From Podospora anserina (taxonomy: Eukaryota), in the NCBI GenBank assembly GCA_017654855.1, contig CM030332.1:4960001-5024000 (forward strand): DNA of 64,000 nucleotides. Reading direction: 5' to 3'. The notes under the pieces are model-generated. The model was given only the letters and a program-made list of their open reading frames with translations, did not search any database and had not been told where the DNA came from. The position numbers and the translations under genes were made by a program. This document shows, one piece after another, positions 1 through 64,000 of this stretch (positions are counted from its first letter, which is position 1; each line of letters begins with the position of its first letter).

Positions 1-22
1 CCCACCCACAAGCAGGCCACTG

Positions 23-3000
23 TTGGACATATCAGACCCAGGATCTGTTATCAAGGCCGCCAAACTGATTGCGACCTTTGCGAATGAGATCGAGAGACTG
101 GGCGGTGTCAAGTTTCTGGAGGATCTCGAGAAGATCAGAAACAATCAAACACCACCGAAATCAAACACAGACCCACCAAGTACCTCCATATCTGCCGATC
201 CAGAGAATCCAAAGCCCGAGGAAGCCAGTGGAAGCCAATCTGGCACCTCCCAAGCCCAGGAGACCAAGGAAGCCCAAACCAGCACAGCCACGGGTGAGAC
301 CGTTGCCATCAAGGACCACGACGTTCCCGCAAAGGCAGAAGAAATCACTGCCAAGGATCAGGCGGTTCAAGCAGTGCCTCCTGAGAAGGAGAAATCCTCC
401 CCAGAAGAATCCCCGGCGAAGGACGATGACACAGAAGGTGCCAGGGAGTCTTCCAAGGAAGACCCTCCTAAGGACGCTTCTCTAGACACCACGACAGAGA
501 AGAAAGATCGGGAATCCTCCGTGGAAGATGGCAAAGAGGATGGCAAGGAAGATGTAATTCCGGAGGGCATAGAAAAGAAGGACGAACCCCAGAAGGATGA
601 AAGTCCAAAGGAGGAATCTAAGGCGGAGCCCACTGATGATGATCCCAAAGAGACTGATAGTGAAGTCAAGGAGGAAGGGACTAAGGAGGAGGAGGGGGAG
701 GCGAAGGAGAGCGACGTTAAGGATAAGGCCAAGGAAGGAGAGACCAAAGAGAGCGAGGCCAAGGAAGAGATGACAGATGAGAACAAGCCAGAGGAAGCCA
801 AGGAGGAGGCTAAGGAGGAGGTCAAGGAGGAAACCCCAGAAGAAGTCAAGCAAGAACCCCCACCAGCGCCGGCGCCCGCTCCGTTACCTTTGCCCGATCC
901 TCCACACGACCCTTTCAAAGGTGTCAGAGCCGACCCCACCGAAACAGAAGAGATACCCTTGGATGCCAACGGAAAACCAAAGCCGAGCGCCAGCCGGCCG
1001 GGTATGCCCATTCTTCCCGCCCTCGGTCGGAGATGGGTGGCTAAGGAATCTGACGGCGTCGAACTGTTGGCCCCTGAAAAGGAATGGGAGCGCCGCAAAA
1101 AGGAACTGGGCGAGAAGAGCTTAGCGATTGACCAGCTCATGGCCATGGTTGGTCTTGAACAAGTCAAGTCAGAATTTCTTGCCGTCAAGTCTACCATTGA
1201 CGCGGCAAAGAACAGAAGAGGGATGCTTCGAAGACAAGAGTTCAATCTTGCGCTGATCGGCAATCCGGGAACGGGCAAGAAGACGCTGGCGACTATCTAC
1301 AGGACTTTGCTCAAGGAATGCGCCGCATGGTCTTCTGTCAACAGCCCGCACAATGAGAAGCGGTCCGGATTTGACTTTCAGGCGGACAAGGATATTGAAG
1401 GTTTCCACCTGGTGCTAAACAACTACGGCGAGAACTCCAAGGTCTTTGTCTTTATCGACTCCATCGAGGGGATGACGGGTTCCCTCAGGGCAGACCTCTT
1501 GTACACACTGGACCGTCATGCCGAGCGTCTTCGGCTGGTGGTTGTCATTGCTGGTACCGAGACGGCGATGAACAAGCTTTTGGCTTCGCGACCGAGCGGG
1601 AGATGGCAGTTTCCTCGACGGTTGACGATTAAGGATTACGATGACGAACAACTGCGTCTGATCTTTCTCCAGATGGTCCGACACAATGGATTCACCATCG
1701 AAGGGGGGGAGACCGGGCCGTACCCTCGTATTGTGGCCAAACGGGTTGCTCGGAACCGAGAGTCTGGTGGTTTCGCCAACGCCTATGATCTCGTGCTGGC
1801 TTGGGAGAAGATACTGGACCGACAGGCGGCAAGGCTTGACCTGGAGCACGCGGCGTGGAAGGCTGCCGAGGACAAGCGAGTCGAAGAGTGGGAGGCGGTG
1901 CTGGAAAAGAAGCGTGCTAACCTGAGAGAGCTGCTCAAGGAGAATCAGTCTCTGCAGGCAACTAAGGAGTGGTTGACAGAAGAGCTAGAGGTCGCGACTC
2001 AAAAGCTGGAAGAAAAGAAGCAAGAGCGAGAGCACTTGAAAGAGAAGGCGCTCTCCTCGAACGAGTCATCAGTCACCGAGCCCAAGGATGTCGAGAAGCC
2101 TGAGGAAGCCGTCAAGACCGAAGCGGTTGCTCAGCCTACAGAAGTTCTCAAGACTGAAGAGCCTGCCCAGGCCGAGGCCGTGGAAAAGGCTGTCGAACCT
2201 GAGACCGAGGCTGTGGAGGTTGAAGGAGAAGGTCTTAAGACTGTGGAAGAAGGCGTCAAACCTGTGGAAGAAGATGTCAAGCCTGTGGAAGAAGACGTCA
2301 AGCCCGATCAGGGAGGTGTCAAACCTGAGTCTGAAGCTGTGAAAGCCGGGGAAGAAGGCGCCGACACCAACCAAGGAGGTGTCAAACCCACAGGAGAAGA
2401 TGTCGAGCCTGAGAAGGAAGGCGTCGAATCCGCGAAGGAAAAGGTTGATCCGGAGAAAGAAGAAGTCAAATCTGCAGAAGAGGCTACACCCAAGCAGGAA
2501 GCTGCAAATTCCGAATCAGAAGACGTTGGGAAGGATGCCAAAGTCGAAAAAGAAGATCCCAAGGAGAAACAACGCGTGCTGAGCCCAGAAGAGGTTGAGA
2601 TTGCCGCTAAGATCGAGGAGCTTAAGAAGGCAATCGAGGAGGGCGAGGAGATGTTGTCTAGCCTGGTCGAGTACAAGAACTGCAGGGGCCAGGAGATCAC
2701 CGCTCGTTTGATTAAGTTGTTGAAGTACAAGAAGCTCCCAATGCCCGTTTCAGTGGACGACAAAACTTCTGTTCCGAAGGAGCCGTCGGAGAAGTCCGAG
2801 ATGTTGACGGATAATGATTCGAAGGACGAGAGAACCGGGGTTCAGAAGGCGGACCCAAGCTCTGCCGAAGGCAAGATTAAGTTTAATTTTGATGAGAAGA
2901 ATTTGGAGCTTGAGAAGGATGGGGACAAGAAAAATGGGGGACTCGAGGAAGACGAGGAGCCCAACAAAGACGAGGATGCCAGCAAGAACGAGGATGCCAG

Positions 3001-5410
3001 CAAGAACGAGGATGCCAGCAAAGACGAGGAGCCCGAGAAGGAAGTCGAGCCTAGCAGGGACATGGAGTCTACTAAGGATGCCGAGTCTTCCACCAAGGAC
3101 ATCAAGACTAGCCAGGACGAGAAGCAAGCCAGAGAAGAGGGGGCAACTGACGGCGAGACTACGGCCGAGGATGAAGCCAAGGCACGACAACTCACCGAGC
3201 AAGACACGAAGGCCGACACCGACGGCCAGTCAGACAAGAAATCAACCGAGGTCGAGACCAAGGCCGAAGATGAAAAGAGCGCTTTCACTGATGAGAGTGA
3301 TGAGAGTGATGAAGTGGACCTCTCGTTTCTGTCGCAGGGTCCAGCGCCAAAGCCCAACACCCGACTTCTCACCAAGGAAGACATCATCGGACCGGAGCCC
3401 GAGGATATTCGGGACAAGAGCAAGGCTTGGAAAGAGCTCAAAAAAATGGCCGGCCTCGAGAGCGTCAAGAAAGCGATTGGCGAGCTGCTCGACAGGGCCA
3501 AAGCCAATTATCGTCGCGAAGTCCTCGGCAAGGAACCACTCAAGACCTCCTTGAACCAAGTCTTTTTGGGTCCTCCCGGTACTGGCAAGACTACTGTAGC
3601 TAAGCTTTACGGCCAAATTCTGGCCGAGATTGGGCTTTTGTCCACGAAAGAGGTGGTATTCAAGACACCAGCGGATTTCATTGGGCAGTACATCGGTGAA
3701 TCCGAGGTCAAGACTGCCCATATACTCGACTCAACGATTGGAAAGGTGCTTATCATCGACGATGCCCACATGTTCTATCACGGTGGTCGTCCGGGCACGA
3801 CGCACGAGTCGGATGAGTTCCGTCTTAGCTGTATCGATGTCATGATCTCCAAGATTCACAACCAACCAGGCGAAGATCGATGTGTTTTGCTTCTCGGTTA
3901 TCCTGACATGATGGAGGAGATGTTCCAAAAGTGCAACCCTGGCTTGCGGCGACGATTTCCCCTGGAGGAGGCCTTCCGGTTCCAGAGCTACGATGACAAG
4001 ACGCTGAATGAAATTCTACGGTTGAAAATGGCCAAGGAGGAGATCACGGCTGATGAGGGAGCCATAGAAGTGGCAGCTGAAGTTCTCCGGAGAGCGAGGG
4101 ACCGTCCTAACTTTGGCAATGGTGGTGATGTTGACAACCTGCTGAACCAAGCCAAGACTCGATATCGCGCCAGGACCAAGGCGAAGGCGGAAGCGGAAGC
4201 CGAAGGTGTAGAGAAACAATGCACGGAAAAGCCAGTCGAGCTGCCCCCGGTCACTCGGGTCGACATCGAAGAAGCTGTGGCTGGAGAACAACTAGCCCAA
4301 GCCCAGGTCGACCTGCTGACTGCCGTCAAAACCAAGGCAGCCGAACCTCCAACAGATAGCATTCAGCCCGAGGAAGAAGAGCTCGAGTCACCTCCACCAA
4401 CGGAAACAACCGACAAACCCACAGACAATGCCGACATTCTCACTCACTCGGAAGCCAGCATCGTCCTCACTCGCGAGGATTTTGACCCAGACTGGAACCG
4501 CGGCGCCACTGCCTCCTCGAAGTGTAAATCCCTCTTCTCCTCCCTCATCGGCTACGAGTCCATCATTTCCAAATTCGAAGGCTATCAACGCCTGGCAGCA
4601 AACATGCGCCGCCGTGGCAAAGACCCGCGCGAAATCGTCCCCTTCACCTTCATCTTCAAAGGACCCCCCGGCACCGGCAAAACCCACACCGCACGCATCA
4701 TCGGCCAAATCTTTTACGACATGGGCTTCTTGTCCACCAACGAAGTGATTGAATGCTCTGCCAGCAACCTCATAGGCCAATACATGGGCCACACCTCGCC
4801 CAAAGTGATCAACCTATTTGAAAAAGCCCTCGGAAAAGTCCTCTTCATCGACGAAGCCTACCGTCTCGGGGGGGGCAACCGCGCCACGGGGCATGCTTCT
4901 TACGAAGAGGAGGCAATTGGAGAACTAGTCGATTGCATGACCAAGCCACGGTACCTCCGCAAAATGATTATTGTTCTGGCGGGTTACGACAAGGACATGG
5001 ATAACCTCATGAAGGTCAACGCGGGACTGAGGGGGAGGTTTGCGACAGAAATCAACTTTCCCACCATGACGGCTTCCAAGGCGAAGCAGCATTTGGAGAA
5101 TTTGTTGCTCAAGGAGGATATTGAGCTACGGGATGAGTTTGATCCTGGGGAGGAGGAGAGGGAGAAGGTGTTGAGGTATTTGCATCAGCTGGGGAAGACG
5201 GCCGGGTGGGCGAATGCGAGGGATGTGAAGAGTTTGGCGGCGGCGGTGACGGGGCAGGTTTATAGGGATGTGGATTTGGATGAGCTTGAGAGGGAGGAGA
5301 ATGAGGAGGAGGTAGTCAAGAGGAAGCTGTTGAGGGTTAGTACGAAGGAGTTGAATGGGCATCTGAGGGAGATGTTGAAGCAGAGGATGAGGAGCGGGGG
5401 GGTGGCTTGA
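23..5410 (+). CDS. Large acidic AAA+ ATPase with three CbbX/SpoVK-type AAA modules; 5' end probably lies upstream of the window
   Basis: 1795-aa ORF with three Walker A motifs (GNPGTGKK, GPPGTGKT, GPPGTGKT), Walker B-like VFIDS, LIIDDA and LFIDEA, plus family-typical NPGLRRRF/NAGLRGRF and FGNGGDV/WANARDV segments. The ORF track starts it at a TTG, so the true start is unresolved. Confidence 0.85.
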   Translation: MDISDPGSVIKAAKLIATFANEIERLGGVKFLEDLEKIRNNQTPPKSNTDPPSTSISADPENPKPEEASGSQSGTSQAQETKEAQTSTATGETVAIKDHDVPAKAEEITAKDQAVQAVPPEKEKSSPEESPAKDDDTEGARESSKEDPPKDASLDTTTEKKDRESSVEDGKEDGKEDVIPEGIEKKDEPQKDESPKEESKAEPTDDDPKETDSEVKEEGTKEEEGEAKESDVKDKAKEGETKESEAKEEMTDENKPEEAKEEAKEEVKEETPEEVKQEPPPAPAPAPLPLPDPPHDPFKGVRADPTETEEIPLDANGKPKPSASRPGMPILPALGRRWVAKESDGVELLAPEKEWERRKKELGEKSLAIDQLMAMVGLEQVKSEFLAVKSTIDAAKNRRGMLRRQEFNLALIGNPGTGKKTLATIYRTLLKECAAWSSVNSPHNEKRSGFDFQADKDIEGFHLVLNNYGENSKVFVFIDSIEGMTGSLRADLLYTLDRHAERLRLVVVIAGTETAMNKLLASRPSGRWQFPRRLTIKDYDDEQLRLIFLQMVRHNGFTIEGGETGPYPRIVAKRVARNRESGGFANAYDLVLAWEKILDRQAARLDLEHAAWKAAEDKRVEEWEAVLEKKRANLRELLKENQSLQATKEWLTEELEVATQKLEEKKQEREHLKEKALSSNESSVTEPKDVEKPEEAVKTEAVAQPTEVLKTEEPAQAEAVEKAVEPETEAVEVEGEGLKTVEEGVKPVEEDVKPVEEDVKPDQGGVKPESEAVKAGEEGADTNQGGVKPTGEDVEPEKEGVESAKEKVDPEKEEVKSAEEATPKQEAANSESEDVGKDAKVEKEDPKEKQRVLSPEEVEIAAKIEELKKAIEEGEEMLSSLVEYKNCRGQEITARLIKLLKYKKLPMPVSVDDKTSVPKEPSEKSEMLTDNDSKDERTGVQKADPSSAEGKIKFNFDEKNLELEKDGDKKNGGLEEDEEPNKDEDASKNEDASKNEDASKDEEPEKEVEPSRDMESTKDAESSTKDIKTSQDEKQAREEGATDGETTAEDEAKARQLTEQDTKADTDGQSDKKSTEVETKAEDEKSAFTDESDESDEVDLSFLSQGPAPKPNTRLLTKEDIIGPEPEDIRDKSKAWKELKKMAGLESVKKAIGELLDRAKANYRREVLGKEPLKTSLNQVFLGPPGTGKTTVAKLYGQILAEIGLLSTKEVVFKTPADFIGQYIGESEVKTAHILDSTIGKVLIIDDAHMFYHGGRPGTTHESDEFRLSCIDVMISKIHNQPGEDRCVLLLGYPDMMEEMFQKCNPGLRRRFPLEEAFRFQSYDDKTLNEILRLKMAKEEITADEGAIEVAAEVLRRARDRPNFGNGGDVDNLLNQAKTRYRARTKAKAEAEAEGVEKQCTEKPVELPPVTRVDIEEAVAGEQLAQAQVDLLTAVKTKAAEPPTDSIQPEEEELESPPPTETTDKPTDNADILTHSEASIVLTREDFDPDWNRGATASSKCKSLFSSLIGYESIISKFEGYQRLAANMRRRGKDPREIVPFTFIFKGPPGTGKTHTARIIGQIFYDMGFLSTNEVIECSASNLIGQYMGHTSPKVINLFEKALGKVLFIDEAYRLGGGNRATGHASYEEEAIGELVDCMTKPRYLRKMIIVLAGYDKDMDNLMKVNAGLRGRFATEINFPTMTASKAKQHLENLLLKEDIELRDEFDPGEEEREKVLRYLHQLGKTAGWANARDVKSLAAAVTGQVYRDVDLDELEREENEEEVVKRKLLRVSTKELNGHLREMLKQRMRSGGVA

Positions 5411-5700
5411 GCGGAGGTAAAGCGATGATGTTTGGTTTGTTTTTCTTTTGGAGTTTTGGTTTTGGGGGGGGGGGTTTGTTATCCTGGGCAGGTGGAAGTG
5501 TACTGGAACTGGTGGGGCGTCTTCTTTATGAGCGGATATATATAATTTCTTGTTGAATGAATACTGTGCAGTATAACGAAGCAAGATTTGTTGCAAGGGA
5601 CTGTAACTTTCGTGTACTCACTCACCCTCACAACAAATAATTGGCATAGAGAGTAGGTTAACCCATATCATGATGTGAACCATACCTCGAAGGATGATTA

Positions 5701-5812
5701 ATAGGCCTTTAAAGATAGTAAATAGGCTTGTGAAGATAGTTCATGACCTCTTAAGAGAATTGATAGGCATTGAAAGATAGTCAAGAGGCCTTTAAAGGTA
5801 TTCAAAGACCTG
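5701..5812. repeat. Degenerate ~20-21 bp tandem repeat (consensus near ATAGGCCTTTAAAGATAGT)
   Basis: Units ataggcctttaaagatagt, ataggcttgtgaagatagt, ataggcattgaaagatagt and agaggcctttaaaggtatt lie between two convergent genes. Confidence 0.6.
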
Positions 5813-5942
5813 TTGATTTGCTTTCAAGGCATGGTTCACAATATGTAATATGGGTCAACTTAGTTTTGCTATTGTGGGAGGGTGCCTCGCTGACCATCTA
5901 CCCCTCGTATCTTACACAACACCATCTTACACTTCTAACCCT

Positions 5943-6780
5943 CTACCTCCCAGTCCCCCCAACAAGCAAGATAACACTCCCCAGCTGCCTCCTCAAATCT
6001 TCCTTCTCTACGTCATGTGTATCCTCCACCTCTCCCCACCTCCGGGTCTGCCACTCAACCTCCACGCTCACCACCCTCGCCGCCTCCTCCACCCCAAACT
6101 TTCTCTCCTCCCCCTGGGTCAGGTCTTGCCTCTCCTCGCTCCACTCACAAACCAACCTCGCGGCCGTAAGCAAGCTCTTCCCCGCAAGTGTCGCCCTCTC
6201 GATGCCCGCAAGCTCCCAGCAACTCAACCCCAACACCCACCCCTGCACCACCTCCCTCACCCCCGGCTCTTGTTTCCTGGGCAGTATGCTCCCGCTATCC
6301 TCCAACACCGGCACGATATTCACCCCCGGCCAGACCTTACTCGTCAACCAACCCACCACACCCCCCGCCGCCTCCTCTTGCAGATCCCTCAAGCTCTTCC
6401 CCTCATCATTGAGGTAACTGCTCGGCGCGTGGGGGTTGGTGCTATCAGCAGGCGGCGCCCAGCACAACAAGCTGTCCGTGTCGAGATACCGCATCATACC
6501 GGTGACAATAGACTCCCTTATCGGACCAGGACCGCCAGGATGCGCAGCGTCCTCAGCCCCAATGTCAACCGCCCTGCAGACCAAAGACGTAAGCGGGATA
6601 AGATGCTGCTTCGTCGCCTCCTGTGCAGACAACAACTGGTCCCACTCCACCGCCAGCGCGTGGGCGAGCTGGGGTTTGGACAAGGGGATGCGGATGATGG
6701 ATTTTGTGGTTGGGTGCCGGAGGGGGCGGGAGTCGAGGTGGATCTGGTAGGCTCCTACACCATACCACACATCATCAGTA

Positions 6781-6815
<35 letters not shown>

Positions 6816-7235
6816 GAAAGAAAGAAAGGAAGAAAGAAAGAAAGAAAGAAAGCAAAAGGTGGGGGGACGAAAAGGGGGCGGGGGAATGTACGTACCGACA
6901 ACCTCCTTGATGGAGACATCCTTCCAAAACCTCCTTTTCAACACCGGCGCGTTCGGGTCGGCAGGTTTGCTGTTGTTGCCGTTGTTCTTGCGAATGTCTC
7001 TTGCCTGTCTGAGCATCTCGGCCTGTCTTTTCCTCCTCGCGAGGCGCTCCTCTACCGCGTACTCTGCCGCCGGGGTGGGAGGCTCGGGGGGGGGACCGGT
7101 GCCGTACACGGGTACTACTTTGGCCGGTTTCGGGGGGTTGTTGTGAATCGTCCTCGTCGACGTGAAGGCCGCCGTCCTCCTCCTCCCCGCCGCGCGGAGG
7201 GGCAGGGTGAGGCAGAGTCTCGTTGCTGGCGCCAT
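5943..7235 (-). CDS. ATP12: Mitochondrial F1-ATPase assembly chaperone Atp12/ATPAF2; one intron at 6755-6895
   Basis: KRRFWKDV, LDSRPLRHP, LAHALAVEW, YLDTDSLLC and WGEVEDTHDV motifs and an Arg-rich presequence. Intron GTACGT...TACTGAT...GTAG. An alternative upstream ATG exists at 7313. Confidence 0.93.
6784..6852. repeat. Compound microsatellite (CA)n followed by (GAAA)n inside the ATP12 intron
   Basis: Directly visible run acacacac...aagaaagaaagaaaggaagaaagaaagaaag. Confidence 0.95.
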
Positions 7236-7971
7236 GTTGGCGAACCGGTCGGAGGAAAGGGGTGGTGGGTGGCTGCGGGAGGAGGAAAGGAGCTGTCGGG
7301 GGAGGGGATGCATGCGCAATATCAAAAGACGCAAGGCCAGGACCCCACGGTGGAAGAAACTCGTCGATCTGCGCAGCTCAGGAAAACATTTTGGAGGGTC
7401 TGGATGCTCTCAAAGTCTTGGCGGTCGTCGCAAGCTTGGTAAGTCAACAGGGATTAGCTATCTTATCGATTAATCAGTCGTTGTCCCCGCCAAAGAGGGG
7501 CCCTCGGGTCAACTTTGGAGATGACATCACTTTTGACGGTAGGAAACAATTATCTTATGATTTAAAAACAGTTCTACGACTGATATTGTATTTTTAATAC
7601 GAGCTAACATTGCCCCCACCCAGCTGCAATACACCATCTTTTCTCTTCCTAAATAATCATGACAAAAAGATGAATCTATGTACCACTGAAAAGGCTGACC
7701 AATGTACTAGAATAACGTTCGTCACCAGAAACTAAACAAACTTAGACTCCCCTCTCAAGGCCATTAACCCCCTTGAAATTCAGTAAACAATCAACTATCA
7801 CCTCACCACCATTAATAAACAAAGAGTTGCCCCCACCCCGCCCAATACATGTTCTCATGTTTCCAAGCCGGTCCTTTTTTGGGAAAACAGAAAAGAGAAG
7901 AATGTAGATGCTGTTGCTGCTTTCAAGCCCCCTCCATCATCCCCCCAGAAGCTGTGTTGAAACTCTGTGCT

Positions 7972-10900
7972 CTAGTAAGGAGGCTTCGTGATGCCCCCCA
8001 AATGCTGGTCTCCACCATGACTGTCAATCCCTTTCAACAACGCCTGGAGATCCATCACCGGCAGCTTATCCTCGGCCGACATCCAAGATGACGAGAGCGA
8101 CCGATTCTGACCGCCACCTCGGCTCTTGAGGCTCCGCTTCGACGTCGATGGCCTCGGTAGGGTCGCAAAATCATGAGCCGATGTTTTATGTACCCGAACT
8201 CCCGGCACACCCTCCGGAATCTTCGGTACCGGAGGTACTCTCCCGTCTTGATCCTCATCCTCCTCGTGCGTCGGGTGAGAGCTGAGAGGCCCCCCTGGAA
8301 GAGAAGACTTGCGCTCGTGGTAGGTGGGAACCTTGTCCAACTCCAGACCAGCTCCCTCCGGCACTGTCTCCATCTCGCCAGCAACAGGAGGGTTGAACGA
8401 AAGCTCGCTCGGTGTCAGATCATAACTGACAAGGCTGTCGCTGCTTGAATCGTCATGCTGCGGCTGGAACCCTGCGCCATGCGAGGTAGATGGTGGCTGA
8501 AGATGGCCAGACAAGACAAGCTTGAGCTGCTCTACCGAGGTCACCTGCTCCTTACCATCACTTGTGTTGGTCCGGGCTGGCGAGTGGCCACTACGCAAGC
8601 TCGACTTTCGTAGACCCGCAGGCGATGTGGAAGGACGGAGGTTCGTCTTGCTGCCGTGAGGAGACATGCGGTCTGGACGAAGACCGTTGCCGTTGACTGC
8701 AAGGCCTCCGCCAGTTCCATTACGGGTGCCAGTGGTTCGCGACCCGGCGAGAGAGGCGGATTTGCTAGTATTCTGAACAGCTGCCAAGACAATATCACGG
8801 CTCCACTCGTTATGCATTTGCTCGCGAACATGGTCTGGAACCCTGTTCTCCGTCTCGATGGTTGGGATCGCGTTCAGGTTAACACCCAGCATGGGGTGAG
8901 TAAAGCTCCTGCCGGGGCTAGCGGCCGGGCTCGTAGGCGGCGAGGTAGTCAACGTCTGATAGCCAGCGCACACCGCATCAACCAATGCGTCTCGCTCATC
9001 AAAGGGAAGCAGCGCTTCGGATTCGATCTCCTTGAGCGGTAACCTTGGCTGCGGCCGGGCCATACCAGGTGTCCCCACCAGCTCCATCACAGGAACCGGA
9101 ACGTTGATGCCTTCCACCCAGAAGTTCTTGCTGCGGCGGCGCACAATCTCGTTGTGGATAGCTCTCCCAACAGGCACGCCGTCGAACTCGAACTTCTCGG
9201 TCAAGATCCACAGATAGCCATGGACCAAGCTGCCGATGCGAACCTTTTGAATCGGCGTCTCGGCATCTTGGATATCCTCCTGGAGCCGGAAGATCATGGG
9301 CAGACCATATCTGACAGAGTTGATGCCGAGCCGGTTGACCAACTTGGCGAGCAGAACATGAAGCAAAACCATGTCAGTCTCGTAGTCGACATACTGGACA
9401 GCATTGTCATATATGGCAAGATGGATGAGCTGCAGGAATTGTGACCGTGGCGTCTTGACCGGCTTCTCCCGAGCAGAAGCGCTCGAGACGGCCCTCCTCG
9501 CAAGCGATGCCGCCTGAGCATCCCTGTTCTTCACGGCCGATCTCGCCGTCTCATCGCGGACCTTCCCATCGGCGCTGGTGGTCTCTCGTTCAAGCCAGGT
9601 CACCAAAGCATCGGCATATGCCTTGCGCACGAGTCCATCCGGATCCCTCAGCAGCCATTGAGTGCCATCCCATGTGGAAACAGGCACGTGGTTTCTGGAA
9701 AGCCCGACATTGCCACTCATCTTGCTCCTCGGATTTGCCACCAGCAGAATAGACTTGATGGCTCTCAGAGCTGCTATCTTTGCAACGGTAAGAGCGAAGA
9801 GAGAGTCGATGTGCTGCTCGTCGGCAAGCGCGTTCGCCGATGACCCAGGGGTTCCGTCCACCTTCTCGCCCTGTGGAGATCCAGAAATACTATTCGACCT
9901 CGCAGGCTTGAGTTTGGCAAGAATTGCAGCGATCATATCAGAGATCTGGTCCGCGTAGTAAACATGCGTGGCCAAGTCTCCTATGCACTCTTGCAGTCGA
10001 AGAAGCAGGTTCTTGCGCTCGGCGGCCGCTCGATCAAGCTTCTCGGCAAACTCGAGAGTCACCGGCGAACGCGGGTCTGGCATGCCGGGCTTGAGAGGCT
10101 CGCTTCTCATGCTGTTTGGGTCCCCTGGCATCTGAACGAGCCGTCGAATGTGAGCAATGAACTGAAGCAGAATATCCATAACACTAAGGCCGATCAGGTT
10201 GATGTCAGACCGCAGAAGTGCGCCGATGATGGCCGCCATCACGATATGCTGCTCCAGGGTTTCATCGGTCAGCGGATATGAAGCGAGTGTATCCATTGCT
10301 GTTATCAGGATGGTAAATCGATCGGCCACCGGCGTCCAGCGAGCAGCCAGCAAGAAGATCTTGATGGCCCACCCGCTGTCCTTTCCGTGCATATCGGTCC
10401 TCACCACCGGCTCGCGTTGGCTCACTCGCTCCTCGATAAATTTCAACACAGCCAGAGTTGCCGCATGGATCTGGGGCCGGTTTGGGGCCACAAAGATCTC
10501 CTTGAGGCATTGCATGGCCAGAACACCAATATCCTCCTCTGCCAGCTTGTCCGCGTCGACAGCCGTCCCGGCAAGCGCAATAGGGTTTGGCTCACCATCT
10601 GTCCCGGCTGTTTGCACTGTAGCGATACTCGTCCGCCTCCTTAGCAGTGGCGAGCCTCCTATCTTGTCGTCCATTTCTGCTCGCTGGTGCAGAATATCCA
10701 AAAAGTCTTCATTATCCGTCCAGAGATTCTCCAATACCATGGGAATAGCCACGCTGTATTGCTGAGTAGTGACCGAGGACAGGGCCTCGGACGAGGCAAC
10801 GCTCTTGATGGCTTCCAGACCCGAGTTCCTCCACCGCAGCGCCAATGGCTTACTAGGCTCGAGCTTGCCGGGGATCGCACGGGTTGAGGCCAAGGAGGCA

Positions 10901-11414
10901 TATCGCTGAACTATAGACAGATATTGGCGGAGATAGGCCTGGTCACCCAGCAGCGAAGTTGGGTCGTGATGCTCGCAAAATGCCTCAAACGTGGGGAGGG
11001 ACGACTCGACCATTGTGATATCATTGGACTTGAGTATTTGGTCGAGGATGTTGAGAACGCATGACGCAAACAGGGGAAGATCCTTGGGCGTCTTTTCGAT
11101 CAAGGCCGTGAGGATGCCGAGCGTCACTTGGACATTTCTGTAAGCATCTTGTTAGCTTCCAACCCGTGTTTTCGAGCGACAGTGTTGTCCGAAACCCACC
11201 CTATCCTCAGCCGGTATACATCGCTGGCTGTTTTCTTCTCCAGAAAGCTGCCAACTTTCTGGATCTTGGAGCGCCGTGATTGGGCATAGAATAGCAGGTA
11301 ACTGAGCTCGCTCGAATTGGGCTTGACGTCAACAGCTCCCTTGGCTGTTCGCGGGTAGCACTTCAAGACGAGGACCTGATGCTTCGGCCGACACTTTTGC
11401 TGGATGGTATTCAT
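7972..11414 (-). CDS. EFR3: Efr3, plasma-membrane scaffold of the PI4-kinase (Stt4) complex; intron at 11138-11199
   Basis: Exon 1 MNTIQQKCRPKHQVLVLKCYP...KPNSSELSYLLFYAQSRRSKIQKVG matches the Efr3 N-terminus. Splicing GTGGGT...GCTAAC...CAG joins it to GNVQVTL and the 1051-aa ORF containing LATHVYYADQISDM. Confidence 0.92.
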
Positions 11415-13150
11415 GTTGGGTGAGAAGGCGTCGAGAGATGCCTGCCGTCTCTCGAGTGCGGGTGCGGGTGCGGGTGCGGGTGCAGGAGGCTATCGTGGGA
11501 TTACTTATGACGAAGTATCGAGTTTCCGTGTCCGAGGGGTCTGGCAAGTTCGGTTCGGTTCGTTTCGGGCGACGCGACAGCAAGACTTGATCCCCAGCGG
11601 TCCTGAACTGATCAATGCAACTTGCACAGTCAAGTCCAGTGAAGGACGCGTGTTTGTTTCCAGCTGCCGAATGTCATGGGCGCAATTTTACCTGAAGAGG
11701 CAGGCAGGATGGGGGTCGGGGGAGCTGACAGAGAGAGTGGGAAGGGGGTGCCTGTGCGCCTGGTAATCAACGTGTCCAACCATGCAGTCAGAGGGCGTCA
11801 AAAGTCACTCCGCTAAGAGATTGGGCCAAGGGGTACATAAATTTCCCAGCAACCCAACCGAACCGTCAACCGACGAGCCGGGACAGCCCCTGTCAGACGG
11901 ACGCGGCCAACAGCCTCGACAAGAGAACAAAGAAAGTCTACTGCGTATAAATAGCCTTGCTGAGTTTTACCCTGGAGTGCTTGTTGATGAACTGGAACTG
12001 AGATTGTATGATGGCGATCACGATAGCCGAATAATGATGATGTGGCTGATTGGGACGAGCCAATTTGGAGAATGCGCTCTTCTGTTCGTTTGTTATTAGC
12101 ACCCGGCTGTGGGATGCTCAGACGGAGATTTTGCGTTCTTAGAACCTCCGAAATGCCGCTTGCTGGAAGAATACCACAATGCCAACGACTGCGCCCCAAT
12201 TTGAACTCTCCTTCGGTGGAGATTCTGTTGTTGACGATATTGCAGCTATTCACTGTTGTTTGCAATCACCCGCCTGGTGCCATGTGTCCAATGCTGGGCC
12301 TCCAATGGCACTCCCCACGCCGACTCATGCCACAGCTGCATGACGGATGGTGCTCATCAGATGCCGCTAGCCACCCTGACAAGTACGACAAGTGACATCA
12401 GCGCCAGCCCAAGATGGTCTCGAATCTTGGGCGCGTGTGGCATCCCATCACGTGCTGTCCATCACTCATGTCTCGGTGCGACAGTCGCTCTGTTGAGCTT
12501 CGAGTTTCACTCTTGCTTGTCCTCGTCCTCTGTGAAAGTCCACAGATTTGGTGTCAGTCCTCAGCAGTGTAGAGTTGTAACCACCTGGGCAGGATGCAAA
12601 TAACAACAGCCTTTTCGCAATACTTGCTGATTCTACCTTATCCATTGAACTTGTCGGTGTCGGTGTCCCTCAGTGCGCCGAAGAACTTCCTTCTACGGCT
12701 TCTAGTCCCCGTAGTGGGGGTCTGTCCCGCACCGTTCAGCCTTACGGGCAACGGAGCCAAGCATGGATGGCCCCACATTGTCTCCGGATGTCGACCAACG
12801 GGATGTTGTCGCGAGGAATACGATGGACGTCTTCTCTGTGGTACATGAGGTGTAGTTAGGGTTGTTAAGGGCTCGCTGGCCATTCTGTGGACAAGCATCA
12901 TGTACCTCGAGGCTGTAGAAAAATACAGGGATGGAGGCATAATGTCGGTGTTGGATAGGATTTCCCTCCTTACGCGTCGTTTTTCTCTTGGGGACTTTGG
13001 ATCTACTTGGATTCACACCCCAGCATAGCACCGCCCGTTCGCGGTCGGAGGGGACGGATATAAATCAAGTTGACCTGACTGCCTCAGAGAAATCAACAAC
13101 CCAGACTGTATGCTCCCATCTCTCATCTCAGATTCTGCAGCGCATTCGCC

Positions 13151-15371
13151 ATGATATTCTCCCGAGGCTGGCTTCCGGGCCTCACTGCTTGCCTTCTATC
13201 ATGTTCCCCTTTATTGACTTCGGCCTCCAGCTCCCACAAACAACAGTGCAAGACCATCCCCGGCACGCCAGACTGGCCATCGCCAGCTTCTTGGAAGCGT
13301 CTCAATGAGTCACTCGCCGGACGACTGCTACAGCCTCCTCCTCCAGGAGCTGTCTGCCATCCCGGACAGCCGACCTACGACGCCGGAGAATGTCCCAACC
13401 TCCTTGCCGACTGGTCAAAACTCGACTACCACCATACCAACCCCGTCTCAACCTACTGGAACAACTGGAGCAATGATACCTGTCTTCCTTATCCGGGTTA
13501 TCCATGCAGCGGTCAGGGATATCCTCTCTTCGTTGTCAACGCGACCACGGCCCGGCATGTCCAACTAGGCGTTCGGTTTGCAAAGAAACACAACATTCGT
13601 CTCGTGGTCAAGAACACAGGTCATGATTTTATCGGCCGCTCCAGTGCCCCTAATTCGCTTTCGATTTGGGTTCATAGCCTGAAAGACTGGAAATACCATG
13701 GGGAAGGATTCCGTCCTAAGAGGTGCAAGACCACTCTCCCAGGGACATACCTGACAGCAGGCAGTGGCAGCCAAATGTGGGATATCTACACCCGCCTTGA
13801 CGAGATGAACCAAACCATTGTTGGCGGCGGTGGCAAAACAGTTGCCCTCGGTGGTTACCTCACCGGCGGTGGGCACTCCTTACTCTCTCCCTACTACGGC
13901 ATGGCAGCAGACCACGTTGTCGAAATCGAAGCCGTGACCCCATCAGGCGAAGTCATCACCGCCAACTCTTGCCAAAACCAAGACCTTTTCTGGGCCATCC
14001 TCGGCGTAAGCCCCCCTTTCCCCCCTTAACCCACCTCAGCTGACCCATTCCCCCCCTCCAGGGCGGCGGCTCAACCTTTGCAATCCCTACCCTCTTCACC
14101 CTCAAAACCCACCCCACCCCCAGCCTCTCCCACCTCAACATCCTCATCATCACCCCCCTCCCCAACACCTCTTCCATCATCTTCCCCCTCCAAGCCTATA
14201 TAACCTCACAATTCCCCTCTTTATCCACCTCCGGCCTCTCAGGCTACGCCTTCCTCCTCCCCCCCTCCACCCCCTTCCCTCTCTTCCCCAACATCACCAA
14301 CGGCATAGGCGGATTCTTCATGTCCTGCGTCGTCCTCCAATCCTCCCCCTCCTCCTTCCCGCAAGACATCCTCTCCCTCTGGGACCCCGTCCTATCCCAC
14401 ATCAACACCACCTTCCCCCTCTCCGCCAACAACTTCACCACCCTCACAATCCCCACCTCCTATCCTTCCTTCCTCGCCTACTTCGCCGCCCACCACGACA
14501 CAACCCCCGCCGGCACAAACATCCTCCCCGGCGGCCGCCTCCTCGACGCGCCCGCCCTAACGCGCAACCTAACCGCCCTCTCGGAAACATACTCCTCCCT
14601 CTCCCGAGGCCCCCAGCCGGCGAGCAGCATCATCGCCGCACATTTGGTCTCCGGACCAGGCGTGCACACCCACCCGAACCGGTTCAAAACCAGCCTTCTC
14701 CCCTCCTGGAGGACGAGCTATCTCCACGTTGGTGCGTTTTCCTTCCATCTCAGCAATCATCGGTGGCATTGCGCTGACAGGGGTAGTCTTCGGCGAGTTC
14801 TTCCCCCCCCTCAACGAAACCGCAAAATCCGAGGCCTACGCACGAGTGCTGGGAAAAGACGAAATCATCAAACAGCTCGCCCCGGATACGGGCGCGTACA
14901 TGAACGAGGTTCGTCATCATACTCTTCTTCTACATATTCGACTCCCCCACCCAACCATTAGATCAGCTTTTACTTTCGGAGTGAGGGGGTGGTGCGTTAA
15001 AAAAAAATTAAAAAAAGAATAAAGAAAAAAAAAAGGTCACTTGTTGCCGAGCGAAAAAAACATACTTCAGGGGGCTTTTTCTTGGCATTCAGGGGTAATC
15101 AACACAACCAAAACACACTGACACCATCAAAAAAAAAACAGGCAAGCCCAATCGAAGAAAAAGGCTGGCAGCAAAGACTCTGGGGAGAAAACTACGACCG
15201 ACTGTAAGGATTTTTTTAATAACCCCTCCCCAAAATGCCCACAAATACTGACACAACATACCTAGCAAACGCATCAAGCGCACCGTCGACCCCACCGACG
15301 TCTTCTGGTGCACCCCCTGCGTAGGCAACGAGCACTGGAAACAAGTTGGAGACCGTCTCTGCCGCGTTTAA
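13151..15371 (+). CDS. Secreted FAD-binding oxidoreductase (berberine-bridge-enzyme / isoamyl alcohol oxidase-like); introns at about 14006-14061, 14732-14786, 14909-15141 and 15204-15265
   Basis: Signal peptide, CKTIPGTPDWPS, the FAD-attachment motif VKNTGHDFIGRSS, GGYLTGGGHS, and DLFWAILG|GGGSTF. The spliced C-terminal BBE motif reads GAYMNE|ASP...LWGENYDRL|KRIKRTVDP..VFWC. Confidence 0.9.
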
Positions 15372-15697
15372 CGATAGTCACATACCTACATCTCATGTCT
15401 CAAGACGCGTGAAGTGCTCTTGGTAATGGTTATGATACAATTCCAACCGTATAATCTCTCTATCAGCCTACTGTGTTGTGGTAATAATCCCCCTTCACCA
15501 ATAGAAAAAATCTCAACTCTACCTACACAGCCAGTTTCATTGTATCACTAGACGCGCTGTTTCCTCCCGTAATATACTCGACCAAAAATGCCGTGGTCTC
15601 AGTCATTGATCCGTCCCTGTCCCACTCCCGCCGACAGCCTTCAGAAGCTGCTAAACAATACGTGATTAACCCTCTCCAATCGTTCATGCTTCCCTCT

Positions 15698-18600
15698 TCA
15701 TATAAATGCCCGAGTCCCGGCACTACTTGGCGTCCCTTCTCTCAACTTCCCACTGGGGCGGTGACTAAGCCCTCGTCCATTATACCCCGACACAGGCCCA
15801 AACTGCTTCTGTACTGCTGCTGTCAAGCCCGGGCTCGAACTAATCGATGGCGCAGTCGTTGACCTTCCCGTGCCGGGCCGTGAAATCTTCAACGGAGAAG
15901 GCCGCAATGCACTCCGAGCAGGGATGGGGGGTGGCCCACCGGGGCTGTCATTTTCCTGAAGCGTCTTACCCATGGCTGACGGTGGTGTAGTTCGCTTGAC
16001 AGACCTCTGAGTAGGAAACAGTTTCAAAATGTTTGGCTCTACAGGCGCAAGTGGCGTCGTAGGAAGCGTTGGCTTTCGCGTAGGAAGCTCAAAATAGTCG
16101 GCGTCGTCATCATTGTAAAGTTGGGCGGCCTCCCGAATATGCCCCCGAGAAAAGTTCTTGGGCATGGTTGGCAAGGCAAACTCAACCTCTGCAGGCTTGA
16201 TAGGGATGGGCGACGATTCGAGTTTGGCTATGTTGGCTGATAACCACGTCTTCCAGTCCACCGAGCTGACCGATGAGCTCTCTCGATAGCCGGCGGGTTG
16301 GTACGTGACTGGGGGCTGTGGTAGATGACCACCCACAACCTTTGAATCTTGATCGCTTGTGCTGCCACCCAATGTCGCATAGGCCGGGACTGTTTCCGCC
16401 TCGTCTGTTGAGTATATGCTCTCCGTATAATCCTCATCCTTCTCGGAACCCGAGTCGGTTCCCGATCGTCGGCCCTTCCCCTGTGGAGCACGTATCTGCG
16501 TGCAGTCGTCTGACTCCAGACTGTTAGAGATGTGGACAGGAACTGGTCGATTCCAAACCCTCTGATCTTCCTGCATCGTCCGCTGAAGAGCTTGGCGGTA
16601 AGGACTGCCTGTTCTGAATAAATGAGAGTTGGGGCTTCCCAAAGGCCCCAAATCTCCCTTGGAACCACTTCTCTCTGCTGTCGAGTCCTCATGATATGTT
16701 GTCGGTGCAAACAATGGCAATCCGTCTTTTCCCGATGGCTCAGGAATTCCCGTCACAGACCCATCGCTGTCTGTGGAACCAAGGATTGATCTCCCAACGT
16801 GGAAGGCGGCGCAGATTCCCATGGCTTCTCTCCTAGCTTTGTCGGCATACCCACGGTGAGAGCCGGCGATTCCTTGGATACCAAGCCTCTGTCTGTCGCC
16901 AGGATTGGTTTTCCGTGAGACACGGGTGGGAGTGTCAGGTAAATCATCCGGGGTGTTTGTGCTCTCCTTGTTTCCCCCAAGCTGTGATACTACTGGTGTT
17001 GACTCTGGATCCATGACGGGAATAACTGGTGCAGTCTCCCGAAAATCCCAAGCTGCCCTAGGTTGCTGTTCGACTGCTTGTGTGACTTGCTCATTGAGAG
17101 TTTTCATTCGTTTCACCAAAGCTGAGTAGACGCGTTGGCTGTCGACAGTCACTGTGTCAGGTATGGCACTGATAGTGCTGCCGTTTGTCGGCTGTTCGAA
17201 TAGGCGAGCATCCAACGCCTTTCTTCTGACAGAAGAGGAAGGGGCGTGCATGCCATTCTCCTTGATAACGGAAAGGCGCTGCCTCTCCCACTCCCTCCAC
17301 TGCTGCTGTTGTTGACTTGTCAGTGTACTGGGGCCAGAGTGTACCCAGCTTGTCAAAGCAGACTCTTCCGAGACCTGGCGGTCTCTCTGACTTTCGCTCC
17401 TGAGACTTTCCAGGCTGCCCTTGTTGGAGTGATGAAGATTTGGCGGTACATTTTGGAGGGAAGGAATTTTGGACGGGACGTTGTGAATCGGTCTCCAGTC
17501 ATAGTCGTTCTGGACATCATCTTCAGTGTTCAACATATGGGTTATAGCGTTTCCGAAGCTCTCAATCACGTGTGTCTTTTGGGCTTCGATGTGCTGGCTC
17601 GGAATAGACGGCGGTTCTTCCTCGGACCTGGATAGACTGAAGAAACTCTTGAGCTTGGTCCTGAAAGATTTGGAAACCTTCCTAGCTTTGTGTTTGAGGC
17701 CGTCTGGCTTCTCGACCAGAGCAGGCGGCGCCTTCTCTGGTGGCGGTGACTCTGAGCTGTTGCTGCTGCTGCGAAGCGACTTGCGCATCCCTGATCCGCC
17801 CCTTCGACTCCTTGACCCAAACAGTACTGCCGACTTGGGACCGGGAGGGTTATTGTTGCCATGCTCAGCTGCCTCAGACAACTCATCCTCTACATCAGAA
17901 GCTTCCATCACACATGCAACCCTTGTGCTGTTATCACGACGGCTGCTAGACCCGGACCGAAGAAGGTGCCGATTTCGAAGAAAGCTCATTGACTTTGGGG
18001 CTCGCAGCTGTGGAACGGACATTTCTACCTTTGGTTGCTTCGGCTCGGAGTGAAAGAGTCGGCGGGTTTGTGACCCGGGCAACGGCAGCGAGTTGAGAGA
18101 CTTCCCATTCATGACTGGTGTGGGAGTGTCTTGATCCCGTCTGATACTTTGAGTCTCGGAGCTAAACATCGATCTAGACCTGCGAAGACGGCGGTATGAT
18201 GATGGAGCCGAGGCTTTGTCGTCTTCAGGGGTATAGCTTTCCTCCTCGGCTGCCATGACGTTCAGGTAGTCGGCCGCCATCACGGTCACGGGAACTGGAG
18301 GTGGTGCCCTGCGTGGTTGGTGAGATGACTGGCTCGGCAGTTGAATGTCGTTTCCGAGAATGTAGCTTTGGACGCTGTGGCCGCCACAATCATCGTGCAT
18401 AGCAATGAAGTCTGACTTGTGGTCTCTCAAGGTGGTTCCCGCCTCGGCCCCGAGTGCGCCTGCCGATTTCTTCCCTTGCACAGAACATGGGCCCACGAAA
18501 CGCACACTCTGCTGACGGCGAAGGCCTTGTTCGCCCTCACGGTTGAGTGGAAAGGAGCCAATGTCATCCCGGCCCTGGCTGTTGCGTTTGGATCCCTGGC

Positions 18601-18811
18601 GGGTGGGTAGTGATTCGGGGGTCGGGGGAAAGAGGGACATCTCTGCGTTCGCTCGGTTTTGTGCCCGGGTGTAGGCTTGACAGGCAGCGATCTGGGCGTC
18701 CCGCTGGGCCAATGCAGGATCAATGTGTTCTAGCTGGACCCCACGTGTCGAAGAGGTAGACTTGCGGCGTTTGAGATCCGAGCTGGACTTGAGGCTGCGT
18801 CGACGCAGCAT
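15698..18811 (-). CDS. Hypothetical 1037-aa Ser/Pro/Arg-rich, probably disordered fungal protein
   Basis: Long uninterrupted ATG-initiated ORF with short conserved-looking islands (LRRQQSVRFVGP, LRAPKSMSFL, VDSQRVYSALVKRM, SSVDWKTWLS). No family recognised. Confidence 0.8.
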   Translation of the reverse strand: MLRRRSLKSSSDLKRRKSTSSTRGVQLEHIDPALAQRDAQIAACQAYTRAQNRANAEMSLFPPTPESLPTRQGSKRNSQGRDDIGSFPLNREGEQGLRRQQSVRFVGPCSVQGKKSAGALGAEAGTTLRDHKSDFIAMHDDCGGHSVQSYILGNDIQLPSQSSHQPRRAPPPVPVTVMAADYLNVMAAEEESYTPEDDKASAPSSYRRLRRSRSMFSSETQSIRRDQDTPTPVMNGKSLNSLPLPGSQTRRLFHSEPKQPKVEMSVPQLRAPKSMSFLRNRHLLRSGSSSRRDNSTRVACVMEASDVEDELSEAAEHGNNNPPGPKSAVLFGSRSRRGGSGMRKSLRSSSNSSESPPPEKAPPALVEKPDGLKHKARKVSKSFRTKLKSFFSLSRSEEEPPSIPSQHIEAQKTHVIESFGNAITHMLNTEDDVQNDYDWRPIHNVPSKIPSLQNVPPNLHHSNKGSLESLRSESQRDRQVSEESALTSWVHSGPSTLTSQQQQQWREWERQRLSVIKENGMHAPSSSVRRKALDARLFEQPTNGSTISAIPDTVTVDSQRVYSALVKRMKTLNEQVTQAVEQQPRAAWDFRETAPVIPVMDPESTPVVSQLGGNKESTNTPDDLPDTPTRVSRKTNPGDRQRLGIQGIAGSHRGYADKARREAMGICAAFHVGRSILGSTDSDGSVTGIPEPSGKDGLPLFAPTTYHEDSTAERSGSKGDLGPLGSPNSHLFRTGSPYRQALQRTMQEDQRVWNRPVPVHISNSLESDDCTQIRAPQGKGRRSGTDSGSEKDEDYTESIYSTDEAETVPAYATLGGSTSDQDSKVVGGHLPQPPVTYQPAGYRESSSVSSVDWKTWLSANIAKLESSPIPIKPAEVEFALPTMPKNFSRGHIREAAQLYNDDDADYFELPTRKPTLPTTPLAPVEPNILKLFPTQRSVKRTTPPSAMGKTLQENDSPGGPPPIPARSALRPSPLKISRPGTGRSTTAPSISSSPGLTAAVQKQFGPVSGYNGRGLSHRPSGKLREGTPSSAGTRAFI

Positions 18812-19594
18812 CGGAGATGCTGGTGACCTGCCGTCCCGTTAAGGCGAGGAAGAGAGTGAAGATGGAAGAAGAATGGTTGAACAAGACTAAAACTGTGCAA
18901 TGAATCCTATATCTGTCTGGCGGAAGATGAGATACTTGAGCGACTGTGGCTTCATACGAACAAGCTGTAGATGGGCAACAAGTCTTCGTACGAGGTTGCG
19001 TTGTGCTATGGTGGGAGAAAGGGAACAGACGAGACAGCAGGGCAGCCGACAACCACAGAAACAACGATGTCGTCGACGGGCACCTGCAGTCGGAACTCAT
19101 TCCTGAGAATGGTACTTTCCTGTTCGGCTGTTTCCTTCATGGCCGGGAAGGTGCACCATGAGAACAGGGACCTATGTACCTGCCTCAAGGTTGGTGTCAG
19201 CGAATCCCACATCTCTCCAAGGGAAGGCGGGAACAGAGACAAATAAGAAATAGGAAGGAAAGTGTCACCAAGAAGGGGCAGATGCAGATGATACGAAACA
19301 CCATAATTATCTGAATAAAAGCTCAAGAATTGCAATCTCATAACGGGTGAGCATGATTACTACTCCTCAGATGCGAATCATCCCGACTTATCAATGCGGT
19401 CCTATGTGTCGTGTACAGTACATGATAAACTCCCGACGGCCGCAAAATGCTTGCCCATACCCTATACCAGAAAACCATCCCCCATCCCATGAACCATTGC
19501 AACCCAAAAAACAGAAACAAATAAATGATACGGAAACAGCTGTTCGCTACGACGCTGGCAGCAGATAAACAGACAAGATCGCCCTCGTCAATAC

Positions 19595-21250
19595 TTAAGC
19601 GAGCTCCTCAAGGAACTCCTTGAGCTCCTCATCCACCATCTCGTGGATCTTCTTGGAGAACTTGCGGGCCTTCTCGGAGAGGGAAGAGACACCCTTCACG
19701 ACCTGGCCCGAGATGACATCGTACTCGTTCTCGATAAGCTCCTCAAGCTTGGAGACATCAAAGTCAGCCTTGGTGCCCTCGGTCTTCTTGACCTTGTAGC
19801 CGCCAGCCTCGACGATGGCAGTGTAGTTGTTGCAGCCGGCACCGTTCCAGGCGAGGAGGTTGGGGGTGCCCTTGGGCATGTCGGTGAGGGCATCCTCAGT
19901 GGCGATCTTGAGAAGGTTGTCCTTGAGCTTCTCGGGGGTGATGGGAGCAAGAGAGTACTCAGAGTCGGTGGCGGGCTGGAGAGAAAGGTAGTAGGCCAAG
20001 AGACCAGCGATATGGGGAGAGGCCATGGAAGTGCCGGAGATGGTGTTGGTGGCGTACTTGCTGCCGATCCAGGTGGAAAGAATGCTGAGACCGGGGGCGA
20101 AGATATCAGTGCACTTGCCGTAGTTGGAGAAGTAGGCACGGCTGTCATCAATGCCAGAGGCACCGACCGTGACGGCCTTGGCAGCAGCAGCTGGCGAGTA
20201 GTTGCAGGCATCAGCGTTGTCGTTGCCGGCGGCGACGGCGAAGTGAATGCCGACAGAGACGGCGGCGTTCACAGTGTCATCGAGAGTCTTGGTCTTGCCA
20301 CCACCAAGAGACATGTTGGCGACGGAGCCCTTGAAGCCCTTGCGCTTGCCATCCTTGGCCTCCTTGACGGCCTGGATGTGAGACTTGGCAGCCCACTCCA
20401 CACCGGCGACGACATCAGACATGGTGCCGGAGCCGTTAGAGCGAAGGACCTTGACGGCATAGACGTTGGCCTTCTTGGCGACACCATACTTCTTGCCGGC
20501 GATGGTGCCGGAGCAGTGGGTGCCGTGGCCATTGCCATCGACATCGGCATCACCAGAGGGGATGGTCTTGCCCCACTTGGCACGGCCATCGAAATCGACG
20601 TGGTCGACGTTGGTGCCAGTGTCAATAACGTAGGCATCAACACCCTCACCACCCTCAGCGGCGTACAAGTACTTGTTGAAGGTGGAGAAGCCCAGAGTAT
20701 CACGGTGAGAGATACGAGCCAGACCCCAAGGGGCGGCCTTCTCAATCTCGCTGTCGCACTTGGCATCCTCAATCACACGCATGGTGTGGACAATGCTGTC
20801 ACGCTCGATGTACTCGACCTGTTTGCGAATCTGTTAGTGATTGTCGAGAGGAAATTGGAGCATGGGGGGAAAGCTTACATCAGGGTGCCTCCGGACCTTC
20901 TCGATGGTCTCCTCATCGAAGTGGCCAGCATAACCAAGGAACTCGGAGCCGACCTTGTAGGTGTGCTTCAGGCCGTGGAAGACATCGTCAACCAGAGGGA
21001 ACTGACCACGCTTCTTGAGGTCTATCCGCTCGTTCTCACGAGTGGTGTGGAGCTCCTGGATCCAAGTGTGGTGATCCGACACCTTCTCCTCAGTTACGTG
21101 CTTCTTGAACTTGACAATGTAGGCATTTGGGATGACCTCGGCGTTGGCAGAGGAAAGAATGGGCGCAGCCTCGCCATGGATGGTTTCAATCGAAGCACTT
21201 GGCGCCGCGGCAGCGGCGGCCGCGAGCGAGAGAATGGCGTAGCCCTTCAT
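19595..21250 (-). CDS. PRB1: Vacuolar subtilisin-like serine protease (proteinase B/PepC type; called pspA/idi-6 in Podospora anserina); intron at 20819-20878
   Basis: Signal peptide MKGYAILSLAAAAAA, I9 propeptide, catalytic motifs YVIDTG, GHGTHCSG and SGTSMASPH, and strong codon bias. Confidence 0.95.
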
Positions 21251-24200
21251 GATTGCGGGCAATTGTGGGGGTGACAAAGTCGATGAACCTGCGACTTGAA
21301 AAGATGGGGGAAAAGGAAGAAGACCCAGCTACGATGTCTTCGTCGATGGGCTGGGTGACTGTTGCGACGGTGATGGGAGATGGATGATGGAGGAGTGAGA
21401 GAGAGGAAGAGGGAGCGAGCTCGGCATGGAATGGATGGGGAGGCTGGGTCCTGATAAAGACGTGGGCGGCGGCTGCGTAAGACCAACGCCTGCGGTTGCC
21501 TCAGGGAAGCCCCTAGCTCGTTAGTGCTCAGGCGGAGCGGTGCAGCAGGACCCGAGAGCCGGGGGGGTTGACTCTCCACCCTGAACCGAAAATGGCTTAG
21601 CAAAAGGTGGAGCAGCCAATGGGATGACCGTTGCCCTCCCCCACAGGGGCGAAATGCAGCTGTTGAGTGGCCTTGCGTGCGATAAGCGTGCCATCTGCCG
21701 TTGTTTGCCAGGCTTATCAGTTGCGTCTTCACCTCTGAGAATGACCACAAGGACAGCCATGGGAGTATCAAGGACAGCATAAAACACATCATCTTTGCCA
21801 CGTTTTAATCCGATTGTCCTCTCTTGTCTACGTGCTCTACATGGCGGCTAGTTAACTCAACGGGCTTCCAGCGCCTGTTGAAAACCAACAATGCCCGCCC
21901 GTGGTCCAGCTGCTGCTGTTCCCTCTGTGCCGGATGAACAGCTTCCTTCTGGGCTTACCGCCTTGCAGCCCTGGTTCGAGGACCCCTGGCCCGACTGTCA
22001 CTTGATTCGCGGAAGCTCTCTTGGAGCTCCAAGCTGTTCGACATCAAGGCACAGCGCATCAACACGACACTGCTCCTGCTTCCGATGCTGCTGTGGTCCT
22101 CAACCGCTGTCCTTATCCAACCAGCCTGGGCGAGGCTCACCGCGACGAGATCTGGGGTCGGCCACAGCGAAGCGGATTGACTGCCTTGTCAGATCCCCTG
22201 TCAGGAACGTCACGCTTGGAGCTCTCCGACGATGCCAAGGTGCCAGCCAGCGCGGGGATCTCCACCCAAACTGGAACTGGTCATGAGTCCCCAGCACGTG
22301 CCGGGTCTTGTATCGTTTGGGGACGTCTGACTCGACCGGTCCCGACCACCTCACGCTTCCCTTCCTGTTCCTGGGGTTGCCTTCGCTGTTGAGATAACAT
22401 GGAATAATGAGAAATGCATCCCCTGTTTTAGTCCGGATTGATTGCAGTGGTGCACCACCGAGGTTTGAGCCAATATCGGTGACCTATAGGTAGCAGCTTA
22501 CGCCGTGACTTGCAACCTTGATAGACAACCAGTTCACCGATTACATCATACCTTGCTCAACTGAGCAAACCAGCGCATTCGTCTCACAGCTGGTATGTTG
22601 GCTGGCACATCGAACAAACCGCTTGCAAAACTTGGATAAAAGGCAGCAGTTTGTAATGAAGCCGTCATTAGATAGTATTCTCATGGTTCACCTCACAGGC
22701 AACACTTCGCAACACGCAGCCTGTCCCTTGGTGAACCTCCGACGCGGGTCGCTGTGGAGACCACTTTGACCGTGGTTTATCGCCTTATCTAGCCACCTTA
22801 TCCACACAGCTGACGGGCGTGACTCCAACTGCAACCCCTCAATCCCCTCACGGAGACTCTTGCCTCCCTCGTGGTGGATCAACACCATGTGTACACTCCA
22901 ACCCTGGTATTTTTGTTAGCGCGGGACTTCATGATATTTCCCACCCCCAGAACCTCATCCACAACCAATTTTTACGGTGAAAAAAGGGCATCGTAAGATT
23001 CTTCTTACTTTTTAGATTATCATCGTCCAAGTGAGTGTATTATTTTGGCGTTCTGAGGGCGGATGTTGTAGATATTTGAAAATCTGATCTTGACCCCTGT
23101 GACTGACCACTATGTGTCTATTGTCAAGGGAACTTTGCTGAACATAGAGGGGGCTAAGCAATTCCGGGTTGTAACTGTGTTTTCTGGCATCCTGACGACG
23201 CTTCGGGCAATATCCAGCAACATGTTCCAGACTCCGTGACTCCCTTCTCCAATTCTGAAACCCCAATCCAATCGTTGGCCGTCGGAACCAGAACACAGCA
23301 GAGGCTTGTGATTCTGCGATTTCCACGACATCTTGCATTGCATGTAATATTATTGCCCCGTAGACAGAGTGTGAGTGAGGCGGCATACCAAACGGATACT
23401 GAGATAGACTCTACATTCAAGGTGATACGGTATCTATGGGGGACTTTTAAAGGTTGTAGGCATGGATTTCGGATGCTCCGGGGAAGCACTTCAGCGAGTC
23501 CATGATTGGATATCTTGGGTGACAGCTACCATATACCGAGGCCCCGTGCCGCAGCATTTGAAAGATTGACATCAACTAGGAGCAGTTTATAGACTGTGAA
23601 AGGAAAAATCATACCATTCTCCAGGGCTGAGAAACCCAGAAGTCTCTTTTTTGTGCTCTTTCAGAACATGTCTCCAAGGCAGACCAAACAGCCACTTCAG
23701 TTACACCCGTCTCAGCCCCACTCACAAGTCCCACTGTTTCAGTGGTGCACCGCCACAGGACCCCTCCAAATGGATCCTTCAGGTGAATTGGATTCGGCCT
23801 TCACCAGCGCTGATGTGGCCCTGCAAGGCAGCTCCAGAACAGTGGACAAGCTCGAGGCTGAAGGCTGACGGGAGCTTCTTTTTGGCCTTCTAGATAGGAG
23901 CAGAAGCCTCCACGACCCAACCACCAGCTCACCGGCACTCACTTGGCTCCTTTCCATGAGGGAAGCTCTTTGCTTTGTATTTTGATCTCATTCTTTTGGC
24001 ATCTTACCAATTATATCGCCTAGCCGTCGACCTTGGCCTTGGCCGCGAGAAACATCGGATTCGGTACTCGTATGCGGCGGAGGTACCGCTGACGATGCTG
24101 GCGTAAGCTCTGTGGTGAATATTAGCACCAACGGAAAGCATGCACATGACAGCTCTCTAAGGTTTTACGACGGCGGATTAATACACAAAACTGCGAAACC

Positions 24201-24280
24201 TCGATGGGATATTCGAGCGCAGACAGACTTTCATAAAGAAGAAAAGCGATTGGGCTATTCCCCCACCAGTGGTCCCCAAT

Positions 24281-27200
24281 ATGCTTGCCGTGCGCTCTCG
24301 ACGTTATCGATCGTCGACTTCGGCTTCGACCGTCCAAACATCGAAAGCCGCCGAGGTCCTCCAGCGTCTGCTTCGACAACTCTCCGAGACAGCAAACTCC
24401 CGCTCTGCCGATGGGTACCCCGAAATCGAGGATCTGCTCGAGCAGATCCGCCAGATACACCAGCACGTTGCTGCCGCGCAACCGCCTTCCCAACCTCAAG
24501 ACGACTTTCGACACTTGAACGGCTTCCAGACCCTCCTCGAAGTTTTGCGATCGTTCTCGGGCTTTTATAACATACAAAAAAGAAGCAAAGACGAGAGGAG
24601 GGGAATATTTGATTTGCTTCACGTCATTCTGGCGACTGTCTCTGCCGCATTCAGGGGCCATCCGGGAAACAGGAGGTACTTCCAAGATAGAGTCGATGGC
24701 GGAGGATGGGAGTCTCTGGAACAAATAATTGCCAGCATTGGTGTGGGAGGCGGAGAATCAGACTTGTGGACAAACTGTCAATTGTTTGGGAAGCTGCTAT
24801 CGTTCGCCCTGGACGACCAGCGGCTTGATGAGCTCTGTCGTTCTGTGGCTTCGTCCTCGACGGCATCTCGGCCTACATCCGCCCCTGGGACGGAGGATCA
24901 AGGAGAGTCACCGACACTGATTGGGGACAATACAAAAGAGAGCCAGGGCCAGCTTGACAGTTTAGAAGCTATCGAGGCCAGGCTTGCACAGATTCTAGGG
25001 CCCAACACGGTGGTTCAGAATGCCGAGATTATACGGACGGTCGTGGGCTTTTGGGAATCAATACCGAGAACCAAAGGGGCACCGCCAGATTTGGCTTCGA
25101 TGATCGTCTTGATAACGCTGTCGTCTGTTGGTTCGGCCTCTCTTTTCAACCTCACGGCATTACATGGAACCGGCATGCTCTCCAGACTATTGCGACTGCT
25201 GTTCTCTAGTGAGCGCATTCTTACCGAGGCCGAGACAAAAAAGGCGTTGCCCCTGAGCAAATCGCTCATGTACCTTGGGGTAGACCAGCTGGCTGATGCG
25301 CAGTTTTTACTCTGCAATCGGGACGAGGATGTCTCTGAATTTTGTCTCGACATGACGGAAAAGAACAACGGGCCACCTTTCATCCAGTTTGACCTGTCAC
25401 TTCACGGTCATTCTTCCGTTGAACTGCCCAACCTCGGGCGACCTTTTCCACCCCATTCGTCAGCCGGATACACTTTTGCTGCCTGGGTCCGTGTCGACAG
25501 ATTCGATCCCCATTCGCACACCACACTCTTTGGAGTATTCGACTCTACGCAGACCTGCTTTCTGCTGGCTTACCTCGAGAGGGACACCAAAAACTTCATT
25601 CTGCAAACATCTGTTACCTCGTCCCGTCCCAGTGTTCGGTTCAAGACAGTTTCTTTCAAGGAGAAGCGGTGGTATCACATGGCCATCGTGCACCGCCGGC
25701 CCAAGGCACTCGCTGCAAGCAAGGCCAGCCTCTATGTCAACGGGGAATTTGCAGAGCAGATACGGTCGGCTTATCCAAACCCACCTCCCATCTCCAACAC
25801 GAGCACTGAGAGCTTCGCTTCGTTTGCGTCAAGCAGTCACAAAACAAATCCAGTACAGGCATTCCTGGGCACACCCCGTGATCTTGCGACCCAGGTTGGC
25901 CCTGGTCTTGTGCATTCGAAATGGTCCCTTGCCTCTGCTCAAATGTTTGAGGATGTCCTGAGCGATGATTTTCTTGCGGTGCATTACCGACTTGGACCAC
26001 GGTATCAGGGTAACTTTCAAGACTGCCTTGGAGGGTTTCAGACGTATGAGGCCTCGGCCGCTCTTGGACTCCGTAACGAGCTGTTCCATCCCGGCAAGGA
26101 TGAGAACTCGGATATCCTCAGAGCTATCAGAGATAAGGCTAGCTCCATTGTGCCCGAACAGAAAGTATTGCTCAGCATTCTCCCTAGGGCGGTGTTCCGT
26201 ACCGATGGCAAGTTCATGGACTCGTCGCTCTTTCGGTCACTGTCGAGGAACTCGGCCGGCAGTTTGTTCCATACTACCACTAAGACGGGAGTCCCTGTTG
26301 CGATCAACGCTGCTGTTCCGTGTATCAATGATGCGCTAATCAGAATGAACGGAGTATCGCTTCTCGTTGGCGACCCAGTCTTGACCACGCCGTATCACTT
26401 TGATGACAATTTCTGGCGACTTGGTGGCTTCACACCTGTGGTGCTGAAGCTAGTTGAGCGCGCCACAACCCCTCAGGATCTCCTCCGGTCTGTCGAGATG
26501 ACCTTTCATTGTATCGAAAAGAGCTGGCGAAACAGTGAGGCCATGGAGAGGGACAACGGATATGCTATCTTGAGCATGCTTCTGCGGGCCAAGCTCGGAT
26601 ACGGAATTCCGGCTTCAGACAGCGTCTCACAGTCGTGGCGGCTTGCCGTCACGAACGAGGCAAGAGACAGGCTCAGCTTCCAGCTCTTGAGCTTGGTCCT
26701 CAGCTTCGTGGGTTACAAACATGCGGACCCCATCGAATCATTTGTCGTGAACCCTCTCGCTTATCGTATTCTCCTCATCGACCCCGATACCTGGCGCAAG
26801 GCGGCCCCGATCACCCAAGAACTCTATTACAAGCAGTTTGTGACCTTTGCCGTGAAAAGCAAGCACCACCAATTCAACAGCAAGCGGCTGCTCAGAATGC
26901 GTACGTCAGAGTTTGCTTGAGGCTCATCAGTATTTCATATACTCACTACTCATTCTATAGGCATCATCAAGAGGCTGCTGGATGCTCTCAAGGCCGAGAC
27001 CATCTCGGAAGACATCCTGCCTCATTTCATGGCCTCGTTTGAGAGTCTGGTCAAATGCAATTTTAATGCAGAGGTTCACCGTTCTCTTGCCCTTTTCATC
27101 ACCTACGCCTTCCATACCCCTGCTGGCTCCCTGCCCCGTACTCCCAAACCTATATCCAGAGCAGGGACGCCTTCCCTGAGCAACTTGAGAAGACCAGTCC

Positions 27201-30200
27201 CGGTTGAGACGGGAACGTCCTCCTCGAACGGCCCCTCAAGATTACTTACAAAGAAACAATTAGGCATCAAGTTCCTAGAGATGTACACACGGTTTCTCTG
27301 CGAGAAAACCAACCCGGCTGACATCCGCAAGTTCGCCAAGACAGTAACAAATAAGGTGATATTCGGTGTCGACCCAAAGAGATTCCCGAGGCCATATGTA
27401 GTACTGACGCCCTTGCAGTGGCTCCTCTACCTGCTTGCGGAGGACGATCCAGAAATCGTCGTCCACGGATGCAAGATTCTCGCCCGCCTCATAGTGTCGC
27501 AGCCGACAGCGTACACAACCAAATTCTCTACTAGGTCTGGAGGGTTTCACATCATGGCTCACCGCTTGAAGCAGTGGTGGGACATTGCTACTCTCTGGCC
27601 GATCCTGTTCAGTATCCTGTTTGGGTACGACGTTGCGAATATCAACTTTGGCAAGTCGTTTGACTTTTTCAGTCTCTTGGAAATATTTGGGAATCGACAT
27701 GTGGTTTTCCCCGATGTGCTGCCGGTTATCATCTCGATGCTGCAGCACGGGCTGAGGGATATTCTCAAGTATCAGGATGATCCGGACTCTCCGCATGGAG
27801 ACTGGGAGACGCCCAGGAGTGGTTCGGAAGGTCTTGCTGCCGTCCAGACGCGTCCAAGGGCTCGGTCTATGGAACTGGGCCAGGCTTTGGAGCCGCGGAG
27901 TATGTCTCTTTCTTGCCTTTGCTCTGGATCTTCGCTGACATATTGTCTAGAAACACGCCTGCCTGACAAAGAGAGGGTCTCGGCTAGTGTTGGAGTTTTT
28001 CAGACAGTTGTCCGCTTTTTGTCAGACATGCACAGTCGGTCGGCCAGCTTCAGAGATTTTGCCCTCAACTCTGACTACGTTCGCCTCCTTTTCTCGGCAT
28101 TGTACCCCATCATCGTCAGCGCGGATCCCGTTACCCCCGATACTGAGCTCAACTCCAAGGACTCGGTCCTCACATTTGAGGGAGGCGACGTGCTTATCAG
28201 GCCGGTTCCCGGCTCTTCGACTACGGCCACTCCAATCATTCGAACCGCAAACGCAGGACAAATGGACGGGTCACCGTCGTCTGTACAGGGTCGCGGTACT
28301 CCTCTGCGGCGACCTTCCTCGTTCATATTGGTGGCATCACAACAGCAGCAGCCACTCTCCCCACCCATCCCCGCTCGTCTCAGCCATGTCATGTCGCCAA
28401 AGAAGCGGGTAAATACGCAGAAAGTCAGCAACGTGGTACTCGAGGGAGTGCTGGAGCTCATCATCAACGTCTTCACTGATCAGCTGCTCGTCCGAAAGGA
28501 ATTTCCTGGTTTTGGTCTCTTCTTGAAGGTTCCTCCCGGCTTTCAGGAACATCAGGCCTACTTTGAGACGTATGTTCTTCGTAATATCATCACCCACCTG
28601 AAAAACACCATTCAGCTCGAGCAAAAGACCCTTCTCGAGCCGAGGATTCTGCAGAACATGTCTCGGTTGAACATCCACATGGTGGAAGCGATCTTTGAAG
28701 GGTGGTTCATGAATGGAGCAGAGACGATGATTGACTTTGCCGGGACTTTGCTGGAGTACCTGCTGCGACCTGACATCTCGTCTTTGAAGAGCGTCCGTCT
28801 TTGCAGCTCGGCGGTGGCAACGATCAGGGCATGCTTCTTGAAGCTGACGCTTTTGCGGCTGTCGGACATGGATGATCCGCAGTGCCAGGATGCGGATGCT
28901 GTTGCTAGTATGGGGCAGCTGATGTACTGGCAGACTGTGCTGCTCAACTGTCTGCAGGTGGAGGATGATTACATGAAGCTGTTGTGGTATCAACTTTACA
29001 ACAAGCTGGTTGATCCGAGAGAGCAAGTTCGGATGATCGCTGCGACGGTGTGGCGGATCATGCTGGTGCAAAAGCCGGAGGAGGCCTCGGTTTTGTTCAG
29101 GCAGATCATGACGCCTGATCAGCAGCATCTGACGAGGGGATTCAGAAAACTGACTGAGCTGGATGACAATGCGTTTTTGGAATGGGTTGATCAGCATCGG
29201 CCTTCGTTGGATGTGTTGTTTGTCGGGGGGATTTCCAAGACGTGGGAGGAGTTTGTTGGTGGGGAGAATCAGCGGTACAATGACACTGCGAGGACGAGGT
29301 TGAGGAACCGGAAGGAGAAGTTGAAGCAGTGGCATGCTGAGTTGAGGGAGAGGGAGAACGTGCTGCTGAGGCATGAGATGGCGAACAGCGCGTGGATGAA
29401 GAGTATTTACTTCACTGAGCACTTCAAGTACCAGAGGCACTTGCAAGACCAACAAGATGACAACGCGTTCTTGGCGTGGACGTTTAGCAAGATGGACAGG
29501 GACTTGAGGAGGCCGGGAGCGGTGTTTGCGGAGAGGCAGGAGATTAAGTGGAAGCTGGATCGGACGGAGGGGAGGAACAGGATGAGGTTGAGGTTGTTGC
29601 CCGAGTATCCTGATCAGCATAGGGAGTATAGGCCGAAGAGGGGGGATAATTCGGGTCTGAAGCTGAATACGGGGTTGGCTGTGGGTCGACAGTCGAGCAT
29701 TGGGATAACGCCGGCCAGTTCGACGCCGCCGATCGAGGCTGGGGAGGAGGAGGATACTGCTGAGGAAGGGGAGGAGGTGGTGGATGGGAAGGGGTTGGAT
29801 CGGCAGGGGGTGACGCCGGAGGATGACTTTGAGCTGGTGGAGGATCCGAATGATCCGGATGGGGATGATAATTTTGAGGACAAGAACAGGAAGGTGATGA
29901 GGAGGTTGCAGCAGGGGGATTCGGTGCAGAATGTCTTCAACATTTCCAGGATCATTGGGCTGGATGCCTCGGAGGGGATCTTGATTGTTGGGAAGGAGGC
30001 GCTGTATCTCATGGACAGCTTGTTTCAAAGTGCCGATGGCGAGATCATCAACGTATGGCAAGCACCGCCGGAGGAGCGAGATCCGTTTTCCATCATCATT
30101 GCTGGCAAGAAGGCGGATGAGGCGCGCCAGGAGCAGAGCCGTGCTGGTTCGGAATCGCGCAGCTGGAAGTGGCGGGAAGTTCTGATGCTGTCCAAGAGAC

Positions 30201-32364
30201 GGTTCCTCTTCCGGGATGTGGCCATCGAAATGTTCTTCACTGATGGCCGCAGTTATCTGCTTACGGCTATCAACTCGACGATGAGAGACGAGATTTATGC
30301 CAGGCTTACCGCCAAGGTGCCGCATAATAGCAACCCGAGTTTGTTGCCGAATCCGGAGGATGCCTGGAGATTGGAGGCTCTCAAGTTCACCGAGGAGGCA
30401 CCGCAGACGCTGGGGGCCAAGTTTGGCAGCATTTTCAACTCGTCGGGGTGGAACCCGCTGATGAAGAGGTGGCAGAAGGGAGAGATATCCAACTTTCACT
30501 ATCTGATGCTGGTCAACACCATGGCGGGCAGAACGTTCAACGATTTGACGCAATATCCGGTTTTCCCGTGGGTGTTGGCGGATTATACGAGTGAGGAGCT
30601 GGACTTGAATAATCCGGCGACGTTCAGGGATTTGTCCAAGCCGATGGGCGCGCAGAATCCTACTCGGGCGGCGGATTTCAACATGAGGTACAAGAGCCTG
30701 GCCGAGATTGGGGAGACGCCGTTTCATTATGGGACGCATTACTCGTCTGCGATGATCGTGTCGTCGTATTTGATTCGGTTGCCGCCGTTTGTGCAGTCTT
30801 ACATACTGCTGCAGGGTGGGACGTTTGATCACCCTGATCGGTTGTTTTTCTCCATCGAGGGGACTTGGACGTCGTCGTCGAAGGATAATGGGTCGGACGT
30901 GAGGGAGCTGATTCCTGAGTTCTTTTACCTTCCGGACTTTTTGACGAATGTCAATGGTTACAACTTTGGTGAACGCCAAGGTGGCCAGGGGAAGGTGGAC
31001 AATGTCATCCTGCCCCCTTGGGCCAAGGGCGATCCCAAGATCTTCATCGCCAAACACCGTGAGGCTCTCGAGTCTCCGCATGTGAGCCAGCACCTCCACA
31101 AATGGATCGATCTCATCTTTGGGTACAAGCAGCGCGGAGAAGCCGCGGTAGAAAACTTGAATGTCTTCCACCATCTCTCTTACAAGGGCGCCAGAGATTT
31201 GGATGACATTGTCGACCCTCAGGAACGTGCCATTACCACGGGCATCATCCACAACTTTGGCCAGACCCCCCACCAAGTCTTTACTCGGCCACACCCCGCC
31301 AGGGAATACGACCGCTGCCCGATCAAGCGGTTGGACACCTCCATATCCGCCCTGACTAAACTCCCCTACCCGCTGCTGGAAAGCCACGAACGGGTGTCGT
31401 CATTGATTTACGTCCAGAAATACGACCGGCTGCTTTGCGCCTCCCCGTTCAGGATCAACCTCCCCCCGTTCTACGACAAGTTTGTCGAATGGGGTTATGC
31501 GGATAACTCGGTCAGGTTCTTCTTTAGCGACAACCGCCGTTTGGCGGGGCTGCACGAGAATCTGCACATAGGGCAGATATCAACCCTCACATTTGCAGAC
31601 AGCAAAACGCTGATCACGGCCGGGGAGGACTGTGTCGTTTCTGTCTACAACGTGCAGACATCACCCGGAAAACCGGTGGAACTGCAGCAGAGGTCGAGCT
31701 TATTCGGGCACAAGACTCCGGTCACCAACATCGCGGTGGCGAAGGCGTTTTCGACGATTGTGACGGTATCGCAGGATGGGGTTGCGTTTCTTTGGGATCT
31801 GAACAGGTTGGAGTTCATCAGACGGTTGCCGATGCCGATGAGGGGGGTGGGACAGCAGGTCGAGTGTGTGGCTGTGAATGACACGACGGGGGACATTATG
31901 GTTTGTGTTGGGCAGAGCGTGGTGTTGTTTACGGTGAATGGGGAGGTGATTTTGGATCAGAATGTATGTGGTGGTGGTGGTGGGAGCGAGGGGGAGGTGA
32001 CGGATGATTACGTGCATAGCTGTGCGTTTTATGAGGGGTCGGGGGGGAATGAGTGGTTGGAGAATCAGTTGGTTTTTACGGGGCATAAGAGGGGGAGGGT
32101 GAATATTTGGAGGAAGACGGTTAGCAAGGAGGGGAGGTGGGTGCTGGAGTGGATGAGGAGGTTGGATCATGTGAATCAGGGGAAGATGACGAGTGAGAGG
32201 GGAGAGAATGTGGAGGCGGCGGTGACGTGTATTGCGCCTATGGAGAGGTTGGTGTATACGGGCGATGATGATGGGAGGGTGGTTAGTTTTCCTTTCCCCT
32301 GATGTTGATGATAAGCTAACGGTGGTGATAGTATGAATGGAATCTGGTCCAACGAGAGAGGTGA
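24281..32364 (+). CDS. BPH1: Beige/BEACH-domain protein (ConA-like, PH-BEACH, BEACH, WD40); introns at about 26901-26960, 27356-27418, 27900-27950 and 32282-32331
   Basis: WKLDRTEGRNRMR, KRRFLFRDVAIE, ISNFHYLMLVNTMAGRTFNDLTQYPVFPW, HYGTHYSS, VRELIPEFFY, FGQTP and C-terminal WD repeats. Canonical introns join the 883-aa and 1757-aa ORFs; last exon YEWNLVQRER*. Confidence 0.93.
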
Positions 32365-32898
32365 GACAGGGCTGGGTTTGATCGGCACAAGCGGACAATC
32401 ACCATAAAATAAAGGCCACGGGAAGATGGTCAGAAAGGAGAGAAGACAGGGTGAGGGGGGGGGTTGGTTTAGCGCCAAGGAGTGGGTGGTCACTCATGCC
32501 ATCACCATTATTATCACATTTCCAGCGAAGTGTCTGAATTAGAGTTGATAGATATTTGGATGTGTCCTGCGGGGAAAAAAAAGAAAACCTTTAATTTCTT
32601 ACCCGTTCTGCAATATGGCTTTTGGTTTACCGGTTTTATGACCTCATGTCTTTGAAAACACGTCTATTCGTATTAGACCACCCTCTCTGCCCGTTTATAA
32701 ACGCCAATATGTACAATTGATACAGCTTCTCTTTTCCACTCTTTCTGTCTGTCTCCATTGCTTCCCTCTCTCGGCCTGGGCCTCATGTACGCCCATCATG
32801 TCGTATCGGTTTTTCGGTTCCAATGTTCAATCCCCTCTTCTACCTCCCATCCCTCAGCTTCCCTGATGTTTCCTTCTCGGTTCATTCGTCTCGTCCCA

Positions 32899-33203
32899 TT
32901 ACTCCGTCTCGTCCCCGTATTCCGTCAACTTCTTCCTCGGCGTAGTTGGCACTATTATCACAGACACTGATTAGCACAGGACCCAATGTCTATTGTTGTG
33001 CAAGAGTATATACCGGGGTAAGTCATGGGGATCTGAGGCGCGTCATAGTCGCCCAGGGCGCGGCGGACAGGAGGGACGACGATGAGGTGCAGAGGGCCGA
33101 AGCCGGCGATGACGCAGGACCAGAAGAGGGAAGGGCGCTCGCGGGCGGCCCAGCGGCAGTATTTGAGGGGGGTGGCCCAGAAGCGGGGGGTTGCGCCGGA
33201 CAT
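32899..33203 (-). CDS. NADH:ubiquinone oxidoreductase 9.5 kDa accessory subunit (NI9M / nuo9.5-like); intron at 32952-33013
   Basis: MSGATPRFWATPLKYCRWAARERPSLFWS...IPMTYP spliced (GTATAT...GCTAAT...TAG) to VPTTPRKKLTEYGDETE*. Confidence 0.88.
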
Positions 33204-33630
33204 TTTTGTTTGTTTCTTTCCTCTGCTTCGCCCTTGGTTAGCCAATTGCGGGTGTTTGTATAGGTTGTGGTGGCATGAACATACTGTGGTGGTTTGGGCT
33301 CGACCTGACCTGGGGGGGGGGGAGCTTTCGAAGCTACTTGGGCTGGGGTGGTGGGAGCTTCAATTGACTTGATTGCGATAGGTTGCTGGCCGGTGAAACT
33401 GCGGGTAATTCTTACAGAGCACTGAGCAAGAGCAGGGGCCCCGCAGTCTCAAATGTTTAAAGGTGGGTCTGGCATCAACGGGGCAAGGGGGGTAGAAGTT
33501 GTGGTCTTGGCAAGGCTACGTATGCTGAATTGGTGATTATTAGCTGTGGTACCTAAAGCTGCTGCTGTTGCTGCGCGCGCCCGTGGCATCAACTTCGACA
33601 ACTATACAACAGACGGATCGATCGCCCAAG

Positions 33631-35251
33631 ATGTTACGGTCAACATCGCTGCTCCTTTCGTTATTTGCTTTCCTGCTATGCTGGGGGGCTGCGCTTGTGT
33701 CGGCTGTTAGCACCTCCGGCAACAGGTTGCTGGCTGTGTTTGATGAAGTGGGCGAGAAGGAGAATTATAGCAAGTTTTTGGGCGATTTAGAGGGTATGTT
33801 TGCAGAGGATGGACTGGGAATGGGATAGGGAGCTGGAATGCTGATCAATTGGTTGTGAATTACAGGCAGAGGATTCCAAATCACATATGAGACCCCCAAG
33901 AGCGAGTCCCTCGTCCTCTTCCACCTCGGCGAACGAGCTTACGATCATGTCATCTTCTTCCCGACCAAGACAAAGGGTATACTATTCTCTTGTTTCCTCT
34001 CCAAACATACCCCATTACTGACACCATGCGCTTTTAGGACTCGGCCCCAACCTGACGCCCCAAATTCTCGTCAACTTCCTCAACGCCAAGGGCAACATCC
34101 TCCACACCCTCTCCTCCGAGACTACAACCCCCAACACCCTCGTCTCCCTCCTCGCCGAGCTCGACATCACCCTCCCCACCGAACGCACCGGCCTCGTGGT
34201 GGACCACTTCTCCTACGATACCCTCTCCGGCGCCGAAACCCACGATGTTCTCGCCCTCCCCCCACCCGTCCCAGTGCGCAGTGATATCTCCCCCCTCTTC
34301 TCCGCCGGCGCCCCCAAAGACGCCCTCCTCGCCTTCCCCCACGGCGTTGGCGCTGTCCTCGGCCCCCGCGAGCATCTGACCCCCATCCTCCGCGCCCCCA
34401 AGACCGCCTACTCCTACAACCCCAAGGAGCAAGCCGACGTCCTCGATGTCGCCGACCTCTTTGCCGCCGGCCAGCAGCTCTCCCTCGTCACCGCTTTCCA
34501 AGCGATCAACTCTGCCCGTTTTGTCCTTCTCGGTTCTGCCGAAATGCTCCAAGACAAGTGGTTCGTCACCGAGATCGCCGCCCCAGGTGGTAAATCCGTC
34601 AAGACCTTCAACCGCGAGTTCGCCAAGCGTGTCTCCGCCTGGACGTTCCAGGAGTTGGGTGTTTTGAGGGTGAACTGGATCGAGCACCACCTCAACGAGG
34701 TGGCTGCTGTTAACGAGTCAAACCCCCATATCTATAGGGTAAAGAATGATGTTGTATGTATCCCCCCCCCCCTATGTAACCCACCTTTTATCATCAACTA
34801 ACAATGGCGATAATGCAAGACCTACACCATCTCCCTCTCGGAATACGCCTACGACAAGTGGACCTCCTTCTCCCTCCCCGCCAACGACGTCCTCCAGCTC
34901 GAGTTCTCCATGCTCTCCCCCTTCCACCGCTTGCCTCTGACCCTCGACGAGACCCACTCCACCCCCGAAGCCTCGGCTTACACCGTCTCGTTCAAACTTC
35001 CCGATCAGCACGGCATCTTCAACTTCAAGGTCAATTACAAGCGCCCCTTCTTCACCAACGTCGAGGAGAAGAACACTGTGTCTGTCAGACACATGGCCCA
35101 CGACGAGTGGCCCCGCAGCTTTGTCATTAGCGGTGCCTGGCCTTGGATTGCGGGCATCGGCGCGACGGTGAGCGGGTGGGTGGTGTTTGTTGCTTTGTGG
35201 ATGTACAGTGCCCCTACGGGTAAGAAGGTGGGGAGCAAAAAGACCAACTAG
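33631..35251 (+). CDS. WBP1: Oligosaccharyltransferase beta subunit Wbp1/OST48; introns at about 33794-33865, 33977-34037 and 34754-34819
   Basis: Signal peptide, YSKFLGDLE, WTFQELGVLRV, LEFSMLSPFHR, FKLPDQHGIFNFKVNYKRP, a C-terminal TM segment and a KKxx ER-retrieval signal (KKTN). Confidence 0.95.
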
Positions 35252-35577
35252 ATATGGGGGGAAGTGATGTAATGGGTGGGTGATTGAAAAAAAAGAACAA
35301 GGTCTTTTTTTATTTAAATTATCTATGTACAATTGTGGTTGATTTGTTTAGGTTTTCGTTGGAGCATGCAAAAAGATACACCGGCAAGGCGTCAAAGTCT
35401 AGGTCTGAGAATATATTGAATGAACCTGAACATGTCTGGAACTGATGTTATGAAACTCCTACCCAAGCACATGACCATAATGCTATCTAGACTGGAGTCA
35501 GAGCTCGCTTGAGCCTCAAGCCATCCACCAACTGCACATTCAGAAACGACGCACACAAAACCAAACATATCAATAAT

Positions 35578-35703
35578 GCCCTCAGATTAGCTCTCTTCTG
35601 TTCCCACTGACAACCTGACAATCCACGCTCGGTAGAGAGACAGTGGAAAAGCGTCGGCTGCCTGCAAATTTGGCTTTTTGGATACCTTTGGTCATCACCA
35701 GGC
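35578..35703 (-). ncRNA. Candidate box C/D snoRNA (~126 nt)
   Basis: Minus strand GCCTG-GTGATGA (box C) ... CTGA (box D)-GGGC with a 4-bp terminal stem and an internal TTCCACTG/CAGTGGGA hairpin, downstream of a GTATCC donor. No target identified. Confidence 0.5.
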
Positions 35704-37345
35704 ATGCGTTTGGTTTGGTTTTGGTTTTGGGGGTACAAAAAGGATACCTTGTTTCTTCTCAAAAATTAACTTTGCGAAAATAAGAAAGAAATTGAGAAAG
35801 GAGAGTCGACAGAATGAGATTGGAAAAGCATTCACCCTCCACCTAGTCCATCTACCCAGGGCAGAACACACCCTTGGGATTTTTTGAGCCAAGTGAAAAA
35901 GAGGATCTTCCGGTCTCTGGCTTACGCTACCGGCGTTCACGTCCACCAGTGAGGGTCGATATGGCACCTTTTGCAGCGATATCTTCTGCCCAACAGGTCA
36001 TTTCTTCGCCGTGGAACAAAACACACCGGATCCAGGTGGGGCAAGGACGACAGGGTCCTGTGTGAAAACACTACTGGTTACCGGAGATCGCCAGTGTGGG
36101 GGGAGGAAAGATGGGAGTCGGTGAAAGAGTGTGGCCTGCCTTGAGCCAATAGACAAGATGGCGATGGTTGCTGTGGTGCTGATGGATGCCGGCCTGTGAC
36201 TTCACAGACAGGCTGCTCGATGGCCGAAGTGAAGGAATGTTAAACTGAAACAGTGTGGTATTTGGTGGAAGCTTCTCTCTCCCATTTCCTCGCCTTTGAA
36301 CCAACCCTTGAAACCAAGCACGATTGCGAGCCGCTCCGATTGAAAACTACTTTTGTGACCGTCACTGGTGCTGCGCTGACATGTCTCCTGATTGCTTCTT
36401 TTCAGAAACTCAAAAGTCGACACCGGGCGCACCTCTGGAAATTGCTAATTGTCGTCATAGCGGCTTGGCTTCTTGTAACGAGAACCGATAGGGAAAGGGA
36501 GGCGAGGGAGAAGAGGTGATGTGTGCCATATGAAAACGATGTTCGTGCAAGGCTGCTCAGATATCCGTTCTTGATTATTCATGCTCTCCCAAGCCCTCTA
36601 GTAAGGGCTGGATGAGTCGGAAGGTCGGGTTTAGCTCGTCCCTGATGTTTCTTCATGGCAGGATATGTGTGTGAAGGAGGGTTGTTTGCTCTTGAATAAC
36701 CAAAGCTGTCAGTAGACATCACTTGATGTTCTCTGTTGGCTGAAGATGAAAGATTGTGGTGAAATCGATCCAATCTCAAAAACGAGATCCATCTGCCGTT
36801 ATAATAGAAAGAGACCGAGGCAGTCGTGACGGTTGTCGAAGGTCATGAAGTCGAGGCATGGTTAGAGGTAACCGCCCGCCTGAGGAGGGCTGCGCAGCTT
36901 GACAGCAGAACCGCTTGATCAGATCGTAACGAGATCTTGATCGCGTTGTTGGATGATAAATAAAACTATTAGAATAACAAGAAGAAACGCGGGAGATGAT
37001 GCTGAAGCTATGCCTTCAGATGTGACGAGAAGGCAGGCCGCAGTGAGGTCGATGTGAAGCTCCAACCGCTGATGAGAATGGAATGAGGTCGCAGGAAGAG
37101 TTGAGCTGGAAGAAACGCGCTGAAGACGCTCGAGCCACAGCGCGGTAGCGCCACAACCGCGCTAGCCTGCTCTAAAACCAACCTCCATCCATAAGGCTGT
37201 GAATTTCCATGTCAGGCTGTGCGCGCGCATCTTGAATATATCAGCGACACCATCACCAGCGACGCCAACTTCGCGATCGCTTTCTCTACCACTCCCCACA
37301 ACACCACACTCAACTAACAAATCAGGCCAGCGCCAATTCTTCAAA

Positions 37346-38160
37346 ATGGTCAGTACATAACCCCCCTCAACAATATTACATGGCAGCTCGCTGACCGTTC
37401 CCCCCCCCCCTCCACCCAGGCGCGCAACTCCGAAAAAGCCCAGTCCATGCTCTTCCGCTTCCGCGAAGCCCAAGCCGCCGACCTCGGAATCATCGACGCA
37501 GGCCGAACCCGCCGTCCCCGCGCCATCACCGAGCAAACATCCATCCCCGCCTGCGAGAAATGGCGTGGCCAGGTCCTCAAAGAAATCTCCCGCAAGGTCT
37601 CCCGAATCCAAGACATCTCTCTCTCCGACTACCAAATCCGCGACCTGAACGATGAGATCAACAAGCTCATGCGGGAGAAACACATGTGGGAGATCCAAAT
37701 CAAGAACCTGGGCGGGCCAAATTACATGAGGGGTGGGGGGAAGGTGTATGATGAGGCTGGGAGGGAGATTCAAGGTGGTGGGAAGGGGTATAGGTATTTT
37801 GGACGGGCGAAGGAGCTGCCGGGGGTGAAAGAGCTGTTTGAGGCGGCGACGAAGAAGAGGGAGGAGGATGAGAAGCCGTTGGAGGAGAGGACGGATTTGA
37901 ATAGGAGGAACGTGGATGCGGGGTATTATGGTTATGCGCCTGGGGAGGAGGATGAGCTGTTGCTGGAGTATGAGAAACTCAAGGAGAAGGAGGCGTTTGA
38001 GGCGCTGAGGAAGGCGGGGAACAAAGAGGCACCGCCGGGGTGGGAGCCATTGCCGGGTGATATTGGGGATGGGAGAGTGTGGGAGTTGCCGACGTTGGAT
38101 GAGGTGCAGCAGGAGCTGATTGACAGGAGGAGGGCGAGGTTGTTGGATCAGTTACAGTAA
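37346..38160 (+). CDS. ISY1: Pre-mRNA splicing factor Isy1; intron at 37349-37419 directly after the ATG
   Basis: ATG|GTCAGT...GCTGAC...CAG|GCGCGCAAC gives MARNSEKAQSMLFRFRE; IRDLNDEINKLMREK and YRYFGRAKELPGVKELF. Confidence 0.96.
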
Positions 38161-38489
38161 ATCGGCGTTGGAGAGGTGGGCTAGTGGATATTGTTGGTAT
38201 TTCGACATCTTCATGGTTATGTCTGGCGTTCAGGGGCACACAGGGCGGACTATGAGGGTTTCTCTGCCAAAATGACTTTCCAAAATTTCTGTGTATTATC
38301 TTCATTAGGTGTAATTGTATATACCGCACCACCAATCATTATGCATGCAACCAAACGGACTCCGAATACTGTGTGTCTGCCTCAACTGATACCATACCAT
38401 AACAACGTAAAACGCGTAAACATCCATACTGTATGTGCTCCATTGTCTTGAATAAACGCCCTCGCATAACGAATGTCCTCCCAAAACAA

Positions 38490-40325
38490 TCAACACTTCG
38501 CCGGCCAATTGTCCTCGATCCACCCGGCGAAAAGCTCCGTAAACGTCCCCTCAACATACAAACTGACGTCCTTGTCAGTATACACGGCTCCGCTAAACTT
38601 CAACGCCATCAACACCCAAGGTTGAATAAAGTTGAAGAACACCAAATCAACCGTCTCTGGCTCGCCCTCTTCCGGGAACGACAGCTCGCTCTGGATGCAG
38701 TTGGGGACCACGTAGAAGTTGATCCTCGAGTGGAGGGCGTCGTCACCATCGTCGCCGATATCATCCCGGGTGGTGTATCCCTCAACCAAAAAGGGCTCCT
38801 CATGCCCATGCTGACCCATTGGCTTCTGGATACCGTCTTCGGAGAAAGGGTTGGCAGGGGTGTCGTAGATGATGGACTCCCTGGTGGAAAGTTGCTCGGG
38901 GATGGCCATGAACTCGTTGTCCATATGAGCGTCAGCCATGATCTTCCCGGCGTTATTGAGGAGCTTGATGACTTTCTTCGCGGCGTGGTAGGGGACATCG
39001 GAGATGTAGTTGAGAACGCTGAGGAAGGGTGAGGTGATGTATGTCGAGTCCCGCGTGAAGGCCCCCTTGAAGATGTCGAATCTGATAGCGCCTGTGTTGG
39101 CGATCACCAGTCTGGGGACGTCCTTGCGCTTTGGGTTGACTGCGATATCCGGAATGACCTCCTCCTCGAGCAGGGTGTAAATGCTGTCAGGTCCTGGATA
39201 CGGCGACCTCGTCATCCAGTAATCCTGTGGCGCGCAACCAAAGGTGTAATCCAATTCCAGCTCCTTCCTCGCCTTGGCAATCATAGACGTGACGTTCTTG
39301 CCATGCTCGGTATGAAAAGTCGAAGCATTCAGCCCGCTGTGATGATACAACCCAAGGAGGTTGTTATCGATATACCTCCGATGAAAACTCAACCCCCTCT
39401 CCCCCTTTGGATCCTCCTCGGCCTTCTTGATCGCCCCGTCAACACTCATCCACCCAATCGTCTCAAAATACCGCCCACTCGCCATCGCAAAGCTCCTCTC
39501 ATCATAGCTCGTCGCATCCCTGACATGAACATGGCCCCCAAAAAACAAAATCGGCGCATCCCCATTCCACCTCCTAATCTCCCCAAAAACCGTCTTAAAC
39601 TCCTCCATCTGCACCCCTACATGCCCAATAACCAGCCACAAATCCGGCTTCTCCTGCTCCCTCACCAACCGCTGAAACCATTCCTCCCTCACCACATCCC
39701 CAACCCTTTTCACCACAGTATTATTCGCATTCCCCCCAAAATCAAACAAAAACCCCATCGCCACCACCTCCACCCCTTGATTCTTCGTCCTAAACCTCCT
39801 ATACCTCTGCGCCATCTCCACCCTCTCCCCATCCCCCTTCACGTAATCCAAATTGCTAGCCACATACCTCCCCCTAAAATTCTCCACCGTCCTCTCATAC
39901 TCCCGATCCGCCGTGCTCGCAATATACAGCTCGTGATTCCCCGTGCAAATCACGTCCACGTCCTGCTCCTTGTATATATCGTAGTAGTACTTCCCCTTCG
40001 GACTGCTCGCGTCATACAGCCCGTTCCCCTCCACCCGGTCCCCCGTGTCGACAAGCAAGAGATCGACTCCCAAATCATCCGCCTTTTGCCGCATGTGCTC
40101 CGCAAAAGAGACGTAGTCCCCCCAGTCAGCCGAATATTGTGACTCCTGAAGATGGCCAGCGTGCCAGCCGTGCGTGTCGGTCGTGTGCAAAAAGTTTAGT
40201 TTGCCCCAGACGAGGTCTCGCATCGGGGCGGGGATCGGCCGCGCGGCTCGCGGTTGCGCCGCGGTCGCGGGGTTGGCGGCGAGGGTCGCGAGGACGGTGC
40301 CGATGATGGTTGTTTTCAGGCCCAT
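38490..40325 (-). CDS. Secreted/vacuolar calcineurin-like metallophosphoesterase, 5'-nucleotidase family (YHR202W-like)
   Basis: Signal peptide from MGLKTTIIG; motifs FLHTTDTHGW, DTGDRVEGNGL, GNHELY, GGHVH and SGRYFETIGW. Confidence 0.9.
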   Translation of the reverse strand: MGLKTTIIGTVLATLAANPATAAQPRAARPIPAPMRDLVWGKLNFLHTTDTHGWHAGHLQESQYSADWGDYVSFAEHMRQKADDLGVDLLLVDTGDRVEGNGLYDASSPKGKYYYDIYKEQDVDVICTGNHELYIASTADREYERTVENFRGRYVASNLDYVKGDGERVEMAQRYRRFRTKNQGVEVVAMGFLFDFGGNANNTVVKRVGDVVREEWFQRLVREQEKPDLWLVIGHVGVQMEEFKTVFGEIRRWNGDAPILFFGGHVHVRDATSYDERSFAMASGRYFETIGWMSVDGAIKKAEEDPKGERGLSFHRRYIDNNLLGLYHHSGLNASTFHTEHGKNVTSMIAKARKELELDYTFGCAPQDYWMTRSPYPGPDSIYTLLEEEVIPDIAVNPKRKDVPRLVIANTGAIRFDIFKGAFTRDSTYITSPFLSVLNYISDVPYHAAKKVIKLLNNAGKIMADAHMDNEFMAIPEQLSTRESIIYDTPANPFSEDGIQKPMGQHGHEEPFLVEGYTTRDDIGDDGDDALHSRINFYVVPNCIQSELSFPEEGEPETVDLVFFNFIQPWVLMALKFSGAVYTDKDVSLYVEGTFTELFAGWIEDNWPAKC

Positions 40326-40732
40326 CTTGCCGGTTGCCGGTTGGAGTAGGTTTGATGCGCTGCTCGTAGTCGTCAATTGATCAGAGTCGTTCCGCGCGCA
40401 TCGCTGACGGTCAGCGCGTTGGTGGTTGCCAGGGAGAAGTGGCGGCACCCCTGAACGAGAACCTCTTTGGCCTGCAGGTCTTGGCGTTGTCACGGCTGTC
40501 GCCCATTGATCACATGGGCCGTCAACTGATGACAGTTGATAGGTAGGTGCCATGAAACACATAGAACCCCAAGTTTGAACAGGTTGAACTGATAGTTATG
40601 GTATCACTACGAAGTACTGGTATCATAGGTATAGAAATCTAGGCAAACCGCCCCCTGAAAACTCCTTGACCTGCCAAACCCCAATGGCTGAAGATAGTTA
40701 ATACAACAACCCTCCCCTTTCTCGGGGGCCAT

Positions 40733-43190
40733 TCAAACCTCAACAATCTTCACCCGTCCCCTAGTCTCCTCGGGAAGATCCTCCAACTTGATCAAACCAA
40801 GTTGAACACAATCACCCAGGAAAAAGTAGGCTCTCGACTGTGTATATCCAAGATAATCAAACGCATCGGCATCCTCTTCAGTCTCCTCCTCGGTTGGAGT
40901 CACATCCTCCGCCTCGCCATCCGAGGAAACCTTCAAACCAGGAATCTTAGCCTGGACAAGACCCCACGCAACCCACTGGGCGCTGTTGGCTGTGCGCCAG
41001 AGTTTGGTCTCCTCCATCAGCTCCTTGACTCGCTTCTCCGTTGCCGCTTCCCTCTTTCTCTCCTCCTCCTTCCACCCACCGGCTGGGACGCGGGCATCCA
41101 GCATAAAGTCAGCAATAGAGGTTGTAGATCCCGCCGTGTGAATAGAAGTTCCTGGTCCGGTCCCTGTGGGTGTCGTGGCGGGCGTGCTTTTGGCAGAGTC
41201 AATATACGGGAACCTAGGCCTATGATCGACATAGGCCCTGATAAACCGGCGCTGCTGGTCAACGTTGGGATACTTGGCGGTGTCACAAACATGAGGGTAC
41301 CGCGCGTCATGATAGTCGTATGTCCATTCGGAGAAATGGTTGGCAAACTCAAGTCCTGGAATGTTGGCACCGGCATACTCAAAATCAATAACAACCAATT
41401 GCTTGTGCTCGTTGGCGGGCTGAAGAAGGGGTGATTTCTGATCGTCCGGACGGACGCGGAGAATATTGCCGTATTGAGTCTGCGCACCAAACATCAGTAG
41501 CTGGAAACAAACACCTTTGGGGCATACAACTTGCGTCGTTGTGTGCAAAGACAAGCTTCTCTCTGATCTTCTTCGGGTTGCCATACTGGCCATCAAGAAA
41601 CTGGCGATACTTTCGGACCAGCTCCTTGAAGGCCGGCCATTCCACTCCGCAGACATAACCCTTCTTCTTCCAGCTGTCGCTAGGACCACGAGACAGGTCG
41701 TTTGGCCCGTCATTGTATTGCTTGTCAAGGAACAAAACAGTCTTCTCGACTTGGGCAAGCCACTTGTCCCAGTTTCTCCAAACACTGGGGCCAAGGTCCT
41801 TCTCTTCCTCCAACAGCTCCACGCCGTCATGAAGCTCCCTCATGCGCTTAGCAATCTGTCTGGAGGTATCCGGCTCCCGCATGCTTTGCGAAGTGAGCGC
41901 AGCAGCGTTGAGGTATTGCTCAAACCGACCGTTTAAAAAAGTGCCAAGCAGGCGAGGGCCAATCTTCTTTCTGGCCAGCCTTCTAAGCACGCTCAGCTCG
42001 TTTTCACGGTCGATGAGGTGCTCCACCTGGGGACCATAGATTCTTAGCAGCACCTTGCCCGGCGTCTTCTTGCCCTCGGCGGGAAGCAGTGCCGATTCAG
42101 GGGGCGGCGAGACCACATACACAGCGTTTGTCAATGCGCCGCTGAGACGTTCAACTGAGATCTGCTCTCCGCTGTCAAGGGGCACCCTCCTCCACCCTTT
42201 GAGCCTCAGCGTGTGTGCCAAACGAATGATTTCATTCTTGAACACAGTCCAAGCTTGCTTCTCTTTATCCTCCCTGCGGCTAGAGATAGAAGCGTTGTCG
42301 TCGGCCGCCTTGCCTCCAGTGTAGCTCATGGTCTTGGAGTTGTCGAGGGCCGCATCACAGCTGGGAACCACAACATCACCATCGAAAAATTCCGTGTCCG
42401 ATGATGCCGCACCTCTGAGGCTCCTACTAGACCTCTTCCGGTGCTTCTTGCTTAGACGAGGTCCTAGGTGAGGAACAGACCCCAGTCCCAAAGCCGACAT
42501 GCTGTCGTCGATAATCCTCTGAAGTCGATCAAGAGACACTTCACTCGAATCAGACTCGAGAGAATCGGCACGAGGACGACCGGCTTCAGGCGTCTCTGGA
42601 GGTGACTTGCGGCGCGAAGAATGCTTCCGACTCTTTCTAGACTCCTTCTTGGCTTTCTCTCGGTGGAGCCATTCAGCCACCTGAGCTACCAACTTCTCAC
42701 TCACGCGATCAATTCTATGGCGGTGGTAGGAGGCGACGCCACTGTTTTGAGGTTCTTCAATGAGTGCCGGAGAAGCAGTGAGCTCGGTTTCGCCGGCAAC
42801 ATCGATGCTGGGAGTCTGGCTGAGAGTCGAGGACCTAGACGGCGTGGCAGACAGACCAGGGCGTCCACTCAGCCTCCTGCCAACGCCTGCAGGAAACTGC
42901 TTCTTGACTGAGGCCTCATCGTGAGGCGACGACTCAGGTTCAGCAATCTGAACGGCTGCGAGGTGTCAATATTTGATCACGGGTGACAAAGAACAAAGAA
43001 AAACAAGCAGAGCTACGCAGAACAAGTGATAGCTAAACAATGAGGTGAGTGACAGACCTTTGGCCAGTGCGCTCAAGGGCGGGGTTTTGGAACCTTCACC
43101 ATCATTGTCGTTCTTCAGAGCCGAACGCAGCGGCTGAGCCGAGGGTGCTGGAGAGGGTGCTGGAGAGGGTGCTGGAGAGGGTGCGGACAT
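40733..43190 (-). CDS. CKI1: Choline/ethanolamine kinase; introns at 42956-43057 (GT-AG) and 41480-41534 (GC-AG)
   Basis: RLSGALTNAVY, LLRIYG, spliced Brenner motif FAHND|TQYGNIL, VIDFEYAG and ANHFSEW. Confidence 0.92.
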
Positions 43191-44135
43191 GTTGAGGGAG
43201 TTGTCAACACCACGGACCGGCAACACCCGAGCAAAATACTTTGAAAGCCGGAGTGACGGTTCCCGAGGGCATCCGGGGAGAGATGTAGAATGTTACCCTT
43301 GGGCAACGGTCAAGGAGGAGTTGTAGTTGTAGGAGAGGACCCGGTAGATGGGGCGGGCGCTTGCATCGGTTAGGGAAGTGTCTCAGTGACACCGGTATCG
43401 CTTCTTCAGCCAAATCCGTATCGTATGATTGGGTATTGCCCTCGTCAAGATAAGAAGGCGTGTGGAATACGTGGGGTAGCGTCCACGCTTGCTTCGCAAA
43501 AAGACTAGACGCTGCCGAAGCTCTCGCGAGACCAAGTTGTGTTGTTTAGGAAGCAAAGGGTACGAGCATGTGAAGGGGGGAGAACTGTAGTTGAGCTCAG
43601 ACGGTCTCGTGCTCAAACCGGCAGGTAGCCTGTTGCGCAATGAAAAAAAGACGGTGTCCCGGCGACAAAAGTCGGGCTTTCAGTGGAGAAAAGGACGAGA
43701 GGAATCAGGAACAGGGTCCTCCACCCCATCAATCGCCGAATGGCCCGTGCTTGACCATGACGTAGCTGTCTGCAAGCGAGCAATGCTGTTTTTTGTTTCG
43801 AGCTCAGGCCATTTGGCAGAGCCCAATGATGCAATTCAGACCCGAGGGAATGGAAACTCGCTGCCAAGCGCCGACCGACAACCAGTGAGGTTAGGCTGGA
43901 TTACATGATCTGGAGGATAAAAATAGTTGAGAGATCGGAGCGCTGTTGAACGTTTATCCAACCTGCACCCCAGATCACCACTTCTTTCAGAACCCCTGTC
44001 TTCATCCCGCTCACTGACATGACCACCAAACTCCCAAGGGTAATCTGCATGGAATGGCAATATTGTACATTTTAGCTGTTGCAAAATACATCAATAGTAC
44101 ATGGCGTTATACATCCTTGATACGTGCCCATAATT

Positions 44136-45112
44136 CTAGGCCTTCTTCAAGGGTCCCTTCCACTCCTTCATATGATCCACGATGATCTTGGCTGCTTGGT
44201 CGGGAGAGTGCTGTCTGCCGAGCGCCTCCACAAAGTCTCCCTCGGGGTCCATAAGGTAGAAGTAGATGCTGTGGTCGACCAGGTAATCCTGGCCTGGCTT
44301 GACTTCGTTCGGCGTGCTGAAATAAACCCGGTAGGCCTTGCACATGGCCTTGATCTGGTCGTATGTGCCTGTCAGACCGATAAACTTGGGATGGAACTCG
44401 GCAAGATATTCCTTCAACTCCTTGGGACCGTCACGCGCGGGGTCGCATGTCACAAATACAGGTGCCAGCACACCAGGACGCTTCTCCTCTACCAGATCGA
44501 ACATTCTCGCCATCTTGTCGAGCTCCTCGGGGCAGATATCCGGACAATGGGTAAATCCAAAGTAGACCTGGAACATAGCTTCAATCAGCATAAGGTCAAA
44601 GACTCAGAGGAACACGCCAGCACTTACAAGAGAGTAGCGCCCCTTCAAGTCCTCGTCCGTAACAGTGTTGCCATTCTGGTCAATCAAGCTGAACGGCCCG
44701 CCCACCTTGGGCCTTCCAACACCCTTGGTTGACTCTGCTATCCTCTTGCGCTGCATGCGCTCCTTCTCCTTCTCAAAGTAAAACAGGAGCCCGGCGCCAG
44801 TCATGAGGAAGAGAATACCAGCCTTCCATGAGAATGGCTACAGCCCCGCATATTAGCTTCCGTCCAAAACACACAACGGACAGGACCGATGCATACCCCA
44901 GAACGATAGCGACTTTTTGCCTCCTCCACTGTCTTGAACTTGAATCTCCGTTGAACCAATGGCTGGTAGGTTTGTGTCTGTGGTTTCGGAAGGCAGGATG
45001 TCGTCGGTCTTCTGGCAGCCATGTTGCTAGCTGTGGACAGGGATCGTAGGCATTGTCGAGTTGCCGCCCTCGGCAGGACGTTAATTGTGGCACGCATCGC
45101 TGGTTGTGACAT
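44136..45112 (-). CDS. SCO1: Mitochondrial copper chaperone Sco1 for cytochrome c oxidase; introns at 44838-44896 and 44568-44627
   Basis: YFGFTHCPDICPEEL (CxxxC), VGGPFSLIDQNG, DYLVDHSIYFYLMDP; presequence and a single TM segment. Confidence 0.96.
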
Positions 45113-45554
45113 TTTGGGTGGTTTTGCTGGAGGACCTTGGGGTGACGCCGCAATTGTGCTGGGTGCGGATAAAAGCTCCAAGTCAAAGCTCCCAAATGGC
45201 CCCAAAATCTCCTGATTAGGCCATCCCGCGATTCGGTTATATGCATCCAGTCTGACACATGCCCCGCTAAGCCACTAGCACAGCCAATTGAACCCCAGCT
45301 GTCAACCAAAAATTCATCTATCGCATGCATATCTTCCTCTGATATGCTTGTAAACATCTCACCTTCGAGTTCATCCCTTTCTTTCTTCATCAATTGATTC
45401 TTCCAAACATGCTTCTCTATCTGTAAATTTGACGCTCTGAAAGATTACTCCATCTCACTTCATGTCTGTACAGGCACATTAAGCGTGCCATGTATATAAA
45501 GTCACCAACAGAACAGCTGCGCCCCGGCCTGGTATCCCACAGGTGAAGTAACCG

Positions 45555-47156
45555 ATGGCGTTCTCAACGTCTTTTTTCACCCTCGACCCAGAAGCTGCGA
45601 CGGGCAATAGCAATCAACCATTACCTTCAGACAGTCAAACCACAATAAAAATGGAAAGGTCAAACAGTCCACAGACCGTACGGGAAGAGGAGCAACCCGC
45701 AGCAGATTTGCCCACTCTTTCTGCTCAAGCCAATTTTTCGTCCTCTGAAGAAACACAAACAAAGCACCCACCCCCCAGCAGTGAATACGGCTTTGATCAG
45801 GACTCGATTGCTGGCGACTCTACGAAACCAACCACGACCAAGCCTCCAGTAAGCAGGAGGAAAAAGGGAACTGCAACCATCATCAAACCACCAAAAAGAT
45901 CTCGCCCCGGCGGCAATACCAGCATGGGCCCAAAAAAGAAGGCAGGCAAAACCACCAAGAGCGTAGGATCCGGCGCCCCATCACTCAATGGAGATATCGG
46001 CAGCGACCTTGCTGGAGGAGCCAGCGAGTCTGACAGCGGGCCGTACTGCCTCTGTCGCGGACCTGATAACCACAGGTTCATGATAGCGTGTGATCGCTGT
46101 GAGGACTGGTTTCACGGCGACTGCATCGGCATGGATAAGTGGACTGGCGAGAATCTCGTCCAGAAATACATCTGTCCCAACTGCAGCGATCCCGACCGGG
46201 GCTATGTCACCCGCTACAAAAAGATGTGCAGCTACTCAAGCTGCAAGAACGCCGCCCGGGTTGGCGACCCTGAGCGCCCATCCATATTCTGCTCAGACGA
46301 CCACTGCCAAATGTGGTGGAACGACCTCGTCTGCACCATTCCCAAAGCCCCAAGATCCAAATCCGGCAAACCTACCAGCTTCCTAGACGACCTCACAAGA
46401 GAAGACTTCATATCCCTCCTCGACTCGCCTGTCATGGCTTCATACTACCAACAAGCACAACAACAGACCTCCTCCACCCTCTCCATCATCCCCGGCCAAG
46501 CAAACCTCTCCCTCCCCCCAGACTTCTGGACCAACCCCCCACCCAACCTCCTCACCCCAGAACAAGAAGACTTCCTCTCCACCTCCCTCGCGAAACGACA
46601 AGAGTTAGGCGAGGAGATGCTCCTCTACAAGAAAATGCTCGAGCTCATCAACATCGCCATCGAGCGCAGAGACACCGCCATCTCGTCCCCTTCCACACCC
46701 TACAACAAAGACGTCTGCGGTTACGACGTTCGCCTAGATCACATTGGGACGCCGCACCAGTTTTCCCTCTTTCTCCAGACTGAATCGGCGGCTAAAATCT
46801 TCAAGAGTGGCAAGTTGGAGGATATGGACGAGGAGGAACAGGCAAAGTGGCTCAAGGGGGAGGATGCGACGAGCGGGAATTACAAGGGGGGTATGTGCAC
46901 GAGGAAGAAGTGCCCTCCGCATAGACAGTGGAGGGATATACTGGTGAAATGCGTCAAGTATGATGTCAGGGAGCTGACGAGGAAAGCGAAGGAGAGGTTG
47001 GATGGGGAGCAGAGGGTGAGGGATGCGGCGGCGGGGAGGTGGTTTAGGAAGGGGATGTTTGAGGGGGATAAGGTGGAGGTTATTGGGGGGGCTATTGGGG
47101 AGGTGGTTGGTGGGCAGGTGGATGGGGCGGGGGAGGATGTGAAGATGGGGGGATAG
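45555..47156 (+). CDS. SPP1: PHD-finger protein, probable COMPASS/Set1C subunit Spp1
   Basis: PHD finger YCLCRGPD...MIACDRCEDWFHGDC...YICPNC, a second Cys cluster (CSYSSC...FCSDDH), CGYD and C-terminal CTRKKCPPHRQW. Confidence 0.8.
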   Translation: MAFSTSFFTLDPEAATGNSNQPLPSDSQTTIKMERSNSPQTVREEEQPAADLPTLSAQANFSSSEETQTKHPPPSSEYGFDQDSIAGDSTKPTTTKPPVSRRKKGTATIIKPPKRSRPGGNTSMGPKKKAGKTTKSVGSGAPSLNGDIGSDLAGGASESDSGPYCLCRGPDNHRFMIACDRCEDWFHGDCIGMDKWTGENLVQKYICPNCSDPDRGYVTRYKKMCSYSSCKNAARVGDPERPSIFCSDDHCQMWWNDLVCTIPKAPRSKSGKPTSFLDDLTREDFISLLDSPVMASYYQQAQQQTSSTLSIIPGQANLSLPPDFWTNPPPNLLTPEQEDFLSTSLAKRQELGEEMLLYKKMLELINIAIERRDTAISSPSTPYNKDVCGYDVRLDHIGTPHQFSLFLQTESAAKIFKSGKLEDMDEEEQAKWLKGEDATSGNYKGGMCTRKKCPPHRQWRDILVKCVKYDVRELTRKAKERLDGEQRVRDAAAGRWFRKGMFEGDKVEVIGGAIGEVVGGQVDGAGEDVKMGG

Positions 47157-48780
47157 AGCGGCTTGGGTTGGGATGTTGGGATTGAAAAATGGATAAGGGA
47201 ATGGCATGGTTGAAAACATTTTTAGTTTGGTTGGTAGCGGGTTTGATAGCAGCTTTAATGTTCAGCTTTGTTCTTGCGATCTTGGTGGACCTGTGAACTG
47301 TGATTTTCCATATCTCCAGTCTGAGGTTTTGGATATGCTTGAATCAACAAGTAGTATTGGGCTACCAAAGCAGCCATCTTGAGGCTGTAAGGCCGAGCGA
47401 TAATTATCTAGACAATGTTCTTTAGACCTATCTACCATGTTTCAACTTGGAGTATATCGATACATGATTCTACACATATTCAGAAATACACTTGGCGATT
47501 CCTTTTCTCAGTACTTTTTGATGCCCTTGGCTTTCCGGCCACTTCCCTTGCACTCTTGCCACACCATCTGCTTCGTCATGCCTCGTCCTGCCCCTTTTCC
47601 CGCCTCAAGAAGCTATTCATTGAAAAACCCCTCCTCCGAACCATCGCAGTACGTAAGGGAATAATATTCTTCGTGGCAAAGTAAAACTTGCAGCCAGGTC
47701 GCGGGGCAAAGTTCATCCCTTAACTCAGAGCGCAACCCGAACCCTCTGAAGAATTGCTCCCTGCCCAAACCCCAACCCCTGCCTCTGCCAAGTTTTAAAA
47801 CTCCAAAAACCCTTTGAAACGATTGTTTCCCTCTCCCTTGTATACCCAAAACTCAAAATCGTCTGTAGAAAATTGTTTGATCCAACACCTTTCCCAACTT
47901 TCCCCTTCCCAACTCCCATTGACGATATCCCGACCCCCCTACTGATCCCCAAACACATAACCCTTTCCCTTCATAACCCTAGAGGCCCCCCTATACTGTC
48001 TCCTCCCTAAAGTCTCGCAGCAGCTGAACGGAGCATTCAGCTTCCCCACAAACAAAACCATAACCCGCCCCTCCGATCGATGATCCTCTTGCAAGTGCCG
48101 GTATCCACACCCCTCCCCCATCAGCCCCTCACTCAGCATTCCATCCCTTGAATCACCACCACCCCTCCTCACCCATAACCACAATCCTTCCCTCGATGCC
48201 GTGAGGTATGGACATACATACCGACGGGCCTCTCCTCCCACGTGTGTTACACAAGAATAGAAAAGTGATAGAGAACGGACAATACCATCCCACGTGGCAA
48301 CGAACAATCCGTACGGGTTTTGACACGCACCACAAACAAAAACAGTTTTCCCGTTTAGGTAAAATATACACAACAGTCTGTAAAAGAAAAACAGCTCCAC
48401 TCTTGCAGGAAAAGGTGGCAAGTAATAATGAATGACACACACTGAGAGAATTGACACACTGAGGTAAGAAACAAAATCGCCACACTTCAAACAATCCATT
48501 TTAAACACCAAGAAGGGGGGGGTGGGAAATATATATACGAAATGAACGAAAGTCTGAAATAGAGCAAAACTTTTGTTACATATAAGAAAACTCTGAAATG
48601 AGTGTAATTTTTGTTGAGAAAAGAAAAAAACCACAGGAGAATGTGTTGTGTGTGTAAAAGTGTACATATATATGTGTGTCTGTGTGTGTCGTATTCATCA
48701 TAAACTTTTTGTTTGTCATAAACCAGCCATTAGCAACCCACCCAATCCCATATGCCATCTGGAGCCTTCGAGTAGTGAGA

Positions 48781-50460
48781 TCAAGTAGACCCCCTCTTCC
48801 CACTCAAGAACCTCCCCCAGCTCATCACCTCCCCGCTCTTCTGCCTCCTCATCCACGGCTTCCCTAGCTTCTCGTGATGATGCAGAGACTCAACAGTACT
48901 CCCTACTGTCCCGGCCCTCCTCCTCCCCGTAGGGGCCGCTGCTTGAGGTGATGATGTTGATTCGGGCTCTGGAGTGCAAGTCAAAGGCGCACTCTCACTC
49001 GCACTCCTCCCCTTCCTGCTGTGTGGGACAAACCCCCTCATCAACCTCTTGGCAAAACTCCTCTTTTTCTTCCTTCTCCCGGAGTCGGCACCTGTTGGGT
49101 CGATGTCCGAGTCTGAATCCGAGTCATCCTCGTCAGAGTCGGAGTCGATTTCAAAGACAGAAATATTTGGTGGTGGAGGCGGAGCTTGTCCTAACAGATC
49201 GGTGGGTTTGGGAAGGGGGGGTAAAGGACGGGTGTGCAAGTCCGAGAAGAATTTCTGATTCGAGGCCGAGGTGCTGGGTGGGTGTAGCAGGCTTGGGGTG
49301 GGAGGAATGTCGTCCGTTGGAGATCGAGAATGTGACTTTACCAAGTCCGCCAAGGTGGGTGATGAGCGAGTGGAAAACTTGGACAGTGAGAGTTTGCGAA
49401 GGTTAGCAATAGAAGGACGTTTGCTGATAGACTGCCTCCAGTTAGGAGGATCAGGAAGAGACTTGTCCAGAGGAGATATCGGTGGTGATGCTTCAAAGGT
49501 GGATGGCGGTGCTGGCATTTGATAGAGCAATGGAATCGAGGCTGTTGAGCTGGCTGCTGTGGAAGCGTACTGTGCCAGAGTCGGGGTCGTTGCGTTCGAC
49601 GAGCCAGGCCGGCTGATCGGTGGCGAAATCTGAACATTGGATGAATGCATTCTGGTGTCGATGCTGGGCCGCCGGCTATCTGGTAGAGACGAACAAGGCG
49701 ATGCCGTATCCGAACCAGGCTGTCGTGGAAGAGACGAAACGCGCAACGGAGAAACCGGAGGTCGTCGTTGAGGTGCTGCAAGAGGGAAAAGTGAATAAGA
49801 CGGTCTCGATGACACAGATTTTGCGGTAGGAGGCCGTGGTTGTTCCACGCAGGGTTCAACAATGGGCCAAGGAAAAGCCTCGTTCTGGCTGTCGGAGCTA
49901 GATGCTCGGCCGCGCGTAGTTGGTCGATCTTCTTGAATCTTCACGGAGCACTGGGCATATCCTTGCCGCCTCGATCTGTCAGTGGGACTGATAGAACGGC
50001 AGTGCTCCGATCTATCCCGGCCGCGCCGTCCGAAATACCATAAGGGATCCCACAACCCGGGTCGAGTTCCTGGAATCCCATCCTGGTAGTCGTCGTCCGC
50101 CGAGACGACCGAGTCGTGATCTTCTATCATCCCTGGAACAGAACCATCAGATCCAAGGGAATCCCGACCTTCCAGAGGAGCATCGTGGGGGCAGATGTTG
50201 ACAGAATCTGTGCGGGGCCGAGAGTAGTTCGCTGTCATCTGGGGCTTTGGAGCAGTGTGTAAAAGAGCGGCAAGCTCGGTGGTGTCCGCATGACAGTCCA
50301 TCTTGGGCCGTCGTGCCACACGTGTGGAAAGTGATCTGAGGGTGTGCCGAGCAGAATTTGTAAGGGAGCGTGATGCTTTTAGAAACGGCTTGCGAAGGAG
50401 GCAAAACTTCGAGTTGGGGATAGCCTTGTAATCGAAGGAGTGGAGAAAGGGGCCAGCCAT
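48781..50460 (-). CDS. Hypothetical Ser/Pro-rich fungal protein (559 aa; start codon uncertain)
   Basis: Uninterrupted ORF of low complexity with RPSYSLFP, RPLPPLP and ISVFEIDSDSD motifs. No family recognised. Confidence 0.7.
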   Translation of the reverse strand: MAGPFLHSFDYKAIPNSKFCLLRKPFLKASRSLTNSARHTLRSLSTRVARRPKMDCHADTTELAALLHTAPKPQMTANYSRPRTDSVNICPHDAPLEGRDSLGSDGSVPGMIEDHDSVVSADDDYQDGIPGTRPGLWDPLWYFGRRGRDRSEHCRSISPTDRSRRQGYAQCSVKIQEDRPTTRGRASSSDSQNEAFPWPIVEPCVEQPRPPTAKSVSSRPSYSLFPLAAPQRRPPVSPLRVSSLPRQPGSDTASPCSSLPDSRRPSIDTRMHSSNVQISPPISRPGSSNATTPTLAQYASTAASSTASIPLLYQMPAPPSTFEASPPISPLDKSLPDPPNWRQSISKRPSIANLRKLSLSKFSTRSSPTLADLVKSHSRSPTDDIPPTPSLLHPPSTSASNQKFFSDLHTRPLPPLPKPTDLLGQAPPPPPNISVFEIDSDSDEDDSDSDSDIDPTGADSGRRKKKRSFAKRLMRGFVPHSRKGRSASESAPLTCTPEPESTSSPQAAAPTGRRRAGTVGSTVESLHHHEKLGKPWMRRQKSGEVMSWGRFLSGKRGST

Positions 50461-52577
50461 ATATGGCAGGAATGAGCCAGAGATTCGGACTCAGCCTTGG
50501 TGAGCGCAGCCTCTGGGACGCCACACTCCCTGGAAAGAGCCCTAACATAAACAAAAGTGAGGGAGGAAAAGAGGGTGTGGTGACAAGGAATGAAGGGGTG
50601 AGGTCAACACAGCAATGCGGAGGTAAGGTATGATATAGGGGATATGGACCCTTACTGCTTGGGCCCGAGCGGAATGCAACAGGCTCGCGTCCTCCGCTTA
50701 GACGGCTGCCATCAGATGACGTATCGGGCTCCGGAGAGAGAGACAGGAGGAAAAAGGAAAGCAAGCAACGGCCCGCCAGGAAACACCACAAAACTTTGTG
50801 ATGAAAGTTGCCGGGCCGAGGCTGATACACCGAGAAGATGGTTTCTTCTCGTCCGATTTGTTCGTCAGGATGAAGCCCTCACAAACGGATGGCTGGAGAT
50901 ATCACCTGTCCGGGTGATGTTTGTGTATGTGGACATGTCTTGTCCCAGCTCGACTCCATCAAACCACCAACGGAGAACTGTCTCGACGTATCCAGCAATT
51001 CCTGCCCCCGCTTCTACAGAGTCAACATAAGAGACTGTAAAAACTTGGAAAGGCAGAGTGCCAATGCCAGTGTCACGACTGGCCGAAGGACCGAGACATG
51101 GTGGCCAACCCGCGCATTGCCTCACTACGAAGCGGGTCGGATATGTGATCAGTCATTGCGCAAGCAGAGCCTAGCCCAGCTGCCGTTGCCGTTGACATGC
51201 CGCAAAAGGTAAATGCGCCTCGACTTCGAGACAGCTGTCGCCAATCGAAGCAGCATCGATAGGCCGCAGGCAAGTTTGGGACTGCCGTGGCCGTGGGCGG
51301 ATGCCATCTTCGCGGAGGGATGGGGCCATGGTCCGTTTGCTGTTTGAGCGTGAACAACTCCTCTGTCAGAAATCATGAAAATGGTAACTGCGGGGACGGA
51401 AGACAGTGAGAAAAGGGAGACGGTCAGAAGCAAAGAAGAACTGACAACTTTTGCTTCCACTTGGTCCATCTTGTTGAGGGAGGCTGTCGTCGCCCGTTTG
51501 GAAAGGGAGCAACCTGAAGTTGGAAGAAGCAATCATCCCCAGTTTGGACTCCACCTTTTCGCTTTCAGCGTCCAATCATTCCTTTTTTGCAGCTGCAACT
51601 TATATGTAAGCCTTGTGGGGTTTGCTTTCTTGGCTCGGGGTCGACTGCCGGGTAGCGGGTCCTATGCGCATCCACATCAACGTTGCCTTGGTCTAGGCGT
51701 CCAACCTCATTCATGGGAGACGATCCATCACCGCATTCGACTGTCTGTGATAGTGGTGCGTTTGGAATCAAACAGGAAAAGAGTTTTTCCCCCTCCCGTA
51801 ACCATGCTCTTCCGACACGCTTGCGTCTCATGAAAACCTCCGATTTCGTTTCAACAAAAGCAAACCAGAGACATGCAGCTCTAGTCTCTAGCCAACGGCG
51901 ACAACGCATTGTTGTGGACAAAATAATAGAAGCCGCTAGTTGAGAAACGGGTGCTGAAATATACTTATCATTGCCTTAAAGATAGGTAATGGGACTTGAC
52001 TCAGTGTAAATAAACCCCCAAGATAATTCGCGAGGTTTTCCAATGCGATTAGTCGGCATATTCGGCTTCTATGAAGTCTTGATTCTGTACCACAACCTTT
52101 ATCATTCTGTCCACAATGTGACCGCCCACAAGGGGCGCAGCAAGCAAAAAGCAAAAATTGTCAAAAAACCTACGCGATCTCCAGTCGTGACATTGGAAAA
52201 GGGTGCATGTTGCATGCGTAAATCCCCAGATATGGCAACATAAATGCAGGGCTGACACCTTGATGCAGGGAGAAAGACCCCAAGATCGCAAAGGGGGAAA
52301 AAAAAAGGAAAAATGACCCAAGAGGAAGGAAAATGTGGCCAGCATGATGTGGCCTGCCCCGTCTGTGGCAAGTGTGTCTGAAAATCCCATCCCAAAATCC
52401 AAAAAATGCCATGCTAGAACCCTGAGCTGATCTGTGATACAATCCAGATCTTCCAACGCCAACATCCCATTTGCCCAAACCTAACCGTCATCAAACGCCA
52501 TGGCTGTCCGCCCATGAAGCCTCCCAGTTTCACCCTCATTTCAGAGGATATTGTGTTATGTGTAATCGGTGCGCCCC

Positions 52578-54042
52578 TCATCTGCTCGGTTCTGTCTTTT
52601 GAATGATCAGGAAATCCTCGTCGTCCTGCTCGGCAAGCGGTTCAGCGCTTGTGTTTGTCCATCGGATAATGCCGTGATAGTCGTCCTCCTCATCTCGTTC
52701 CACCACTGCCGCATTCTGTCTCTGCCAGTCCGCGAGTCCCCTGTGTCTTGTGTTTCCTTCCCGGTCCCCCGGGACGGTAGGTGGAGAAGCAGATCCCCTG
52801 ATGTAGCTGGGCGTGTGCGGCCGTCGTGGAAGCCACAATGTTTTCGCACGGAGAGCAGGCGATGTTATTTGCTGGCCCACGCTGGCACGGACCTGAACCT
52901 CAATGTCCGGATAGAGATAGGGCCGATTGATCCCCATCGACTCGAACACATCCGGGAACCACACACGCGCGAGCGGCCACAGCGCTGGTATTGTTGCTGT
53001 AACAATTGCCAGGTTCACCTCGATGGTATTGGTCGTGTAGCCAATCGTGTAATGGCCATCGGCCGGTCTAAGATACCAGACGCGAATGACAGAGTAGAGA
53101 CGCACGATGCTGATGCATGTGACACTGCAAACTGACATTAGCATCATTTCAAATGTCTGGGAGAGCGGTTTCTATCTTACGCGGCTCCCAAAGCAAAGAC
53201 GGTGAGGAGTGCCGCACGTATCCTCCATCCGAGCCTCAGGTCCTTGAAGGCAACGAACGGAACCAGGAGCGTCAAGATATCGGTGACGATGTTTGTTGAG
53301 GCTAGCGCTACTGCAAATAGGCCCGAGTTGAAGCACTTTCCTGACCCAGTCGGCTTCGTCCACACATATTCCACAGGGGTGCAGTTGAAGATCGTCGCTG
53401 GGAGGAAGGCGCACACCTGTAGGATGTTGAACAGGATCAGAGCTCGACATGAGATGTGCACGAAGTGTTTGGTCCCGCCCAGCCTGAGGAGAAACAGCAA
53501 CGCGGATATCTTGACCAAAGCAAGCAGAGGGCTGTAAAAAACGCGGTTGAGATAAGCAAAGAACAGACCCTGATTGGCAGGATGAGGGGGGATGTCGATG
53601 TCGTGAATGCCCCAATAGCCGGCTCGCATGTCTGGGTTCATCTATCAGGTGCCTGCCCGGACATTTCAAAAGACATGGCGGACTTACAGAGGGCTGCAAA
53701 AACACCCTGCGGAATTGCGAAGCCCTGCGTGAAATGCTTAGCATAGAGCTTTAACATAGACGCGGTAAATGTTATCGCTCACGGTGGCAACAAATATCAA
53801 ATAGTCGTCTGCAAACACAATTAGTCGTGGACTGGCCATTTCAAGATGAGTGAACACTCACCAAGTCCCAAACCCTGACAGAGACGCCGACTCCATACTC
53901 GTAAAACACACGCCGTGATCGAAAGAAGCGGGAAGAATCCTAGGAGGAAGAGACCAAGAGTTTGTAGTCCGCTATAGGGGTAGGGGCCCACTGGGCTGAC
54001 GGAATAACTCGTTGCTATTGTTGACTCGTTGGACTGTGACAT
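52578..54042 (-). CDS. PTH11-like integral membrane protein (fungal rhodopsin-domain GPCR-like) without a CFEM domain; four introns
   Basis: LRVWSRR..GLGL|DDYLIFVAT, GYWGIH, LVKISALLFLLRL, FNCTPV..W, NIVTDILTLLVP and IEVNLAIVTATIPALWPL, joined by GTGAGT, GTGAGC, GTAAGT and GTAAGA introns. Confidence 0.88.
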
Positions 54043-57000
54043 ACCTATCGAGTCGGTTATTCAGTCTTTACCAAGACGAGGGTTGGCGAAAGTGCCAGAG
54101 GGCAAATCGAAAGCATCACATCAATAGAAGTCGCGTGTGAGATATCTGGTTGCTTGTATTGTTAGAAAAATGCGGTGACCTGAAGAAGTACGAGCAGGCA
54201 GAACCCATTGAAGGCCAGATGCTGGTCTCCCATGCCGTTTGCATTGCTCAAGGGGACGGTGAGAATGGCTTGCTTGATCACCCCAACCCAAGGGGTGCCA
54301 ATGCTATGGTGCTGGGTATAAGTGGTAGAAAACGCCACACTGGCGCAGTCACACCACACCGGAAAACACTCGATGAAACAGGACAAATTGATGAAGTCAG
54401 GTAGATGTCCGGCTCCAAGGAGAGACCTGCACTGTACCTGGTTCCTTGAGTTAACCAACTTTGGCACTCGTATTCCCATCATGTTACCCTCTCCAACATG
54501 AGTATCGAACTTGTGGTCAGGTATCCAAGGAGATTGTTTGTGTTAGGAGTAAGACCTTCGAGTTCGCCGACCATATCCCAATGGCTGCATGACATACCCG
54601 TGACCCAATCCTTCCCGGTAAAGCGTGTGATCCTTCGAGGACGGACAGACCCCTTTGCGGAAGTGAGAACCATGGAATTTGAACCTGCTTGGGCGAAAGC
54701 ATTTCTCCGATCCTTGTGATGGTCTCGCCCTCTGCGGCTAGTGCCGAGAAAGTGAAGTTGTCTTAGACACCTCTTCAGCAACAACTTTCGGCAGCACTTT
54801 CATCCGTTTGGGCTTGCATTGAATGGCGCGGCAATATGAACCCTTCTTGCCAGATACCTAAGGTATACTTGCTCGAGAGGTAAAATCGGATCAGGGCTGT
54901 CGACGATAGAAGAAAATGTGATAACTAAGTGATAAAACCCCGAACACGATAGATTGTTGAAAATGTTGAAAAGAGAAGGCTTTTCAGTCAGACTTGTATC
55001 TCACAAGGCAACATTTTTCTGAGCCCGCGGTCCATTACATCGTGCTTCCCGGAGCCGGAGTGCATGAGCTGTGCTGTTAGGGTCAGTTCGACTGTGGCTG
55101 TTCATGGGAACTTGACAATCCGGAGAACACGGTGGAAAGGTTTCGAGGCACTCTCGTCACAGGGAGGTATCATGTCGCGCACCGACTCTACCATAATGAG
55201 TGAAAGTAAACTTGCAAGTGAGATACCTGTAGCCGATGTTAGAAATGATTCGCAAACATAGAGTGATTTGCTTGGAAAGATGATAACCTAGACTTGCCCT
55301 TTTCAATAACATGGTACAAGTATTTTTGGTGTCTAATCAAGGAGACATGTGTAGCTTGTTGCGAATAGCTTCAGTGTTGACCAAATCGAGATGTTTGTCA
55401 TCAACGGTCAGGCTCCATCATCGAAGTTTAGGCATTCGATTTCATCTGAAACCGTGACATGCCGGGGGTTTTCAACATGTCACTGACGATCATCGCCCGA
55501 AAGCCGGTGTTTCGGACACCACACTACAAAGTAGTTGCTCTAAATCTCAGTCCCGGTGAGATCCAACGGCCGCGGAGGGGTTTATTGCACTACCGCGTAC
55601 AGCGTTTACTAAAAAGACCGTTGCAGTTGGGGGGAATTTTACACAAGAGCAACTCATCGCGTGAGCTTATTTTTCTCAAAAGTCGTCGACAGAGCCGAAT
55701 TGGCGGCCCCACCATCACCCCTTTCATCTGCCATCTCCCGGGGCCGAGCCGTCCTTCCGGGCCTCCACACAGCGGGATGCCCCGGTGGCCAGCTCTCGGC
55801 AATAAAAGGGGAAATCGGCGGTCAGCGTATTCTTGTTGGATTGAGCAAACTTTCCATGATGGAAACAAACGAGATGGGGCGCTTCATAAGCATAGAAGGG
55901 GCATCGAAATCTTGGTCTTCGATGAAGTTCAGACCAGAGGACCCTATGATGCACAGAAATAGCTTCGAGAACAACCAGATGGAGCAGATCGATGGATCGC
56001 GACACAAGCAATGCCTGACTTTGAGATGTGCGGTCCAAGGCCAGGCCAGGGTTGGGATGGAAGATGGTGTGGGCACACCTGCTGCTCAGTACCGCCCTAT
56101 TGGGATCGTTGGGGTTCTGATTCTGGCCTCTGATTGGACAGGAGATCTCTGATGTGTCGTCACCCACACTTTATGTACTGCCAGCTCAGAGCCCCTCTTC
56201 CTTTTCTGTGAGCTTGTGCCTTTTCCAAGCTTCCATCTCAAGCCTCAGTGGCCCAGCCTCCCGACTTTCTGATCCAAGTTGGGCGCTCACCAGCCCCTTC
56301 CACTTTGTTCATTTTGTGCATTGTGCTTATTGTCTCGTTGTTTGTCTGGCGCTCTGCTCGTCTGTTCGTCTGCTCGTCCGCGCAAACAGAGCAAATCAGG
56401 GCACGGGGACAGGCAGCAAGCTTGATGGCCGGAACTGATGACGGAGCTCTGTCCGTTCGTATATCTCTGCCAGGCATTAATGTTCCAAGCTCGATGTTGC
56501 ACAGCCGCATGCTGCACCTCGAAGATATTCTTCAGCTTCTTCTTCGTACTACTGGCCTGTCTGTAATTAGCAACTGGTATCCTGAAATCAAAAGTCCATC
56601 CGCCCGACCGACCCGTCGACTGTCTCTATGCTTGTTGGGTCCGAAGCTGCATTGCATGGAGGCACAAGGCAGGCTGACAGCTTCGGTCTGATGAGATGGA
56701 TGGATGTATAAGGCCGAGGAAGCCCAATTCATCTGGTCTTCCTCTCCTTTCAGGCCCCCTTTATCACCAACCCACCACGGCCCTGTCTTTCAAGCTTCTT
56801 TTGCTGGAGATCTCGTGGATATCCATCTCCGTTGAAACCAAACAAGCGAGAGCTGCTATGAGTCCGTGCACCCGCTAAGGCTCAGCTCTGGGCGAAACAG
56901 CGATCTCCCAATCACCGTAGCGGAGGGTGGCCCTGGCGTTGTTCCCGTCTGCTTCTACCCCCGAAATCGCGGACCTCGGGGCCGTCTTTTTTTTTGATTC

Positions 57001-57906
57001 CCATCTTCACCACTTCGTTCCAACTCGACAGTGGATTGAACGTCCGTTGCCAGCCATTGGCTCTCGTCCTCGCTATGTGCTTCTGACCAGTTACACTCCT
57101 TGCATATTCCCTCGTTTGAACAGCGGGACCAGACCCCTTACAGTCGTTAATCAGGCGGCAGTGACACATTTGGTGAGTGAGGTCGAAAGTGAGGTACCGC
57201 GAGGCGATCTCTCTCGGGTCGAGTGTGGGTTGGGTGTTTGGGTTTTGCGGGAGGGTCGCGATACGACACCATTGTCGTCACCGGTCGAGCTGTGCTGTGC
57301 TAATAACTAATTTGTCTAATCGTTGGCAGCATCATCTTCCGCGCACACACACACGCACACATTCCGAACGTTTTTTTGTCGCTGGACCCGACAAGTAATT
57401 GGCGCCAGATGCTCTGGGACAACGCGCCTAATCTTTATTCTCTGTTTTGGCGCTGCTGACTGCGCGCCGCTTGGATTTTGAGGGGGCGCGCATATCCGTC
57501 CAACCACCAAACTCGTTCGGCAATTTTTGGCCTTCCAGCCACGCATTTTCCAAGGTATCCAAGTCTCCCGACCTCCAGCTTTTTCGCACCTCCACGCAGC
57601 CGCAGCTGTGTCCTTTGCTGCTCTGCTCTGTTGGATCCCCCGGATGGTCTAGGACCTCACGATCTTGCTTCCATTCTTACATTCCCTCCACACCATTGTT
57701 AATTTTGCGCTTTGCGGTCTCTCAGAGCCAAGATTCCCGGCTTTCCGGAATTCCTACGGTGAGTGAAGGCCAGCTGGAAGCTCCGCAACAGCTCACACAC
57801 CAACCCCACCATCATTGCATGAATCCTTGATCAGGAACAGCCTCTGATCTGGCAACCCAACAGCAGCTCCCAGCCCCGTCCCCAGACCCTTGCCACCGCC
57901 GTCACC

Positions 57907-60140
57907 ACGCTGAGTGGTGACAGTCCCGCTTTCGCCTTGTCGACCACACCAGCCCCCGCTGGTGCTTTGGGAGACCTTGCTGCTGGCAGTCAAGAAGGTT
58001 CCCTTCGCGACCCTAGCGATTTCCACCACCCAACCTCCCCGTCTTTTTTCCAGCGCCAGCAACAGCAGCAAACCTTCCAATCTCGCCCCGGCACTGTCAC
58101 GCCCCAGCAACGCGAAGACAGATCCCCCACACCGTCTTCACACAGGACTCTCCGTCGCACTCCGCGCTTCTCGGCTACTCCCAGTCCACGACCTTCCGAG
58201 ACCCAGCGCCGACCGCACTTTGAGGCAGCCGCCGGTGGAGCTGTCCCACCGCCGATATTCTCTCTTCCCGGTGCTCGCAACAGCTTTGGTCAACCCGAAC
58301 AGGTATTCAGTCCCCTTCGACGACAGCTCTCCCAGGATCTCAGTGACGACGACGAAGAGACCTCCACTGTCTTGCCGTATCTCTACGGTCACCAGCGCCT
58401 TTCTTCCTCTACCAAGGACAAGCCGCCTCACCCCCTCCTTAGCCTCTCCAAGCAGACCCAAAGCGCCATCCTTTGGACCCTTGAGGAAGCACTTCGCCAG
58501 CCCAATTCGTTTTCGCCTGACTTTGTCGAAGAAAACGCTTCGATGGCCGACCTTCTTGCTGGTAGTGGCCCTACCACCACCAATGGCAATGGTGGTGCGA
58601 CCACGCGACCAACAGCGCCTCCAGCCCAACCTGGATCCCCTCAGCAAGTAATTCGTGGCCCTAGGATGATCATGCGAGAGCGTGCCGAGCGCGAAGCGAG
58701 ACAGAGAGCCGAACGGGAGCAGATGGAGCGCGCTCGTGCTGAAGAAGAGGCTCGTTTGCTTGAAGAGTCTCGGCGACGTGCTGCTGAGCGCAGAGCTCCC
58801 GTTGCTGGCGCTGCTCCAGAGATCAGCCACACCCCCAGTGACCCAGCTTCTCAGCGACGACAACAGCGTGCCCAGGAAGCCAGTGGCCACACCCGGATGC
58901 CATCATCATCCTTGGCCCAGCAGCAACCCTCTGCTATCCCACCTCCACTGAGACCTAGAAATGCTCAGACCCCGCAGAACTTTAGCTCTACGCCCCAGCC
59001 GGGTGCCGGAGCAGCCCCATCGCAACCTGGCGCGGACCCGACATCACAAGCCATGGGCTCCACTCGGGTTAAGAATTCGTTTCCTCATGCTTTTGAGCGC
59101 TGGGAGGCCCTGTCTGCGCACTGGGAAGGTATGACCAGCTTTTGGTTGCGCAGGCTTCAGGAAAATACAGATGAGGCTGAGCGAAACCCAATATCGTCTC
59201 AGCTCTCTCGCCAAGTTGCAGACTTGTCGGCTGCAGGCGCCAATCTCTTCCATGCCGTTGTCGAACTGCAGAGACTGCGTGCCAGTTCTGAGAGGAAGTT
59301 TCAACGTTGGTTTTACGAAACTCGTTCTGCCGAAGAGCGTCATCAGGAAGTCAATGCTACCCTGCACGCTCAACTTGAGCAGGAGCAACAGCGACGAATT
59401 GAGGCTGCTGACAATGCGGCGAAATACGAAGCTGAGAACGCCAAGCTTCAGAAATTGGTTACCGAAATGCGACGCGAATTGCTTATCTCCAAGGAAGAAG
59501 CCCGCCGGGCGTGGGAGGAGCTTGGTCGTCGCGAACAGGAAGAGCGTGAGCGTGTCGCTGCTTTGCAGCAGGGCGCTCCAACCACTGTTGGGGGTGTGCC
59601 CGTTGTCGTGATGACTCAAAGTGTCCCGAGCCGTGAGCCAAGCCGTCACCAGCGTTCGCAAAGCCAGCAAACCGCCGACACTTCGGAATACATCGCTGCC
59701 CAAGGACCTCAATACCCCGACTATGCTCAATCCACGACTTCTCAACCTCGCGCTTCTTCGCCGGACAACCACCCAGGATATTTCGTTCCGACCAATGAAC
59801 CTCCTCGCCAAGCTCAGTATGCTGCCGAGTCCGAAGCTGGTTACGACGAAGGTACGTGTTCCTGTACCTGACACTGCCCAACTGATGTGAGCAATATGCT
59901 AACCGAGAAGCAGATGATTATGATGAAACCCCGACTTCTCAAGCTGAACAGACAAATTACCCACCGTCCAGTTCCCAGTGGGCAGGCACGTACACTGGAC
60001 AACCCGACTACTCAGGACAAAGTTTTGCGGCTCCCGGTTGGGAACAAATGCCTCGACACCACCATCCAACTCGGCTCAGTGACGTTCTAGAGGAAGACGA
60101 GCGCAGTCGGACATCGGCGAGCCAAGTCAGTCGAGCCTGA
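57907..60140 (+). CDS. Coiled-coil protein of unknown function; first ATG at 58543, frame open from 57823 (start shown is a candidate ACG); intron at 59852-59913
   Basis: FPHAFERWEALSAHWEGMTSFW, LFHAVVELQRLRASSERKFQRWF, ELLISKEEARRAWEELGRREQEER; spliced last exon ends HHHPTRLSDVLEEDERSRTSASQVSRA*. Confidence 0.85.
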
Positions 60141-61791
60141 CAATGACAGTAATGACTTCAACAACAAACCCTGCACAAATTATGTTCGGCATAAACGACC
60201 ATGACCCAACGTTTCATGAGACAGGACACATATTTCTGGCTTCGCTCGCATAGAACAGATTTCTCTTTCTGCGGTACTGTTTTGGGTGTTCAACGCATCG
60301 ACTGACGGTCTTGGTTTCTTCGGCATCAAGACGTGGGGGCTACTATTTTCACAAACTCGCATTAATCACAATTGTCCATCTCATCCCCATACGACTCTCG
60401 AAGCTTTCTCATAGATCTCGTATCTTGCGGCAAAGCTTTGAAGGTGGTACAATACTCACGACATATGTGTGCATACGACTTTGCGGTGTTTCCGGCATTC
60501 TGGCTTTTTTTTTCAAACTTCATTGGCGCGGCGTTTTGTTATCATGCGACCAAGACAGGCGTGGTGTTTTTCTCAGGGGAAAGCATTCCATTTTGATGCT
60601 TGTCCGGCGGTGCCTTGTTTGCTACCGTGGACAAGCGGGTTCGGAGTACAAACGGGTTGTTCAGTTCTCAAAACTGGGGGCGGGGGGCTGACTTCCATGA
60701 TGGGGAAAAGACAAGTTTTCCCATGACGGATTAGATGACAATGTCCATATACCGATGCGACGATGCATGTTTCCCGATATCCCTCGACAAAGGTTTCTGT
60801 GGTGCGGCGGCTTGCCCTCTGCTCGGTGCTGTGGGCGGGAAGGATGGTGGATAATTTTTGGTAATGGGGATGGACGAGATGTCACAAGAGCGTGGAGAGT
60901 TATTTTTTTCAGTTCACGGGAAGGTGGCAGAAAGTCAAAATGGGGGGCAGCGCCGGGTTTCGTCGGGGGGGGGCAAGACGAGACGCTTTATGGAGCGGAC
61001 ATGGAAACTATGGAGAGGGGCGGTATTTTTGTAGTTTTTATTTTTGGACAGGTGAAGGTTCAAAGGGGGAATGTCTGACGAGGTGGCGTTGGCTGGGCTA
61101 TGGTTTTCACGTTCCAGTGTCGTTTGATGGCTCACAGAGGTCAACATTGGTCACAAATTAGTAGCCCCGGAGGGTGTTGACCTTGTGTACGAGTTACTTT
61201 CGGTATTGGGGCGTTTTTCTCGGTGGTCCGCTGCCGACACCGGCAAGTCCCGGAGGGGGGTTTGTCCATGGTCTGTTTGGTGTTCCTAGTTGAATTCAAA
61301 ACCTGTCATCTGAACATCTGTGGAATCGTGCATTGCTTCATGTGTGCCTTTGTGACGTGAAATAGTGGGGATTGAGATGGTAAGACACCACCAAGATTTA
61401 GTGACATAAGCGGTGGGGGCGGCCCCTGTAGCTGCGTAGCATTCAGGTACTTGAACAGCTCTCGTTTGGCGGCTCGCGCCGAAACCTTTGACGTTGTCAT
61501 TGAACCAGCTGCTTGAGAACTCAATTTCTACCACGCGACACGCATACTGTCACAAGGGGTGCGGTCGTATAAGAGTACGGGCGGCTAGGCATAAGATCTC
61601 CCAAGACCCCGCGTGGAAAAGCCGTTGATCAGAGTAAAGATGGGGGCGTCGTCACTGAGGCTGCTCATACGGCCTGGTGTGTTGAGTTGCCGGTATATAT
61701 ACGCTCTTTTTTTTCCCCTTCATTTCCAACTCCCTGGGGTTTCTGTTCGGATTTTGAAAACGGGAACTCAATTCCTTCAAGCCTCTTCAAG

Positions 61792-63239
61792 ATGAAAGCA
61801 ACTGACATTCTCATCCTCCTCAGCAGCACCCTCTCAAGAACCAGCACCGCCGCTCTCATCAACAACAGAAAAACTAGCCCCTCACTATTCCGCCCACCAC
61901 CACAACCACCATCGCTCGTCACCACCAGAGGCTTCAGAGATGACACCTTCTCCAAGCCTCCATCCTCAATAGGCAAAAGATGGACCAGACCTGACTCTGC
62001 CACCTCATCAGAATGGGAGGCCCCTTCCTTTGCCTTTGCCTTTGAGTAAGCCCTTTCTTCCCCCCCCACCTGGTCTCTTATACTGATGATAATCCCAGCA
62101 TCGACGGTGTCCTCCTCCACGAAAAAGCCCCCCTCGCCGGCGCGGCCCAGGCCCTCGCGCTGCTGGACTATTACCACATCCCATTCATCCTCCTCACCAA
62201 CGGCGGCGGCAAGTTCGAGGCCGACCGCGTGGCGGAGCTGAACGAGAAGCTGGGCAGCCACATGACAACTGAGAATTTCTGCCAGTCTCACACCCCGTTT
62301 CAGGAGCTGTTGCCAGTGTACCGGGACAAGACCATCTTGGTGACGGGGAGTGACTACGAGAAGTGCAGGGAGATCATGGAGGGGTATGGGTTCAGGAGTG
62401 TGGTCACGCCGGGGGACATCTTCAGGGCGGCGCCCGAGGTGTTTCCTTTTGATACCGTCCGAGGGAAGGTGGGGAGGGATTTGCCGAAGCCAATCTGGAG
62501 GCCGAGGAAGGAAGCCGGGGAGCATCATCAAGGGTCGAAGGGGATGGTGAGGGATACTGAGCAGGAGGAAAGAGAGGGGAAGTTGGAGGATCATTTAAAG
62601 GTTGAGGCGATGTTTGTGTTGAATGACCCGAGGGATTGGGCGTTGGATGTGCAGGTGTTTATTGACTTGTTGCAGTCGAAGCAGGGGTATGTGGGCACGT
62701 ATTCGGAGGAGAACAACAAGGGACGGTGGCAGGGGGATGGCCAGCCGAAGCTGTTTTTTAGCAACTCGGATCTGATCTGGGCGGCCAAGTATCACCTTCC
62801 GCGGTTTGGGCAGGGGGCGTTCCAGCATGCGTTGGTGGGGATTTGGAACGAGGTTACGGAAGGGAAGAAGGAGCTGGTACGGACGAGCTTTGGGAAGCCG
62901 CATAGGGAGACGTATGAGTATGCCGAGGAGATGCTGGTGAGGCATCGGGGGGGGTGGTTGAGGGCGAAGGGGTACAAGGAGGGCGAGATTGAGGGGGGTT
63001 TGAAGAGGGTTTACATGGTGGGGGATAATCCTGAGAGTGATATTGCTGGGGCGAACGACTATGATGGGAAGGGGAAGTATGGGACGGAGTGGGTGAGCTT
63101 GTTGGTGGAGACGGGGGTGTTTGATGCGACGAGGATGAACTTTAAGGATGGGGATGTGAGGAAGGCGGATGTGGTGAAGCCAAACGTTGCGGAGGCGGTG
63201 AAGTGGGCGTTGAGGAATGAGGGGTGGGTTGATGAGTAG
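61792..63239 (+). CDS. HAD-superfamily class IIA hydrolase (CECR5/HDHD5/YKR070W-like), probably mitochondrial; intron at 62046-62098
   Basis: Spliced motif I FAFAFD|IDGVL, LTNGGG, QSHTPF, NDPRDW, FGKP and YMVGDNPESDIAGAN; Ser/Arg-rich N-terminus. Confidence 0.92.
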
Positions 63240-63523
63240 ATGTGTGTTGATGGGATAGATACCTTGAATGAGATGATGAATGAGACCACTGTGTCGAGCC
63301 TGATCTTGAAGAAGTGTATTTTCCTGAATGGGGGTCAAGCATTTGAGTGGGTAACAAACGTATGGTAAATTTGGTCCTGTTTAAACTTCATGGAATATAC
63401 GAACTGGGTGTGAAGGCTCATCTTCTGTCAGCAGATCTCTGTTCATCCAGTCGAGGTGTGAAAGCATTCTAATTGCAAATATGTTAAGTCTTTTGTTGAC
63501 ATCCTTGTAACAACAAATTACAA

Positions 63524-63614
63524 GGGCCGCTGGTCTAGTGGTATGATTCTCGCTTAGGGTTCACCCTATAGCATTGCTTGCGAGAGGTCCCGGGTTCAAT
63601 CCCCGGGTGGCCCC
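63524..63614 (+). tRNA. tRNA-Pro(AGG) with a 19-nt intron at 63560-63578
   Basis: Acceptor stem GGGCCGC/GTGGCCC, A box TGGTCTAGTGG, anticodon arm CTCGC-TTAGGG[intron]T-GCGAG, T arm CCGGG-TTCAATC-CCCGG, followed by an oligo-T Pol III terminator. Confidence 0.96.
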
Positions 63615-64000
63615 ATCTTTTTCTCTCTCGCGACTCACCTGCAACACTACTCAAGTAGTGAGGCTATCTTTTTTGCCTATAACTGAAAGGCTATCTTTCT
63701 ATCTATGTATGTATGGCCCTGTGGTTATGTAGCAAGGCAAACAGCCAACAGCTAGCTCGCTCTACGTGGGGAGTATGGTCACGACACCCTCTAAAGGAAG
63801 CAGCAGTAAACTGCTTACACCTCCCAACCTTGATGGAGGTGTGTGACCTCTGCTTGACATTGGCGAGAATATATTGCCATCCACTTCGCAGTGCTTCATG
63901 TGATTCCCTCAGGCGCCAAAATAGTACTATCACTCTACGTGGGGCTGTGAGCAAAGATAAGCCCTCATAGTAGGCAGGCCTTTGAATTCTTAGCTAGCAT

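Follow-up and report, generated by a model that had tools for sequence, protein, structure and literature searches.

Polycistronic snoRNA units are established in yeasts and plants, and the mechanism inferred here for a locus of Podospora anserina is based on them. Like such clusters, including those of Neurospora crassa, this locus holds several box C/D RNAs on one strand of an ORF-free transcribed stretch, in an order kept among related fungi. The part of the N. crassa snoRNA survey cited here describes six C/D clusters with UHG-like hosts, which are spliced and carry the snoRNAs mostly in introns (PMC2780460), unlike the present locus, where no splicing was seen. The same part gives four snRNA sites (U6-Am47, U5-Am62, U2-Gm183 and U2-Am31), none of which is at U2 C40/41 or U4 A65 (PMC2780460). 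Another N. crassa RNA, Nc_CD_54 (N. crassa CD54), is 125 nt long, intergenic and found in all Pezizomycotina, and its conserved D' element is predicted to pair with U6 (PMC5824354). For Drosophila scaRNA:MeU2-C41 (mgU2-41), it is verified that it guides modification of the U2 residue corresponding to Cm40 of vertebrates and S. pombe. The cited portion of one study reports that no ortholog of this fly guide was found in other species (PMC5733568), and the table of a later review, in the section cited, names MBII-19 for the human U2 site (PMC7960923).

We analysed a stretch of 64,000 nucleotides of P. anserina DNA (the window, to which all positions refer). We put the probability at roughly 0.85 that the spacer between its genes WBP1 and ISY1 is a snoRNA precursor locus with three box C/D guide RNAs, encoded on the minus strand and divergent from ISY1. 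The N. crassa and snoStrip families may already include one or more of the three.

Predicted box C/D RNAs A, B and C

WBP1 ends with its stop codon at 35251 and the ATG of ISY1 is found at 37346. The plus strand in between has no ATG-ORF of at least 40 aa, and the minus strand has just four, of 58, 72, 45 and 46 aa. We compared this spacer with 79 fungal metagenome loci encoding ISY1. Conserved 10-mers in 35252-37345 form seven blocks, six of which are boxes, guides or stems of three RNAs, termed A, B and C, and outside these RNAs there is one low-complexity word only. In the comparison of syntenic relatives, which the first-pass annotation had named as a check on a structured RNA, conservation is limited to a few short blocks that are C/D elements, and covariation is seen in the terminal stems of B and C. 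The order ISY1, B, C, A, with all three RNAs on one strand, recurs among related loci, and WBP1 lies on the far side of the unit in five of them (L001, L002, L005, L009 and L013). Boxes, guides and complementary flanks are legible on the minus strand only.

RNA A (130 nt, 35576..35705, minus strand) is supported by blastn conservation, a strict C/D scan and a covariance model. Read on the minus strand, it consists of a 5' stem AUGCCU (35705-35700), a C box GUGAUGA (35698-35692), a conserved D'-side element UCCAAAAAGCCAAAUUUGCAGGC (35682-35660), a C'-like GUGGGAA (35607-35601), a D-side element AAGAGAGCUAAU (35597-35586), a D box CUGA (35585-35582) and a 3' stem GGGCAU (35581-35576). The blastn block covers 35575-35721 and is found in 11 loci. 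With perfect GUGAUGA and CUGA boxes and a 6-bp stem, RNA A is one of just three strict C/D candidates in the 128 kb that both strands make up, and the sole one on the minus strand of the window. Its covariance model (R1) recovers L044, a locus outside the training set, with 64.6 bits and an E-value of about 3.5e-16, and has a weak syntenic match in L060; no Rfam family matches RNA A. The terminal stem comprises 3-4 bp in the alignment (a CCC/GGG core) and is invariant, so it is uninformative for covariation. An internal stem round a variable loop (GGCAGC/GUUGUC versus GCCAAC/GUUGGC) is visible by eye, which we left uncounted because the alignment register differs among clades. RNA A resembles Nc_CD_54, by description only, in being about 130 nt long, non-intronic, present across related loci and most conserved in its D'-side element. 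It differs from it in that no convincing U6 pairing was found, although the comparison was made without a U6 sequence.

RNA B (109 nt, 36553..36661, minus strand) is supported by conservation, C/D boxes, stem covariation and a partial match to the Rfam family ceN89. It has a 5' stem CUGC (36661-36658), a C box AUGAAGA (36656-36650), an antisense element AAGAACGGAUAU (36572-36561), a D box CUGA (36560-36557) and a 3' stem GCAG (36556-36553). In the window, the stem is just 4 bp long and the C box is one position off consensus; in nine orthologs the latter reads AUGAUGA, GUGAUGA, AUGACGA, GUGACGA or GUGAAGA. Guide, D box and stem are kept in nine loci, with the D box being CCGA in the L009 copy. 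A C box is found 87-142 nt upstream in all ten sequences, and nine of them have a terminal stem of at least 4 bp. In this stem 75.7% of the cells are paired, compared to 20-47% when the partner is slid, and four of the seven pairs are altered on both sides, a covariation score that was reached in 5 of 500 shuffles. RNA B and ceN89 (RF01662, Caenorhabditis) have a 16-nt guide plus D box in common, which the partial match spans with E-values of 0.28 (2.2 kb) and 0.03 (241 nt). The match takes in only 24 of the 78 model positions, and its score is below gathering.

RNA C (137 nt, 36329..36465, minus strand) is supported by a conserved 22-mer, C/D boxes and stem covariation. Its parts are a 5' stem AGCCGC (36465-36460), a C box AUGACGA (36458-36452), a window-specific element CAAUUAGCAAU (36451-36441), a C'-like GUGACGG (36365-36359), an antisense element UAGUUUUCAAU (36349-36339), a D box CGGA (36338-36335) and a 3' stem GCGGCU (36334-36329). 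With up to four mismatches the 22-mer is kept in 11 of the 79 loci, and L005 joins them with a 16-mer. The D box is the one-base variant CGGA in 10 of 12 sequences and CUGA in L009 and L060. A C box with complementary flanks is present in 6 of the 11 sequences examined; in the other five, the criteria used detected no canonical C box together with a fitting stem. The terminal stem is paired in 78.6% of the cells, compared to 26-50% with the partner slid. Moreover, six of its seven pairs are altered on both sides, and none of 500 shuffles scored as high.

The first-pass annotation had described the spacer as hairpin-rich. Folding of 160-nt windows, with 60 dinucleotide shuffles each, gave mean z-scores of +0.05 (plus strand) and -0.21 (minus strand) in the spacer and of +0.09 and +0.29, respectively, outside of it. 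Values of -2 or lower occur in 2 of 23 minus-strand windows (36560-36719 and 36880-37039) and in none of the 23 plus-strand windows. The spacer as a whole has no more structure than shuffled sequence. The inverted repeats and motifs quoted in that annotation are all present, at the positions given or a few bases off. Of the repeats, the one at 36592-36609 is an internal hairpin of RNA B and the one at 36349-36418 falls inside RNA C. At gathering thresholds Rfam has no match in the whole window. Weak hits at E ≤ 10 to snoR30 (plus strand, 37036-37122), mir-1994, JPX, SNORD96 and snoU49 were judged to be due to chance.

Predicted targets in spliceosomal snRNAs

We compared the guides with segments of human U2 and U4, taken from the antisense probes printed in PMC7293007, which may differ from the snRNAs of P. 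anserina. The guide of RNA B forms 10 contiguous pairs with human U2 36-45, the segment ending at C45, and C40 is opposite the fifth base from box D. The guide of RNA C forms 10 Watson-Crick pairs with human U4 61-70, and here A65 is opposite the fifth base. Human U2 Cm40 and U4 Am65 are 2'-O-methyl sites listed in the cited section of a review (PMC7960923). Judged by sequence and against the human segments, B and C look aimed at known methylation sites in U2 and U4.

RNA B is like mgU2-41 in being of the box C/D type and in having an antisense element next to box D that would bring this very U2 cytidine to the fifth position. It is unlike the fly RNA in being fungal and part of a three-gene cluster, and the two are likened by target position, not by sequence homology. 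RNA C is like the Drosophila scaRNA mgU4-65 and the guide given for human U4 Am65 in the cited section of PMC7960923, in that it has a 10-nt perfect complement to human U4 with A65 at the fifth position. It differs in the CGGA D box of most copies, and the comparison is one via human U4. Searches of the literature for the guide strings and their complements returned nothing relevant, and no relevant paper was found for the term ceN89. Finally, a search of the window and the loci with short snRNA motifs found no snRNA gene.

B and C might also be genuine box C/D RNAs that guide methylation of rRNA or of other RNAs, in which case the fit to U2 and U4 would be a coincidence. Most fungal C/D RNAs do act on rRNA, which in the cited part of the N. 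crassa survey accounts for 64 of 71 predicted sites (PMC2780460). Moreover, 10 bp on the U2 segment can be reached by chance, as is the case for four other boxes of the window. However, these are just 4 among the 992 C[U/G]GA boxes of the window, of which none but that of C reaches 10 bp on U4, and the fifth-base rule lands exactly on two known methylated residues, C40 and A65. The pattern of variation also speaks against a coincidence. Among orthologs, the B guide varies at three positions (C/U, G/A and A/G), and each variant can still pair with U2, at G42, U41 and U39, whereas the A variant at guide position 6 would not match a target fully complementary to the B guide of the window. Against U2 as the target speaks guide position 3, which is G in L002, L007, L009 and L048 and A in L003, either of which would mismatch U2 A38, and the L002 guide has a contiguous run of only 4 bp with human U2. 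The 11-mer guide of RNA C, in turn, is invariant in 12 sequences. Finally, the C. elegans ceN89 consensus has the 16-nt guide and D box of B, which fits a deeply conserved target, e.g., the U2 branch-point region. We thus regard a coincidental fit as unlikely and prefer U2 and U4 as the predicted targets.

RNA A is, as read from its sequence, a candidate guide with two strongly conserved antisense elements. In the window and the 79 loci, complements of these elements occur at the snoRNA genes themselves only. Against human U2 and U4 the best pairing is 7 bp, with U2 16-22 (taking UUGC as D', the fifth base would face G19), a weak lead, and elsewhere the pairings are 3-6 bp long. The D element may also match six bases of the U6 region that forms the duplex with U4.

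Transcription of the spacer

Transcription was assessed from assembled contigs of four runs from four studies, which we take to be derived from RNA because of their intron-skipping joints. In all four runs a single contig is continuous from the spliced WBP1 exons through the spacer, ending at 37058, 37072, 37139 and 37193, and the ISY1 contigs start at 37224-37279. The introns of WBP1 and ISY1 are cleanly removed in the same contigs that cross the spacer unspliced, and there are zero splice joints within 35252-37193 in any of the four runs, although contigs may lose rare forms. The stretch 35252..37193, presumably of the minus strand, is thus a non-coding, unspliced and transcribed stretch that holds A, C and B. 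We consider it to be a putative polycistronic precursor which would start near 37060-37190 and extend into the WBP1 3' UTR. Such a unit would fit the single strand, the order shared across loci and the continuous cover by RNA contigs. The first-pass annotation had noted a TSS-like tract near 37100 on the minus strand; a start nearby fits the contig ends, whereas its strand is presumed. Between the snoRNA-side and the ISY1 contigs, 37194..37223 is a gap without a contig piece in any of the four runs. On the weak evidence of contig ends, it is likely the core of a divergent promoter common to the snoRNA unit and ISY1.

The three RNAs might alternatively be freed from the introns of a host gene that is spliced as UHG and gas5 are. 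This would agree with N. crassa, where 45 of 55 C/D snoRNAs are intronic according to the cited part of the survey (PMC2780460). Moreover, five of the loci (L006, L011, L044, L048 and L058) have an intron of the form GTATGT, CTAAC-like, YAG that begins 4-10 nt after RNA C. However, in these five loci the C motif sits 5' of the intron, and in L006, L011 and L058, where both the 3' splice site and A are visible, A is found downstream of it. In P. anserina, none of the four RNA runs has a joint across the spacer, and two common 5' splice-site patterns are absent from both strands of 35200-37400. We therefore think a spliced host very improbable. The snoRNA host transcript that the first-pass annotation had suggested for the region is essentially borne out: three box C/D RNAs are found in the non-coding stretch, on the minus strand as proposed there, but they appear to reside in an unspliced precursor rather than in introns.

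It is likewise very improbable that the transcription is a long WBP1 3' UTR or plus-strand read-through and that the conserved blocks are regulatory elements of the DNA or of the 3' UTR. The contig is joined to WBP1 exons in all four runs, and the contigs are strandless. However, the conserved blocks can be read as the two boxes, the guide and the complementary flanks of a C/D RNA on the minus strand only, and the flanks covary such that pairing is preserved. In addition, the order of the blocks relative to ISY1 is kept even where no upstream match to WBP1 was found, and the hole of 30-170 nt before the ISY1 contigs, seen in four of four runs, fits divergent starts better than a read-through ending right before the next gene.

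For the preferred reading, a minus-strand snoRNA precursor, we propose the following mechanism. RNA polymerase II would initiate some 30-170 bp away from the ISY1 start region and produce a single precursor running through B, C and A and on into the WBP1 3' UTR. The core C/D proteins would bind each C/D kink-turn, closed by its terminal stem, and endo- and exonucleases would remove the spacers, so that three stable RNAs with the predicted ends would remain, approximately 109, 137 and 130 nt in length. Each RNA would then pair with its target via the element 5' of the D box, and the methyltransferase would modify the residue opposite the fifth guide base. RNA C would in this way direct the modification of U4 snRNA to the counterpart of human A65.

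Telomerase-like motifs and the meaning of the locus

One of two readings in the first-pass annotation was a structured RNA processed by the spliceosome in the manner of fungal telomerase RNAs. That the region encodes a filamentous-fungal telomerase RNA, whose 3' end the spliceosome would create by first-step cleavage downstream of an Sm site, can practically be dismissed. With about 1.9 kb of unspliced, ORF-free transcribed sequence the locus does fit the size class, the N. crassa TER being 2049 nt long according to the cited part of its description (PMC3592445). It is also like N. crassa TER and Aspergillus TER1 in having no ORF and a Pol II-type transcription beside protein genes. Moreover, AAUUUUUG is followed by GU at 35767-35741, and ACCUCUAACC carries a terminal repeat of 3 nt, which is expected of a template. 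However, unlike these RNAs, it is without a template and AUA(A/C)GU and apparently without a conserved core. As given in the excerpt on the N. crassa telomerase, the template is 3'-AAUCCCAAU-5', about 1.5 telomere repeats, and filamentous fungi are described with TTAGGG telomeres. In P. anserina, CCCTAA/TTAGGG is absent from both strands of 35200-37400, and TAACCCTAA is found nowhere in the window. ATA[AC]GT is absent from the region as well; in the part of the Aspergillus study cited, AUA(A/C)GU is the non-canonical 5' splice site that drives cleavage of TERs (PMC4299874). None of the telomerase families of Rfam matches even at E ≤ 10, the RNA contigs have no splice joint, and what is conserved consists of C/D boxes and guides rather than of a template, a pseudoknot or P6/P6.1.

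Conservation is absent from all three of the putative template, Sm site and splice site. The string AAUUUUUG (35767-35760), read as an Sm site, and GUAUCC (35746-35741), read as a 5' splice site, together occupy 35741..35767 of the minus strand, and we regard both as coincidental motifs of the spacer, on the 5' side of RNA A. The pattern A[AT]TTTT[TG]G has 16 occurrences in the window, and one copy in the spacer is therefore unremarkable. GTATCC misfits the two common 5' splice-site patterns and is used by no contig joint, and neither motif is found in the 11 orthologous stretches upstream of A. The proposed branch site GCTAAT turns out to be the antisense element that immediately precedes box D in the conserved RNA A, and the proposed template ACCUCUAACC lies in a part without conserved 10-mers. 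Equally negligible is a small protein-coding mRNA as an explanation of the transcript: the four minus-strand ORFs of 72, 58, 46 and 45 aa have no Pfam match at E ≤ 1 and no ORF-like conservation, with tblastn matches of the 72-aa ORF being short, split by indels and coincident with the nucleotide-conserved parts of RNA A and those of the others at chance level, and the claim that no credible ORF lies between WBP1 and ISY1 is borne out.

The telomerase reading, attractive but wrong, thus gives way to a base-precise annotation of three box C/D RNA genes, which escape detection by the Rfam families. It also calls for caution, since strings resembling Sm, splice and branch sites in fungal spacers may belong to snoRNA genes. 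In the parts cited of the main text of fungal snoRNA surveys, we found no fungal guide for U2 Cm40 or U4 Am65. If the target predictions are true, B and C would provide fungi with guides for U2 Cm40, which is reported in S. pombe, and U4 Am65, both of them conserved marks of spliceosomal RNAs, and a filamentous fungus with simple deletions could then be used to test what these marks do. The conserved head-to-head placement with ISY1 hints at co-regulation. A more far-reaching reading, which we consider less likely than not, is that in many filamentous ascomycetes ISY1 is arranged head-to-head with three box C/D RNAs that serve spliceosomal snRNAs rather than rRNA, among them guides for U4 Am65 and for U2 Cm40, a mark in the branch-point region whose guide, according to a 2018 paper, was known from Drosophila only, and that the 14-23-nt invariant, U-tract-complementary element of A may pair with an snRNA at or near an Sm-type site. 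A shared divergent promoter would then couple snRNA modification to ISY1 expression.

Transcription and coding potential of the WBP1-ISY1 spacer

On the plus strand, WBP1 ends at 35251 and ISY1 starts at 37346, which leaves a spacer of 2.1 kb. There are no ATG-initiated ORFs of at least 40 aa on the plus strand of 35252-37345. The minus strand of the spacer has four ORFs of 45-72 aa, none of which matches Pfam at E<=1, and their similarity to related loci is limited to short fragments, interrupted in frame, that fall on RNA elements conserved at the nucleotide level. RNA cover was analyzed on assembled contigs of four runs labelled 'RNA?', from four studies. We regard all four as RNA, because each skips introns of both neighbouring genes: 33793-33864, 33976-34036 and 34754-34819 in WBP1, and in ISY1 a 71-nt intron directly after the start codon (ATG followed by GTCAGT..., window 37346-37419), whose joint at about 37349-37419 is found in 4/4 runs. 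These joints confirm the models of both genes. One contig per run extends without any joint from the last WBP1 exon to 37058, 37072, 37139 or 37193, and the ISY1 contigs of the four runs start at 37224-37279. Therefore, the whole spacer is represented in RNA, unspliced; such contigs carry neither strand nor true ends, and one that spans two genes does not prove a single transcript. The 5' splice site GTATCC, proposed in the first-pass annotation, shows no joint in any of the four runs.

Two further differences between the window and the RNA contigs were seen. Position 35303, where the WBP1 3' UTR and the putative snoRNA precursor overlap, is T in the window and C in 4/4 runs, which looks like a strain difference. 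Moreover, one contig of a single run (X2) omits 95 nt of an ISY1 coding exon (37709-37805, GG..AC ends, 5 ambiguous bases). Since these ends are non-canonical, the skip probably reflects an artefact of assembly or RT mediated by repeats.

Three box C/D RNAs on the strand opposite ISY1

Scanning metagenome contigs with the ISY1 protein gave 79 fungal loci (L001, L002 and so on), which were oriented like the window. A blastn search of the spacer against them gave two blocks: 35575-35721, with matches in 11 loci, and 36331-36381, with matches in two.

The first block corresponds to RNA A (35705-35576, minus strand), which has a textbook box C/D layout. From 5' to 3' it consists of the stem AUGCCU, C box GUGAUGA, an invariant 23-nt element (UCCAAAAAGCCAAAUUUGCAGGC), a variable loop, the C'-like GUGGGAA, AAGAGAGCUAAU, D box CUGA and the 3' stem GGGCAU. 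What had been read as a branch site, GCTAAT, is the last six bases of its D-side guide. Only three candidates on both strands of the 64-kb window, RNA A among them, satisfy a strict search for xUGAxGA (one deviation allowed), CUGA and a stem of at least 5 bp. A covariance model trained on 11 copies, which it matches by construction, also picks up L044, a locus absent from training, at 64.6 bits; in L060 it gives a weak syntenic match (E about 0.06). No Rfam family matches RNA A.

The second block belongs to RNA C (36465-36329, minus strand) and is represented by the 22-mer AAGUAGUUUUCAAUCGGAGCGG, found in 11/79 loci at up to 4 mismatches, with L005 added by a shorter probe. It comprises the guide UAGUUUUCAAU, D box CGGA (CUGA in L009 and L060) and the 3' stem. 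The window has its C box, AUGACGA, 120 nt farther upstream, preceded by a 5' flank, AGCCGC, that is complementary to GCGGCU. This layout, with different yet complementary flanks, is also seen in L001, L002, L009, L011 and L060, giving 6/11 sequences including the window; in the other 5/11 no canonical C box was found within 190 nt by the criteria used. In the stem alignment (A5) 78.6% of cells are paired, 6/7 pairs have changed on both sides, and the covariation score is reached by 0/500 shuffles.

RNA B occupies 36661-36553 on the minus strand. Nine loci share its guide, D box and GCAG, placed on the same strand and between RNA C and ISY1. All 10 sequences have a C box 87-142 nt upstream, and in 9/10 the flanks form a stem of at least 4 bp with one unpaired base adjoining box C. 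In the stem alignment (A4) 75.7% of cells are paired, compared to 20-47% with a slid partner; 4/7 pairs have changed on both sides (CUGC/GCAG vs CCGC/GCGG), and the covariation score is matched by 5/500 shuffles. The sole Rfam near-match in the spacer, a partial one to the Caenorhabditis C/D family ceN89, spans a C'-like box, the guide AAGAACGGAUAU and the CUGA of RNA B. Its E value is 0.28 over 2.2 kb and 0.03 over 241 nt, and taken alone the match is not significant. On the D'-side of RNA B, after the C box, L003 (~340-365) and L009 (~4195-4220, both minus strand) carry AGAGAGC(U/G)AUGAU. Its resemblance to RNA A's D-side guide suggests that a guide element may have been transferred from one snoRNA to its neighbour.

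The order ISY1 <- B, C, A is kept across loci, on the strand opposite ISY1, with WBP1 beyond RNA A in L001, L002, L005, L009 and L013. A 10-mer census of the spacer against the 13 loci carrying any of the RNA elements found seven conserved blocks: six are elements of RNAs A, B and C, the seventh is a low-complexity word, and the rest of the spacer is not conserved. We conclude that three box C/D guide RNAs form a conserved locus in the spacer, divergent from ISY1 and inside an unspliced non-coding transcribed stretch.

In L006, L011, L044, L048 and L058 a canonical short intron (GTATGT, branch-like CTAAC or CTGAC, YAG) lies 4-10 nt 3' of the RNA C motif. It is absent from the window, L013 and L001, which points to gain or loss of the intron inside a putative snoRNA precursor. 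In L058 the cluster is present twice, inverted (1466-3308), with RNA A copies at 1869-1992 (+) and 2800-2924 (-) and RNA B matches at 1466 (+) and 3308 (-). Either the assembly is palindromic by artefact or the inverted duplication is real.

The telomerase RNA reading

The region had been proposed, as hairpin-rich, to encode a structured RNA matured by spliceosomal cleavage in the manner of fungal telomerase RNAs. In N. crassa the TER template reads 3'-AAUCCCAAU-5', and the core, comprising template-pseudoknot and P6/P6.1, is conserved (PMC3592445); TTAGGG telomeres are described for filamentous fungi (PMC4993307); and at the end of Aspergillus TERs an Sm-like site precedes AUA(A/C)GU, a 5' splice site of non-canonical type (PMC4299874). 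Both strands of 35200-37400 lack CCCTAA and TTAGGG. ATA[AC]GT does not occur there either, nor do the two common patterns for 5' splice sites, GTA[ATC]GT and GT[AG]AGT. Rfam at gathering thresholds has no match in the whole window, and no telomerase family matches the spacer region at E<=10. On these motif and Rfam searches, the reading as a telomerase RNA with spliceosomal cleavage was rejected.

All strings quoted in the first-pass annotation are present in the window, and its fallback, a snoRNA host transcript, was right in substance. The supposed template, Sm site and 5' splice site lie in the part of the spacer that the 10-mer census finds non-conserved. Fold z-scores (160-nt windows, 60 dinucleotide shuffles each) do not bear out the claimed richness in hairpins: for the plus and minus strands, respectively, the means are +0.05 and -0.21 within the region and +0.09 and +0.29 outside, and only 2/23 minus-strand windows have z<=-2.

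Known relatives and predicted snRNA targets

RNAs A, B and C belong to a known kind, the box C/D guide RNAs, and one or more are possibly catalogued already. RNA A may belong to Nc_CD_54, which the fungal snoRNAome paper describes as intergenic, 125 nt long, present across Pezizomycotina and conserved in its D' element. The strings 'U2-4' and 'U4-6' are absent from the main text of that paper. A survey of N. crassa snoRNAs (PMC2780460) places four of its predicted sites on snRNAs; those named in its Table 1 include U6-Am47, U5-Am62, U2-Gm183 and U2-Am31, none of which is the U2 C40/41 or U4 A65 site.

Targets were predicted on reverse complements of antisense probes for human U2 and U4 (PMC7293007), hence on human segments; an RNase H oligo across U2 C40 is printed in PMC8336889. 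The RNA B guide pairs contiguously over 10 positions, including 2 G-U pairs, with human U2 36-45 (the retrieved segment ends at 45), and its fifth base from box D faces C40. The RNA C guide forms 10 Watson-Crick pairs with human U4 61-70, with A65 opposite the fifth base from box D. Among the other C[U/G]GA boxes of the window (992 in all), four reach 10 bp on U2 and none on U4. Both human U2 Cm40 and U4 Am65 are listed in a review table (PMC7960923), and mgU4-65 exists in flies (PMC3884663). Among orthologs the RNA B guide varies at three positions (C/U, G/A, A/G), and at each of them both variants pair with the same U2 residue, except at position 3, where the G of four orthologs and the A of one would both mismatch U2 A38. 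The two elements of RNA A have no convincing partner in the human U2/U4 segments, the best being 7 bp on U2 16-22.

Directly after its C box, RNA C of the window carries the 11-nt CAAUUAGCAAU (36451-36441, minus strand), identical to the human U4 antisense probe at residues 54-64. It adjoins the predicted target site of the D guide, is not conserved in other loci and may be a lineage-specific second U4 element.

Follow-up and report, generated by a model that had tools for sequence, protein, structure and literature searches.

Structure of the locus and of its transcript

The window analyzed here is a stretch of 64,000 nucleotides of Podospora anserina DNA (contig CM030332.1), and the gene described below lies on its + strand. 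The gene under study is the orthologue of Neurospora crassa NCU03174 and encodes a conserved ascomycete protein whose N-terminal part is predicted to be disordered and which contains a coiled coil. Its exons were delineated with transcript contigs from 4 of 24 listed runs, of which the 17 smaller ones are presumed to be RNA; rare isoforms drop out of such contigs, which cannot reveal transcription starts. Leader exon A (56707 to 57172) was represented by contig pieces in all four runs, with contigs beginning at 56707 to 56932, positions that give no firm guide to the start of transcription. Low-depth transcript pieces were also present upstream of 56700. Leader intron 1 (GTGAGT..CAG, 57173 to 57329, 157 nt) was deduced from the table of contig pieces and not from a listed joint: in all four main contigs, the 35 record letters between 57172 and 57365 are those of 57330 to 57364, and the contig alignment skips a CA repeat there. 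Leader exon B (57330 to 57758) contains a TAA (57700 to 57702) in frame with the main open reading frame (ORF). Leader intron 2 (GTGAGT..CAG, 57759 to 57863, 105 nt) showed a GT..AG joint in four of four runs, and Logan protein P0134 reads FPEFLR and then SSQPRPQ across it.

Exon C carries an N-terminal extension of 202 codons (57937 to 58542), the annotated AUG (58543 to 58545, MADLL...), which is the putative start of a short isoform, and the remaining coding part of the exon (58546 to 59851), delimited by ORF analysis and transcript contigs. It is followed by intron 3 (GTACGT..CTAAC..CAG, 59852 to 59913, 62 nt), whose joint was found in all four runs, and by the last coding exon (59914 to 60140), which sequence and ORF reading end at a TGA (60138 to 60140). 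The leader, of about 0.75 to 0.95 kb with two introns, harbors four upstream ORFs (uORFs) of 2 to 16 codons, two in exon A (6 codons at 56858 and 3 codons at 57075) and two in exon B (16 codons at 57409-57459, and ATG GTC TAG at 57644-57652). The uORF peptides were conserved within sub-clades only (MPC.SSQA.. in loci L001, L005, L007, and L013). A single spliced form was seen in the contigs of all four runs, and exon B retained the in-frame TAA. Since this stop codon belongs to the mature leader, no spliced exon provides an in-frame AUG, and indeed none was found in these contigs. The mature mRNA thus has no in-frame AUG upstream of 58543.

Models of this gene in the Podospora complex disagree, with lengths of 511, 515, 767, 801, 841, and 848 amino acids plus a partial model lacking a Met (2008). 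Seven models from the complex begin at five different places or at MADLL, a disagreement that fits a missing AUG. In both P. anserina and N. crassa, the reference model begins at the Met of the annotated AUG, and the stretch upstream of it is assigned to the 5' untranslated region (UTR). Pfam gave only a sub-threshold match to MAP7 (E value 0.009; 16.3 bits, with the cut-off at 28.5), and the ESM Atlas returned nothing but "hypothetical protein" clusters of Ascomycota. In the AlphaFold model (pTM 0.28, mean pLDDT 56), the extension was disordered except for one helix at residues 172 to 187 (pLDDT of about 83). A literature search for NCU03174, Pa_1_12870, SMAC_02899, MYCTH_2142157, and 7C14.100, paper supplements not covered, yielded one unrelated table entry.

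An open, ATG-free frame upstream of the annotated start

A preliminary description of the window had proposed that an open, AUG-free stretch of 240 codons upstream of a coiled-coil gene might be translated from a non-AUG codon. The frame is indeed open from stop to stop between 57823 and 59871 (682 codons), with 240 in-frame, Met-less codons from 57823 up to the ATG at 58543, and after the ATG at 57819 the + strand offers no further one, in any frame, before that at 58543. The nearest upstream ATG, at 57819 (ATG AAT CCT TGA), lies within leader intron 2 and is removed from the spliced contigs, so that the intron suspected earlier is real. The description also held that two more distant ATGs stop quickly; this applied both to the uORF at 57644 and to the 16-codon uORF, whose position had been given as 57408 and is in fact 57409.

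Two other elements of the proposal had to be revised. First, the absence of ATG had been contrasted with a chance expectation of one per 64 nt, or about 11, which is an overstatement, since the stretch is 39% C and the expected number falls to between 2.7 (first-order model) and 6.0 (base composition). The 724-nt gap was the longest of the 1,035 intervals between ATGs on the + strand of the window, the runner-up being 580 nt, but the - strand contains a longer gap of 994 nt. The gap is only mildly unusual within this window alone, and it is the comparison of orthologues that gives it significance. Second, the conserved extension spans 202 codons and not 240, the first 38 being open in Podospora only, because the spacer is 7 nt longer there. 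In the spliced Podospora mRNA, the frame stays open for 78 codons further upstream of the proposed UUG at 57937, and this upstream part contains five in-frame near-cognate codons (TTG 57712, AAG 57730, ATT 57733, ACG 57907, and CTG 57910), which could yield minor longer forms.

Conservation of the extension as coding sequence

The open frame was conserved in the orthologous loci of Sordariomycetes and Helotiales, and annotated orthologues spanned 85 to 99% of the 676-amino-acid query. Among 21 sequences aligned with the protein translation as a guide, the median dN/dS was 0.25 (range, 0.13 to 0.39) for the 45 usable pairs out of 210, and the mean pairwise differences at codon positions 1, 2, and 3 were 0.345, 0.291, and 0.578, respectively. 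There was no stop in the frame of the orthologues, compared to 51 and 97 stops in the +1 and +2 frames. Conserved motifs of the extension, namely, LRRTPRF, RRQLSQDLSDD-EE, and the SAILWxLEEALR helix, were found, with motifs invariant across the two fungal classes. Judged by these comparisons, the extension is real coding sequence. Together with the in-frame stop codon in the leader, the conservation, the dN/dS, and the frame-specific absence of stops argue that the stretch is translated without an AUG, as first proposed.

The 5' UTR assignment in the two reference annotations would favor an untranslated leader, or one whose translation is merely regulatory and yields an irrelevant peptide. Such a leader is extremely improbable in the face of the low dN/dS, the codon periodicity, the absence of stops, and motifs that remain invariant across two classes.

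An invariant TTG at the beginning of the conserved frame

The conserved near-cognate codon sought among the orthologues was found to be a TTG at 57937-57939, embedded in the motif TTC GCC TTG TCG (57931 to 57942). This TTG was invariant in the motif-bearing loci, comprising 36 sources whose frame is open to the Met (27 of them non-identical) plus loci L020 and L056. In the Sordariomycete-like and Helotiales-like loci, this alignment column never contained ATG, CTN, or another near-cognate codon. Leucine has six codons, yet TTG alone occurred at this position. The Ser codon that follows varied synonymously (TCG, TCT, or TCC), while position -3 was always a purine, although the preceding codon changes amino acid. 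The + strand of the loci contained the motif 35 times and the - strand 3 times. A TGA closes the frame three codons ahead of the TTG in 18 orthologous loci (13 distinct), where the TTG is the fourth codon past the stop. The conserved Met provided the first in-frame ATG downstream of the stop in 51 of 52 orthologous loci, the remaining locus extending beyond its contig. The TTG counts exclude the distant loci L034 to L080, which lack an F-x-L-S motif. Many of these carry a TTG, ATT, or GTG close to where their open frame begins, at positions of uncertain homology. We infer that translation of the extension would start at UUG 57937.

The preliminary description had instead placed the start at ACG 57907 or CTG 57910. 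Both codons are indeed in frame in Podospora with an A at -3, and CUG and ACG are among the near-cognate codons that can be used in Neurospora cpc-1 (PMC5487733). As conserved start codons, however, they fail, because in the 18 loci the positions equivalent to theirs precede the in-frame TGA. Furthermore, the residues between ACG/CTG and TTG are not conserved, the tblastn match has the F of FALS as its first residue for 15 of the best 20 loci listed, and in Podospora the two codons sit in the arm and loop of a conserved hairpin. We thus regard a start of the long isoform at either codon as very unlikely.

Another explanation would be that an ordinary AUG, on an alternative exon or transcript missing from the contigs, initiates translation of the extension. 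Contigs do drop rare variants, and several of the public models reach upstream ATGs by means of extra introns. These models nevertheless contradict one another as well as the spliced contigs of all four runs, no AG acceptor is conserved in the orthologues immediately before the TTC GCC TTG motif, and 18 loci have an in-frame stop three codons ahead of the TTG, making such an origin highly improbable. There might still be a minor transcript with its start within the extension or with an additional exon. We also considered readthrough of the TGA from an upstream AUG-initiated ORF and rejected it, as in locus L001 the frame from the preceding TAG to the TGA has no ATG; the frame of Podospora differs.

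ATG avoidance between the TTG and the annotated start

In 18 non-identical Sordariomycete-like sequences, the extension was free of ATG in all three frames (0 in 10,677 nt), while 119 ATGs occurred in the 9,814 nt of coding sequence that follow. Likewise, none of 2,581 codons of the extension encoded Met, compared to 131 of 6,273 comparison codons. The avoidance extends to synonymous sites: Asn, Asp, His, and Tyr codons standing before a codon that starts with G never ended in T in the extension (0 of 64), while 115 of 247 did so in the following coding sequence (Fisher test, 1.8e-15), and within the extension itself the same codons ended in T in 50 of 180 cases when a non-G codon followed (Fisher test, 3.9e-8 versus 0 of 64); the sequences behind these tests are related, and the P values overstate their independence. 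In Helotiales-like extensions, one or two ATGs remained, all in the +1 frame and all followed by short ORFs of 2 to 13 codons. The Met encoded at 58543 was invariant in the family (column M227 in alignment A1 and M203 in alignment A8).

The avoidance of ATG at synonymous sites points to leaky scanning toward AUG 58543. Given this avoidance in every frame and the invariance of the Met, a second isoform beginning at this AUG is likely, and the predicted products would be isoforms of 713 and 511 amino acids. Regarding the two isoforms suggested by the preliminary description, the long, AUG-less coding frame is thus borne out by the comparisons, and the short form appears likely.

It could be argued that the long, UUG-initiated protein alone is functional, that AUG 58543 encodes nothing but a conserved internal Met, and that ATG is avoided for some other reason. 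In line with this, SAILWxLEEALR, the most conserved part of the extension, lies just upstream of AUG 58543, ending 15 residues before the Met, and is modeled as a helix with confidence. A short form lacking the adjoining helix might therefore be of little use. The AUG itself also has a U at -3. The patterns of ATG usage speak against this reading, as out-of-frame ATGs are avoided at synonymous sites over 600 nt, and no Met occurs in the codons of the extension while the 600 nt that follow in these ORFs carry 119 ATGs. We know of no cause for such avoidance other than the passage of scanning subunits, and we consider it unlikely that the long protein alone is functional.

Stem-loops on either side of the TTG

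In Sordariomycetes, the TTG is flanked by two potential stem-loops. The upstream one (57901 to 57921), consisting of GTCACCAC, a 5-nt loop, and GTGGTGAC, was present in the minimum free energy fold of eight out of eight sequences. Among 15 sequences, its arms were invariant and its loop varied from 4 to 7 nt, with 98% of cells paired. None of the seven inner pairs showed covariation, and the only supporting changes were a compensatory closing pair in locus L017 and a G.U pair in locus L018. The Z-scores of the local folds were modest (-0.8 to -3.3). The downstream stem-loop (CACCAGC-CCCC-GCTGGTG, 57947 to 57964) begins at +11 from the U of the UUG. Of its cells, 92.8% were paired, and four of seven pairs changed on both sides in 12 distinct sequences. 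Its covariation score, in an alignment fitted to the model and for a stem within coding sequence, was 0.226, compared to 0.116 in shuffled alignments (reached by 0 of 500) and at most 0.094 when the stem was slid. Eight Helotiales-like loci had no conserved structure around the TTG (consensus energy, -0.74 kcal/mol), the downstream stem-loop being missing from loci of this type, and Rfam gave no match between 56500 and 58700 at E values up to 1.

This Sordariomycete cassette, with an 8-bp stem-loop ending 8 to 15 nt upstream of the TTG and a 7-bp one at +11, might, together with the uORF-rich leader, set or switch the ratio of long to short form, but we hold this idea to be rather doubtful. 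A factor that binds to the cassette, or a different pairing of its CACCAC and GTGGTG arms, could mediate such an effect.

Discussion

We consider it probable that this gene gives rise to a 713-amino-acid form started at UUG 57937 and, by leaky scanning, to a 511-amino-acid form started at AUG 58543. Scanning 40S subunits that get past the uORFs would reach UUG 57937 in a good context (TTCGCC UUG UCG, purine at -3), where a fraction of them would initiate with Met-tRNAi to make the long protein. The others would scan 606 nt, presumably kept free of AUG in three frames by selection, to reach AUG 58543 and make the short protein, which would lack the disordered extension and its three motifs. The two Sordariomycete stem-loops flanking the UUG would probably tune the frequency at which it is chosen.

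In yeast, GRS1 and ALA1 have a near-cognate start (UUG and ACG, respectively) upstream of the AUG, resulting in an N-extended isoform. Their extensions and that of fungal 6-phosphogluconate dehydrogenase are short targeting signals, while the Podospora extension is a disordered region of 202 residues with no recognisable targeting signal. The non-AUG isoform of 6-phosphogluconate dehydrogenase is described as peroxisomal (PMC7214817). A closer parallel is N. crassa cpc-1, where near-cognate codons that have been conserved initiate N-terminal extensions (Ivanov et al. 2017; PMC5487733). Both are genes of filamentous ascomycetes with a leader longer than 700 nt, uORFs, and an in-frame AUG-less extension, and the cpc-1 extension is, similarly to that of Podospora, conserved across Pezizomycotina together with its near-cognate codons. 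However, cpc-1 has several such codons (ACG, AUU, and CUG), and a uORF separates these from the main AUG (PMC5487733), unlike the gene family studied here, which has one invariant UUG, a frame shut just upstream, a completely ATG-free run to the AUG, and two flanking stem-loops. In addition, cpc-1 is backed by in vitro work and ribosome profiling in that account (PMC5487733), whereas the UUG start is proposed from sequence analysis. In P. anserina itself, a CUG start conserved in Neurospora has been proposed for IDI-4 (Dementhon et al. 2004, as cited in PMC5487733); the organism is the same and the start again a proposed non-AUG codon, but codon and gene differ.

Downstream structure is known to assist initiation (Kozak 1990, as cited in PMC11165317). 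In the mammalian in vitro study that describes START (PMC11165317), the optimal hairpin position ranged from +17 to +32, with a peak at +23 to +26, and a hairpin at +11 impaired CUG initiation in reticulocyte lysate. The Podospora gene shares with START a stem-loop downstream of a near-cognate start, but its 7-bp stem begins at +11, closer than the START/Kozak stall distance of about +14 to +32, and it has an upstream stem-loop, which START, as described there, does not. If the cassette did control initiation, it would constitute a structure-gated near-cognate start with a geometry outside both the Kozak and the START distance rules.

A UUG start would explain why public models of one conserved gene disagree, and the UUG rule could correct gene models across at least two classes of Pezizomycotina. 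As they stand, the P. anserina and N. crassa reference annotations would truncate the protein by a conserved region of 202 residues, and any work on NCU03174 and Pa_1_12870 that involves knock-outs, tags, or proteomics should allow for the extension. ATG avoidance at synonymous sites also offers a simple, transferable computational test for leaky scanning. Finally, because a single invariant UUG, with the frame closed just upstream, is followed by a long AUG-free run to an invariant AUG, the locus would be a clean natural reporter of start-codon stringency in filamentous fungi.

Leader splicing and absence of an in-frame AUG

Transcript contigs were examined from 4 of the 24 listed runs, which came from four studies and whose kind was guessed to be RNA; contig totals were 16 to 27 Mb in these runs, versus 36 Mb in DNA-like runs. 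Each gave one long contig, and all four shared identical plus-strand joints, 57758 to 57864 (105 nt skipped) and 59851 to 59914 (62 nt skipped), both with GT..AG ends. A further plus-strand gap, 57173-57329, was inferred from an exact match of 35 record letters to 57330-57364; this first intron was not listed as a joint because the CA repeat was skipped during contig placement, a (CA)n-like repeat occupying 57336-57364 near the start of the second leader exon. The stored Logan protein record P0134, seen on 28 contigs, spans both coding joints. Together, P0134 and the joint in the contigs of all four runs indicate that the leader intron proposed in the preliminary description, 57759-57863, is real and removes the ATG at 57819.

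The exon upstream of this intron is joined in frame and the frame is closed within it by TAA 57700-57702, so that the mature mRNA carries no in-frame AUG before 58543; no spliced upstream exon with an in-frame ATG was seen in the contigs of the four runs. These contigs, which can reveal neither rare isoforms nor where the transcript truly begins, extend back to 56707-56932, giving a leader of about 0.75 to 0.95 kb ahead of the start proposed here, UUG 57937-57939. The leader contains four uORFs, of 6, 3, 16, and 2 codons. In run X1 only, the transcript was split into two contigs sharing 30 letters at 58367-58396, and a third contig, of 1,387 nt, ended on the same 30 letters, its remainder being unlike the window; the break is probably an assembly-graph branch at the shared 30-mer.

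The open frame in the window

The frame upstream of ATG 58543 was indeed open, running from stop to stop over 57823..59871 on the plus strand, with no ATG on that strand between 57819 and 58543. The 724-nt gap between the consecutive ATGs at 57819 and 58543 is the longest on the plus strand of the window. The finer details of the preliminary description all held, one coordinate being off by one (57409, not 57408). It overstated the contrast with chance: this C-rich stretch should contain no more than 2.7 to 6 ATGs, and the minus strand holds a 994-nt ATG-free stretch at 2067-3063, exceeding the plus-strand gap. The window by itself is thus a weak signal. The minus-strand translations of 2067-3063 are Ser/Leu-rich and of low complexity, and this stretch may be the antisense of a low-complexity plus-strand gene.

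Gene identity and public gene models

The translated exon matched 1,706 proteins among the 8,000 candidates scored, the top match being QC761_112870 of Podospora bellae-mahoneyi (98% identity). PODANS_1_12880 of P. anserina is letter-identical to the extension (57937-58542). No Pfam family scored above its cut-off for this protein. The Neurospora crassa orthologue is NCU03174, which the available text of PMC6468904 tabulates as a "hypothetical protein" among candidate suppressors of meiotic silencing. This was the only paper found to name any searched locus tag: the literature search, with supplements and the genome-wide lists they possibly hold outside its scope, returned no mention of Pa_1_12870, SMAC_02899, MYCTH_2142157, or 7C14.100 and nothing on this gene family.

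Podospora-complex models of this single gene fall into three groups: models of 511 and 515 aa beginning at MADLL (ATG 58543); models of 767, 801, 841, and 848 aa, each with a different upstream ATG reached via different extra introns; and two partial genes from 2008, one spanning the extension without a Met. Annotated Sordariomycete N-termini were mutually unrelated up to the block F-A/T-L-S and aligned from there on, as predictors behave when the true start is not ATG. The curated models of P. anserina (515 aa) and P. comata have ..GYDEGTCSYDYDE.. at the last intron, 59852-59913, where the spliced contigs of all four runs and the P. pseudoanserina model gave ..GYDEDDYDE.. (511 aa); the intron seems to be mis-set in the P. 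anserina and P. comata models.

Chaetomiaceae-like leaders contain a uORF of 21 to 26 codons encoding a conserved peptide, MPC/MSC..SSQA..SFC.. (at TTG-707, -792, -852, and -791 in the orthologous loci L001, L005, L007, and L013, respectively). Protein P0024 of Staphylotrichum tortipilum is annotated as beginning with the same peptide, so in this case gene prediction joined the uORF to the gene.

A conserved TTG at the start of the frame

The N-terminal part of the window was aligned with parts of 11 stored orthologues (alignment A1), and metagenome contigs were scanned, yielding 159 pattern-matching stretches, 80 of which were confirmed as orthologous loci. Reading in frame from the upstream stop, no ATG came before the conserved Met in 51 of 52 loci examined; the 52nd runs off its contig. 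Among the listed set of 34 more distant loci, 441 to 666 nt of open frame precede the Met. Eighteen loci (13 distinct) have a TTG with an in-frame TGA three codons upstream of it, the TTG being embedded in the motif TTC GCC/ACC/ATC/ATA TTG TCG/TCT. A second group, whose nearest named relatives are Helotiales (e.g., Lachnellula, Phialocephala, Rhynchosporium, and Glarea), carries the motif close to the frame's 5' edge, mostly as TTC ACC TTG TCG. Motif counts in the loci were 35 on the plus strand versus 3 on the minus strand.

As anticipated, a near-cognate codon was conserved: TTG occupied this position in 36/36 sources with motif and open frame (27 non-identical), likewise in L020 and L056, and no locus had ATG or another near-cognate codon there. 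Leucine has six codons. The Ser codon after the TTG varies synonymously, and the codon before it changes amino acid while keeping a purine at -3. By comparison across loci, these features fit a start codon with its context, not a Leu residue.

The conserved TTG corresponds to 57937-57939 in the window. ACG 57907 and CTG 57910, put forward earlier as starts, are upstream of the orthologues' in-frame stop, and only the 7 extra nt in the Podospora spacer keep its frame open at these codons. We consider UUG 57937 the most likely start instead, which would give an extension of 202 rather than 240 codons. In the available text of PMC5487733, N. crassa cpc-1 is an established case of N-terminal extension from near-cognate codons, a proposed CUG start of P. 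anserina IDI-4 is cited, and ribosome footprints are described at UUG codons of the eIF5 leader.

Coding potential of the extension

In 21 sequences, codons of the extension differed pairwise by a mean of 0.345, 0.291, and 0.578 at positions 1, 2, and 3. Median dN/dS was 0.25 (45 unsaturated of 210 pairs), and it was 0.11 in the following 1,200 nt of CDS (13 of 136 pairs). Stops in frames 0, +1, and +2 of the extension numbered 0, 51, and 97; the orthologous frame is thus open with dN/dS<1, as the preliminary description had foreseen. Motifs invariant upstream of the Met in A1 include LRRTP.F, PSP, LSQ.L, and SAIL..LEE.LR.P. In the AlphaFold model (53 sequences, pTM 0.28), residues 1-167 are disordered, residues 172-187 form a confidently predicted helix, and a long coiled coil spans 382-545. 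Judged from these sequence comparisons, the extension is coding, and it is very probably translated without an AUG.

Stem-loops around the UUG

An inverted repeat, consisting of GTCACCAC, a 4- to 7-nt loop, and GTGGTGAC, ends 8 to 15 nt before the TTG in the window and L001-L019, and its 6-bp core is kept in L020 and L056. It lay within the minimum-energy fold of 8/8 sequences. Covariation was never seen in its inner 7 pairs, so that support for an RNA structure comes from arms that are invariant next to a loop and flanks that vary, from a single compensatory change at the closing pair in L017, and from a single G.U pair in L018.

A second stem, pairing 57947-57953 with 57958-57964, begins at +11; both sides change in 4 of 7 pairs (12 distinct sequences in a model-fitted alignment, the stem lying in coding sequence). 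Its covariation score, from an alignment that leans towards the model, was 0.226, versus 0.116 in shuffles (0/500 reaching 0.226) and no more than 0.094 when slid. Matches to a covariance model built on the whole cassette were confined to Sordariomycete-like loci, one per locus and on the plus strand; conserved structure was not found in the Helotiales-like loci. The position of the second stem differs from the START optimum for CUG in reticulocyte lysate, which the available text of PMC11165317 places at +17 to +32, with +11 impaired.

ATG avoidance and two predicted starts

The anticipated AUG absence extended to the Sordariomycete-like orthologues: 18 non-identical extensions of this group held 0 ATG in 10,677 nt, versus 119 in the 9,814 nt that follow in these ORFs. 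Helotiales-like extensions held 11 in 3,894 nt, versus 38 in 3,867 nt. Met was absent from 2,581 extension codons, versus 131 in 6,273 CDS codons. We also considered Asn, Asp, His, and Tyr codons preceding a G-starting codon, where an ending in T would create an ATG. T-ending codons made up 0/64 in the extension versus 115/247 in the CDS (Fisher 1.8e-15), and, within the extension, 0/64 before G-starting versus 50/180 before non-G codons (Fisher 3.9e-8), both values being upper bounds on significance because the sequences are related. Such selection against out-of-frame AUGs is expected where scanning subunits must cross a coding region to a second start.

Eight Helotiales-like loci (L021, L023, L027, L030, L032, L063, L066, and L068) share one +1-frame ATG, 226 to 247 nt after the TTG, that arises where a GAx codon follows CAT or AAT. 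The ORF opened by this ATG has 12 to 13 codons (2 in L021) and ends about 150 to 190 nt before the Met. It may represent a conserved short overlapping ORF, and its placement would give space for reinitiation.

The Met at 58543 is invariant. Comparative and transcript evidence supports the earlier idea of a non-AUG start giving two isoforms, with a start codon most likely different from those first named. Both starts are probably used, with predicted products of 713 and 511 aa.
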